A stretch of 10,358 nt of DNA from a virus. Positions 1 to 10,358 of this stretch are shown here, piece after piece. Position numbers and translations under genes: made by a program. How positions within the stretch are numbered: position 1 is the first letter of the stretch; each line of letters starts with the position of its first letter. The notes beneath the pieces were generated by a model. That model worked only from the letters and a program-made list of their open reading frames with translations. It was not told the DNA's origin and ran no database searches. Location: the UHGV virus genome UHGV-0379321. The stretch is one strand, 5' to 3'.

Positions 1-71
1 AACCAGTATCCCGCACTACCAGCGGATGTTCCGTAGGCAATGCCAGTTGAGATTTTGTCCATTGATTTCAT
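1..71 (-). CDS. S: Holin, phage-21 S-type pinholin; 5' end only, gene runs off the window
   Basis: Minus-strand ATG at 69-71 preceded by GGCGGAGG RBS; translation [23 protein letters not shown] matches the N-terminus of phage 21 S holin as I recall it (two Met starts at codons 1 and 4). Upstream non-coding stretch resembles the lambda region just upstream of S. Confidence 0.8.
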
Positions 72-190
72 AGCAACGCCTCCGCCAGTAACGGATTGCG
101 TAGTTCTTATATTGGGAAGGGGAAAAAAAGAAGGCCGCAGCGTAACTATCACTGATGAATTCATGATAGCCAGTGGCTACGGCTCAGTTA

Positions 191-266
191 TGGTGCTGGT
201 TAACGGACTTGAACCGCTACCCATTCGCTTACAAGGCGACTGCTCTACCATTGGAGCTAAACCAGC
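191..266 (-). tRNA. tRNA-Thr (anticodon UGU), phage-encoded
   Basis: 76-nt cloverleaf folded by hand on the minus strand: 7-bp acceptor GCTGGTT/AACCAGC, D-stem GCTC/GAGC, anticodon loop CTTGTAA, T-arm AGCGG-TTCAAGT-CCGTT, discriminator A, encoded CCA. Differs from E. coli thrU. Confidence 0.7.
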
Positions 267-271
267 ATATT

Positions 272-346
272 TGGCGGGACAGCGTGGACTCGAACCACGA
301 TAAGAAGGTTAACAGCCTTCCGTAATGACCTTTATACGACTGACCC
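272..346 (-). tRNA. tRNA-Asn-like (anticodon GUU), phage-encoded, one acceptor-stem mismatch
   Basis: 75-nt fold: acceptor GGGTCAG/CTGTCCC with a U4-U69 mismatch, perfect 5-bp anticodon stem GAAGG/CCTTC, loop CTGTTAA, T-arm CGTGG-TTCGAGT-CCACG, discriminator G, encoded CCA. D-arm is weak (3 bp). Only 5 nt from the tRNA-Thr. Confidence 0.5.
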
Positions 347-400
347 AAATAAAAAAAGCCACCGTTGCAACTTAAGAGTCACTAACGGCAGCTTATGCGA

Positions 401-431
401 ATAGTGTTGCTCATTTGCTCAATGATGTCAA
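401..431 (-). promoter_or_regulatory. Candidate late promoter PR' (and likely Q-utilisation region) just downstream of Q
   Basis: TTGACA -35 hexamer at 426-431, 7 nt after the Q stop, mirroring lambda where PR' -35 directly follows Q. No convincing -10 at 17 bp (AACACT/CACTAT), so the call rests mainly on position. Confidence 0.35.
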
Positions 432-437
432 CACGTT

Positions 438-926
438 CTATGCTACATGTTTAATTTTCTCTACACGTTTCCGGTTTTTAAACGCACTATCCAGAACCGG
501 GTAAATCATAAACAACGAGGCATTGAGGATTTCGTCAACTTCCCGTCGACAGGTTGCGAGCGATGGTTTTTGAATGCGCCCGCCGCCCCGGCATAACATC
601 TTGCGAGGTCTTGCGACGCGATGATAGTAAGATGCAATGGCGTGCTTGGAAGAGCCGTGGGCGTAGTAGCTGAGGAGGATGCCAAAGGCTTTCTTGTCAA
701 TGTACATGACGGAATCGACGACCTGAGAAATCAACATTCCATCATCATCATTACACATTGGCCTTGTCATAACTCTTCCCGGCTCTACGCTCTCCATGAA
801 CTTAGCTATTACGCTGCTCATGCGCTTTTCCAGACGACCTGAATAAACCCATGCGCCCCACAGTTCAAGCCAGCCATTCAGCCACTCGTGCTGTTCTTTG
901 GTGAGGTTTAGTTCTCTTATGCCCAT
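438..926 (-). CDS. Q: Late-gene antitermination protein Q (phage 82 / QuuD-type family)
   Basis: ELWGAWV motif and RPMCNDDDGM region resemble the QuuD/82-type Q family (ERWGAWA...RPQCCDDDAM). Sits between ninG and the late promoter/lysis genes. Start chosen at ATG 924-926 with GGAG RBS; an upstream in-frame ATG at 983 is possible. Confidence 0.7.
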   Translation of the reverse strand: MGIRELNLTKEQHEWLNGWLELWGAWVYSGRLEKRMSSVIAKFMESVEPGRVMTRPMCNDDDGMLISQVVDSVMYIDKKAFGILLSYYAHGSSKHAIASYYHRVARPRKMLCRGGGRIQKPSLATCRREVDEILNASLFMIYPVLDSAFKNRKRVEKIKHVA

Positions 927-969
927 GCGCCTTCTCCCTTGTGATCTGGAATGGTTTTTACTGAGAACG

Positions 970-1575
970 TCATGCGGCCTCACTTCTGCTGTTTCGCAGG
1001 TCTTTGAGTTTCTGCTGATACTCCGCCTTGATGGCCCTGCACTCTTCGACAGTCCAGCGATGGCGGTTATGGTTTGATTCGATTTCGTCTACTGCTTCCT
1101 GCCCGATGCGGCTAATCAGTTCGACGCGATACGGAACGAGATTTCCGCTTTTGTGCTGGTTGCACACCACGCATTGCTTGTGAATATTGCGTTCATCAAA
1201 TCGGAGTTGAGGTGCCGCAGCAGTTGTCCGGTAATGTCCGGCATCCCACTGAGCAGACGTGAGCGTTCCGTAAGAGATACATGGTAAGTCGCGGTCTCTT
1301 TCTCTGATGAAGGCGTTTACGGCTTGTTGGGCTTGTTTAATCCAGTAACTGCGGGGCTTTAAGGCGAGTTTTCTAATCTTAAGTTTATCTTTCTGTTTCT
1401 GCTCCTCTCGTCGTCGTTTCTTCTCTGCTGCTTTTTCGCGTTCTTTACTTCGTCGTTCGAGTGCTATCTTGGTTCCACACTCTGGAGAGCACCACCACTG
1501 ATTAGCGAATGCAGGGTGAAACCATTCCCGACATTCATCGTTTTTACATCGTCTTCGCGCTGGTTTAGCCATCAT
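970..1575 (-). CDS. ninG: NinG / Rap recombination-associated structure-specific endonuclease
   Basis: 201-aa product near-identical along its length to lambda NinG as recalled (MAKPARR...[14 protein letters not shown]...[40 protein letters not shown]...[13 protein letters not shown]). Confidence 0.9.
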
Positions 1576-1777
1576 CTTCTTCCTCGTGCATCGAGCTATT
1601 CGAATCGCTCATCAGCTCTGCACAGCAGTACTCACACACGTGAACTTCCAGCACATGCAGCTTCTGACCGCAATTAGCGCACGTTAAAGCCCGCTCGACG
1701 CTTTCTTGTTCGTAACTTCGATTTGGGTCAATCACCTTGTATTCCTCGCACGATGTCTTAGCCACCGGATATCCCAC
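1565..1777 (-). CDS. ninF: NinF-like small protein (Cys-rich)
   Basis: C-terminal [46 protein letters not shown] matches lambda NinF as recalled. First codon is GTG at 1775-1777; true start uncertain (second GTG at 1765). Overlaps the ninE 3' end. Confidence 0.7.
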
Positions 1778-1914
1778 AGGTGAGCCGTGTAGTTGAAGGT
1801 TTTTACGTCAGATTCTTTTGGGATTGGCTTGCGTTTATTTCTGGAGCGTTTCGTTGGAAGGTATTTGCAGTTTTCGCAGATGATGTCGGTGATACTTCGT
1901 CGCTGTCGTCTCAT
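1732..1914 (-). CDS. ninE: NinE-like small basic protein (60 aa)
   Basis: [60 protein letters not shown]; 60 aa as in lambda NinE. ATG at 1912-1914 overlaps the ninB stop. NinE versus NinD assignment is from memory and not certain. Confidence 0.7.
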
Positions 1915-2339
1915 GCCGCCCTGTCTCCCCATCGCGCTTTCCATTCGAGAGCCAGTCGCGCTTCGTCCGACCACTTAACGCCACGCTCTGTACCGAATGC
2001 CTGTATAAGCTCTAATAGCTCCGCAAATTCGCTTACACGCATCCTGCTGGTTGACTGGCCTATTACCACAAAGCCATTCCCGGCAAGGTTAGGAACAACA
2101 TCCTGCTGCTTTAATGCTGCGGTAAACACACACTTCCAGCTTTCTGCATCCAGCCAGCGACCATGCCATTCAACCTGACGAGAGACGTCACCAAGGCAAG
2201 CCCAAAGCTTTCGATTCTGGTCTAAGCTGCGGTTGCGCTGCTTAAACTCGACAATGATGTCTAAATCGCATGTCCTAAGATACTGAATGGCGTTATATCT
2301 TATAGATTCATTAGTAAGGTGATATTTGACACATTTCAT
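1911..2339 (-). CDS. ninB: NinB (Orf-family recombination mediator) with a divergent N-terminus; restarts 1 nt after the HNH ORF stop
   Basis: From [75 protein letters not shown] to the C-terminus it matches lambda NinB residues 33-146 almost exactly. ATG at 2337-2339 with GAGGT RBS gives 142 aa (lambda NinB is 146). The six-frame ORF extends to a TTG at 2426, which I do not favour. Confidence 0.8.
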
Positions 2340-2832
2340 TTTAATACCTCGCAAATTCGCCGAAACATTCATCCGCTTTATTTGCATATACTTTATGAGC
2401 TTCCTTTGGGTCATCGTAAAACCCAAGATTAACTTTCCTCTTGTTGATTACGATTTGCGCCCTCCATTTTCTTGATTTCTTATCCCATGAAACGCCTTTA
2501 TATCCTGATTTGTTATTTGCCTTTTTGTTTACGTTTTGGATGTTTTGAGATCGAGTTGCCAATCTAAGATTTGCTATACGATTGTCATCCCTAACGAGAT
2601 TTATGTGGTCGATATCACTTTTTGGTAGACTGCCATTCATATAGAGCCACGCCAGCCTGTGTGCCTTATAAAGTTTTCCATCGACTTTTATTACCCAGTA
2701 GCCTTCGCTACTCTTATGCCCTGCGATATCCCCAGCATTCATTCTCTGGCATTTCTTTACTTTCCATGTGAATTTCCCTGTTAACTCATCGTAGAGAAGG
2801 ACTTCTTTAAGTCTCTGCTGAGTTATTTGATT
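2262..2832 (-). mobile_element. About 570-bp homing-endonuclease insertion inside ninB (between NinB codons about 32 and 33)
   Basis: Sequence homologous to lambda ninB stops after ...CCAACCAAACCAATC (around 2833) and resumes at ...ATCATTGTCGAG... (around 2262); the intervening DNA encodes the HNH-AP2 domain plus 78 nt that supply a new NinB start. Confidence 0.65.
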
Positions 2833-2928
2833 GATTGGTTTGGTTGGGTCTGGAATGATTTGCTGTACTGCGTGAATAGCGTTCTGCTGATGGATGTGGC
2901 TTCTTAGTTCAAACGTTAGTTTCCTCAT
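2341..2928 (-). CDS. HNH homing endonuclease with C-terminal AP2 DNA-binding domain, fused in frame to the first 32 codons of ninB
   Basis: Residues 1-32 (MRKLTFELRSHIHQQNAIHAVQQIIPDPTKPI) match the lambda NinB N-terminus. The rest carries an HNH motif (DIDHINLVRDDNRIANLRLATRSQN) and an AP2-like segment (SGYKGVSWDKKSRKWRAQIVINKRKVNLGFYDDPKEAHKVY). GGAG RBS before ATG 2926-2928. Confidence 0.85.
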   Translation of the reverse strand: MRKLTFELRSHIHQQNAIHAVQQIIPDPTKPINQITQQRLKEVLLYDELTGKFTWKVKKCQRMNAGDIAGHKSSEGYWVIKVDGKLYKAHRLAWLYMNGSLPKSDIDHINLVRDDNRIANLRLATRSQNIQNVNKKANNKSGYKGVSWDKKSRKWRAQIVINKRKVNLGFYDDPKEAHKVYANKADECFGEFARY

Positions 2929-3145
2929 GGGATGAACTCCAGTTTGCGATGTTAAATTCCCATTTAATTACCTTTGCATACCCAATTTTGAACCCATCAA
3001 TACCTATCCACCGATTGCCACTCCAATAAGCTGTACCACTTTGCTTGAAATGATGTGGATGCCTAGATTGAGTGGTCACAGTTACAGGTAAATATGGCTT
3101 CGGGTATTCCCCATTCCCTGGATAACCAGATTTAATTTTGCTCAT
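2909..3145 (-). CDS. Hypothetical 78-aa protein, translationally coupled to the upstream ORF
   Basis: ATG 3143-3145 overlaps the upstream TGA (ATGA), preceded by GAGAGAGGG. No family recognised (MSKIKSGYPGNGEYPKPYLPVTVTTQSRHPHHF...). Its 3' end overlaps the start of the ninB-HNH ORF by 20 nt. Confidence 0.45.
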   Translation of the reverse strand: MSKIKSGYPGNGEYPKPYLPVTVTTQSRHPHHFKQSGTAYWSGNRWIGIDGFKIGYAKVIKWEFNIANWSSSHEETNV

Positions 3146-3468
3146 TGATACCCTCTCTCACTTAATCGCGCCCACGCTTCGTTAAACTCTTCTCGGGTTG
3201 CGCCGGATTTTCTTTCTTCAAACATCATGCATTCGCTGATGTCTCCCCATGACTTTGGTCGCTTTTCAGCGAACAGATCATCCCATTCGAATACCCAGCG
3301 TCCTGATTTTCGGTAGTGGTAAATGGTCAGCCATGTTGTGCTGTTCGCTGGATACCCATAGAGAACTTCGACTTTTTGATCACGGTCTTTATGCTTTTTC
3401 AGCAGGATAAAGCCAGCAACCAGCGAAGCTCCGGCAAGAATGATGATTGGAATTTGCCAGTCAGCCAC
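3142..3468 (-). CDS. Hypothetical 108-aa membrane-anchored protein (one N-terminal TM helix)
   Basis: Hydrophobic segment IPIIILAGASLVAGFILL followed by KKHKDRDQK (positive-inside) and a roughly 80-aa soluble domain. GGGAGAGGGA RBS. Occupies the slot where lambda has ren/ninA. Confidence 0.55.
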   Translation of the reverse strand: MADWQIPIIILAGASLVAGFILLKKHKDRDQKVEVLYGYPANSTTWLTIYHYRKSGRWVFEWDDLFAEKRPKSWGDISECMMFEERKSGATREEFNEAWARLSERGYQ

Positions 3469-3480
3469 ACTTCCCTCTCC

Positions 3481-3515
3481 CCCAAATAAAAAGGCCTGCG
3501 ATTACCAGCAGGCCT
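3481..3515 (-). terminator. Intrinsic terminator downstream of the helicase gene
   Basis: On the minus strand: 8-bp stem AGGCCTGC / GCAGGCCT with an 8-nt loop, followed by TTTTTATTTGGG; lies between the helicase stop (3541) and the next RBS. Confidence 0.6.
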
Positions 3516-3540
3516 GTTATTAGCTCAGTGATGTAGATGG

Positions 3541-5934
3541 TCATACGTCAGCCCCTTGTGCATATCGTCTGCCACGCGCAGCAGGTGCATTTGATGCTGT
3601 GCAAATCTGTCTGGCTTCATCCTGGTCACATGCAACAAAGTGTCCGTTACAGAACCGCTGGTAAACCGTACCAAGTGAGCCAAAACGGTTTTTCGTCACG
3701 ATGATTTCAGCAAATGGCGCGGCGCTACTGTTCTCGTCATATACCGCTTCCCGATAGAGCATGATGATTGAGTCTGCGTCCTGCTCAATGCTTCCTGAAT
3801 CACGCAAATCTGCGTTTGTCGGGCGTTTGTTTGGTCGCTTCTCAACATCGCGAGAAAGCTGACTTAGGGAGATAACAGGCGTTTTCAGGTCTTTCGCCAT
3901 CGCCTTCAGGCTTCCGGAGATGTGAGCAATTGCGAGGTCGTTGCGGTCTGCTTTCGGCTTCTCAATCAGGCCAAGATAATCCGCCATGATGAGTGACAGG
4001 TTTGGATTTTCCTGTTTGTGTCGTTCTGCGATTGAGCGTATTTCTTCGACCGATAACCGCGAGGCATCGACTACCCATACATCCAAATCCGCAAGCTGAC
4101 TCATGCCGTTAGCAACGCGCGCCCAGCCTTCGTCATCCATCGCTGCAGGATTTCGCAGTACGCTAACCGACATCCTCCCGGCGTTGGCAATACTTCGCTC
4201 TGCAATCTGCAATGCGCTCATTTCCATTGAGAAAATCAATACTCCGCGCCGGACGTCAGAACCAGGAATAACACGGCTTGCAACGCCTTCGGCAATCTTC
4301 AGCGCCAGTTCCGTATTGTGCGTAACGATGTAATCCGTTGTCACATAGAGATGGCTAGGATGGCTTACCATGATGCAGAGACACTCTTCTGGCTCAACAA
4401 CTTCAACCGATTTGATACCCACACCAAGGTCGCCAAGCCTGTTAATCCCGAGATTTTTGCGTAAACGTGGTGAGTGAATTTGCTCTATCAAAGATGATGG
4501 CAACTTCATGCTGACCATGTGTGCATCAAGTCCGTCATGCTTCTCTCCTTTGTACGTGTAAACTATTCCCGTCCTGCTGGATTCTTTGGCGGTTCCACCT
4601 AAAGATCTAGCAAGCCTTACTAATCCTTTAGCTAATTTCTGACTGGATGAACTAAAGCGGATGCATCCGGACTTCTCAACCCAGCCATCTGTCTCGAGAA
4701 GGCCAGTTAAAACACCGGTACGTATTTCTTTGCTAGCACTAAAAATTTCTGCTGGGATTTCCTTCTCGGACGCACCTTTCCCGATCACCCCAATGCCACG
4801 TAGTTTGTCCAATAGTGGGTTCTTCTGGCCTTTTTGGTTGCTTATCAAATAATCATTCTCTCCTACCTTAACCAGTCGCAATGGTGCAATTGCATCACTC
4901 ATGCGGCTCAGGACATATTCTTCCGAGTTGGTGAATTTGATGCCTTTTATCAACGAACCGTCACCAAGTAGAGCACCAATAACCCAACCATCAAGGGAAA
5001 TATTTTTACCAAAGTCTCCGGTCAAGGATGGCACTCTTATTCTTCCCTGATAACGTGTTTTTTGTAGCATCCCAGCCAGCGCATCAGTATCAACAACGCG
5101 TTTACCAGTAAATCTTGATGATGAAATTTCCCATAAGTGGTTGTCGGCACATTTCACGCTACGTCCGTCTTCAAAGGTGACTAAATATGTGAATTTCTTC
5201 CCTTGTGGGAAGACGCCAATTACCTCCGAAGGAAGCCCGTCTATTGACGCGATGCGATCGCCAATTTTGACTTCTCCGTGAGTAGTCCAGGTGCCATCTG
5301 CAAGTAAAATCCCTTCGCTTAGCGCCATTGCTTTCCCCATACCAGGACGAGCAGCGATTATCACCAGGTCTTCCGCGTTCATCCCTCCGGTGATGGCGTC
5401 AAGTTCTTCGATTCCGGTCTTCAGGGTATCTGACTCTTCTCCGTTCCTCAGGCGCCTGTCAAGCGTGTCAGTGTAGTCAGTGATGATTTCCCCTAACCGT
5501 ACAGGTTTAACCTCGTCACGGGGCTTTCTGATGGCTGAGAGACGCTTTACAAGCTCGTCCATCGCCTGACTCGATGTATCGATGGTTCCGTTCTGAATTG
5601 GTTCACGCATTTCATCCATGATTTCCAGCACCAGACGGCGGTGATAGTTATCCGCGACCATTCCGGCATATCCCTTCAGGTTTGCGGCACTCGGGCAGTT
5701 TTTGCTGGTCATCAGGATTGACGTGAAATGCTCCTCTCCGCACGCCTCGGCAACCATCAGCGCGTCGATTAGGTTTCTGTTTCGCGCCTGCTTGCGGATA
5801 ACCTCGAAGGCTTTCCGGTAGAGCGGAATTGAAAACGCTTCCGGCTCCAGCGTTGCCAGAACGTCACTGGCAGTTGGTGTTAATCCACCAATCAGCAGAC
5901 CACCGATAACGCTCGCTTCGATATCCTGTCTCAT
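3541..5934 (-). CDS. Replicative DnaB-family helicase (P22 gene 12-type) interrupted by an intein; 797-aa precursor, 458-aa predicted spliced product
   Basis: DnaB N-terminal domain ([14 protein letters not shown]), Walker A split as ...[10 protein letters not shown] | intein | [10 protein letters not shown]..., DnaB motif [15 protein letters not shown]. Start ATG overlaps the O stop (ATGA). Confidence 0.9.
4315..5331 (-). mobile_element. Intein (339 aa) with LAGLIDADG homing-endonuclease domain, inserted between Lys and Thr of the helicase P-loop; class-3-like
   Basis: Starts with Ala after GMGK, ends in HN followed by +1 Thr. Two LAGLIDADG-type motifs ([15 protein letters not shown] and [15 protein letters not shown]). 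Block-B-like CADNHLW with Trp, a Cys in the F-block region (EECLCIMV) and Thr in VTHN fit the WCT pattern of class 3 inteins. Removing it restores GMGKTELAL. Confidence 0.8.
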
Positions 5935-6878
5935 GCAATCCCCCTGTCTGCAAACTTCCCTTCCCGAACTCCCGTTAACGAGTCTTCCCTCAGCAGGTAA
6001 TCAAAATCTGCCGTCCAGCCCGTGTCGTTGTCTCCGAAGTAAAACGGCTTGGCCTGATGTACAAACGCCCTGACATACGCTCTGAAACCGTCCACGTTTG
6101 GCGTTTTCAGTTGCGGGATGATTTTCTTCAGGCGGCGTTTGCGTTTCTCGTTGACCGCAACAGCGTGTGGCAGTCTGTCACCAACTTCGGTGTTGTAGGC
6201 GTTCAGGAAGGATTCGTAGTCGATGCGTTCTGCCTTGCGACGTTCAGGTTTAACCTGCCCATCGCCTCCCCCATTGGGGGGTAGGGGGGTATTATTTATA
6301 TTCTTGTTAATACCTTCTTGTTCATGATGTGCGGTTGTTTGTGCGGCTTCATGTGCGCTTTCATGTGCGGCATGTACGCTGAATGCCGCGCCATTACTGG
6401 CTTCATCATGTGCGGCATCATGTGCGGTTGTTTGTGCGGCTTCATGTGCGGGTGAATTGTCCATTTTTTGAGCATATTCATGGTAATTTGTGATGGTTAT
6501 CACACGACCTTTTTGCTTCTCCCCATCAATGGAGATCATCCCCTCTTTCACAAAAACCTGAAGCATCCGCTCAACCTGATCACGGCTTGCCGGCTTGCCA
6601 TGCCTGTCGCATAACTGAAGACCTAAATCAGCTGCTGTCACAACCAGTTGACCGGGTTGCAGATGCCATTCATGACCTTTGAAATTCGCTTTGTATGGCT
6701 TTCTGGCAGCATTCAGGAGAAGGTTTTCCCACAGGGTGCGAAGATAAACATCTTTCGCCCATGACTGTTTCAGAATGCTCCGGTACAACGGAATGTAACC
6801 AGTTTTCTGGTTCTCCATCCTGTTGCTCCTGCGCTCGTGTGCGGCGATGAAATCGTAGATTTTTGCTGTATTGCTCAT
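5931..6878 (-). CDS. O: Replication initiator, lambda O-like N-terminus, with internal origin
   Basis: N-terminus [10 protein letters not shown] resembles lambda O (MTNTAKILNF). Central low-complexity His/Ala-rich linker is encoded by the repeat array; C-terminal domain differs from lambda O, consistent with pairing to a DnaB-type helicase. ATG 6876-6878. Confidence 0.8.
6327..6451. repeat. Candidate replication origin iterons (about 9 copies of ATGTGCGG-like units in two blocks) inside the O gene
   Basis: Units (A/T)TGTGCG(G/C) at 6327, 6339, 6351, 6363, 6372, 6408, 6420, 6432, 6444; a 36-bp block at 6323-6358 is repeated almost exactly at 6417-6452. An AT-rich stretch and the palindrome CCCCCA-T-TGGGGG lie just downstream (6272-6320), as in the lambda ori layout. 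Confidence 0.55.
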
Positions 6879-6880
6879 AA

Positions 6881-7153
6881 CTACCTGCCTTGACGAAAGA
6901 CCTTAAGAACATCGTTAAACTGACTTACGGATATGTCTTCTTTGAGAAGCTTTTCCAGAAATGCGTTTGGAATGAACGTATATCCCTCCTCTTTTGGTAG
7001 AGACGGGAGCAACGCCCTCGCCTCAGCCTTCAGAAGCTCAGTTCTGGCAACTTTCACAAAAGAGATTTGAGTTCTTTCATCAATGGAACGAAGGAAGCGC
7101 AAACGCTTAGCTTCTTTGTGTGTATCAGGTGGATTAAAGCCTTTGTTTCGCAT
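6881..7153 (-). CDS. Hypothetical 90-aa protein between cII and O
   Basis: ATG 7151-7153 with GAGG RBS; stop 2 nt before the O start. No family recognised (MRNKGFNPPDTHKEAKRLRFLRSIDERTQISF...). The longer six-frame ORF to 7363 overlaps cII and is not favoured. Confidence 0.5.
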   Translation of the reverse strand: MRNKGFNPPDTHKEAKRLRFLRSIDERTQISFVKVARTELLKAEARALLPSLPKEEGYTFIPNAFLEKLLKEDISVSQFNDVLKVFRQGR

Positions 7154-7175
7154 ATAATTACCTCGTTGGATGTTG

Positions 7176-7472
7176 TTAAAATTCCATTTGTATTTGATCA
7201 GAACGCTCGGTTGCCGCCGGGCGTTTTTTATTGGTGAGTCCATCAAGCGCATACTTAAAAGCCCTGCTAATCGGACTGATGTCTGATGCCATTCCGAAAG
7301 CACACAAGACCGAAGCAATAAACCGCCAGTCGGTACGACTGATCTTCGATTCATGACAGCCAATCATCTTTGCCAGACCGCGCTGGGTAAGCGTTGACAG
7401 GTTGATGAGTAAATCTGTTTCTGCGCGATCAACGTCGCGCTGTGATAGTTTGCTGTAACTTGTTTGTTCCAT
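7176..7472 (-). CDS. cII: CII-like transcriptional activator (lysogeny establishment)
   Basis: C-terminus LTNKKRPAATERSDQIQMEF matches lambda CII (ILTNKKRPAATERSEQIQMEF); HTH region GLAKMIGCHESKISR aligns with lambda CII; AGGTAGG RBS. Confidence 0.85.
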   Translation of the reverse strand: MEQTSYSKLSQRDVDRAETDLLINLSTLTQRGLAKMIGCHESKISRTDWRFIASVLCAFGMASDISPISRAFKYALDGLTNKKRPAATERSDQIQMEF

Positions 7473-7490
7473 TACCTACCTATTTCCATA

Positions 7491-7525
7491 GGTAAATAAT
7501 CACTAATACTCATCTTTCGATGAGT
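7491..7525 (-). terminator. Candidate tR1-like stem-loop between nutR and cII
   Basis: Minus strand: ACTCATC-GAAA-GATGAGT (7-bp stem, GNRA loop) extended by outer AATCACT/AGTGATT pairing, followed by a moderately U-rich tail. Position matches lambda tR1; terminator function not demonstrated. Confidence 0.35.
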
Positions 7526-7537
7526 GATTAATTAGTT

Positions 7538-7572
7538 ACCGCGTTGTCGGCGGTGCAGATTGATAAAGAGCG
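7538..7572 (-). promoter_or_regulatory. nutR site: boxA (CGCTCTTTATCAA) plus P22-type boxB (ACCGCCGACAACGCGGT)
   Basis: Read on the minus strand directly downstream of cro. BoxA matches the consensus; boxB has a 5-bp stem and GACAA-containing loop, matching P22 nutR as recalled and consistent with the P22-type N in this window. Confidence 0.7.
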
Positions 7573-7582
7573 GATCCGCTTA

Positions 7583-7798
7583 TTAAGCGGCTTTGTGTTC
7601 CGGTGGGAACACGTCATCAAGACTGACTTTTGCGCCTAACTTGTTTAGGCACGCAACAAGAGCACGGCATGTTTTAAGGTCTGGGAAGCGACGACCAGAT
7701 TCCCAATGTCCGATAGCTCCCTGTGTGCATCCAACCGCCTTAGCAAGTGTTGTTTGAGAGATATTCAGTGACTCTCGATATTTTCGTAGGTTGCTCAT
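7583..7798 (-). CDS. cro: Cro-like HTH repressor (XRE family), 71 aa
   Basis: MSNLRKYRESLNISQTTLAKAVGCTQGAIGHWESGRRFPDL...; ATG 7796-7798 with GGAGGG RBS; divergent from cI across the operator region; shares the TQGxIGHW motif with the cI N-terminus. The six-frame ORF extending to 7969 is not favoured. Confidence 0.75.
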   Translation of the reverse strand: MSNLRKYRESLNISQTTLAKAVGCTQGAIGHWESGRRFPDLKTCRALVACLNKLGAKVSLDDVFPPEHKAA

Positions 7799-7824
7799 AT
7801 GCCCTCCATAGTAACCATGAAACA

Positions 7825-7853
7825 ATAATACGATATGTACTTTTTGAATGCAA
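7825..7853 (-). promoter_or_regulatory. Candidate PR promoter for cro (-35 TTGCAT, 17-bp spacer, -10 TATTAT) overlapping an operator site
   Basis: Hexamers read on the minus strand; the 13-bp GTAC-N5-GTA motif at 7828-7840 sits within the spacer and -10. Confidence 0.45.
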
Positions 7854-7899
7854 ACAAAAAATACATCTTGTGCATGGATGGTTTTAGTACAGAGCGTAA
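7828..7899. promoter_or_regulatory. OR operator region: two 13-bp GTAC-N5-GTA sites (7828-7840 and 7887-7899)
   Basis: GTACATATCGTAT (minus orientation) and GTACAGAGCGTAA share their core with GTACACATCGTAC at PL (8708-8720); located between divergent cro and cI. Confidence 0.45.
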
Positions 7900-7909
7900 T
7901 AATAAGGAT

Positions 7910-8569
7910 ATGAAAATGAAATGGTATGAACTGGCTAGATCCAGAATGAAAGAACTCGGCATAACTCAAGAGAAGTTAGCTGAAGAGCTTGGTATGACGC
8001 AGGGTGGAATTGGTCACTGGTTGCGCGGATCTCGTCATCCATCTCTTGACGAGATTGGTGTGGTGTTTAAATACCTTGGTATTGATAACGTCTCATTCAA
8101 CCACGACGGTACATTTTCACCTGTTGGCGAATACTCATCTGCCCCCGTTAAAAAACAATATGAGTACCCTGTTTTTTCTCATGTTCAGGCCGGGATGTTC
8201 TCGCCTGAGCTTAGAACCTTTACCAAAGGCGATGCGGAGAGATGGGTCAGCACAACCAAAAAAGCCAGTGATTGTGCGTTTTGGCTTGAAGTTGAAGGTA
8301 ATTCCATGACCGCACCAACAGGATCCAAGCCAAGCTTTCCTGACGGGATGTTAATTCTCGTTGACCCTGAGCAGGCTGTTGAGCCAGGTGATTTCTGCAT
8401 AGCCAGACTTGGTGGTGACGAGTTTACCTTCAAGAAACTGATCAGGGATAGCGGTCAGGTGTTCCTACAACCACTAAACCCGCAATATCCAATGATCCCA
8501 TGCAATGATAGCTGTTCCGTAGTAGGGAAAGTTATCGCCAGCCAGTGGCCTGAAGAGACATTTAGTTAA
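7910..8569 (+). CDS. cI: CI repressor: non-lambda N-terminal HTH domain fused to a lambda-type C-terminal S24 autopeptidase domain
   Basis: From [38 protein letters not shown]... to the end it is near-identical to lambda cI as recalled, including the GNSMTAPTG and FKKLIRD catalytic region. N-terminus ([36 protein letters not shown]) differs. Start ATG 7910 or 7916 (AAGGA RBS); the ORF from 7835 would leave no room for operators. Confidence 0.9.
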
Positions 8570-8600
8570 CAGCCTCACCACTCTAAAACACACAACAATA

Positions 8601-8630
8601 ACCCGACCTTAGCGTCGGGTTTTCTTTTTC
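8601..8630 (+). terminator. Intrinsic terminator downstream of cI
   Basis: 7-bp stem ACCCGAC/GTCGGGT, 6-nt loop, then TTTCTTTTT. Confidence 0.7.
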
Positions 8631-8694
8631 CAAAATATAAATCAATAAAATACAAAGTGTTATAAAAAACTAACCGCATTTAGAACATTTTGTA

Positions 8695-8723
8695 TTGACT
8701 CAATAAAGTACACATCGTACTAT
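8695..8723 (+). promoter_or_regulatory. Candidate PL promoter (-35 TTGACT, 17-bp spacer, -10 TACTAT) with overlapping OL operator site GTACACATCGTAC (8708-8720)
   Basis: Good -35/-10 match with correct spacing, about 45 nt upstream of nutL boxA; the operator motif is shared with OR. Confidence 0.55.
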
Positions 8724-8769
8724 TTAGCCATCAGCAGGAAGCTGGAAGCCAAACGGAACAGATTGGCAG

Positions 8770-8803
8770 GCTCTTTAACTTCGATGGTGCGCTGACAAAG
8801 CGC
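8770..8803 (+). promoter_or_regulatory. nutL site: boxA (GCTCTTTAA) plus boxB hairpin GCGCTGACAAAGCGC (P22-type)
   Basis: BoxB is identical to P22 nutL boxB as recalled (stem GCGC, GACAA-containing loop); boxA lies 10 nt upstream; located between PL and N. Confidence 0.8.
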
Positions 8804-8921
8804 GAACAGATACCAAACGAGATGGGTTTGGGGTGATGTGAATTGCAGCAGTAACGACAGCAACCAGAAGATCAGCATCTGGCGCATCACCACCAAAGCC
8901 ATTTCACATGAGGAAAACATC

Positions 8922-9230
8922 ATGACGGTAATCGTGTACGGAAAATCAACATTTGCAGGAAATGCCAAAACTCGCCGTCATGAGCGGCGCAGAAAGCTGG
9001 CTATCGAGCGTGATTCCATCTGCAACATCATCGATTCGATCTTCGGCACAGACAGTGAGGAAGCTGTTCAGGAAGAACCGAGAAAGCGTTTAAGTCTTTC
9101 TGAAAAAGCAATATCACTCGGCATCATCAGTAAATCAAATACAGATGCGAATGGCGGAAGCGTTTGTTTGCCTGAAGTTGCACTGTATGCTGCTGGTTAC
9201 AGGTCAATGAAATCAATTACGGCGAGATAG
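8922..9230 (+). CDS. N: Antitermination protein N, P22 gene 24-type
   Basis: MTVIVYGKSTFAGNAKTRRHERRRKLAIERDSICNIIDSIFG...GGSVCLPEVALYAAGYRSMKSITAR closely matches P22 gp24 including the arginine-rich RNA-binding motif; GAGGAAAA RBS. The longer six-frame ORF from 8838 is not favoured. Confidence 0.85.
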   Translation: MTVIVYGKSTFAGNAKTRRHERRRKLAIERDSICNIIDSIFGTDSEEAVQEEPRKRLSLSEKAISLGIISKSNTDANGGSVCLPEVALYAAGYRSMKSITAR

Positions 9231-9232
9231 AA

Positions 9233-9499
9233 ATGACTAGCAAACAAGTATCATATAAATGCTATTGCCCTTTATGTGGAAGAAAATTCAGCGCCAAGGC
9301 AGCATGGAAGCATATCAATGATTATCATCCAAAAGCATCAGAACGTGAGTTGATGATGATAAGAGATGTAAAACGAGAAAAAATTTCTTTCGCAACAAAG
9401 CCACTAAACGCCAACAAAAACGCAATATTGTATCAAATGCATCGTTCAAGTGGTCCAGATTATTCTGGAGGGCTTCCATCTCTTGGAAAGAAAAAATAA
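9233..9499 (+). CDS. Hypothetical 88-aa basic protein with a C2H2-like zinc-finger pattern
   Basis: CPLCGRKFSAKAAWKHINDYH fits C-x2-C-x12-H-x4-H. Starts 3 nt after the N stop; RBS is weak, so coding status is uncertain. Confidence 0.45.
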   Translation: MTSKQVSYKCYCPLCGRKFSAKAAWKHINDYHPKASERELMMIRDVKREKISFATKPLNANKNAILYQMHRSSGPDYSGGLPSLGKKK

Positions 9500-9525
9500 C
9501 CACGCTCACGCTGGTTTTTAATGAC

Positions 9526-9624
9526 ATAAATAACCGTATTTACTACCGCAAGCCACGCAGTGAAATGGGTGTGACTTGTGTTGGTCGCCAGAAAATGAAA
9601 TTAGGCAGCAAACCACTTATTTGA
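9526..9624 (+). pseudogene. 3' remnant of a lambda/21-type N gene (last ~30 codons, no start codon)
   Basis: Translation NNRIYYRKPRSEMGVTCVGRQKMKLGSKPLI* matches the C-terminus of lambda N (...YSKPGERGITCSGRQKIKGKSIPLI) and, more closely, phage 21 N as recalled. The frame is open back to 9349 but has no plausible start; its stop abuts the next gene's RBS. Confidence 0.55.
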
Positions 9625-9632
9625 GGTGAGAT

Positions 9633-9956
9633 ATGGAAGCATTAGTAGTAGAGCGAAGCGAGGATGGCTACTGGACGCACCCAGAATACGCCAACCTGTT
9701 TGGGGATAGAGAGGTAATTTCAGCTGATGAGTTCAGATCTTTCTGCAAGCAGCATGGCATTGAATCATCAATTGTTGAAATGGAAAACGACAACAATCAA
9801 ACGGTAATTGACGCGTATTTTGAAGATGGGAATCAAAACATCAGTGGATGGGAGCCAAGCATGCCAGATGGAGAAGGATGGTTTGTCGGTTCGATTCACG
9901 ATACAGAAGACGGTCCGATCTGCGTTTGGTTCAGGAATGTAGATAAGGCCGAATAG
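9633..9956 (+). CDS. Hypothetical strongly acidic 107-aa protein
   Basis: GAGGTGAG RBS 2-9 nt upstream of the ATG; about 24 Asp/Glu against 6 Lys/Arg; no family recognised; sits in the early-left operon where lambda carries ral. Confidence 0.55.
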   Translation: MEALVVERSEDGYWTHPEYANLFGDREVISADEFRSFCKQHGIESSIVEMENDNNQTVIDAYFEDGNQNISGWEPSMPDGEGWFVGSIHDTEDGPICVWFRNVDKAE

Positions 9957-9971
9957 TCGGCCTTTATTTTT
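9947..9971 (+). terminator. Intrinsic terminator after the acidic ORF
   Basis: Stem GGCCGA/TCGGCC, loop ATAG (contains the stop codon), followed by TTTATTTTT. Confidence 0.65.
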
Positions 9972-9991
9972 GGCATAAACAACAGAATAAA

Positions 9992-10037
9992 CATTGCACT
10001 GTGTATTCATTCCAACGAGTGAATACACGGAGCAATG
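9992..10037. repeat. 46-bp imperfect palindrome (18-nt arms, 16/18 complementary, 10-nt spacer)
   Basis: CATTGCACTGTGTATTCA ... TGAATACACGGAGCAATG; inner 9-bp arms GTGTATTCA/TGAATACAC are perfect. Lies between two intrinsic terminators in an intergenic region. Confidence 0.6.
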
Positions 10038-10090
10038 TCGCTCGTAACTAAACAGGAGCCGACTTGTTCTGATTATTGGAAATCTTCTTT

Positions 10091-10118
10091 GCCCTCCGAT
10101 GTGAGGGCGATTTTTTTT
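10091..10118 (+). terminator. Intrinsic terminator (possibly N-antiterminated) upstream of the next early gene
   Basis: Stem GCCCTC/GAGGGC, loop CGATGT, followed by an 8-T run; directly followed by a GGAGG RBS and ATG at 10131. Confidence 0.6.
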
Positions 10119-10130
10119 GATGGAGGATAT

Positions 10131-10358
10131 ATGAGTGAAGTAACAGATTTAGTTGTTATTGAAAAAGCAAATGCAATGACTGTATTTCAGTCTGCCGACC
10201 AGATTGAAGAAATTCTCCAAAAGGTTGAACGTGAAGTTATGTCCTTTGTGCCTGATATCACAACGGCAAAGGGCAGAAAGGAGATCGCTTCTCTGGCGTA
10301 TAAAGTTGCGCAGACGAAAACATATCTCGATGGTCTTGGCAAAGACCTTGTTGCTGAA
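10131..10358 (+). CDS. Hypothetical early-left-operon protein, 5' portion only (runs off the window)
   Basis: ATG at 10131 preceded by GGAGG; open frame to the window end (MSEVTDLVVIEKANAMTVFQSADQIEEILQKVEREV...). Absent from the ORF track because it has no stop within the window. Confidence 0.5.
   Translation, partial: MSEVTDLVVIEKANAMTVFQSADQIEEILQKVEREVMSFVPDITTAKGRKEIASLAYKVAQTKTYLDGLGKDLVAE

Follow-up and report, generated by a model that had tools for sequence, protein, structure and literature searches.

Late-control region with two tRNA genes

The window, by which we mean the whole analysed stretch of 10,358 nucleotides from UHGV virus genome UHGV-0379321, carries two tRNA genes in the leader of a lambdoid late operon. 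Over the 10.4-kb window, ARAGORN made two tRNA calls and no others, each on the minus strand. Read along this strand as it would be transcribed, the elements come in the order Q (926-438), pR'/tR' (431-347), tRNA-Asn, tRNA-Thr, and the start codon of S21 (ATG at 71). The features are as follows.

438-926, minus strand: gene for a Q21-type late antiterminator, 162 aa (PHROG 943, "anti-termination protein Q-like," E = 5e-90)
396-431, minus strand: late promoter pR', identical in sequence to phage 21, with features mapped from OL657228 (−35 element at 431-426, −10 element at 408-403, transcription start at 396)
423-408, minus strand: Q-binding element (QBE), mapped from OL657228
347-394, minus strand: intrinsic terminator tR', a terminator in the phage 21 annotation
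272-346, minus strand: tRNA-Asn (GUU; gtt in ARAGORN), 75 nt, called by ARAGORN and Rfam, with encoded CCA, G73, G1-C72, U4·U69, U13·U22, and a 4-nt variable loop
267-271, minus strand: spacer between the two tRNAs, 5 nt, AAUAU (AACAU in phage 21)
191-266, minus strand: tRNA-Thr (UGU; tgt in ARAGORN), 76 nt, called by ARAGORN and Rfam, with encoded CCA, A73, G1-C72, C2-G71, and G27·A43
119-183, minus strand: conserved long hairpin (183-134) and then CUUCUUUUUUUCCCC, which resembles a terminator or an element for processing and bounds the tRNA module on its 3' side
1-71, minus strand: 5' part of the S21 pinholin/antiholin gene, which extends beyond the window end, with the dual starts of the phage 21 annotation at ATG 71 (S21-71) and ATG 62 (S21-68)

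The Q gene was compared base by base over 438-470, where it equals phage 21, and its remainder was placed by mapping from the phage 21 Q coding sequence (L001 2035-2523). S21 was aligned over 40-71, again equal to phage 21, and positions 1-39 were assigned from the sequence, unaligned. The anatomy of the region is thus constitutive-type promoter with QBE, terminator, tRNA-Asn, tRNA-Thr, hairpin, and holin gene, and mapping to phage 21 bore out the order proposed in an earlier, sequence-only reading, which had put the tRNAs between Q with its late promoter and a phage-21-type S gene. Because of this placement, the tRNAs should belong to a Q-dependent late transcription unit. For the tR' element, folding gives a strong hairpin (−20.2 kcal/mol, z = −6.1), and its U-tract (UUUUUUUAUUU) leads directly into G1 of tRNA-Asn. 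A scan of bases 1-1000 for consensus promoters and terminators flagged neither pR' nor tR', with the terminator scan permitting loops of 3-8 nt only; we disregarded this negative result because the fold and the phage 21 annotation show both elements.

Both tRNAs matched the Rfam family RF00005 over the full length of the model (1-71). The scores, 61.5 bits for tRNA-Thr (E = 1e-11) and 55.3 bits for tRNA-Asn (E = 5.5e-10), compare with a gathering score of 29 bits and far exceed what a chance origin of either match would give. Two independent predictors, ARAGORN and the Rfam model, therefore concur on both tRNAs, each of which has the 7/4/5/5-bp cloverleaf and the conserved T-loop of a bacterial elongator tRNA and scores above threshold. 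As read from the sequence and the cmscan alignments, both genes encode CCA and stand 5 nt apart, and tRNA-Thr has a single non-standard pair, G27·A43. tRNA-Asn combines an acceptor mismatch, U4·U69, with a D-stem of three A/U-rich pairs plus U13·U22. Identity to the E. coli K-12 tRNAs is 65.8% for Thr (against thrU) and 57.9% for Asn (against asnT), and on these values neither phage tRNA is a copy of a host gene. The descriptive claims of the sequence-only reading all held: a Thr-UGU and an Asn-GUU-like tRNA at 191-346, an encoded CCA on both with 5 nt between them, a U-U acceptor mismatch and a weak D-arm in the Asn species, and no match to the E. coli thrU or asn tRNAs. The minus strand is the sole addition to that description.

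The known identity elements are the GUU anticodon and the discriminator G73 for AsnRS, and G1-C72, C2-G71, G35, and U36 for E. coli ThrRS. Both of the former are present in the phage tRNA-Asn and all of the latter in the phage tRNA-Thr, and charging by the host AsnRS and ThrRS is to be expected on that ground. Among the 25 Asn variants described below, G73 occurs in at least 90%, and the anticodon is invariant. The anticodon loops, CUGUUAA in Asn and CUUGUAA in Thr, are those of the host asnT and thrU. Apart from the two tRNAs, a permissive Rfam search of bases 1-500 returned no family, which leaves the leader and the hairpin behind tRNA-Thr outside any known RNA family.

The phage 21 module, its edges, and its relatives

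Megablast of window positions 150-460 gave 99.7% identity to Escherichia phage 21 (OL657228.1), and an alignment of positions 40-470 (minus strand) to this phage contained one difference in 430 bases, a T versus a C in the spacer. Both tRNAs are 100% identical to those of phage 21, where tRNA-Asn is CPT_21_64 and tRNA-Thr is CPT_21_65. Within the aligned region, the sequences of Q21, pR', QBE, tR', and the S21 start are identical as well, and record OL657228 already annotates pR', QBE, the transcription start, tR', and both tRNAs. By tRNA identity and by its site between tR' and the holin gene, the locus is a late-leader module of the phage 21/Sf6 type.

The rest of the window differs from phage 21. 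It is a lambdoid early-right region with cI, cII, an O-like initiator, a 797-aa helicase, an HNH endonuclease, NinB, and NinG. Its replication module (3541-6878, minus strand) comprises the O-like initiator and the 797-aa DnaB-like helicase, which has a primase-like region, and is ~97% identical to Stx2a-converting phages. A phage 21 late-control module together with a Stx2a-like replication region points to a mosaic prophage, and, as judged from these similarities, the window holds a clear mosaic junction between the replication module and the Q-tRNA-S21 module. In the nin region, the open reading frame of the HNH endonuclease (2341-2928, minus strand, 195 aa; PHROG 99, E = 2e-74) overlaps the start of the longest NinB-like open reading frame (1911-2426) by 86 bases.

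Both edges of the tRNA module were compared among phages. On the downstream side, bases 72-190 fold with −37 kcal/mol (z = −3.2), and the hairpin at 183-134 is kept in most IMG/VR copies as well as in Sf6 and BTP1. Where two phages differ in their lysis cassettes, homology stops at the 3' base of this hairpin. Sf6 and BTP1 continue past it without a U-run, whereas in the S21-type context, including the window, the hairpin is followed by CUUCUUUUUUU. Hairpin and U-run together resemble an intrinsic terminator, which would be the second one and would separate the tRNAs from S21; the phage 21 record leaves the hairpin without annotation. On the upstream side, we compared the 60 nt preceding tRNA-Asn in IMG/VR loci L011-L130 and found two unrelated tR' hairpins (AAGCUGCCGUUAG...GGUGGC and CCCGAAAC...GUUUCGGG) that abut the same UUUUUUAUUU-G1 junction of tRNA-Asn. 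Since two tR' types share one junction, the terminator U-tract probably serves as the 5' leader of the tRNA, and it also seems to be a recombination edge of the module.

The tRNA-Asn/tRNA-Thr pair is an already known, annotated feature of phage 21 and of related phages, including many E. coli, Shigella, and Salmonella phages. It is annotated in Sf6 (as "similar to phage 21" in GenBank), SfI, JLK-2012, BTP1, and many P22-like Salmonella phages, and the NCBI annotation pipeline labels the pair tRNA-Thr and tRNA-Asn in E. coli chromosomes. A match is present in 842 of 5426 complete E. coli genomes, or roughly one in six. The Asn sequence of the window is identical in phage 21, Sf6, BTP1, JLK-2012, and Salfasec13b. 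Sf6, SfI, BTP1, and other P22-like or lambdoid phages have the same tRNAs, with identical sequences in Sf6 and BTP1; their order and the 5-nt spacer length are also shared. The Sf6/SfI/BTP1 group also shares the tR' type and the downstream hairpin but has other Q alleles or other sequence near the promoter, and its holin is lambda-S-like where the window has S21.

In the literature, the SfI paper describes a tandem of Asn(GUU) and Thr(UGU) genes on the downstream side of Q, and one or both tRNAs at the same position in Sf6, ST64T, PS3, and p21 (PMC3636060). For p21 as a carrier, that paper cites Guo, Kainz and Roberts 1991 (PMC3636060), and GenBank records show the same. Two tRNA genes are listed in the genome announcement of phage 21 (PMC9119081). 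The phage L paper discusses P22-like phages whose late operon has tRNA genes at its 5' end and states that excision of such tRNAs from the late mRNA is unknown (PMC8022706). P22 itself is without tRNA genes here (PMC8022706), and these tRNAs are thus dispensable for this phage type.

Several relatives carry variants of the set. In Klebsiella phages, variants supplement the Asn-Thr core with Phe and Arg(UCU). The tRNA-Thr of JLK-2012 (L009 1094-1169) is chimeric, with a 5' half identical to the phage 21 type and a 3' half like that of host thrU; it receives no ARAGORN call and is followed by tRNA-Gly(UCC) and the P1-like tciA and tciB. In Salmonella phage Salfasec13b (L007 786-862), whose type is that of PS3 and ST-29, the tRNA that comes second, after Asn, is still of the Thr type in its acceptor stem and T-arm, but its anticodon region is rearranged, and it likewise lacks an ARAGORN call. 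A "Leu UAA" tRNA has been reported for phage L, and this second tRNA may be of the same kind.

Stx phages of the 933W type carry ileZ-argN-argO in the leader of the late operon, past Q/pR' and ahead of the late genes. The genomic niche is the same, with rare-codon Ile and Arg tRNAs there versus Asn and Thr here, and we saw no sequence relationship between the two sets. The window has the anticodons GUU and UGU and no other tRNA, so that the Ile plus Arg set of Stx phages is not what it carries. The sequence-only reading, which had called the pair a different cargo from that of Stx phages, was right in this respect, although the cargo is not new, being annotated in phage 21, Sf6, SfI, and BTP1. 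Phage P1 offers a further comparison. Its Asn(GUU) and Thr(UGU) genes are adjacent, ordered as here, and 2 nt apart (AF234172, 69348-69501; L131 1125-1278). P1 is an unrelated phage with the pair in a different operon, the C1-controlled ban region; its tRNA-Thr is ~80% identical to that of the window, and its tRNA-Asn, which has a canonical D-arm, comes from another lineage. Since the P1 pair is independent of the phage 21 pair, Asn plus Thr appears to be a recurrent cargo of temperate coliphages.

Conservation and covariation of the tRNAs

To obtain homologues, we scanned IMG/VR with the unusual D-arm of tRNA-Asn as the pattern and retrieved 120 loci. The exact Asn sequence of the window occurs in 64 of these loci and the Asn-Thr pair in 79; the others have Asn alone, Asn-Gly, or Asn-Phe-Thr-Arg(UCU). 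Across 25 distinct Asn variants, 92.8% of cells hold standard pairs, and both-sided changes were found in 15 of 21 pairs. None of 500 shuffles reached these values, and slid partners paired in 34-51%. In tRNA-Thr, 14 variants are paired in 94.9% and show compensatory changes at 3-70, 5-68, 6-67, and 51-63; 1-72 and 2-71 are invariant, and G27·A43 is present in 14 of 14. Covariation of the stems in both tRNAs indicates that both genes are under selection as tRNAs.

The odd features of tRNA-Asn, namely, U4·U69, U13·U22 in a 3-bp A/U-rich D-stem, and the 4-nt variable loop, would fit a decaying or non-functional tRNA remnant, and the sequence-only reading had suggested that the gene may be decaying. 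The homologues speak against this. The sequence is identical in the five phages named above and in the 64 IMG/VR loci, and its 55 Rfam bits are well over the threshold. Diverged variants keep U4·U69 while compensatory changes affect the neighboring pairs 5-68, 6-67, and 7-66 and, in the anticodon stem, the pair 28-42; examples of the acceptor stem are GGGUCGA...UCGUCCC in Klebsiella phages and GGGUAGG...CCUUCCC elsewhere, and 28-42 is A-U in some variants and C-G in others. Position 4-69 is unpaired in 13 of the 25 variants, all of the GGG-type lineage, and is otherwise U-A, U-G, or C-G. The anticodon, T-loop, and G73 are conserved. Invariance of the D-arm among these homologues arises by construction, as the D-arm was the search pattern; the same D-arm does occur with very different acceptor, anticodon, and T stems. 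The covariation thus largely refutes decay, which we regard as hardly credible; the mismatch and the odd D-arm seem to be conserved traits of a widespread phage lineage with covarying stems. We also rejected the idea that the tRNAs are integration-site remnants, as both are full length with CCA, covary, and lie in the late leader of many phages, and no integrase gene is adjacent.

The Asn D-arm, GUAU-AAAGGUYA-UUAC, occurs in addition in large tRNA arrays of big virulent phages, on contigs of up to ~200 kb (loci L015, L018, L033, L041, L050, L062, L096, L122, L127, and others). Nine of 10 Asn variants from large arrays or large contigs have a host-like U1-A72 and no encoded CCA.

Probable expression and possible roles of the pair

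Taken as a whole, the locus is best explained as an intact tRNA pair of the phage 21 type in a late-leader module, co-transcribed in a Q-dependent manner and excised by the host; we put the probability of this explanation at about 90%. The expression, processing, charging, and fitness benefit that we infer for both tRNAs would come about in the following way. The compact mobile module, made up of the tR' U-tract, tRNA-Asn, 5 nt, tRNA-Thr, and the conserved hairpin, would sit in the leader of a lambdoid late operon. RNA polymerase would initiate at pR' (396) and normally halt at tR' (394-347); once Q21 is loaded at the Q-binding element, polymerase would pass tR' into the tRNAs, S21, and the late genes. 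Host RNase P would then generate the 5' ends, and RNase E with 3' exonucleases would trim to the CCA, releasing tRNAs to be charged by host AsnRS and ThrRS. The steps from Q read-through to tRNA release are what established lambdoid biology would predict. The gain would be extra decoding capacity in late protein synthesis, clearest for the UGU tRNA, which reads ACA and ACG. Indirect evidence comes from BTP1 lysogens, whose tRNAs are identical: an RNA-seq paper set two tRNA genes aside in a list of genes above TPM 100 and had the late operon begin immediately behind the tRNAs (PMC7067206). We found no tRNA expression values in the supplements of that paper and no published experiment on expression, processing, or charging of this Asn/Thr pair.

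Codon usage in the annotated late genes of phage 21 (7289 codons) was compared with that in a 50-kb K-12 sample (14409 codons). Frequencies per 1000 codons are as follows.

ACA: 12.8 in phage 21 late genes, 5.8 in the K-12 sample (2.2-fold, p = 2e-7)
ACG: 25.7 in phage 21 late genes, 13.0 in the K-12 sample
AAC: 20.2 in phage 21 late genes, 22.2 in the K-12 sample
AAU (AAT): 17.3 in phage 21 late genes, 13.1 in the K-12 sample

ACA and ACG are thus about twice as frequent in the late genes of phage 21 as in the K-12 sample, and the side tail fibre gene of phage 21 reaches 33.5 ACA per 1000. E. coli K-12 has a single gene for the UGU Thr isoacceptor. No enrichment of Asn codons over the K-12 sample was found in the late genes; in the major capsid gene of phage 21, AAU serves for 9 of 11 Asn codons. 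Run on the late genes of phage 21, the codon comparison that the sequence-only reading had proposed came out in favor of the Thr codon ACA but not of AAC/AAU. In SfI, the same ACA bias and no Asn bias were found (PMC3636060). AGG, AGA, and CGG are over-represented beyond ACA in the phage 21 late genes, and no Arg tRNA is carried; codon supplementation can thus explain at most part of the cargo. As a reasonable explanation it applies to Thr only, and there we give it roughly even odds. For Asn it fails, and another benefit is needed.

A different reading is that the tRNAs act mainly as RNA-processing punctuation, with decoding secondary: RNase P and RNase E cuts would detach the pR' leader and so set the 5' end and the stability of the lysis/late mRNA. 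The architecture is in keeping with this, since the module has a fixed place between tR' and the lysis genes, starts right at the U-tract, and has the hairpin at its 3' edge, and since the same junctions recur with two tR' types and two lysis cassettes. Yet a pure processing signal would have no need of a conserved anticodon, synthetase identity elements, and an encoded CCA. Moreover, lambda late genes are expressed without a tRNA at this position. The same is true of P22 (PMC8022706). We consider punctuation as the main role very improbable.

A benefit in counter-defence has been weighed as well. Here the phage copies would replace host tRNA-Asn and tRNA-Thr cut by tRNA-targeting nucleases, be they defence systems, colicins, or CDI toxins, and acceptor-stem tRNases of the CdiA-CT(EC869) type should cut the phage tRNA-Asn poorly because of its G1-C72 pair, in place of U1-A72 in host asnT. 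Phage tRNAs do rescue phages from a tRNA-cleaving retron and from PrrC-type defences (PMC11555353). CdiA-CT(EC869) needs G73 together with a 1-72 pair that is weak or mismatched, and it cleaves tRNA-Gln poorly when this tRNA has been given G1-C72 (PMC9071432). The lambdoid lineage of tRNA-Asn has G1-C72, while 9 of 10 variants from large-phage arrays or large contigs keep the host-like U1-A72, and neither the late genes nor the SfI paper makes a codon-supply case for Asn. On the other hand, both anticodon loops equal those of the host and give no sign of escape from anticodon nucleases, for which reason we rejected escape through loop changes; CDI toxins work in competition between bacteria, not against phage. 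We found no experiment tying this tRNA pair to any nuclease or defence system, and to our knowledge no nuclease targets exactly Asn plus Thr, which also counts against the idea. Altogether, counter-defence strikes us as unlikely. A more specific form, in which the lambdoid tRNA-Asn is kept for an acceptor stem (G1-C72 and the conserved U4·U69) that resists acceptor-stem tRNases and in which supply in lysogens and a second stop are added, is quite improbable in our estimation.

The preferred reading, an intact phage 21-type pair in a late-leader module, amounts to a correct re-discovery of a well-annotated late control feature and, as found, matters little. The question that it leaves, posed in published papers too, is why temperate enterobacterial phages so consistently carry a tRNA-Asn without a codon-usage case; the carriers are phage 21-like, P22-like, and, independently, P1 phages. 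Were the acceptor-stem form of the counter-defence idea true, transcription from the constitutive pR' that leaks past tR' would provide tRNA-Asn even in lysogens, the post-Thr hairpin and its U-run would be a second stop that lets the tRNAs be expressed without the lysis genes, and the pair would be lysogenic-conversion or counter-defence cargo. Resistance to toxins or defence systems through the G1-C72/U4·U69 stem would, if true, be of real interest.

Follow-up and report, generated by a model that had tools for sequence, protein, structure and literature searches.

The ninB locus of the viral sequence UHGV-0379321 raises the question of how an HNH endonuclease gene can be carried within the coding sequence of a phage gene. 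Homing endonucleases are thought to survive in genes mainly within self-splicing introns or inteins, and in a few phage cases they do so by splitting the gene into pieces that reassemble. The window analyzed here, i.e., the whole stretch of 10,358 nt, is the early-right region of a lambdoid prophage with its genes read on the minus strand in the order cI, cro-side genes, an O-type replication protein, a DnaB-type helicase, two small ORFs, the ninB locus, NinE, NinF, NinG and Q. The DnaB gene in this same stretch carries a LAGLIDADG intein. At the ninB locus (ninB, or orf, is the lambdoid recombination-mediator gene) an endonuclease fusion ORF is followed by an ORF for a NinB-family protein, here called NinB′; both are on the minus strand, and the elements described were all found within positions 1911-2928. 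The coordinates of the individual features are collected in Table 1.

Table 1. Features of the interrupted ninB locus, numbered by position in the 10,358-nt window.
Feature	Position	Strand	Basis or remark
GGAG ribosome-binding site of resident ninB, now serving the endonuclease fusion	2937..2940	-	8 nt before the ATG at 2928-2926; read from sequence
Resident ninB codons 1-32 (displaced 5′ end), translational leader of the endonuclease	2833..2928	-	Match to lambda NinB; collinear with EC20 and HK022 ninB
Whole cassette, putatively mobile	2238..2832	-	Endonuclease body, stop, 1 nt and replacement ninB codons 1-34; not in uninterrupted ninB
HNH-AP2 endonuclease body (codons 33-195) and TAA stop	2341..2832	-	Pfam, PHROG 99, model fold
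GAGG ribosome-binding site of ninB′	2347..2350	-	Inside the last endonuclease codons (A-R-Y); 7 nt upstream of the ATG; read from sequence
Replacement (foreign) ninB 5′ end, NinB′ codons 1-34	2238..2339	-	NinB-family alignment
Resident ninB body (lambda codons 39-146) and TGA stop	1911..2237	-	Stop overlaps the ninE ATG

The fusion ORF (2928..2341) encodes 195 amino acids, with NinB residues 1-32 joined in frame to an HNH and AP2 endonuclease. An earlier note, made from this DNA alone, had claimed that the first 32 codons of the ORF match the N-terminus of lambda NinB, and the comparison agreed with this, since 27 of the 32 residues are identical to those of lambda NinB (PDB 1PC6), with a phmmer E-value of 3.7e-12 over residues 1-41. 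Downstream of this leader, Pfam HNH_3 was matched at residues 87-129 with 60.9 bits (cut-off 24.8) and Pfam AP2 at residues 141-181 with 29.4 bits, which is under the cut-off of 33.3, and the endonuclease matched PHROG 99 (HNH endonuclease) at E 2e-74. A structure model of the fusion had pLDDT values of 83-98 for residues 34-195 and of 47-66 for the NinB leader. The best PDB fold match of the endonuclease model was I-HmuI (1U3E; probability 1.00, rmsd 3.8 over 96 columns), and the modelled AP2-like domain superposed on the AP2 domains of TEM1 and AtERF1 with an rmsd of 1.3-1.5 over 45-53 columns. Residues D107, H108, N116, N129 and N132, which include the catalytic D-H...N...N set, were invariant when 30 relatives were compared.

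The endonuclease appears to have borrowed the translation start of ninB, as the earlier note had also proposed. Reading of the sequence between the ninB ATG and Met63 revealed no in-frame ATG, GTG or TTG; the endonuclease therefore has no in-frame start of its own and could be made only from the ninB start. In 27 endonuclease relatives the protein starts 0-3 residues before an ITQxRLKE motif, and among the relatives compared the NinB leader is restricted to this endonuclease and its two nearest relatives, so that HNH genes of this kind do not natively begin with a NinB leader; a native leader was what the note had named as an observation that would speak against an insertion. The NCBI annotation pipeline PGAP recurrently mis-annotates the locus, as a 117-nt ‘HNH endonuclease’ pseudogene together with an HNH gene starting from ATA, ATC or Met63, because the endonuclease lacks a start codon of its own. 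With regard to transcription signals, a search for an internal promoter or terminator in the cassette gave no signal above shuffled expectation.

Translation of the fusion ends at a TAA codon (2343-2341), which is followed by a single spacer A at 2340 and then by the ATG of ninB′ (2339-2337), and the GCGAGG before this start is also conserved in a second lineage of the cassette (see below). The 142-aa protein that was expected to open at this ATG, behind a ribosome-binding site and one nucleotide past the endonuclease stop, proved to be a full-length NinB-family protein, matching Pfam NinB (PF05772) over profile positions 4-131 of 131 with 157.3 bits (cut-off 23.8; E 2.3e-46), PHROG 72 at E 2.4e-47 and, by sequence, 1PC6 at E 1.7e-73. 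Its structure model had a pLDDT of 85.6 and was only moderately close to 1PC6_A (E 1.5e-15, TM 0.61, 141 columns, rmsd 6.8). NinB′ retains, in a single 11-residue segment, lambda residues Q45, K48 and W50, which are the channel residues studied by mutation in lambda Orf (PMC4118853). By these matches NinB′ is a full-length member of the NinB family, and it would presumably be active as such.

To map the insertion, the locus was aligned with the uninterrupted ninB genes of E. coli EC20, which has the same upstream gene, and of phage HK022. The alignment, of a kind that the earlier note had suggested as a check on its central claim, bore out the insertion of an HNH-AP2 gene into ninB and placed it at about codon 32. 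Collinearity with uninterrupted ninB holds through codon 32 (ATC, 2835-2833), and DNA homology picks up again at CGC AAC CGC (2237), which corresponds to lambda R39; the inserted or replaced block is therefore 2832-2238, or 595 nt. Codons 33-195 of the endonuclease with their stop make up the first part of this block, and after 1 nt, its only non-coding part, 34 codons from the 5′ end of a ninB complete it. Beyond the block the resident ninB body is nearly identical to the ninB of lambda, phage 21 and HK022. The 34 replacement codons share 49% nucleotide identity with the lambda-type ninB 5′ end. As protein the segment aligns with the NinB family, and its 4-residue loop deletion is also present in natural members; it is thus a genuine but foreign NinB N-terminus. 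In light of this map the ‘new’ N-terminus of the earlier note is a true but diverged NinB N-terminus, which the note had not established, and it was measured too short, extending over 34 codons rather than 27 residues as homology resumes only at 2237, and residues 28-34 are weakly lambda-like. The equation of NinB′ residues 28-142 with NinB 33-146 likewise needed correction, given that NinB′ residue n corresponds to lambda residue n+4 and residue 28 therefore pairs with lambda 32, and the 78 nt that had been taken as non-coding in fact code for the replacement N-terminus.

Whether a continuous NinB could still arise, through removal or bridging of the interruption in RNA or protein by a group I intron, an intein, programmed frameshifting or readthrough, was considered against this anatomy. 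A scan of 1800-3200 with Rfam at E ≤1 found no intron or ribozyme family and returned only a chance CRISPR-repeat match, and with 1 nt of non-coding sequence there is no room for a ribozyme, as had been surmised beforehand; a group I intron was rejected on these grounds. An intein was rejected because of the TAA at the end of the 195-aa ORF and the lack of any Hint/intein domain in it. In L006, a copy of the second lineage, the ninB′ ATG stands directly after a TGA and in the same frame, an arrangement that readthrough could in principle use. However, the spacing between stop and start is +1, 0 or an ATGA overlap among the copies, so that the frame relation of the two ORFs differs between them and conserved recoding was rejected; all that the copies have in common is thus that ninB′ is initiated independently. 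Moreover, splicing would join two N-termini. We consider a bridged, continuous NinB to be extremely improbable.

The second lineage of the cassette (lineage 2) comprises P0002, L006 and the IMG/VR contig 3300011908_000014. It has the same architecture as the first (lineage 1), namely a leader of the resident NinB type, the endonuclease, a stop and the ATG of a 142-aa NinB′ that starts with MKTIRYHL, and its resident ninB is of a Cronobacter-like type. Between the two lineages, amino-acid identity is 69% for the endonuclease and 68% for the replacement segment, and the respective dN/dS ratios are 0.06 and 0.10 with synonymous sites saturated. Judged by these ratios the endonuclease and the replacement segment are both under purifying selection, and the two have therefore long been maintained side by side in functional form. 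The borders toward the resident ninB are shifted by a few codons in lineage 2, to about codon 27 on the left and about codon 45 on the right, as would be expected if the borders are set by the homology available for the resolution of repair.

The cassette is rare. A 590-nt cassette query found it in 8 of 5426 complete E. coli genomes (~0.15%), with 100% coverage, at least 99.2% identity and one copy in each; a wider ninB-region query matches 2147 E. coli genomes. It occupies at least six different gene neighbourhoods, and in the E. coli genomes it lies downstream of replication genes, of which three kinds occur, or of an IS element and is followed by dam, MT-A70, PAPS reductase, ninE or another HNH gene. 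Further carriers were 12 IMG/VR viral contigs and one Salmonella contig. In near and distant DNA searches of 50,697 phage records the cassette was not detected, and these returned only unrelated HNH genes at ~67% identity over ~200 nt.

The replacement N-terminus was always accompanied by the endonuclease. A degenerate DNA pattern for the replacement N-terminus matched 13 viral contigs (exactly the 12 of lineage 1 and one of lineage 2), all with the fusion upstream, and seven metagenome contigs, where the fusion ORF was upstream in 7/7; the same holds for the eight E. coli genomes. A cassette-free ninB with the replacement N-terminus was found neither in E. coli genomes nor in phage records or GTDB species representatives, and hence no ninB with an MKCVKYHL start lacked the upstream fusion; one that did would have been the other observation held by the earlier note to count against its interpretation. 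In the GTDB species representatives, the ninB recovered by alignment of the replacement N-terminus was all of the lambda type, a large share of it seemingly contamination by lambda, with no MK[CT][VI][KR]YHL start among the matches, and alignment of the endonuclease gave no confirmed locus. A protein search with the 40-residue replacement N-terminus was uninformative, returning two fragments only. The closest natural class of NinB N-termini, as estimated from the listed sequences, is ~35% identical to it. Together, these sequence comparisons suggest that the replacement N-terminus and the endonuclease travel and co-evolve as one mobile unit.

Nucleotide diversity was computed over 21 cassette-bearing loci. 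In the resident 5′ codons pi was 0.070 (13 haplotypes), and in the ninB body it was 0.119 (20 haplotypes), falling to 0.074 when L092 is left out; the endonuclease and the replacement segment had values of 0.0056 (7 haplotypes) and 0.0053 (2 haplotypes). The flanking ninB sequence thus varies 10-20 times more than the cassette (0.06-0.12 vs. ~0.005), and the change is abrupt on either side. At the right border itself, variable sites jump from 0 to 13 per 30 nt, with eight flank haplotypes no more than 40 nt away. In L092 and L152 an identical cassette continues, immediately after RNRS, into the body of a very distant member of the NinB family. Repeated gene conversion initiated by breaks would be predicted to leave such a picture, in which the element is young, its flanks are old and varied and the junctions cluster at its borders. 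Lambdoid phages recombine very freely, and ordinary mosaic exchange could have contributed part of the flank diversity. A few copies carry lesions: in one of the 29 lineage-1 copies (L009) endonuclease Cys60 is changed from TGC to TGA, and two metagenome copies have a frameshift in codon 7 of ninB′. Some copies are therefore either decaying, as elements of this type usually do in the course of their life cycle, or affected by read errors.

Taken together, we consider it likely that the locus holds a free-standing HNH-AP2 homing-endonuclease cassette, which lies within the ninB coding sequence and repairs the gene that it interrupts with a portable replacement N-terminus, needing neither an intron nor an intein. 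In such a scheme, insertion at about codon 32 would cause ribosomes that start at the resident ninB ATG to make NinB(1-32)-endonuclease. These ribosomes would end at the TAA, and initiation one base downstream, at the ATG preceded by GAGG, may be coupled to this termination or occur afresh. The product of the restart would be the 142-aa NinB′, its N-terminal 34 residues derived from the cassette and the remainder from the resident gene. During co-infection, or upon infection of a lysogen, we infer that the endonuclease would cut a cassette-free ninB near codons 27-45, and that repair of the cut gene would copy the cassette from the cassette-bearing allele. The latter would itself be immune to cutting, as the cassette separates the two halves of the site and diverged sequence stands in place of the downstream half, and the two ninB 5′ copies, at 49% nucleotide identity, would offer little homology for recombination that deletes the cassette.

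A different history would make the cassette a fossil, i.e., a single ancient insertion that was spread by ordinary lambdoid mosaic recombination and whose endonuclease is no longer homing and is inactive or domesticated to serve the phage in another way. Its rarity and the lack of a DNA-search match in sequenced phages could be read in this way, and so could the one nonsense and two frameshifted copies and the natural mosaic junctions inside ninB, e.g., that in P0138. However, there is no variation at the catalytic residues, and dN/dS is 0.06 over a divergence at which synonymous sites are saturated. In addition, cassette diversity is 10-20 times below that found a few tens of bases outside it, where many flank haplotypes adjoin the borders, and break-initiated conversion fits this pattern better than random crossovers do. 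We therefore regard such a fossil as unlikely. Alternatively, NinB(1-32)-HNH might be a functional domain fusion comparable to Orf-HNH (DUF968), in which the leader directs the nuclease to recombination substrates or to NinB′ and the whole is a recombination module rather than a selfish element. NinB-HNH fusions are known in other phages, the leader is kept in frame in 28 of the 29 lineage-1 copies and a helix is predicted at its residues 11-24. Against these observations, DUF968 proteins join a whole Orf domain, not a 32-residue fragment, to a C-terminal HNH; the leader follows the local ninB allele, with 13 haplotypes, in contrast to the near-invariant endonuclease; the part of the model that contains the helix is of low confidence; and retention of the frame is needed for translation in any case. 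A fusion of this kind is in our view very unlikely.

The homing-cassette interpretation could be extended, more speculatively, to suppose that the cassette exploits its own target, a recombination-mediator gene that it occupies and yet keeps intact with care, with the 32-residue leader tethering the nuclease to NinB′, SSB or the recombination machinery and channelling the break into copying repair, and that ‘stop, restart, bring own gene start’ is a general third route beside introns and inteins in bacteria and phages. We hold this extension to be unlikely. P0046, a member of the same HNH family with a 38-residue N-extension, was considered as a parallel case of gene-start capture and was rejected, as it precedes a VRR-NUC gene and has no duplicated segment.

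Literature searches returned no description of a homing endonuclease in ninB, nor, in the searchable literature, of an arrangement with a borrowed start and a replacement gene start in phages or bacteria. The nearest parallel is the fungal mitochondrial mORFs (mobile ORFs) that carry a foreign gene C-terminus, with examples in Glomus atp6, atp9, cox2 and nad3 (PMC3630166) and in Allomyces macrogynus atp6 (Paquin, Laforest and Lang 1994, as cited in PMC3630166). As in ninB, a free-standing endonuclease ORF lies in phase within a protein-coding gene and supplies, for the gene end it displaces, a diverged copy that was acquired horizontally, such that a hybrid complete gene is formed and the native end is kept alongside. 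The mORFs, however, replace the 3′ end and leave the native 3′ end unused downstream, whereas the ninB cassette replaces the 5′ end and reuses the native 5′ end as a leader. The ninB cassette also differs in residing in an enterobacterial temperate phage, in its HNH-AP2 enzyme and in that the restored gene requires a new ribosome-binding site and a restart. By analogy, it would work as a mirror image of the mORFs without being a member of that group.

Three other systems share part of this organization. In Aeromonas phage Aeh1, nrdA is split by the free-standing endonuclease gene mobE (PMC3045599; reviewed in PMC2988022), and here too a phage homing-endonuclease gene lies within a coding sequence with no intron or intein and the function of the host gene is retained, as would be expected for ninB′. 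The two halves of NrdA, however, are made separately and reassemble, whereas in ninB the 32-residue upstream fragment is fused to the nuclease and a complete single-chain NinB is rebuilt from the portable segment. The hidden HNH insertions of the ShiLan type in actinophage DNA methylase genes (PMC11855218) similarly place an HNH homing element in a phage gene without a self-splicing element, and represent an unorthodox tolerance of insertion into coding sequence; translation passes through these in frame, giving a loop that the protein tolerates, and the HNH is encoded in a different frame, in contrast to the stop and restart at ninB, where the HNH is in the frame of the host gene. The DUF968 Orf/NinB-HNH fusion proteins of Gram-positive phages (PMC4118853, PMC2034487) also combine NinB-family sequence and an HNH nuclease in a single polypeptide, but in them a complete Orf domain is followed by a C-terminal zinc-finger HNH and the protein is believed to function as a single enzyme, unlike the ninB fusion with its 32-residue fragment, I-HmuI-like HNH and AP2.

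The ninB locus thus represents a different solution to residence within a gene, found in a temperate phage, that combines a borrowed host translation start with a portable and diverged replacement gene start. The replacement gene start probably gives both immunity to re-cleavage and little homology for deletion by recombination. The cassette interpretation also explains the recurrent mis-annotation of the locus by PGAP. In addition, the endonuclease likely has a new specificity, aimed at a conserved phage gene, and the locus would offer a tractable lambda-based system for the spread of such elements and for the function of hybrid NinB proteins.

The ORF that fuses residues 1-32 of lambda NinB to the HNH-AP2 endonuclease is cut in two by the RefSeq annotation pipeline (PGAP), which calls a 117-nt 'HNH endonuclease' pseudogene followed by an HNH gene whose start is assigned to ATA, ATC or the internal Met63. 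This split was seen at L001, one of the loci compared with the window (positions 3273-3860), and at the equivalent positions in L002 and L008-L013; the fusion is systematically mis-annotated in this way. The small PHROG 29435 ORF upstream, which overlaps the start of the fusion ORF by 20 nt, is without PGAP annotation in related genomes.

At three loci (L092, positions 3001-4000; L136; L152), a very different NinB-family body is attached to the identical cassette directly after RNRS, giving a product of 134 aa that matches Pfam NinB with an E value of 3e-32. The 5' leader at these loci is lambda-type, and the hybrid locus combines ninB sequence from three sources. Other copies carry lesions that we read as signs of decay: in a single genome, E. 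coli E200086 (L009), the TGC codon for endonuclease Cys60 has become TGA at the equivalent of window position 2749, and in two metagenome contigs (L149 and L150) codon 7 of ninB', the reading frame opened after the fusion ORF, carries a frameshift, for which sequencing error could be an alternative source.

Other features of the window, and a second HNH gene of related loci
Feature	Location	Strand	Remark
tRNA-Thr (TGT) and tRNA-Asn (GTT) genes	window 191-346	-	downstream of Q antiterminator gene
Small conserved phage ORF, function unknown, PHROG 29435	window 2909-3145	-	upstream of fusion ORF
Small conserved phage ORF, function unknown, PHROG 5903	window 3142-3468	-	upstream of fusion ORF
DnaB-type helicase, 797 aa, with intein	window 3541-5934	-	Pfam domain matches
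O-type replication protein gene	window 5931-6878	-	repeats around 6300-6480
Second HNH gene, 175 aa, AP2-like tail	L003 2710-3237; L009 2419-2946		adjoins ninB 3' end

A stretch of 19 residues in the O-type replication protein is repetitive, and the underlying repeats are probably origin iterons located within the coding sequence, the arrangement known from lambda.

The DnaB-type helicase matched Pfam DnaB, DnaB_C in two separate stretches, LAGLIDADG_3 and Hom_end, and is broken by an intein bearing a LAGLIDADG homing-endonuclease domain. Among 713 E. coli genomes having this helicase, just 24 match it over its full length. With this intein beside the ninB cassette, the prophage therefore holds two independent selfish endonuclease elements inside a 3.6-kb stretch. 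The 175-aa HNH gene of other lambdoid prophages is a different gene, with 34% identity to the cassette endonuclease, and L009 contains both. In L008 and L012, ninF is followed by additional genes of the HNH or NUMOD4-HNH type. These extra genes after ninB and ninF mark the nin region as a hotspot of genes of this kind.

Follow-up and report, generated by a model that had tools for sequence, protein, structure and literature searches.

What are the two small genes that lie between the helicase terminator and the ninB region of this phage, and do they form a functional unit? The window, by which we mean the whole analysed stretch of 10,358 nt of virus genome UHGV-0379321, encodes on its minus strand a protein of 108 aa and, directly behind it, one of 78 aa (here ORF108 and ORF78). 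The original prediction saw in them a translationally coupled accessory pair with a possible role in superinfection exclusion or abortive infection. Coordinates and sequence agree with two ORFs of these lengths joined by an ATGA overlap. On balance we consider it somewhat probable that ORF108 and ORF78 are unrelated, individually mobile and non-essential nin-region genes, which belong to the delayed-early rightward operon of a lambdoid/P22-like prophage. The features used below are, in window coordinates:

7835-8569, plus strand: cI-like repressor
7583-7744, minus strand: cro, taken from an internal ATG
7176-7472, minus strand: cII
5931-6878, minus strand: O
3541-5934, minus strand: intein-containing DnaB helicase, with its stop at 3541
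3461-3544, minus strand: NinA homologue of 27 aa, spanning the terminator
3492-3515, minus strand: hairpin of a tR2-type intrinsic terminator (8 bp, 6 of them GC, with an 8-nt loop), from a terminator scan and RNA folding
3482-3491, minus strand: U-tract of the tR2-type terminator
3473-3483, minus strand: strong Shine-Dalgarno (SD) sequence GGGGGAGAGGG of ORF108, 4 nt before the GTG, read from the sequence
3142-3468, minus strand: ORF108, 108 aa, GTG start, from the ORF list
3400-3456, minus strand: transmembrane (TM) segment of ORF108, residues 5-23 (QIPIIILAGASLVAGFILL)
3151-3159, minus strand: strong SD sequence GAGAGAGGG of ORF78, 5 nt before the ATG and inside the 3' end of ORF108
3142-3145, minus strand: ATGA overlap of the ORF108 stop (TGA, 3142-3144) and the ORF78 start (ATG, 3143-3145)
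2909-3145, minus strand: ORF78, 78 aa, ATG start, from the ORF list
2909-2928, minus strand: 20 nt shared by the 3' end of ORF78 and the ninB start region
2341-2928, minus strand: ORF of an HNH-AP2 endonuclease, the first 33 codons of which are a ninB 5' remnant
1911-2339, minus strand: ninB
970-1575, minus strand: ninG
438-983, minus strand: Q

Together, the minus-strand genes constitute the early-right operon of a lambdoid/P22-like prophage. The sole matches of an Rfam scan in the window were two tRNAs. A terminator had been proposed to follow the helicase gene, and the tR2-type hairpin at 3492-3515 was indeed found there; the hairpin block between the DnaB stop (3541) and ORF108 is the annotated tR2 in Sf6 and P22. 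The 27-aa NinA homologue is 100% identical to Sf6 gp45, which is annotated as “similar to phage 21 NinA” (tblastn), and P22 carries a ninA of the same or nearly identical sequence at the same position. It begins within an ATGA shared with the helicase stop and runs 8 nt into the start of ORF108 (GTGGCTGA).

The ninA-ninB junction of P22 contains a block of helicase stop, ninA, tR2 and SD identical to that of the window. There, the same GGGGGAGAGGG directly serves ninB, which follows at once, whereas in the window 560 nt with ORF108 and ORF78 are interposed. Since the SD of P22 leads straight into ninB, the two genes represent, relative to P22, an insertion between ninA and ninB. The locus had been described as the ren/ninA slot; ren, where present, is located upstream of the tR2 block and ORF108 and ORF78 are located downstream of it, so that the slot is ninA/ninB and not that of ren. 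Furthermore, it is not ninB that directly follows the pair, as that description implied, but the HNH-AP2 endonuclease ORF (2341-2928) with its 33-codon ninB remnant. The conserved joints are at the outer ends: upstream the ninA/tR2/SD block, downstream the start of ninB. The locus cleanly illustrates how the nin region exchanges genes in mosaic fashion, with gene boundaries as the sites of exchange.

ORF108 is a real coding gene for a membrane-anchored protein and belongs to a known family, that of Sf6 gene 46. It matched phrog_5903 over the full length (hmmscan, residues 1-108 of 108, E 8.9e-76) and is 98-99% identical at the amino acid level, and ~98% at the nucleotide level, to the gene 46 protein of Shigella phage Sf6 (AAQ12235.1). 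Sf6 gene 46 shares with it the length, the GTG start overlapping ninA and the position directly after the tR2 block; the last residue of the two proteins differs (L vs Q), and the 4-nt overlap partner of gp46 in Sf6 is not ORF78 but the unrelated 66-aa gp47. The exact ORF108 protein was found on 197 contigs. A single-sequence search yielded 58 clusters of homologs and a profile search 102; all these proteins have a single domain, are 51-149 aa long and come from Enterobacterales or phages of these. Relatives also occur in virulent phages, namely T1-like and T5-like phages and the jumbo phage Goslar.

For ORF108, a single N-terminal TM helix with a cytoplasmic domain had been predicted, and Kyte-Doolittle hydropathy, flank charges and the AF2 model all agree with this. 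The 19 residues from 5 to 23 are hydrophobic (Kyte-Doolittle 2.28) and are flanked by a charge of −1 on the acidic N-terminal side and of +2 on the C-terminal side, where the basic cluster KKHKDRDQK is located; under the positive-inside rule, these charges point to an N-out/C-in orientation. The AF2 model (pLDDT 82) consists of a TM helix at residues 3-29, four strands and a C-terminal helix. A TM segment exists in 23 of 27 aligned family members, all of them with an N-flank charge of zero or below and most with a positive C-flank, and is missing in P0032, P0051 and the homologs from the T1-like phage IME207 and the T5-like phage KookSpook. The TM sequence itself is not conserved across the family. 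The conserved unit comprises residues ~33-105 (~75 aa), has an alpha/beta architecture and carries the motifs YGYP..WLTIYH.R..FEWDDLF..RP..GAT.EE. Invariant positions number ~20, with Y37, G38, Y39, P40, W46, L47, T48, Y50, H51 and R53 in its first half and F60, E61, W62, D63, D64, L65, F66, R70 and E94 further on. Conservation of the domain rather than of the TM segment supports a cytoplasmic site of action.

ORF78 is a real gene as well; it encodes a small, soluble, beta-rich protein and its 3' end is welded to the start of ninB. The full-length match was to phrog_29435 (hmmscan, residues 1-78 of 78, E 1.3e-57), and the AF2 model (pLDDT 85) shows five strands and a short helix. Conserved motifs are GYPGNGEYP..AYWSG.RW..VIKW. 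The exact protein is present on 335 contigs, and the family is rare: an exhaustive HMM search of 1.8 billion proteins returned 14 above threshold, among them one truncated and two spurious repeat-protein matches; with these removed, the family counts 12 representatives, and the remaining matches are small orphan proteins. A scan of the GTDB species representatives gave no real relative. Members of phrog_29435 from Klebsiella phage VLCpiS13c (S13c_00065) and from an Enterobacter ludwigii prophage (P0060) are 56-78% identical to ORF78. The last seven codons of ORF78 (SHEETNV) lie within the conserved overlap with the ninB start. This tail recurs in the unrelated Sf6 gp49, which is located directly before ninB, too, and the same 20-nt overlap exists with an intact ninB in Enterobacter (P0060) and in IMG/VR loci; in the window, the ninB start overlapped in this way is that of the 33-codon remnant fused to the HNH endonuclease. 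The siphophage homologs of ORF78 are 60-72 aa long and do not possess the SHEETNV tail.

The genuineness of both ORFs follows from purifying selection, divergent homologs and confident AF2 models. Among IMG/VR alleles, pN/pS was 0.19 for ORF108 and 0.44 for ORF78; compared with the 78%-identical Enterobacter allele, the value for ORF78 was 0.24. One allele of each ORF carries a nonsense mutation. Homologs of both reach down to ~40% identity.

Are these two genes a functional pair, as had been proposed? Several observations link them. Besides the ATGA overlap, ORF78 has its SD inside ORF108, and ORF78 alleles of at least 92% identity lie directly behind ORF108 in 24 of 24 cases in IMG/VR and in 25 of 25 E. 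coli genomes. This close linkage holds with a DnaB-type or a P22 gp12-type helicase upstream and with several ninB alleles downstream, and pS values of 0.04-0.07 within the pair indicate that the arrangement is not brand new. One might thus think of a two-component module, in which a membrane-anchored effector (ORF108) and a soluble partner or regulator (ORF78) would be kept in stoichiometric expression by the overlap. The constant position of close ORF78 alleles may also mean that ORF78 depends on ORF108, for translation or for function.

Seen from ORF108, however, the linkage dissolves. As had been expected for a variable-cargo slot, its downstream neighbour changes between loci: among 80 IMG/VR loci with ORF108, it is ORF78 in only 23, a gp47-like gene in 47 and directly ninB in 10. 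ORF108 was found in 108 of 5426 complete E. coli genomes, and the pair in only 25 of these 108. Therefore, about 75% of the ORF108 loci (57 of 80 in IMG/VR, 83 of 108 in E. coli) are without ORF78; there, ORF108 either overlaps an unrelated gene by the same 4 nt or adjoins ninB, the latter also seen for its homolog in phage Oslo. Moreover, 4-nt overlaps are the default packing along the whole operon, which weakens the ATGA overlap as an argument for the module.

Divergent relatives of the two families were never found together. An HMM search of all ORFs detected the partner family in none of 15 divergent loci (nine for ORF108, six for ORF78), and within 3 kb of ORF78 homologs at 78, 65, 56 and 42% identity and of ORF108 homologs at 40-65% identity the respective other family is absent. 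In Enterobacter, the ORF78 homolog (78% identity) is preceded by a phiTE_015-family gene instead of ORF108, and the homolog in VLCpiS13c has no ORF108-family neighbour either. Elsewhere, relatives of ORF78 lie between a DUF3799 exonuclease and ERF, beside helicase genes and a possible nuclease or, in Klebsiella siphophages, after a methyltransferase. The divergent relatives of ORF108 follow lambda-P, are located near int in a Pantoea prophage, stand between primase and helicase in IME207 or, on contigs that reach ~148 kb, are found behind DNA polymerase A. A GYP motif is present in both proteins, and the homology that it suggested was rejected on family-versus-family comparison: the two families are unrelated.

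Hence, conserved co-occurrence across divergent homologs, which would be expected of a dedicated two-gene system, was not observed; its lack had been named in advance as an outcome that would speak against the pair, and the one exception is the close ORF78 alleles, always found behind ORF108. The association of ORF108 with ORF78 is confined to one near-identical clade, for which linkage by descent inside one mosaic cassette is the simplest reading, and we regard the two-component module as unlikely. ORF108 and ORF78 are ordinary mosaic nin-region cargo, already catalogued (Sf6 gene 46 family and phrog_29435).

The position of the genes bears on when they are expressed. The gap between tR2 and ORF108 is only ~20 nt long, and a simple consensus scan, which a weak or non-sigma70 promoter could escape, found no promoter-like site between tR2 (3492-3515) and ORF108. 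With no promoter in this gap, transcription of ORF108 and ORF78 should need N-antiterminated read-through, and expression in the lysogen is unlikely. We infer a lytic, delayed-early expression of both genes; lytic expression is also suggested by the fact that T1-like, T5-like and jumbo phages, all virulent, carry members of the ORF108 family. The hallmarks of a moron were not found, as there is neither a flanking promoter nor a terminator after ORF78. Both genes overlap their neighbours at both ends, and the sole other terminator-like match (3412-3424) lies within ORF108 and has a weak stem of 5 bp. During experimental evolution of Sf6, deletions of part or all of genes 46-58 swept repeatedly and outcompeted the ancestor (PMC5630979), which indicates that the ORF108 family is dispensable for lytic growth in the laboratory.

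These results can be set against the suggestion that ORF108, alone or with ORF78, is an inner-membrane superinfection-exclusion or abortive-infection factor in the manner of T4 Imm/Sp, P22 SieA or HK97 gp15. Of the two ORFs, only ORF108 shares small size and an N-terminal membrane anchor with these proteins, and sequence or profile similarity to them was detected neither for ORF108 nor for ORF78. The predicted small bitopic inner-membrane topology of ORF108, the variable accessory slot and the ability of Sf6 to grow lytically without gene 46 are in line with such a function. The prophage exclusion proteins P22 SieA and HK97 gp15 have promoters of their own and are made in the lysogen, whereas ORF108 lies downstream of tR2 without a detectable promoter, and lysogen expression is not expected. 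Imm and Sp, in turn, are small membrane proteins that the virulent phage T4 makes early and lytically, a precedent that makes lytic expression and presence in virulent phages compatible with exclusion. The anatomy of ORF108 fits less well: in contrast to these exclusion proteins, its conserved part is the cytoplasmic domain and some members of the family do without the TM helix, and TM-less members, those of T1-like and T5-like phages included, are difficult to reconcile with a block of DNA entry at the membrane. Neither a PADLOC defence model nor a Pfam family nor an annotated PHROG was matched. Taken together with the missing promoter and the family members in virulent phages, this left the exclusion or abortive-infection function without positive support, and we consider it distinctly improbable. 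The idea of the locus as a candidate two-gene defence system is thereby corrected; our best guess is a lytic accessory role, compared with which a prophage-expressed two-gene defence system is disfavoured.

A lytic role could also be one of counter-defence or host takeover, in which one or both proteins would resemble Ren in role and either shield the phage from exclusion or inhibit a host enzyme. The delayed-early lytic context, the occurrence of the ORF108 family in temperate as well as virulent enterobacterial phages and a slot near the ren position of other lambdoid phages would suit such proteins, and the ~20 invariant aromatic and charged residues of ORF108 are what would be expected of a specific binding surface. 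Lambda Ren is, like ORF108 and ORF78, small, non-essential and encoded, in lambdoid phages, after the replication genes and before ninB; unlike them, it is encoded upstream of the tR2 block, and it is a soluble protein, whereas ORF108 is membrane-anchored. Homology to Ren was rejected, with hhalign probabilities of 0.8% and 0.06% for the two families. Since no solved structure shares the fold, there is also no link to a characterised inhibitor, and we think a counter-defence or takeover role quite unlikely.

Further searches gave no lead to a function, in agreement with the original prediction that none could be assigned from sequence. Pfam, NCBIfam and PADLOC contained no match for ORF108 or ORF78 (PADLOC at E up to 0.1); a scan of all members of both alignments, with the E limit raised to 10, added nothing beyond TM-helix noise such as FixQ. 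Profile-HMM searches matched only phrog_5903 and phrog_29435, and the annotated PHROGs gave no functional match for either protein. Neither family profile matched a PDB sequence, and structure searches, which had been proposed alongside, found no significant fold match among solved structures for either protein; against BFVD, the matches were confined to family members of phages Goslar and IME207, themselves uncharacterised. The ORF108 alignment, searched against 5.8 billion proteins, revealed no informative domain fusions. Literature searches for the accession, PHROG id or peptide motifs of ORF108 and ORF78 found nothing. Because one ORF78 homolog is encoded just upstream of erf, we also compared ORF78 with P22 Arf, the Erf cofactor, and rejected this assignment (hhalign probability 0.07%). 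An initial impression that ORF78 resembles DUF551 had no support from Pfam.

How might the two proteins act, if they are independent accessory genes of the lytic phase? Transcription would occur only when N-antiterminated PR transcripts pass tR2, i.e., during lytic growth or induction. ORF108 would then be inserted into the inner membrane N-out/C-in, its acidic and aromatic domain (FEWDDLF, YGYP, WLT.YH.R) facing the cytoplasm, where it most likely would bind a host or phage protein and tether it to the membrane. ORF78 would act independently, as a soluble accessory protein linked to ninB. Both families recur inside replication and recombination modules of unrelated phages. From these neighbourhoods, our best guess is that both have an accessory part, during lytic growth, in the DNA metabolism of the phage or in the takeover of the host; the argument is weakened by the tendency of most phages to carry early genes of no known function close to those for replication.

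Phage phi29 offers an analogy, as its p16.7, an early protein anchored in the membrane, organises the replication of the phage DNA. Like ORF108, as far as the predicted features of the latter can be compared, p16.7 combines an N-terminal TM helix with a small cytoplasmic domain and is early, non-essential and encoded beside replication genes. The domain of ORF108 is near-neutral and not obviously DNA-binding, and the likeness is purely one of functional analogy. A bolder proposal combines two claims, namely that ORF108 represents a new family of early proteins tethering a factor to the inner membrane and that ORF78 is a new accessory factor of NinB/Orf and ERF. If both held, temperate lambdoid, T1-like, T5-like and jumbo enterobacterial phages would have in common a protein that tethers a replication, recombination or host factor, either as a p16.7-like organiser or as a new host-takeover or exclusion effector, and both proteins would have folds without a solved relative. 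That the two claims hold jointly appears to us a long shot. Should a function of ORF108 be found, phage early biology could gain a new family of small proteins, which for now is no more than a possibility.

Two side observations concern the families as such. The ORF108 family is conserved phage-wide with ~20 invariant residues and has no related solved fold. Additionally, ORF78 is a genuine gene that RefSeq/PGAP has left out: nothing is annotated over it in any of the 25 complete E. coli genomes that carry it (25/25).

Nothing was annotated by RefSeq/PGAP under the match to ORF78 (window 2929-3141) in 25/25 of the E. coli complete genomes that carry this 78-aa ORF. The gene is left out despite an SD, purifying selection and homologues elsewhere, and its absence from RefSeq/PGAP is a systematic annotation gap. 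Broken alleles were found for both members of the pair, one each: an ORF78 allele with a nonsense codon at position 26 (IMG/VR locus L113, 3001-3237) and an allele of the preceding 108-aa ORF, ORF108, with a nonsense codon at W73 (IMG/VR locus L088, 3001-3327). They represent occasional pseudogenisation of ORF78 and ORF108, as fits non-essential cargo.

ORF78-family genes were also located in other settings, in two loci:

L132, 2027-3872, ORF78-family gene setting
L116, 1176-3647, ORF78-family gene setting

On T1-like siphophage contigs they have a DUF3799 exonuclease on one side and an ERF annealase on the other, with 4-nt overlaps. On another contig the family member has as neighbours a DEAD/ResIII-type helicase and an ORF of 163 aa, which, judged by eye alone, resembles a VRR-NUC nuclease. 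The recombination-module setting recurs, paralleling the adjacency of ORF78 and ninB in the window, where further features of the operon and its surroundings were as follows.

Further features of the window
191-266, minus strand, tRNA-Thr (TGT), downstream of the Q antiterminator gene
272-346, minus strand, tRNA-Asn (GTT), downstream of the Q antiterminator gene
1911-2339, minus strand, complete ninB, following the HNH-AP2 ORF
2341-2928, minus strand, HNH-AP2 homing endonuclease ORF (region 1911-2928)
3461-3544, minus strand, putative hydrophobic 27-aa NinA homologue, spanning the tR2 hairpin
4315-5331, minus strand, 339-aa intein within the gene for the DnaB helicase (3541-5934)

The first 32-33 codons of the HNH-AP2 ORF are identical to the N-terminus of intact NinB; in the complete ninB that follows, recoding affects the first ~36 residues, and the remainder is identical. 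It looks as if an endonuclease cassette was inserted into ninB and brought with it a 5′ end of ninB that resists cleavage. IMG/VR locus L022 has this HNH and ninB cassette too, there behind a different gene set, and in E. coli AVS0578 the HNH/ninB junction was called a pseudogene fragment by PGAP.

At the other end of the pair, the putative NinA homologue shares an ATGA overlap with the helicase stop and an 8-nt overlap with the start of ORF108. The intein within the helicase, which contains LAGLIDADG/Hom_end homing-endonuclease matches, is inserted within the Walker A motif, directly after GMGK. It begins with Ala (AMALSEG...) and ends in ...VTHN, followed by Thr as the +1 residue; because the first residue is non-nucleophilic, the sequence suggests a class 3-type intein. 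E. coli PEC011 encodes an uninterrupted 458-aa helicase with 99% identity to the DnaB exteins of the window, and a related prophage in this genome shows the same tRNA arrangement downstream of Q.

Follow-up and report, generated by a model that had tools for sequence, protein, structure and literature searches.

The window, a stretch of 10,358 nucleotides of the virus genome UHGV-0379321, contains an open reading frame of 797 residues (87.0 kDa; positions 3541..5934) that encodes a DnaB-type replicative helicase of a lambdoid prophage. The frame and all of its parts described here lie on the minus strand. The stop codon of an O-like replication gene and the start codon of the helicase frame overlap in the sequence ATGA. 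The helicase is interrupted by an in-frame insert of 339 residues (aa 202–540; 4315..5331), which is positioned between the Lys and Thr of the Walker A sequence GMGKT. The insert starts with AMALSEG and ends with YIVTHN, after which the helicase continues with TELALK. The N-extein (aa 1–201, 22.1 kDa; 5332..5934) includes the DnaB N-terminal domain, the linker, and the first half of the Walker A motif, and terminates in GMGK (aa 198–201; 5332..5343). The C-extein (aa 541–797 and the stop codon, 28.1 kDa; 3541..4314) forms the remainder of the DnaB_C ATPase domain. Its first residue, at position +1 relative to the insert, is the Walker A Thr (codon ACG; 4312..4314), the proposed acceptor nucleophile in splicing. 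The DnaB_C profile (PF03796, E 3.7e-71) matches in halves on either side of the insert, and the N-terminal domain is recognized by PF00772 (E 8.4e-13). The N-terminal domain together with the RecA-type DnaB_C ATPase carrying a Walker A motif places the protein in the DnaB family, and alleles that lack the insert are annotated as replicative DNA helicase. Models TIGR00665 and TIGR03600 match the frame with scores below their cut-offs because of the insert. The host module is of the lambdoid, P22-type replication kind, and the insert occupies DnaB site 'b' in the P-loop. An ENA metagenome contig encodes an identical helicase protein. None of the complete E. coli genomes matches the window over its full length, and the best of them covers 69% of it.

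The boundaries of the insert are defined by a natural allele without it (L003), which encodes a helicase of 458 residues and is identical to the exteins at 454 of 458 positions. The lone gap in the alignment corresponds exactly to aa 202–540, and the helicase without this segment is 458 residues long and has the GMGKT sequence restored. The position of the gap cannot be shifted, because the residues on the two sides differ at both junctions (K≠N and A≠T). Alternative splice boundaries that would put a Cys or Ser at position 1 are impossible for the same reason. The original prediction described a 797-residue frame with a 339-residue insert exactly between the Walker A Lys and Thr, the removal of which leaves a 458-residue helicase with an intact P-loop. 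The coordinates and translation agree with it, and the single-gap alignment to an insert-less helicase, a comparison that the prediction itself had proposed, upholds the insertion point. A contiguous empty site is present in ~669 of 5426 complete E. coli genomes, in alleles that are 95–98% identical, and the insert is present in 24–30 of the 5426, which corresponds to ~4% of this helicase's alleles in these genomes. The segment is therefore not a conserved domain of homologous helicases; its retention as such a domain had been named as fatal to the prediction. An in-frame insert in a conserved protein, missing from close homologues and restoring the host motif upon removal, has the properties of an intein.

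The intein (339 residues, 36.8 kDa; 4315..5331) has a GC content of 45.6%, compared with 52–53% in the exteins. Its splicing domain of the HINT type is divided into an N-terminal half (intein aa 1–100; 5032..5331) and a C-terminal half (intein aa 301–339; 4315..4431). The first residue is an alanine (Ala1, codon GCA; 5329..5331), and position 1 is thus free of Cys, Ser, or Thr. The block B segment (5125..5166) contains the sequence ADNHLW, in which Trp67 (B12) is located two residues past the block B histidine His65 (B10; His65-Leu66-Trp67 at 5131..5139). The two residues align with His65 and Trp67 of the Mycobacterium smegmatis intein Msm DnaBi1 and with their counterparts in MchDnaB1; however, position 7 of block B is an alanine followed one residue later by Asp, whereas Msm DnaBi1 has Asp62 in the sequence DxxH. 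The block F segment (4339..4386) includes the sequence ECLCIMV and provides the proposed nucleophile Cys319 (4375..4377) at position 4, where it aligns with Cys118 of Msm DnaBi1 (6bs8), the cysteine of MchDnaB1 (6rix), D107C of gp41-1_WCT (6riz), and the cysteine of Catera gp206. Block G (DYIVTHN; 4315..4335) ends with Thr337-His338-Asn339 (4315..4323), and Thr337 is at position 5 of the block, ahead of the penultimate His. The HINT fold, blocks A, B, F, and G, the block B His, the C-terminal His-Asn, and the nucleophilic Thr+1 identify the segment as an intein.

Class 3 inteins are defined by the WCT motif, consisting of a block B Trp, a block F Cys, and a block G Thr (PMC3196547). The class 3 pattern that had been predicted is present in full, with Ala1, His65, Trp67, Cys319, Thr337-His338-Asn339, and Thr+1 all in place and Cys319 aligned with Cys118 of the mycobacterial intein. 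Each of the motifs named beforehand, ADNHLW, the two LAGLIDADG motifs, the block F Cys, and THN followed by Thr, was found in the insert. The prediction had also read the terminal VTHN followed by Thr as part of this pattern; both threonines exist, but the 'T' of WCT is Thr337 at block G position 5 and not the +1 Thr. A class 2 (KlbA-type) route is rejected because the WCT motif is present and the +1 residue is Thr, not Cys (definitions in PMC3196547).

The AlphaFold model of the intein has a pLDDT of 94.6 and a pTM of 0.92. Foldseek matches of the model include PI-SceI, TliVMA, MchDnaB-1, Msm DnaBi1, and the hedgehog HINT domain, and the class 3 DnaB inteins superpose on it with target TM scores of 0.84–0.87. 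The best whole-model match is PI-SceI, the yeast VMA1 intein (E 1.4e-18, query TM 0.77), which has the same layout of HINT and LAGLIDADG domains. By contrast, PI-SceI is a 454-residue class 1 intein of a eukaryotic V-ATPase with a Cys1 nucleophile and an extra DNA-recognition region, and the sequence identity is about 16%. The best PDB sequence match for the splicing domain is gp41-1 (6qaz; WCT variant 6riz), with E-values of 4.5e-11 for the WCT variant and 3.7e-8 for the wild type. However, gp41-1 is a class 1 mini-intein from a cyanophage-like helicase, with Cys1, Phe at B12, Asp at F4, and no endonuclease.

The class 3 signature is common to most of 29 relatives, and at least one of them (P0045) lacks the WCT motif. 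The relatives reside in other helicases, PhoH, terminase, methylase, and IstB-like ATPases. Homologous segments in PhoH, terminase, methylase, and primase-helicase, for example, are always bounded by the same splice-junction residues. The occurrence of homologous segments with identical junctions in such unrelated proteins argues against the segment being a stable accessory domain of a helicase that is active as a 797-residue protein. The segment moreover splits the Walker A motif between Lys and Thr, its fold combines HINT and LAGLIDADG domains, and near-identical helicases lack it entirely. The empty alleles in ~669 genomes rule out an accessory domain, and we assign this explanation a negligible probability.

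Mycobacterial class 3 DnaB inteins (Msm DnaBi1, 6bs8; M. leprae; M. chimaera DnaB-1, 6rix/6riy) share with the prophage intein the DnaB host and the insertion point in the P-loop, and their +1 nucleophile is likewise the Ser/Thr of Walker A (PMC6195587). Ala1, His65, and Trp67 carry the same numbers in them, and they too have a block F Cys and end in THN. However, they are mini-inteins of 139–145 residues without an endonuclease, whereas the prophage intein has 339 residues and an intact LAGLIDADG domain. They occupy the essential chromosomal DnaB of actinobacteria and precede a Ser+1, in contrast to the Enterobacteriaceae prophage helicase and its Thr+1. The sequence identity is low (phmmer E about 1e-7), and Asp62 and Cys48 of the M. 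smegmatis intein are replaced by Ala62 and Thr48.

Outside the cluster of the prophage intein, the phage records searched contain no closer relative than the intein of replication protein P (primase/helicase) of Stx phages phi24B, Min27, and phiXuzhou21-Stx2a, described by Smith et al. 2012 (PMC3430580). It is 49.9% identical over 339 residues, has the same architecture (A1, HLW, ECLCIMV, and THN followed by T), and is also inserted directly after the Walker A Lys of a replication helicase (GHGK before and TEVV after the intein). Its host, however, is a 968-residue protein with TOPRIM and gp4-type helicase domains rather than a DnaB-type helicase, the DNA identity of the inteins is only 56%, and the flanking target DNA agrees at 26/60 positions. 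Because the hosts, intein DNA, and target flanks differ, the two are separate insertions, representing different intein alleles. The intein of mycobacteriophage Catera gp206 is a class 3 intein for which splicing has been demonstrated (Tori and Perler 2011, cited in PMC3196547). Like the prophage intein, it is full-length with a LAGLIDADG domain; the two align end to end at 28% identity (E 2e-28), and their His-x-Trp, block F Cys, and THN followed by T are in register. It differs in that its first residue is Ser instead of Ala, its extein is unrelated (the annotation in phage Rizal is exonuclease), and it belongs to an actinobacteriophage.

The LAGLIDADG homing-endonuclease domain (intein aa ~101–300; 4432..5031) is nested between the two halves of the splicing domain. 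Motif 1 is VIGALLGDG with Asp124 (4957..4983), and motif 2 is LTGLLETDG with Asp215 (4684..4710), which aligns with D326 of PI-SceI. Lys190 in the sequence EKEIP (4762..4764) aligns with PI-SceI K301. Each motif contains the catalytic acidic residue followed by Gly (Asp124-Gly125 and Asp215-Gly216), and the domain has the alpha-beta-beta-alpha-beta-beta-alpha fold of the family. Within the insert, Pfam models LAGLIDADG_3 (26.8 bits, cut-off 22.5) and Hom_end (23.7 bits, cut-off 21.1) score above their thresholds, and Foldseek matches the domain to PI-SceI, I-DmoI, and I-Tsp061I. Residues K190, D215, and G216 are invariant across the intein family, and D124 and G125 are nearly so. The catalytic residues, the intactness of which had been predicted, are thus present and belong to the most conserved positions of the family, which indicates selection on the endonuclease.

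Among intein-bearing alleles, the N-extein has a nucleotide diversity of 2.89% and the C-extein one of 1.40%. The value for the intein, 0.49%, is 3–6 times below those of its own exteins. In the allele of the TT12A phage, the sequence outside −214..+649 is that of an intein-less O157 backbone, whereas the sequence inside is that of an O121-type intein-bearing allele. The conversion-like tract extends from about −72/−213 to +648 or beyond; it is asymmetric and may include a neighbouring 270-nt open reading frame. Recombination breakpoints are within ~21 nt of the junction in some alleles. All of the intein-bearing alleles examined encode the +1 Thr by ACG, and all of the intein-less ones by ACC. 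The low diversity of the intein, together with the conversion-like patch in one Stx2a phage, suggests recent horizontal spread, and these two patterns lend indirect support to the earlier claim that the element is still mobile.

It is possible, but rather doubtful, that the intein splices with an inactive endonuclease, and that its distribution reflects vertical descent and ordinary mosaic recombination among lambdoid phages. The intein occurs in only 24–30 genomes as opposed to ~669 empty sites, the TT12A tract is long and asymmetric and perhaps includes the neighbouring 270-nt frame, which is what ordinary recombination would produce, and lambdoid replication modules are notoriously mosaic. 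However, both catalytic Asp residues and the equivalent of PI-SceI K301 are intact in columns that are invariant or near-invariant family-wide, the diversity of the intein is 3–6 times below that of the exteins, some breakpoints are no more than about 21 nt away from the junction, and no empty site has the +1 ACG marker, which accompanies the intein. If the endonuclease were very active in homing, the intein might be expected in more than ~4% of alleles. Ordinary lambdoid recombination, rather than endonuclease-driven homing, could also give rise to a mosaic and low diversity.

The intein is poorly represented in annotations. In RefSeq (PGAP), the gene is broken into 'incomplete' pseudogene fragments or the start of the protein is placed inside the intein, and the GenBank label is only 'DNA helicase'. 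No NCBIfam model recognizes the intein, which has weak sub-threshold matches to models of intein-containing RecA, RpoA'', and Tes. The two to three pseudogene fragments of the PGAP annotation would fit a genuine intein that is splicing-dead or decaying, with the helicase gene effectively a pseudogene and the prophage using the helicase of another prophage or host functions, or not replicating. A precedent is the class-3-like intein Arth_1007, a dead pseudogene that lacks the block B His and block F Cys (PMC3196547). Furthermore, the WCT residues are insufficient for splicing, as gp41-1 engineered with C1A/F65W/D107C gives mostly C-terminal cleavage without productive splicing (PMC7664689), and many E. 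coli strains contain other lambdoid prophages with intein-less alleles. However, the fragments are an artefact of PGAP: none of the copies examined has an interruption within the 797 codons, and the frame is intact in five different prophage contexts. Every catalytic position is preserved, unlike in Arth_1007. The helicase cluster has 1046 members, Salmonella included, its commonest variant is recorded on 770 contigs, and 51 phage records contain the gene, of which 48 are named Stx2a-converting phages. The gene is also carried by the Stx2a prophage of a strain named WG5::TT12A, and TT12A phages are mitomycin-inducible (PMC11052207). The genome paper of TT12A (PMC11052207) has no mention of WG5, the helicase, or the intein, and a literature search for TT12A together with WG5 found nothing. 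Because the literature is silent on WG5, we infer from the record name and the presence of the Stx2a prophage that the strain is a WG5::TT12A lysogen. The intact frames, together with this inducible and apparently transferred Stx2a phage, speak indirectly for splicing. A dead or decaying intein is very improbable in the light of this distribution and conservation.

[quoted passage not shown] The exact insertion, signature residues, fold, family membership, sporadic distribution, low intein diversity, and conversion-like mosaic were computed directly. By analogy with characterised class 3 inteins (PMC3196547, PMC6195587), we infer splicing, its class 3 route, endonuclease cutting, and the dependence of replication on splicing. 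The 87-kDa precursor would neither bind nor hydrolyse ATP as long as the 339 residues split the GMGKT sequence. Cys319 in position 4 of block F would, with the help of His65, Trp67, and Thr337, attack the peptide bond between Lys201 and Ala202 and yield a branched thioester intermediate on block F. The N-extein would then move to the hydroxyl of the Walker A Thr at +1, and cyclisation of Asn339 would free the 36.8-kDa intein. An O-to-N acyl shift would restore GMGKT, and the resulting 50.2-kDa helicase would be identical to those of natural alleles without the intein. The freed intein may act as a LAGLIDADG endonuclease cutting intein-less alleles, the target site of which reads GGTATGGGGAAAACCGAACTGGCG, between GGTATGGGGAAA and ACCGAACTGGCG. 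Co-resident lambdoid phages or prophages would be the targets, and the intein would spread by homing when the cut is repaired from the copy that bears it.

As far as sequence can tell, this is a new intein of a well-known kind that looks functional. Within the full-text collection searched, the phi24B P intein (PMC3430580) was the only one to come up, and no description of the intein of the DnaB-type helicase was found. The question of prior cataloguing, which had been left undecided, can be answered in part: no paper or source name was found that calls the segment an intein, but its kind and a 50%-identical Stx-phage relative have been described (PMC3430580).

The proposed nucleophile Cys319 has further cysteines nearby, Cys317 in block F and Cys61 in block B. 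Maturation of the M. smegmatis class 3 DnaB intein, which is inserted at the same P-loop site, is reportedly blocked in a reversible manner by oxidants or zinc. Since splicing would start from the Cys319 thiol with additional cysteines nearby, a similar block is conceivable; that the prophage intein is a conditional switch, by which oxidants or zinc might reversibly prevent maturation of the phage helicase, is nevertheless improbable. If it were true, Stx2a phages of O121:H19 and some O157:H7 would couple genome amplification and Stx gene dosage to the redox or metal state.

Existing knowledge of inteins in principle is unchanged by these results. The misannotation affects prophage-completeness calls and pan-genome counts for the strains concerned. 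[quoted passage not shown] If it works, it would be a class 3 intein native to enterobacteria that has kept its homing endonuclease, and the same species holds hundreds of natural alleles with an empty target site. It would thus lend itself to studies of class 3 chemistry, and of homing among co-resident prophages, in a host with easy genetics. Lambdoid prophages of E. coli and Salmonella would then need protein splicing to produce their own replicative helicase. Stx2a-converting phages from lineages that have caused outbreaks (O121:H19 and some O157:H7) are among them. Amplification of the toxin gene after induction depends on phage replication, and the splicing step would therefore be a testable point of control or inhibition.

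The window comprises the immunity, replication and nin region of a lambdoid prophage, with genes for a CI-like S24 repressor, a Cro-like HTH protein, CII, an O-like initiator, a DnaB-type helicase, two small ORFs, an HNH_3/AP2 ORF, NinB, NinF, NinG, and antiterminator Q, in this order. The ATG of the helicase ORF (3541..5934, minus strand, 797 residues) overlaps the stop codon of the O-like gene. The sequence GMGK (helicase residues 198–201) is directly followed by an insert of 339 residues (residues 202–540; 4315..5331, minus strand), which starts with AMALSEG and ends with YIVTHN, after which the helicase continues with TELALK. The coordinates in the original prediction, which described the insert as an intein splitting the Walker A loop, are exact. 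In Pfam, DnaB_C matches flank the insert (E 3.7e-71), and LAGLIDADG_3 and Hom_end match within it, each exceeding its curated cut-off. The GC content of the insert is 45.6%, whereas that of the exteins, the flanking parts of the helicase, is 52–53%.

The O-like gene (5931..6878, minus strand) contains a cluster of direct repeats at positions 6321–6463 with 12-nucleotide spacing and units such as TTCATGTGCGG and TTGTTTGTGCGG. The repeats encode a HEAAQTTAH-type peptide repeated in the initiator, and resemble iterons of a replication origin located within the initiator gene, an arrangement known from phage lambda. The 195-residue ORF between the helicase gene and ninB (2341..2928, minus strand) has HNH_3 (E 9e-17) and AP2 domains and looks like a free-standing homing endonuclease. 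The equivalent place in other intein-bearing prophages is occupied by a different, 612-nucleotide-long HNH endonuclease gene. Therefore, the replication module holds more than one selfish element.

The 339-residue segment is an insertion and not a domain of the helicase. The exteins are identical at 454 of 458 positions to a 458-residue intein-less allele (L003), and the single gap in the alignment corresponds to residues 202–540, which confirms the predicted insertion point. The empty DNA site reads GGTATGGGGAAA before and ACCGAACTGGCG after the point of insertion, and the insert boundary is unambiguous, because the residues on its two sides differ. A 600-nucleotide query consisting of the two joined extein flanks was contiguous in 669 of 5426 complete E. 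coli genomes, with 95–98% identity, and the gene at these empty sites is annotated as "replicative DNA helicase". The insert is therefore not a conserved domain of homologous helicases. DNA of the insert is present in just 24–30 complete E. coli genomes and in 51 phage records, which belong to 48 Stx2a-converting phages, two further Stx2 phages, and phage TL-2011a.

Class 3 inteins are defined by a position 1 without a nucleophile, Trp B12, Cys F4, and Thr G5, together with the universal His B10 (PMC3196547). The intein contains Ala1, His65, Trp67, Cys319, and Thr337-His338-Asn339, and is followed by the Walker A Thr at position +1, in agreement with the predicted class 3 (WCT-type) pattern. 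The assignment of blocks is based on alignments to solved structures rather than on inspection. Residues His65 and Trp67 match His65 and Trp67 of M. smegmatis DnaBi1 (6bs8; phmmer, splicing halves). Residue Cys319 aligns with the catalytic Cys118 of the same intein (phmmer), with the equivalent cysteine of M. chimaera DnaB-1 (6rix), and with the engineered D107C of gp41-1_WCT (6riz). The intein of mycobacteriophage Catera gp206, reported to be an efficient class 3 splicer (PMC3196547), aligns from end to end (BLASTP, E 2e-28) with all signature residues in register. An AlphaFold2 model calculated from a 30-sequence alignment has a mean pLDDT of 94.6 and a pTM of 0.92. Its top PDB match is PI-SceI (Foldseek, E 1.4e-18, query TM 0.77), followed by other endonuclease-containing inteins and then by class 3 DnaB mini-inteins (target TM 0.84–0.87), and its central domain matches I-DmoI-type LAGLIDADG enzymes (Foldseek).

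Residues Cys61 (5149..5151), Cys317 (4381..4383), and Cys319 (4375..4377) provide a cysteine at block B position 6 and a CxC in block F (ECxCI). These features recur in many relatives from the same clade and are absent from mycobacterial class 3 DnaB inteins. The cysteines could be relevant to redox or metal sensitivity. Redox- or zinc-sensitive conditional splicing that gates the replication of Stx phages is, however, unlikely.

All five genomic copies that were examined retain an open frame of 797 codons; they are located in different prophage contexts with dissimilar upstream initiator genes and downstream genes, and the catalytic positions of the intein are all intact. The 90%-identity cluster that contains the helicase has 1046 members, some of them recorded from Salmonella enterica, and its commonest variant is present on 770 contigs. 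The same cluster lists 217-residue "DUF6246 family" proteins from Salmonella and Citrobacter, which are not expected beside a helicase and are probably a clustering artefact. In the prophage of the strain named WG5::TT12A (L004), the helicase gene is positioned about 8 kb upstream of stx2a, and mitomycin C increases the number of DNase-protected copies of TT12A-specific prophages (PMC11052207). A phage that produces particles must replicate, and the helicase of this module is phage-encoded, which argues in favor of a functional intein. By contrast, a WCT motif grafted onto gp41-1 resulted mainly in C-terminal cleavage (PMC7664689), a class-3-like intein pseudogene has been described (PMC3196547), and the intein has Ala at block B position 7, where M. 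smegmatis DnaBi1 has Asp; all three count against splicing. On balance, the intein is predicted with considerable confidence to splice, and if it does so, it would very likely follow the class 3 route. Wherever sequence analysis can test it, the original interpretation is supported.

The LAGLIDADG motifs of the intein are VIGALLGD124G and LTGLLETD215G. The active-site residues of PI-SceI are D218, D326, and K301; in the alignment to its 454-residue chain (HMMER), D326 pairs with D215, and K301 with K190 in EKEIP. The acidic residues of both motifs are intact, as had been proposed. Residues K190, D215, and G216 do not vary across the family alignment, and at least 90% of its sequences retain D124 and G125, so that the endonuclease core is the most conserved part of the family. 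Selection on cleavage activity would produce such conservation. The copy in the window has Ser at intein residue 112 (protein residue 313) and Ala at residue 241 (protein residue 442), where most others have Pro and Val, respectively. Ser313 is shared only with locus L001, and Ala442 was seen in the window sequence only; the family consensus at residue 112 is the Pro of IDPY preceding the first motif.

Five intein-bearing and six intein-less alleles were compared. The N-extein of the intein-bearing alleles has a diversity of 2.89% and their C-extein one of 1.40%, compared with just 0.49% for the intein. Relative to the intein-less alleles, this extein diversity is similar in the N-extein and about half in the C-extein. 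It follows that the intein is younger than the allelic diversity of its carrier gene. The sole fixed difference between the groups is the synonymous third base of the +1 Thr codon (4312..4314), which is ACG with the intein and ACC without it (L003, L008–L012). An empty-site 40-mer with ACG occurs in none of the 5426 E. coli genomes, whereas its ACC version occurs in 554. The ACG marker therefore accompanies the intein, and nothing points to precise loss of the element.

The Stx2a phage of TT12A (L004) and intein-less O157:H7 strain 7409 (L012) constitute a natural pair on one backbone. Relative to the insertion point, they have no mismatches from −999 to −214 or beyond +649, where they differ just by short gaps and a 274-nucleotide insertion (270-nucleotide ORF) immediately downstream of the helicase gene. 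All 24 mismatches fall within −213 to +648, and from −72 to +648, the L004 sequence corresponds to the O121-type intein-bearing allele at 20 of 24 informative sites. The patch fits homing with co-conversion of the flanks; however, ordinary recombination between lambdoid phages could yield the same picture, and for this reason we rate activity of the endonuclease as no more than probable.

Phage-derived class 3 inteins inserted at the P-loop of replication proteins are already known. The insertion point is DnaB site b, where the class 3 mini-intein DnaBi1 of M. smegmatis is located, with the P-loop Ser as its +1 residue (PMC6195587); a well-studied counterpart thus exists at the same site. Fifty-one relatives were found among 5.8 billion proteins. 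The nearest are inserted between the same Lys and Thr of other DnaB-type helicases, with 65–71% identity in the intein but only 31–37% in the exteins. Further relatives reside in PhoH (two different sites), large terminase, an IstB-like ATPase, and a DNA methylase. With few exceptions, these inteins begin with Ala, Gly or Ser, contain H-x-W and Cys F4, and end in THN before a Thr or Ser. In one relative, the 284-residue P0005 (L015–L017, gene 4001–4855), the C-terminal part of a related intein (69% identity) is joined to DnaB_C. Its gene directly adjoins an N-peptide gene, and the protein is apparently what is left of an intein-bearing helicase truncated in a deleted prophage.

A tblastn search identified 602 matching records among 50,697 phage records. 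Apart from members of the intein's own cluster, the best match is the primase/helicase of phiXuzhou21-Stx2a, with 49.9% identity across all 339 residues. Its intein (residues 372–713) is flanked by GHGK and TEVV and likewise follows the Walker A lysine. This intein, with a putative function, was reported by Smith et al. in phi24B protein P, which has an orthologue in Min27 (PMC3430580), so that a 50%-identical relative is known from other Stx phages. The DNA of this primase/helicase intein and that of the intein in the DnaB-type helicase are 56% identical, with agreement at 26 of 60 positions in the flanks; therefore, they represent separate insertions of related inteins in two Stx-phage replication helicases.

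The label "intein" was found for this element neither in source names nor in the searchable literature. GenBank and UniRef names are "DNA helicase", "DNA 5'-3' helicase", and "replication protein", and the TL-2011a protein is called hypothetical. In RefSeq/PGAP, the gene appears as two or three "incomplete" pseudogene fragments, or as a 453- or 595-residue protein starting inside the intein. Intact 797-codon helicases mis-annotated in this manner are present at L001 (4227–6620), L002 (2227–4620), L004 (3727–6120), and L013 (227–2620). The intein exposes a systematic mis-annotation of intein-containing genes. It is also of practical use as a class 3 intein from an enterobacterial source, whose endonuclease is apparently live and for which many natural target alleles exist, and may represent a control point for the replication of Stx2a phages.

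Follow-up and report, generated by a model that had tools for sequence, protein, structure and literature searches.

Closest Described Phages

Phage 21 carries a complete N gene (OL657228, CPT_21_50, annotated as 'antiterminator') with a start codon, codons 1-69 and an arginine-rich motif; a short unannotated stretch and then ral follow it. In SH2026Stx1 and many Stx1/Stx2 phages, N is one intact hybrid gene of 113 aa (AVO22780.1), with a P22-type front and a 21-type tail. In the HK022-type Nun phages mEp235, mEpX1 and Lambdavirus PDP110P1, a complete N gene is followed by nun; the original HK022 nun paper, by Oberto et al. in 1989, reportedly discussed N-related sequence near nun. We compared these systems with a 10,358-nt stretch of the virus genome UHGV-0379321 (hereafter the window), in which an intact P22-type N gene and an 88-aa zinc-finger gene are followed at 9532-9624 by the 3' end of a second N gene. 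All features described between 8695 and 9974 lie on the + strand. The comparison indicates that 9532-9624 is very probably a non-coding pseudogene fragment of a phage-21-type N gene, located at a mosaic joint in a lambdoid pL operon.

Phage 21 N resembles the remnant in codons 70-99 and the stop codon, and the likeness continues through the ribosome-binding site (RBS) and ATG of the next gene to 9639 (97.2% nucleotide identity by BLAST over 9532-9639, beneath the annotated 'antiterminator' CDS). In contrast, no counterpart of its codons 1-69, including the arginine-rich boxB-binding motif, was found in the remnant, its nutL is unmatched in the window, and a 107-aa gene follows here in place of the unannotated stretch and ral. 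The hybrid N of SH2026Stx1 matches the window on both sides: at the front, its leader and first 66 codons share 96.5% identity with 8723-9121, and at the end its last 94 nt reproduce 9532-9625 at 100% identity. Between these segments SH2026Stx1 has 49 nt of 21-type sequence, whereas the window has 410 nt (9122-9531) containing the C-terminus of the P22-type N, the 88-aa gene and a hairpin; the crossover between the N types lies at a short stretch common to both (AAAGCA..ATCACTCGG). An intact hybrid N gene thus exists with exactly the flanks found here.

The nun phages share the order of the window, namely a complete N, a second gene, a hairpin with T-run and A(A/T)TG, and an N remnant. The second gene starts 2 nt after the N stop in mEp235 and after an annotated 8-nt gap in mEpX1; PDP110P1 is unannotated. 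Their remnants begin at N codon 70 and are identical to that of the window at 89-91 of 93 nt. They differ from the window in that the slot holds nun, a gene without relation to the zinc-finger gene, the N ahead of it is 21-like, the remnant encodes NLIYY rather than NRIYY, and the terminator is strong (-10.3 kcal/mol, against -6.0 here). A full-text literature search for a described N remnant behind nun returned nothing relevant, and a Nun structure paper only cites older work.

The same element is annotated in E. coli 160-11H1 (NZ_AP031375; 1534-1632 of locus L025) as pseudogene ACZ5MN_RS07415, in the same context of N, WP_130078254.1 (the RefSeq identifier of the 88-aa protein) and remnant. 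The NCBI pipeline PGAP, an independent source, starts this pseudogene at the equivalent of 9532. Its label, 'transcriptional antitermination N peptide; incomplete; missing N-terminus', already marks the element as an N pseudogene in this one genome. Unlike the window, the 3' third there comes from another N allele (...RQKQRGKSIPAYYD before the stop) and a different gene comes next. Klebsiella phage phiKp_30 (LC768498; phiKp30_020 and phiKp30_030) is 98.4% identical to 8676-9481, covering N and the first 83 zinc-finger codons, but 9482-9958 is missing, and with it the native end of the gene, the hairpin, the remnant and the 107-aa gene; its ORF of 97 aa has an unrelated tail. We ruled out phiKp_30 as the donor of the left segment, given that its zinc-finger ORF has lost the conserved C-terminus of the family. 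Because diverged homologues keep ...GGLPSLGKKR-stop, it is best read as a deletion derivative.

Intact N Gene and Predicted Zinc-Finger Gene Upstream of the Remnant

A PL-like promoter (TTGACT-17 nt-TACTAT, 8695-8723), located between a cI-like repressor gene (7835-8569; Peptidase_S24 and HTH) and nutL/N, heads the leftward early operon, whose direction in the window is rightward; the promoter agrees with the consensus at 9 of 12 positions in a scan, and its putative function is assigned from position only. The nutL site at 8770-8803 consists of a boxA-like element, GCTCTTTAA (8770-8778), and a boxB hairpin, GCGCTGACAAAGCGC (8789-8803), whose sequence we take to equal that of the P22 nutL boxB. 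Phage 21 has an annotated boxA-L and nutL at the equivalent place. Rfam models at gathering thresholds matched nothing within 8600-10100 and two tRNAs elsewhere.

The N gene at 8922-9230 encodes 102 aa with the C-terminus ...CLPEVALYAAGYRSMKSITAR. Its product matched the Pfam profile N_peptide (PF25694) with an E-value of 6.5e-37 at 126.5 bits (cutoff 27.9), residues 1-102 aligning with profile positions 1-100, and phrog_271 with an E-value of 1.6e-36. The arginine-rich N-terminus GNAKTRRHERRRKLAIER is present, the boxA-like and boxB elements lie upstream, and RefSeq names a near-identical gene 'transcriptional antitermination N peptide'. Judged by the full-length match above threshold, the arginine-rich N-terminus and the upstream nut site, 8922-9230 is a member of the lambdoid N family, in agreement with the intact P22-type N that the preliminary description had placed upstream of the remnant. 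The working antiterminator would be this complete P22-type N, with its cognate nutL upstream.

The 88-aa gene at 9233-9499 starts 2 nt past the N stop and encodes a predicted small C2H2-type zinc-finger protein with the C-terminal tail GGLPSLGKK(K/R); it matched phrog_20899 at 88/88 positions (E 2e-64). The preliminary description had asked for scrutiny of the coding status of this ORF. Compared with its homologue in locus L013 (68% nucleotide identity), differences at the three codon positions numbered 22/19/55, with pN 0.21 and pS 0.91, and the overlapping frame is closed in every homologue examined. With strong purifying selection on the one frame and closure of the other, the coding status of the 88-aa gene is not in doubt. 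In a 13-member family alignment, F19, H27, I28, H32, L40, R44, D45 and R48 are invariant, and C12, P13, C15, A35 and I43 are at least 90% conserved. AlphaFold predicted a beta-beta-alpha finger plus a helix, with pLDDT of ~87 over residues 11-50 and a low-confidence tail.

The finger assignment is a prediction. All Pfam finger models scored below cutoff against the 88-aa protein (zf-C2H2, 14.1 against 25.2 bits), its Cys-to-His spacing is 11 residues where the usual C2H2 spacing is 12, and a Foldseek search of the model against the PDB gave only insignificant finger-like matches (E 2.4 or worse); in phmmer searches, multi-finger proteins matched through the Cys/His segment. The family is located just after N genes, and protein identity among the zinc-finger genes beside remnants is 64-75%. 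A spurious ORF would not show this bias between codon positions, a conserved family and such a predicted fold; on this comparative evidence 9233-9499 is a real gene under strong purifying selection with a product predicted to be of C2H2 type.

The N Remnant and Its Left Edge

Across 9532-9624, 91 of 93 nt are identical to the 3' end of phage 21 N, and 93 of 93 to the 3' end of the intact hybrid N of SH2026Stx1. The remnant comprises codons 70-99 and the stop of a phage-21-type N, without start codon or arginine-rich motif, and 28 of its 30 translated residues equal those of phage 21 N. The 41-aa translation of 9499-9621 matched phrog_271 ('anti-termination protein N-like') with an E-value of 5.3e-13, the match being confined to the C-terminal positions 141-170 of the 176-position profile; the same translation gave no match to Pfam N_peptide (PF25694) at E<=1. 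DNA alignment and phrog_271 thus reproduce the N-like C-terminus that had been noticed in a start-less frame. The likeness to lambda N itself is weaker, at 14/30 residues when the two are compared without gaps.

The left edge is abrupt. Identity to intact N genes is 97-100% at the nucleotide level rightward from 9532, and there is zero N homology to the left of it. The recombination joint, expected by the preliminary description somewhere near 9500-9540, is thereby pinned to the nucleotide, at 9531/9532. The N-derived part is limited to the last 30 codons and the stop, although the open frame to which it belongs is longer: it extends from 9349 to 9624 (92 codons), its translation ends ...NRIYYRKPRSEMGVTCVGRQKMKLGSKPLI, and its portion 9349-9531 is without N homology. 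As proposed, this frame has no usable start. An upstream start was sought for 9349-9624 and none exists; the ORF listing holds no + strand ORF of at least 30 aa with an ATG, GTG or TTG start that ends at 9624, and the in-frame ATGs and GTG, all inside the remnant, would yield at most 19 aa.

With its partial homology, abrupt edge, lack of translation signals and variable presence and length, the element is what a gene remnant at a phage mosaic joint looks like. It is an ordinary scar of lambdoid-phage mosaicism, and the fossil itself is of small importance; gene ends cut short where modules meet are debris that such mosaicism is expected to leave.

A Joint Shared with nun Phages and Other Prophages

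What is new is the layout around the scar, which consists of a stop codon, a hairpin, a T-run, A(A/T)TG and an N 3' remnant. In the window, the hairpin at 9500-9519 (CCACGC-TCAC-GCTGG, with one bulge, followed by T5) is weak, with an MFE of -6.0 kcal/mol and z of -1.84, and a terminator pattern scan did not call it; equivalents reach -13.3 kcal/mol in L013 and -10.3 in mEp235, and clean hairpins with T6 occupy homologous positions in L013, L023 and mEp235. We regard the hairpin of the window as a decayed relative of these strong terminators. The spacer from the T-run to the remnant, AATGACATAAAT (9520-9531), is unrelated to phage 21 N at that position, and A(A/T)TG follows the T-run in 7/7 aligned loci.

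This layout recurs behind nun in mEp235, mEpX1 and PDP110P1, where the left end of the remnant is likewise N codon 70, and behind two diverged zinc-finger homologues (L013-L018 and L023), where the remnants are longer and derive from other N subtypes. Remnant lengths are ~58 codons in L013/L014, ~34 in L023, 30 here and in the nun phages, and 7 in mEp213; erosion by deletion may account for the shorter ones. Loci also differ in how the remnant is phased against the upstream gene: it is in -1 here, in -1 with a closing TGA in mEp235, and in phase in L013/L014 (two stops in between) and L023 (one stop). Such variation between loci is what non-coding DNA would be expected to show.

All remnants examined are nevertheless still open in the N frame. 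Those of L014 and L023 are ~73-78% identical to the nearest intact N genes of isolated phages, and at that divergence we put the probability of finding no stop in 58 codons at ~0.3-0.4, a figure that is our estimate and not a computed test. Selection on the frame may explain the openness; equally, it may reflect recombinational refreshment with intact N alleles together with short length. The remnants show few independent differences. The Arg of NRIYY is kept in phage 21 N, SH2026Stx1 N and the L023 remnant (RRIWY), is replaced by Leu in the remnants behind nun (NLIYY), and becomes Pro-coding in A28 through G9536C. These losses of the Arg, confined to some remnants, may point to relaxed constraint.

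At ~98.7% identity, the arrangement is present in several E. coli prophages (L009-L012, L019, L024 and L025). At least 80% of 9233-9640 was found in 14 of 5426 complete E. coli genomes, and some part of it in 1431; the part matched is almost always the stretch at the N 3' end, for the most part within genes annotated as N. Because other phages show the same layout, the joint is older than the UHGV-0379321 prophage and is shared. The preliminary description had read it as the replacement, in this phage, of the 5' part of an ancestral 21-type N by a P22-type PL-nutL-N segment. The mosaic joint stands, but the scenario is too specific: the joint is not private to this prophage, and the left segment also holds the 88-aa gene and the hairpin/T-run. 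In outline, recombination would have placed everything left of 9532 before the 3' part of another N gene.

Downstream Module Boundary

On its right side the remnant passes into a recurrent module boundary at 9601-9639, made up of the last ~7 N codons, the stop, the RBS GAGGTGA (9623-9629) and the ATG at 9633. The remnant's TGA (9622-9624) overlaps this RBS, which belongs to the 107-aa gene, in line with the earlier observation that the remnant ends at the RBS of the next gene. Homology edges fall within or next to the boundary: mEp213 starts at 9601, A28 ends at 9637, L019 ends at 9635, and most matches to E. coli genomes stop at 9625-9640. Copies of the boundary precede other genes in L013 (3499-3537) and L014 (3268-3298). 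The ~40-nt patch of N end and RBS is in this way documented as a repeated module boundary.

The 107-aa gene (9633-9956) encodes a hypothetical protein that matched phrog_1372 (E 1.2e-43) and is likewise annotated as hypothetical in mEp213 (mEp213_045) and in RefSeq prophages. The preliminary description had suggested comparison with phages that carry an intact 21-type N directly before this gene; a search for such a phage found none. The 107-aa gene, wherever present, comes after this remnant or, in the case of mEp213, after the one of 7 codons.

The 3' end of the remnant may survive because it carries the stop, RBS and ATG context of the next gene. Since this short sequence is common to many N alleles, its last ~40 nt could act as a homology patch for the exchange of downstream modules. 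The remnant still recombines, as its 3' third has been swapped in 160-11H1 and breakpoints cluster at 9601-9639. A stronger version of this idea holds that selection keeps the remnant as a cis element, with its last ~30-40 nt serving as a downstream initiation region and as a homology 'linker' for module swaps, and with the hairpin serving as the first N-dependent pL terminator. GAGGTGA and the ATG do abut or overlap the remnant's stop, breakpoints crowd at 9601-9639 with copies before unrelated genes in L013, L014 and mEp213 (where 7 codons are left), recombination inside the remnant is seen in 160-11H1, and the hairpin/T-run is held in place in the seven aligned loci. However, selection of this kind accounts for the last ~40 nt only and not for 9532-9600, the hairpin in the window is weak and uncalled, and any conserved patch between variable modules would show clustered breakpoints, selected or not. 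We consider maintenance as a cis element a tentative possibility, clearly less probable than a scar.

Frameshifting, Read-Through and the Overlapping Frame

A different way to give the remnant a role is translation as the tail of the zinc-finger protein. A -1 slip on AAG AAA AAA (9488-9496) before the TAA, aided by a hairpin at 9500-9514, would produce ...SLGKK-ITTLTLVFNDINNRIYYRKPRSEMGVTCVGRQKMKLGSKPLI, a protein of ~129 aa that joins the zinc finger to the N C-terminal region. In lambda N, the C-terminal region contacts RNA polymerase. No stop interrupts the -1 frame between 9349 and 9621, the A6 run adjoins the TAA and the hairpin begins 4 nt past the run; in L023, one TAA is all that separates the zinc-finger gene from a remnant in the same frame. 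An open -1 frame of 50 codons up to the stop of the 88-aa gene arose in 0.3% of codon shuffles, an unusual outcome that comes from a post hoc test of a feature not conserved among homologues. The Logan assembly P0004 encodes a 130-aa fusion, with the frameshift difference further upstream, after residue 68, but this is one contig and may be an assembly error.

The homologues argue against such a slip. L013/L014 have an interrupted A-run (AAG AAA AGA TGA), a -1 frame that ends short of the remnant, and two in-frame stops in between; behind nun, a TGA closes the -1 frame two codons ahead of the remnant; and the native GGLPSLGKK(K/R)-stop is retained in family members without any remnant, such as L021. 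Known frameshift sites have an X XXY YYZ heptamer and a spacer of ~5-9 nt. Here G AAA AAA fits the heptamer only in part, and the 3 nt before the hairpin make a shorter spacer than those of known sites. With a partial heptamer, a short spacer and a shifted frame that is not conserved, we rejected 9488-9514 as a programmed -1 frameshift site, and a slip yielding the fusion is very unlikely.

We assign a similarly slight chance to the broader proposal that the N tail is alive, whether through the -1 slip, or read-through of the TAA in L023, to give a chimeric transcription factor in the slot held by nun in HK022-type phages, or, in a milder form, with 'N - slot - terminator - N remnant' as a conserved site whose cargo is exclusion or regulatory factors directed at the polymerase, the C2H2 family being a second occupant beside nun. 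Weaker still is the suggestion that 9349-9624 is an independent overlapping gene, or that this long start-less frame is coding and the 88-aa ORF spurious; as far as sequence evidence goes, we dismiss it because the frame, although open for 92 codons, has no ATG, GTG or TTG giving an ORF of at least 30 aa that ends at 9624 and is stop-ridden in all diverged homologues, while the 88-aa frame is conserved with third-position bias and its putative zinc ligands.

The remnant is thus best taken as a non-coding scar; lacking both a start and the arginine-rich part that binds RNA, it would not be translated as N. The open stretch before it, 9349-9531, runs in the -1 frame across part of the 88-aa gene and the sequence 3' of it; the same frame carries several stops in L013, L014, L023 and L021, and its openness here is probably accidental.

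The comparison with the nun phages also bears on the zinc-finger gene. Nun and this uncharacterised conserved C2H2 family share one slot, directly after N and before the shared putative terminator and N remnant. Because the slot is common with nun, the C2H2 family can reasonably be put forward as a candidate for a function that is expressed early and relates to transcription or exclusion.

Further downstream, a strong intrinsic-terminator-like hairpin at 9945-9974, with an eight-pair stem and a T-rich tail (MFE -13 kcal/mol, z -3.56), overlaps the stop of the 107-aa gene.

Prophage context

The sequence in the window is that of a lambdoid prophage's early region. The minus strand carries Q (438–983), NinG, an HNH/AP2 ORF, a DnaB-like helicase, an O-like replication gene and cII. 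A cI-like LexA-family repressor gene (7835–8569), followed by the pL operon, occupies the plus strand. Positions 8600–10130, which are approximately 98.7–98.9% identical to prophages of E. coli GN04171, AVS0578, A28, EC20, E423 and 160-11H1, include a PL-like promoter (8695–8723). A boxA-like site and boxB hairpin were read from the sequence at 8770–8803, and a complete N gene occupies 8922–9230, matching Pfam N_peptide over its full length (126.5 bits) and having a C-terminus of the P22 type. The EC20 prophage (L012, 1437–1698) has approximately 180 bp extra between nutL and N, annotated as 'tRNA-OTHER': a stretch of about 260 bp takes the place of about 82 bp of the window, between the equivalents of 8835 and 8918. 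The annotation of its N has two additional codons, which gives an overlap of 4 nt with the putative zinc-finger gene that follows.

The end of a phage 21-type N gene

The preliminary description proposed a frame lacking a start codon that ends in about 30 codons of lambda/21-type N, and this is borne out. The frame is open from 9349 to the TGA at 9622–9624, its translation ending ...NRIYYRKPRSEMGVTCVGRQKMKLGSKPLI before the stop, and the ORF listing of the window holds no ORF of at least 30 aa with an ATG, GTG or TTG start that ends at this TGA. In a BLAST search of isolated phages, 9532–9639 fell, at 97.2% identity, on the phage 21 gene annotated as an antiterminator; 9532–9624 matches the last 30 codons and stop of phage 21 N at 91 of 93 nt. 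Stx phage SH2026Stx1 has an intact N whose 3' end it matches at 93 of 93. The 41-aa translation hits an N-like PHROG (E = 5.3e-13), at C-terminal profile positions only. As also proposed, the frame ends at the ribosome-binding site of the next gene: the TGA shares nucleotides with GAGGTGA (9623–9629), followed at 9633 by the start of the 107-aa gene.

The finding is real and its original interpretation correct in outline. In kind, the feature is ordinary, a piece of a gene left at a joint in a lambdoid mosaic, and automated annotation had already flagged it: for the same element of E. coli 160-11H1, PGAP independently gives 'transcriptional antitermination N peptide, missing N-terminus' as a pseudogene that starts at the equivalent of 9532. 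What is added here is that the joint is placed to the nucleotide, that the adjacent ORF is shown to be a real and conserved gene, and that a layout of N, slot gene, terminator and N remnant ties the locus to the nun locus.

The 88-aa ORF is a gene

The coding status of the 88-aa ORF (9233–9499) had been marked for scrutiny; phrog_20899 coverage, codon-position bias and a conserved family all support it, and the ORF is a real gene. Its protein covers phrog_20899 end to end. Against the homologue at locus L013 (2501–2767; 68% nucleotide identity, 88 codons, gapless), differences fall 22/19/55 by codon position, with pN of 0.21 and saturated synonymous sites. An exhaustive HMMER search recovered small relatives down to approximately 35–45% identity. 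Family members also lie at L023 (653–925) and L021 (1501–1755). In a 13-member alignment, F19, H27, I28, H32, L40, R44, D45 and R48 are invariant, C12, P13, C15, A35 and I43 are kept in at least 90% of members, an IRDARR-like motif occurs in most, and a C-terminal GGLPSLGKKR tail occurs in about half.

AlphaFold predicts a beta-beta-alpha finger plus a helix, with a low-confidence tail. A fold search with this model returned nothing significant, and all Pfam finger models scored below their cutoffs on the protein. The family is one of small, uncharacterised C2H2-type proteins.

Position of the joint

Among isolated phages and E. coli genomes, no intact N gene matches the window left of 9532. 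Homology reaches back to 9515 only in mEp235, mEpX1 and PDP110P1, and what matches there is another N remnant, likewise without annotation and located behind nun. The zinc-finger stop at 9497–9499 is native, since the diverged homologues share the window's ending, ...GGLPSLGKK(K/R)-stop, without exception. The interval 9500–9531 is non-genic, comprising a weak bulged hairpin and T5 (-6.0 kcal/mol), then a 12-nt spacer. Klebsiella phage phiKp_30 matches 8676–9481 and resumes at 9959; with the window's stop being native, it is best read as a deletion derivative.

A layout shared with the nun locus

The zinc-finger gene starts 2 nt past the N stop in the window, at L013–L018 and at L023; at L021 the gene before it is putatively N-like and the gap is 34 nt. 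The nun gene of mEp235 occupies the same place, likewise 2 nt behind an N stop. Of seven loci that we aligned, two carry the same zinc-finger allele as the window, another two carry diverged alleles and the remaining three have nun. In each, the slot-gene stop leads into a G+C-rich hairpin with a T-run behind it, then A(A/T)TG and N-derived sequence.

The remnants vary in length and N subtype. That of L013 and L014 spans about 58 codons (LSGCVRAD...GKSIPLI, then stop), that of L023 about 34 (ending ...RRIWYKDTNPLGNKIHAVQRMRGKSMPLI and stop), and those of the window and the nun phages about 30, with a common left end at N codon 70. Phage mEp213 retains about 7 codons, GSKPLI and stop only, ahead of the same 107-aa gene. 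The spacers are alike (...GAAAAT in L013, ...TAAAT in the window, ...GAACT, GAAAA or GAACA behind nun), a resemblance that fits a single old joint; we infer that internal deletions shortened the remnant thereafter. Separately, the mEp213 annotation shows two N genes, which differ in type and lie approximately 1.1 kb apart (L003, 482–814 and 1967–2239).

Hybrid N genes of Stx phages

Unlike the window, with its N and separate remnant, SH2026Stx1 and many Stx phages have a single intact 113-aa N. In SH2026Stx1 (L006, 1702–2043), P22-type codons 1–66 are joined to a phage 21-type C-terminal part at AAAGCA..ATCACTCGG, a short stretch common to both N types. The first 66 codons belong to a match with window 8723–9121 at 96.5%, and the last 94 nt equal 9532–9625 exactly. 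In place of 410 nt in the window (P22-type N tail, zinc-finger gene and hairpin), this gene has 49 nt that are 21-type. Many records of Stx1 and Stx2 phages contain the same hybrid N. Either arrangement could have given rise to the other, and the order of events is not polarised.

Function and fate of the remnant

The segment 9532–9624 is very probably an untranslated remnant. The frame of the remnants relative to the upstream gene is inconsistent between loci, and at the conserved Arg of NRIYY some of them differ, with Leu behind nun and a Pro codon in A28; both points fit non-coding DNA. The N gene at 8922–9230 would provide N function; the zinc-finger gene is probably co-transcribed with it from pL and, given the 2-nt spacing, probably translationally coupled to it. 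The hairpin at 9500–9519 may be a decayed early terminator.

A partly compatible reading, possible though doubtful, is that the last part of the remnant is kept for two things it carries, a recombination patch and the initiation region of the next gene.

Homology to mEp213 starts at 9601, that to A28 stops at 9637 and that to the E. coli prophage locus L019 at 9635, and copies of the same 30–40 nt or so stand ahead of other genes in L013 and L014. Some part of 9233–9640 occurs in 1431 of 5426 complete E. coli genomes. What they contain is almost always the 3'-end stretch of N; its left ends are nested (9515, 9532, 9544, 9571–9572) and most right ends fall at 9625–9640. The zinc-finger gene and remnant occur together in only 14 of the 5426. 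The N end with its ribosome-binding site is thus a widely shared patch where modules are exchanged. In 160-11H1 (L025, 1590–1640), the last third of the remnant comes from another N allele (...RQKQRGKSIPAYYD and stop), with the switch at GGTCGCCAGAA, which shows homologous exchange within a remnant that still recombines.

Fusion of the zinc-finger protein to the N tail, by -1 frameshift or read-through, is very improbable: one Logan contig (P0004) encodes a 130-aa fusion in the -1 frame, but the arrangement is not conserved. The -1 frame is stop-free for 50 codons over the 3' half of the 88-aa gene (9349–9499), which is statistically unusual (0.3% of codon shuffles), and is closed in all diverged homologues, with many stops at L013, L014, L023 and L021. 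Given a post hoc shuffle test and no conservation of the open frame, we treat this openness as accidental. At L023 (923–1057), a locus of 64% identity, the remnant lies in the zinc-finger gene's own frame with one TAA only between them and the terminator hairpin inside the shared frame; this is the one locus where read-through would yield a fusion, and the shared frame is probably coincidence.

Other features of the early region

The DnaB-like replicative helicase (3541–5934, minus strand; 797 aa) has LAGLIDADG_3 and Hom_end matches at about residues 393–454, between its DnaB N- and C-terminal domains, and looks like a phage helicase interrupted by an intein with a homing endonuclease. A 195-aa ORF with HNH_3 and AP2 domains (2341–2928, minus strand), homing-endonuclease-like, sits within the nin region, with the replication genes on one side and NinG/Q on the other. 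The cro-side ORF (7583–7969, minus strand; 128 aa, TTG start) and the repressor ORF (244 aa) overlap at their 5' ends by approximately 135 nt; their true starts are probably internal: in equivalent prophages, RefSeq gives 71 aa for the HTH protein and 231 aa for the LexA-family protein. Just downstream of Q are tRNA genes Thr(tgt) and Asn(gtt) (191–346, minus strand), and the plus-strand ORF at 40–303 that overlaps both is probably spurious.

Follow-up and report, generated by a model that had tools for sequence, protein, structure and literature searches.

Results

Organisation of the early leftward operon

The stretch of DNA analysed here (the window, 10,358 nt of the virus genome UHGV-0379321) belongs to a mosaic lambdoid E. 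coli prophage, of which it covers the immunity, replication and early-left region. The top match to the whole region is E. coli GN04171, at 98.9% identity and covering 100% of positions 8700–10358. The leftward early operon lies on the + strand and runs from the repressor gene cI through a PL-like promoter, a boxB and the antiterminator gene N to a gene of 88 codons, orf88, and then, past a 133-nt spacer, to a gene of 107 codons, orf107. The repressor gene (7835–8569, +) carries Peptidase_S24 and HTH domains in Pfam. Between cI and N, a consensus scan found a PL-like sigma-70 promoter (TTGACT-17-TACTAT, 8695–8723, +), whose location relative to repressor and N fits PL and which we infer to function as such. 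The candidate nutL boxB of P22 type (GCGCTGACAAAGCGC, 8789–8803, +) is an exact and unique match, with none expected in shuffled sequences; we take it to be the boxB of the published P22 N-boxB complex. A boxA-like sequence, GGCTCTTTAAC, lies 5′ of it at ~8770–8780 and is presumably boxA. N (8922–9230, +; 102 aa) is of the P22/21 type, matching Pfam N_peptide with an E-value of 1.4e-36 and phrog_271, 'anti-termination protein N-like', and RefSeq calls the same 309-nt coding sequence. The promoter, the boxB and N together support the claim of an earlier first-pass annotation of this DNA that orf107 is expressed from PL right after N.

Downstream of orf107, the next gene of the PL operon begins at 10131 and runs off the window (10131–10358, +; 969 nt, with a coiled coil in relatives, where it is annotated as 'TolA' or 'coiled-coil domain-containing'). 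Its 76 visible residues had no Pfam match. Terminator-like sites are frequent in this part of the window, with eight observed in 7400–10358 as against 2.5 ± 1.9 in shuffled sequences. No RNA gene was detected in 8600–10358 by an Rfam scan at gathering thresholds or by a tRNA scan.

Elsewhere in the window, genes for tRNA-Thr(TGT) and tRNA-Asn(GTT) lie at the left end (191–346, −), adjoining a Q-like antiterminator region. A replicative-helicase-like ORF (3541–5934, −) is unusually long at 797 aa, and by eye, from the translation, its central block resembles an intein or homing-endonuclease insertion (…LLGDGS…, …TDGW…, …VTHN). The O-like replication protein (5931–6878, −) has an internal repeat rich in His and Ala, which probably reflects origin iterons inside the gene.

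orf107 is an orthologue of mEp213 orf184

Both small ORFs lie exactly where the first-pass annotation had placed them. orf107 (9633–9956, +) is preceded by the ribosome-binding site GAGGTGAGAT ahead of its ATG, and its product has 10 Asp and 14 Glu against 2 Lys and 4 Arg, giving a net charge of −18 and a pI of 4.11; the strong ribosome-binding site and the charge of about −18 were thus correctly described. Scans of Pfam, NCBIfam and PADLOC returned nothing above threshold for orf107 or orf88, and a sequence search of the PDB gave no match for orf107. The only family assignment obtained was to phrog_1372 (E 1.2e-43), for which PHROGs lists the function as unknown. Every public copy carries the name 'hypothetical'; the exact sequence is found on 295 contigs, and the allele is present in 41 of 5,426 complete E. 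coli genomes.

The first-pass annotation recognised neither protein, but orf107 has an orthologue with a published phenotype. Its product is 96–97% identical to AFM76385.1 of phage mEp213 (97.2% by tblastn over residues 1–106), which the accessory-gene screen of Silas et al. (bioRxiv 10.1101/2023.04.06.535777) lists as UDP0184, or orf184. Compared with the orf184 sequence in the supplement of that preprint, there are four differences in 107 aa (V28A, S36Y, Q68P and E107A). The orthologue is already known in the literature as an abortive-infection trigger.

The PL operon of mEp213 (L001) contains two N genes, one lambda-type (Pfam N36) and one P22-type (Pfam N_peptide), at 982–1314 and 2467–2739. 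A different small gene follows each of them, and one of the two encodes a 62-aa four-Cys zinc-ribbon-like protein.

orf107 occupies the slot of lambda ral

The first-pass annotation had also placed these genes in the position of lambda ral, which for orf107 is accurate almost to the base. At the orf107 stop the window again becomes homologous to lambda (94% over 178 bp): the match starts at 9953, at most 3 nt from the end of the gene, opposite the final base of the ral coding sequence (lambda 34087), and it continues through the ral-ea10 intergenic region to 10130. This non-coding right flank of the slot (9953–10130, +; 94% identical to lambda 33911–34087) is common to the orf107, Ral and Nmad5 variants described below. 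A terminator scan found a terminator-like hairpin (AAGGCCGA-ATAG-TCGGCCTT) with a T-run over the TAG stop of orf107 (9945–9964, +). The 3′ arm and tail of the hairpin are part of the flank homologous to lambda, and lambda ral has the same T-run and flank after it. The hairpin that had been read as a terminator dedicated to orf107 is therefore present but not dedicated; it is an element of the slot framework. As judged from the alignment, the 5′ arm is supplied by each cassette.

The right flank contains a second terminator-like site at 10089–10110, and its conservation amid mosaic DNA suggests a regulatory role. Its core (9996–10113, +; ~115 bp) has a perfect 9-bp inverted repeat, GTGTATTCA / TGAATACAC, ends in a terminator-like hairpin with a T8 run, and is kept in all cassette variants. 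No Rfam family matched it at the gathering score. It may act, for example, as a terminator or a processing site.

On the other side of orf107, translation and comparison with lambda N and mEp213 N1 identified a 3′ stump of a lambda-type N gene (…YYRKPRSEMGVTCVGRQKMKLGSKPLI*; 9502–9624, +), which carries the orf107 ribosome-binding site and encodes the C-terminal 40 residues of lambda-type N (…KPRSEMGVTCVGRQKMKLGSKPLI*). RefSeq calls its equivalent in a sibling prophage an 'incomplete N peptide'. The last ~45 nt of the stump, including the ribosome-binding site GGTGAGATATG and the start, are shared with the sequence 5′ of mEp213 orf184. The same ~45 nt also occur in the intact lambda-type N of mEp213, where they precede a different gene. 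This shared segment marks orf107 as a cassette that fills the first place behind a lambda-type N. By sequence comparison, the stump is the mosaic junction left when a P22-type N and orf88 recombined in upstream. In one database protein, P0036, a frameshift has fused orf88 to the N stump.

In sibling E. coli prophages whose cI-N-orf88 backbone is identical, the slot has different contents, namely Ral (L009), a gene of the Nmad5 family (L010), a pair encoding DUF7167 and DUF7446 proteins (L003), or orf107 together with a DUF2528 gene (L004). Ral fills the slot in L014 and L015 as well as in L009. The orf107 protein itself had no Pfam match to the Ral family (PF11058) and no BLASTP alignment to lambda Ral.

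orf88 encodes a C2H2-like finger protein linked to N

orf88 (9233–9499, +) starts 2 nt after the N stop and is probably translationally coupled to N. It encodes a basic 88-aa protein (pI 9.93, net charge +12) that belongs to phrog_20899, of unknown function. The C-x2-C-x12-H-x4-H motif reported in the first-pass annotation is present as a finger motif in residues 12–32, but its spacer is x11 and not x12 (C12-x2-C15-x11-H27-x4-H32). C12, C15, H27 and H32 are invariant down to a homologue from Arsenophonus at 46% identity; C10 is not conserved. Also invariant is the C-terminal tail, SGG[LI]PSLGKK[KR]. In the predicted model (mean pLDDT 49), strands at 9–11 and 18–20 are followed by helices at 21–31 and 37–48 and by a disordered tail. 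The C2H2-like assignment stands on the invariant ligands, with a beta-beta-alpha topology predicted at low confidence and all Pfam scores below the gathering thresholds (zf-C2H2, 14.1 vs. 25.2 bits; zf-Di19, 19.6 vs. 27.5; zf-C2H2_4, 14.9 vs. 27). A PDB sequence search likewise returned sub-threshold matches only, mostly classical C2H2 fingers along with a few antibody chains.

The orf88 family is small, with 10 clusters, 14 of the 5,426 E. coli genomes and a single phage record, and the exact sequence occurs on 849 contigs of E. coli and Salmonella. In every context examined, orf88 directly follows an N_peptide-type N, in E. coli with a 2-nt gap whichever repressor allele or cassette surrounds it. 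The Arsenophonus homologues (44–46% identity) lie 35 nt after a weak N_peptide match (E 4.4e-4). We found nothing that links orf88 to defence, its constant partner being N, and it is absent from the library of the published screen (Silas et al., bioRxiv 10.1101/2023.04.06.535777).

The orf107 module is widespread and acidic

A word-indexed search with orf107 returned 32 clusters, all from Enterobacterales. When the alignment of those 32 was used in an exhaustive profile search, 1,005 representative clusters were found at E ≤ 1e-3, with 492 at ≤ 1e-10. The ~1,005 homologous clusters of orf107, and the retention of all four ligands in orf88 homologues as distant as 46% identity, show that both are real genes and neither is a chance reading frame. 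The module is ~100 aa long, and tblastn located it in 84 phage genomes, of Burkholderia, Pseudomonas, Erwinia, Vibrio, Klebsiella, Yersinia and E. coli phages. Its net charge has a median of −15 and ranges from −21 to −3 (n = 151), which indicates that acidity is a selected property of the family.

About half of the best 150 of the 1,005 matches are longer proteins with the module at one end. A Pfam scan of 76 family members identified as fusion partners Lar_restr_allev (3 of 76), an Rv2179c-like 3′-5′ exoribonuclease (2), and Tad2-like (1 of 76), KTSC and DHH/DHHA1 domains (one each). Many of the other partners correspond to uncharacterised PHROG modules. A counter-defence reading is weakened by the small number of Lar and Tad2-like fusions and by how commonly early phage genes form promiscuous fusions.

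A second promiscuous module of ~95 aa (…ERxRQ…EGW…HDD…WPW…WKP…AGALILAEIERLDR) is recurrently fused N-terminally to the orf107 module, as in P0090, P0091, P0104, P0135 and P0102. It matches the C-terminal ends of phrog_6628, 9434, 9763 and others, all of unknown function. A by-eye guess that it is MazG/DUF550-like found no support in Pfam, NCBIfam or the PDB and was dropped.

Predicted structure of the orf107 protein

For structural analysis we used the published AlphaFold coordinates of the 96%-identical orthologue ORF184, from the preprint supplement, which passed geometry checks. The model (pLDDT 88, pTM 0.78) is a compact alpha/beta module of ~41 × 33 × 23 Å. A fold search found no match to any solved structure, DNA mimics included; comparison with known DNA-mimic folds was the check that the first-pass annotation had proposed, and its outcome leaves the DNA-mimic idea unsupported. 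The 23 carboxylates are spread evenly, with a resultant of 0.17–0.18 as compared with 0.15 ± 0.07 for random exposed residues (p 0.33). A permutation test for one-sidedness of the conserved acidic sites was also not significant (p 0.07).

Across 176 sequences, the most conserved residues form the buried core (W14, W73, P75, P78, W83, F84, I88, P95 and W99). The sole exposed or semi-exposed segment conserved family-wide is a hairpin tip, H89-D90-T91-E92-D93-G94, with positions 90, 92 and 93 acidic in 93, 95 and 88% of the 176 sequences. Exposed conserved residues cluster with a p of 0.006, a value that is inflated since many of these residues are sequence neighbours. As modelled, with predicted coordinates and Cβ-based burial estimates, the orf107 protein fits a protein-binding module with an acidic knob, unlike a DNA mimic of the Ocr or ArdA type.

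The orthologue triggers gop-beta-cII

orf184 is conditionally lethal in ECOR59, and suppressor transposons mapped to gop and beta of a P4-like satellite; expressing orf184 together with cloned gop-beta-cII reconstituted cell death in a lab strain (Silas et al., bioRxiv 10.1101/2023.04.06.535777). The satellite locus is itself a defence system: gop-beta-cII gives protection from lambda and P1, and in the absence of beta Gop is toxic (2022, PMC9122126). In the orf184 screen, the known counter-defence proteins Ocr, ArdA and Ral were also sensed by abortive-infection or cell-death systems of wild E. coli, and the triggers already known for abortive systems are in many cases ordinary phage proteins (bioRxiv 10.1101/2023.04.06.535777). 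The trigger experiment was done with the mEp213 allele, which differs from that in the window at the 4 of 107 residues given above. To orf184 the preprint attributes no counter-defence or restriction-relief phenotype, an absence of report and not a negative test (bioRxiv 10.1101/2023.04.06.535777). A second paper from Silas and colleagues (PMC12373910) has neither the orf88 nor the orf107 sequence and does not mention orf184 or gop.

We saw no orf107 homologue in lambda or P1, lambda being absent among the matches listed (40 of the 84 tblastn records). Since both phages are restricted by gop-beta-cII, a protein of the orf107 type is probably not the sole trigger of that system.

The prophage Rac-SA53 (L007, KU052037.1) has a member of the orf107 family, rac22, in its nin region (3492–3803, 43% identical). 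At 4884–6519 it encodes distant homologues of P4 cII (28%, E 2e-17) and of P4 beta (23%, E 1e-8), so that a relative of the trigger adjoins relatives of two parts of the triggered system. The distance from rac22 to the cII/beta-like pair is ~1.1 kb, with an IS1 in between, and no gop-sized ORF was seen beside the pair.

Discussion

The region between N and the coiled-coil gene carries two accessory genes of a mosaic lambdoid prophage, both in its early leftward operon. Our preferred reading, to which we give a probability of roughly 0.55, is that orf107, as the orthologue of orf184, encodes an acidic protein-binding inhibitor or decoy of the ral slot and that orf88 encodes an N-linked zinc-finger protein that binds nucleic acid or a host factor. 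orf107 is a self-contained cassette lying between the 3′ end of a lambda-type N, to its left, and the ral-ea10 intergenic element, to its right. Its product would be made early from PL with N-dependent read-through, and would use its acidic tip and surface for stoichiometric binding to a basic site of a host or defence protein, acting neither as an enzyme nor as a DNA mimic. The slot and the rare Lar and Tad2-like fusions suggest that such binding would serve counter-defence. In cells with gop-beta-cII, the presence of the orthologue has been shown to release the toxicity of Gop and to kill, which makes it an early-gene liability that a defence system senses. The orf88 protein, going by its low-confidence model, may bind nucleic acid or a host factor through its finger and dock through the invariant C-terminal tail.

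The earlier suggestion of a DNA mimic or anti-defence factor thus survives in part, in that orf107 is a ral-slot cassette with a real association with counter-defence genes, but the DNA-mimic component is unsupported and anti-defence activity is putative. In its strict form, this alternative makes orf107 an anti-restriction protein of the Ocr/ArdA/Arn kind that blocks type I restriction-modification or other DNA-binding defence enzymes as a functional substitute for Ral. The net charge of −18 and pI of 4.1, the acidity of the whole family, the ral slot, the Lar fusions in three family members and the triggering of cell-death systems by Ocr and ArdA in the same screen as orf184 would all suit it, but a protein that has no related fold and is an evenly charged globule instead of an elongated carboxylate array makes it unlikely. 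We regard it as somewhat more probable, though still doubtful, that orf107 has a role outside defence, in phage recombination or replication or in host physiology, and that gop-beta-cII just detects an abundant early protein. Triggers of abortive systems are often ordinary phage proteins (bioRxiv 10.1101/2023.04.06.535777), family members exist outside the PL slot (for example, the nin region in Rac-SA53 and early regions in Burkholderia phages), and the module is joined to partners of very many kinds (exonuclease, DHH, KTSC, HTH and numerous uncharacterised modules). Against this, the slot is alternately filled by Ral or by a 'putative' nucleotide-modification gene of the Nmad5 family, both restriction-evasion functions by family name, and orf107 is rare and patchy (41/5,426 E. 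coli genomes), as expected of an accessory and not a core gene. That orf107 is a distant immunity module of the SUKH type, able to neutralise a toxin or an effector domain, is very improbable: one protein, P0141, has marginal matches across the module (SMI1_KNR4, E 0.018; SUKH_6, E 0.085), but it is 1 of 76 members, and no SUKH structure was among the fold matches, so this lead was rejected.

For orf88, it is conceivable, if tentative, that the protein assists N-dependent antitermination or early transcription as an accessory factor, binding nut RNA, N, Nus factors or RNA polymerase, and has nothing to do with defence. The gene always lies directly after N while the repressor upstream and the cassette downstream vary, in the same order in Arsenophonus too, and its product combines a basic, nucleic-acid-type finger with an invariant tail typical of a docking peptide. 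Yet most N_peptide-type N genes are without orf88 (it is found in 14/5,426 E. coli genomes), so N does not need it; the linkage could reflect joint recombination as one module, and mEp213 has unrelated small genes directly after N. orf88 is in itself a minor curiosity, a rare zinc-finger gene locked to N.

A more speculative extension, which we hold at clearly less than even odds, is that the orf107 module defines a widespread unnamed class of counter-defence proteins (~1,000 clusters in Proteobacterial phages), acidic decoys or inhibitors whose acidic hairpin knob blocks a host nuclease or sensor and, separately, that orf88 is a zinc-finger partner of N-type antiterminators. If this were true, the module would work alone in the ral slot or, when fused to Lar, Tad2-like or nuclease domains, as part of a two-headed anti-defence protein, and P4 gop-beta-cII would be a guard that detects inhibition of the orf107 type. 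That system is one of a small number in abortive infection that have a defined protein trigger and no known mechanism. To the published trigger we add a large family (~1,005 clusters) not covered by any Pfam or NCBIfam model, a location in the ral slot that is exact almost to the base, a conserved acidity and one mutable acidic hairpin tip. The annotation of such genes can be changed from 'hypothetical protein' to 'orf184-family, gop-beta-cII trigger'.

How do the two proteins compare with known systems? The C2H2 and Di19 fingers (PF00096, PF05605) share with orf88 the CP-x-CG-[RK]-x-F knuckle, two Cys and two His ligands, and the hydrophobic Phe/Trp core pattern. In contrast to the canonical C-x2-4-C-x12-H-x3-5-H, the spacer of orf88 is one residue short, and the protein, from a bacterial virus, has just one finger, followed by a long disordered tail. 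The DNA mimics T7 Ocr, ArdA and T4 Arn are small, very acidic and early, like orf107, which differs from them in lacking the elongated carboxylate array and in having a conserved core of aromatic and Gly/Pro residues with one acidic hairpin tip. The Lar (PF14354) and Tad2-like (PF11195) domains are fused to an orf107-type module in P0076 and P0167 and in P0082, respectively, whereas orf107 is the bare module with neither domain; most members of PF14354 and PF11195 are uncharacterised. Lambda Ral (PF11058) occupies the same slot, with the same downstream flank and T-run, but is a 66-aa restriction-alleviation protein, while orf107 has 107 aa and is a candidate counter-defence gene. The closest counterpart is mEp213 orf184, which resembles orf107 in its ribosome-binding site, downstream flank, accessory region and homology over the full length. 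The two loci differ in the upstream neighbour, which in the window is a lambda-type N stump after N and orf88, and in mEp213 a second N gene and a 74-aa ORF.
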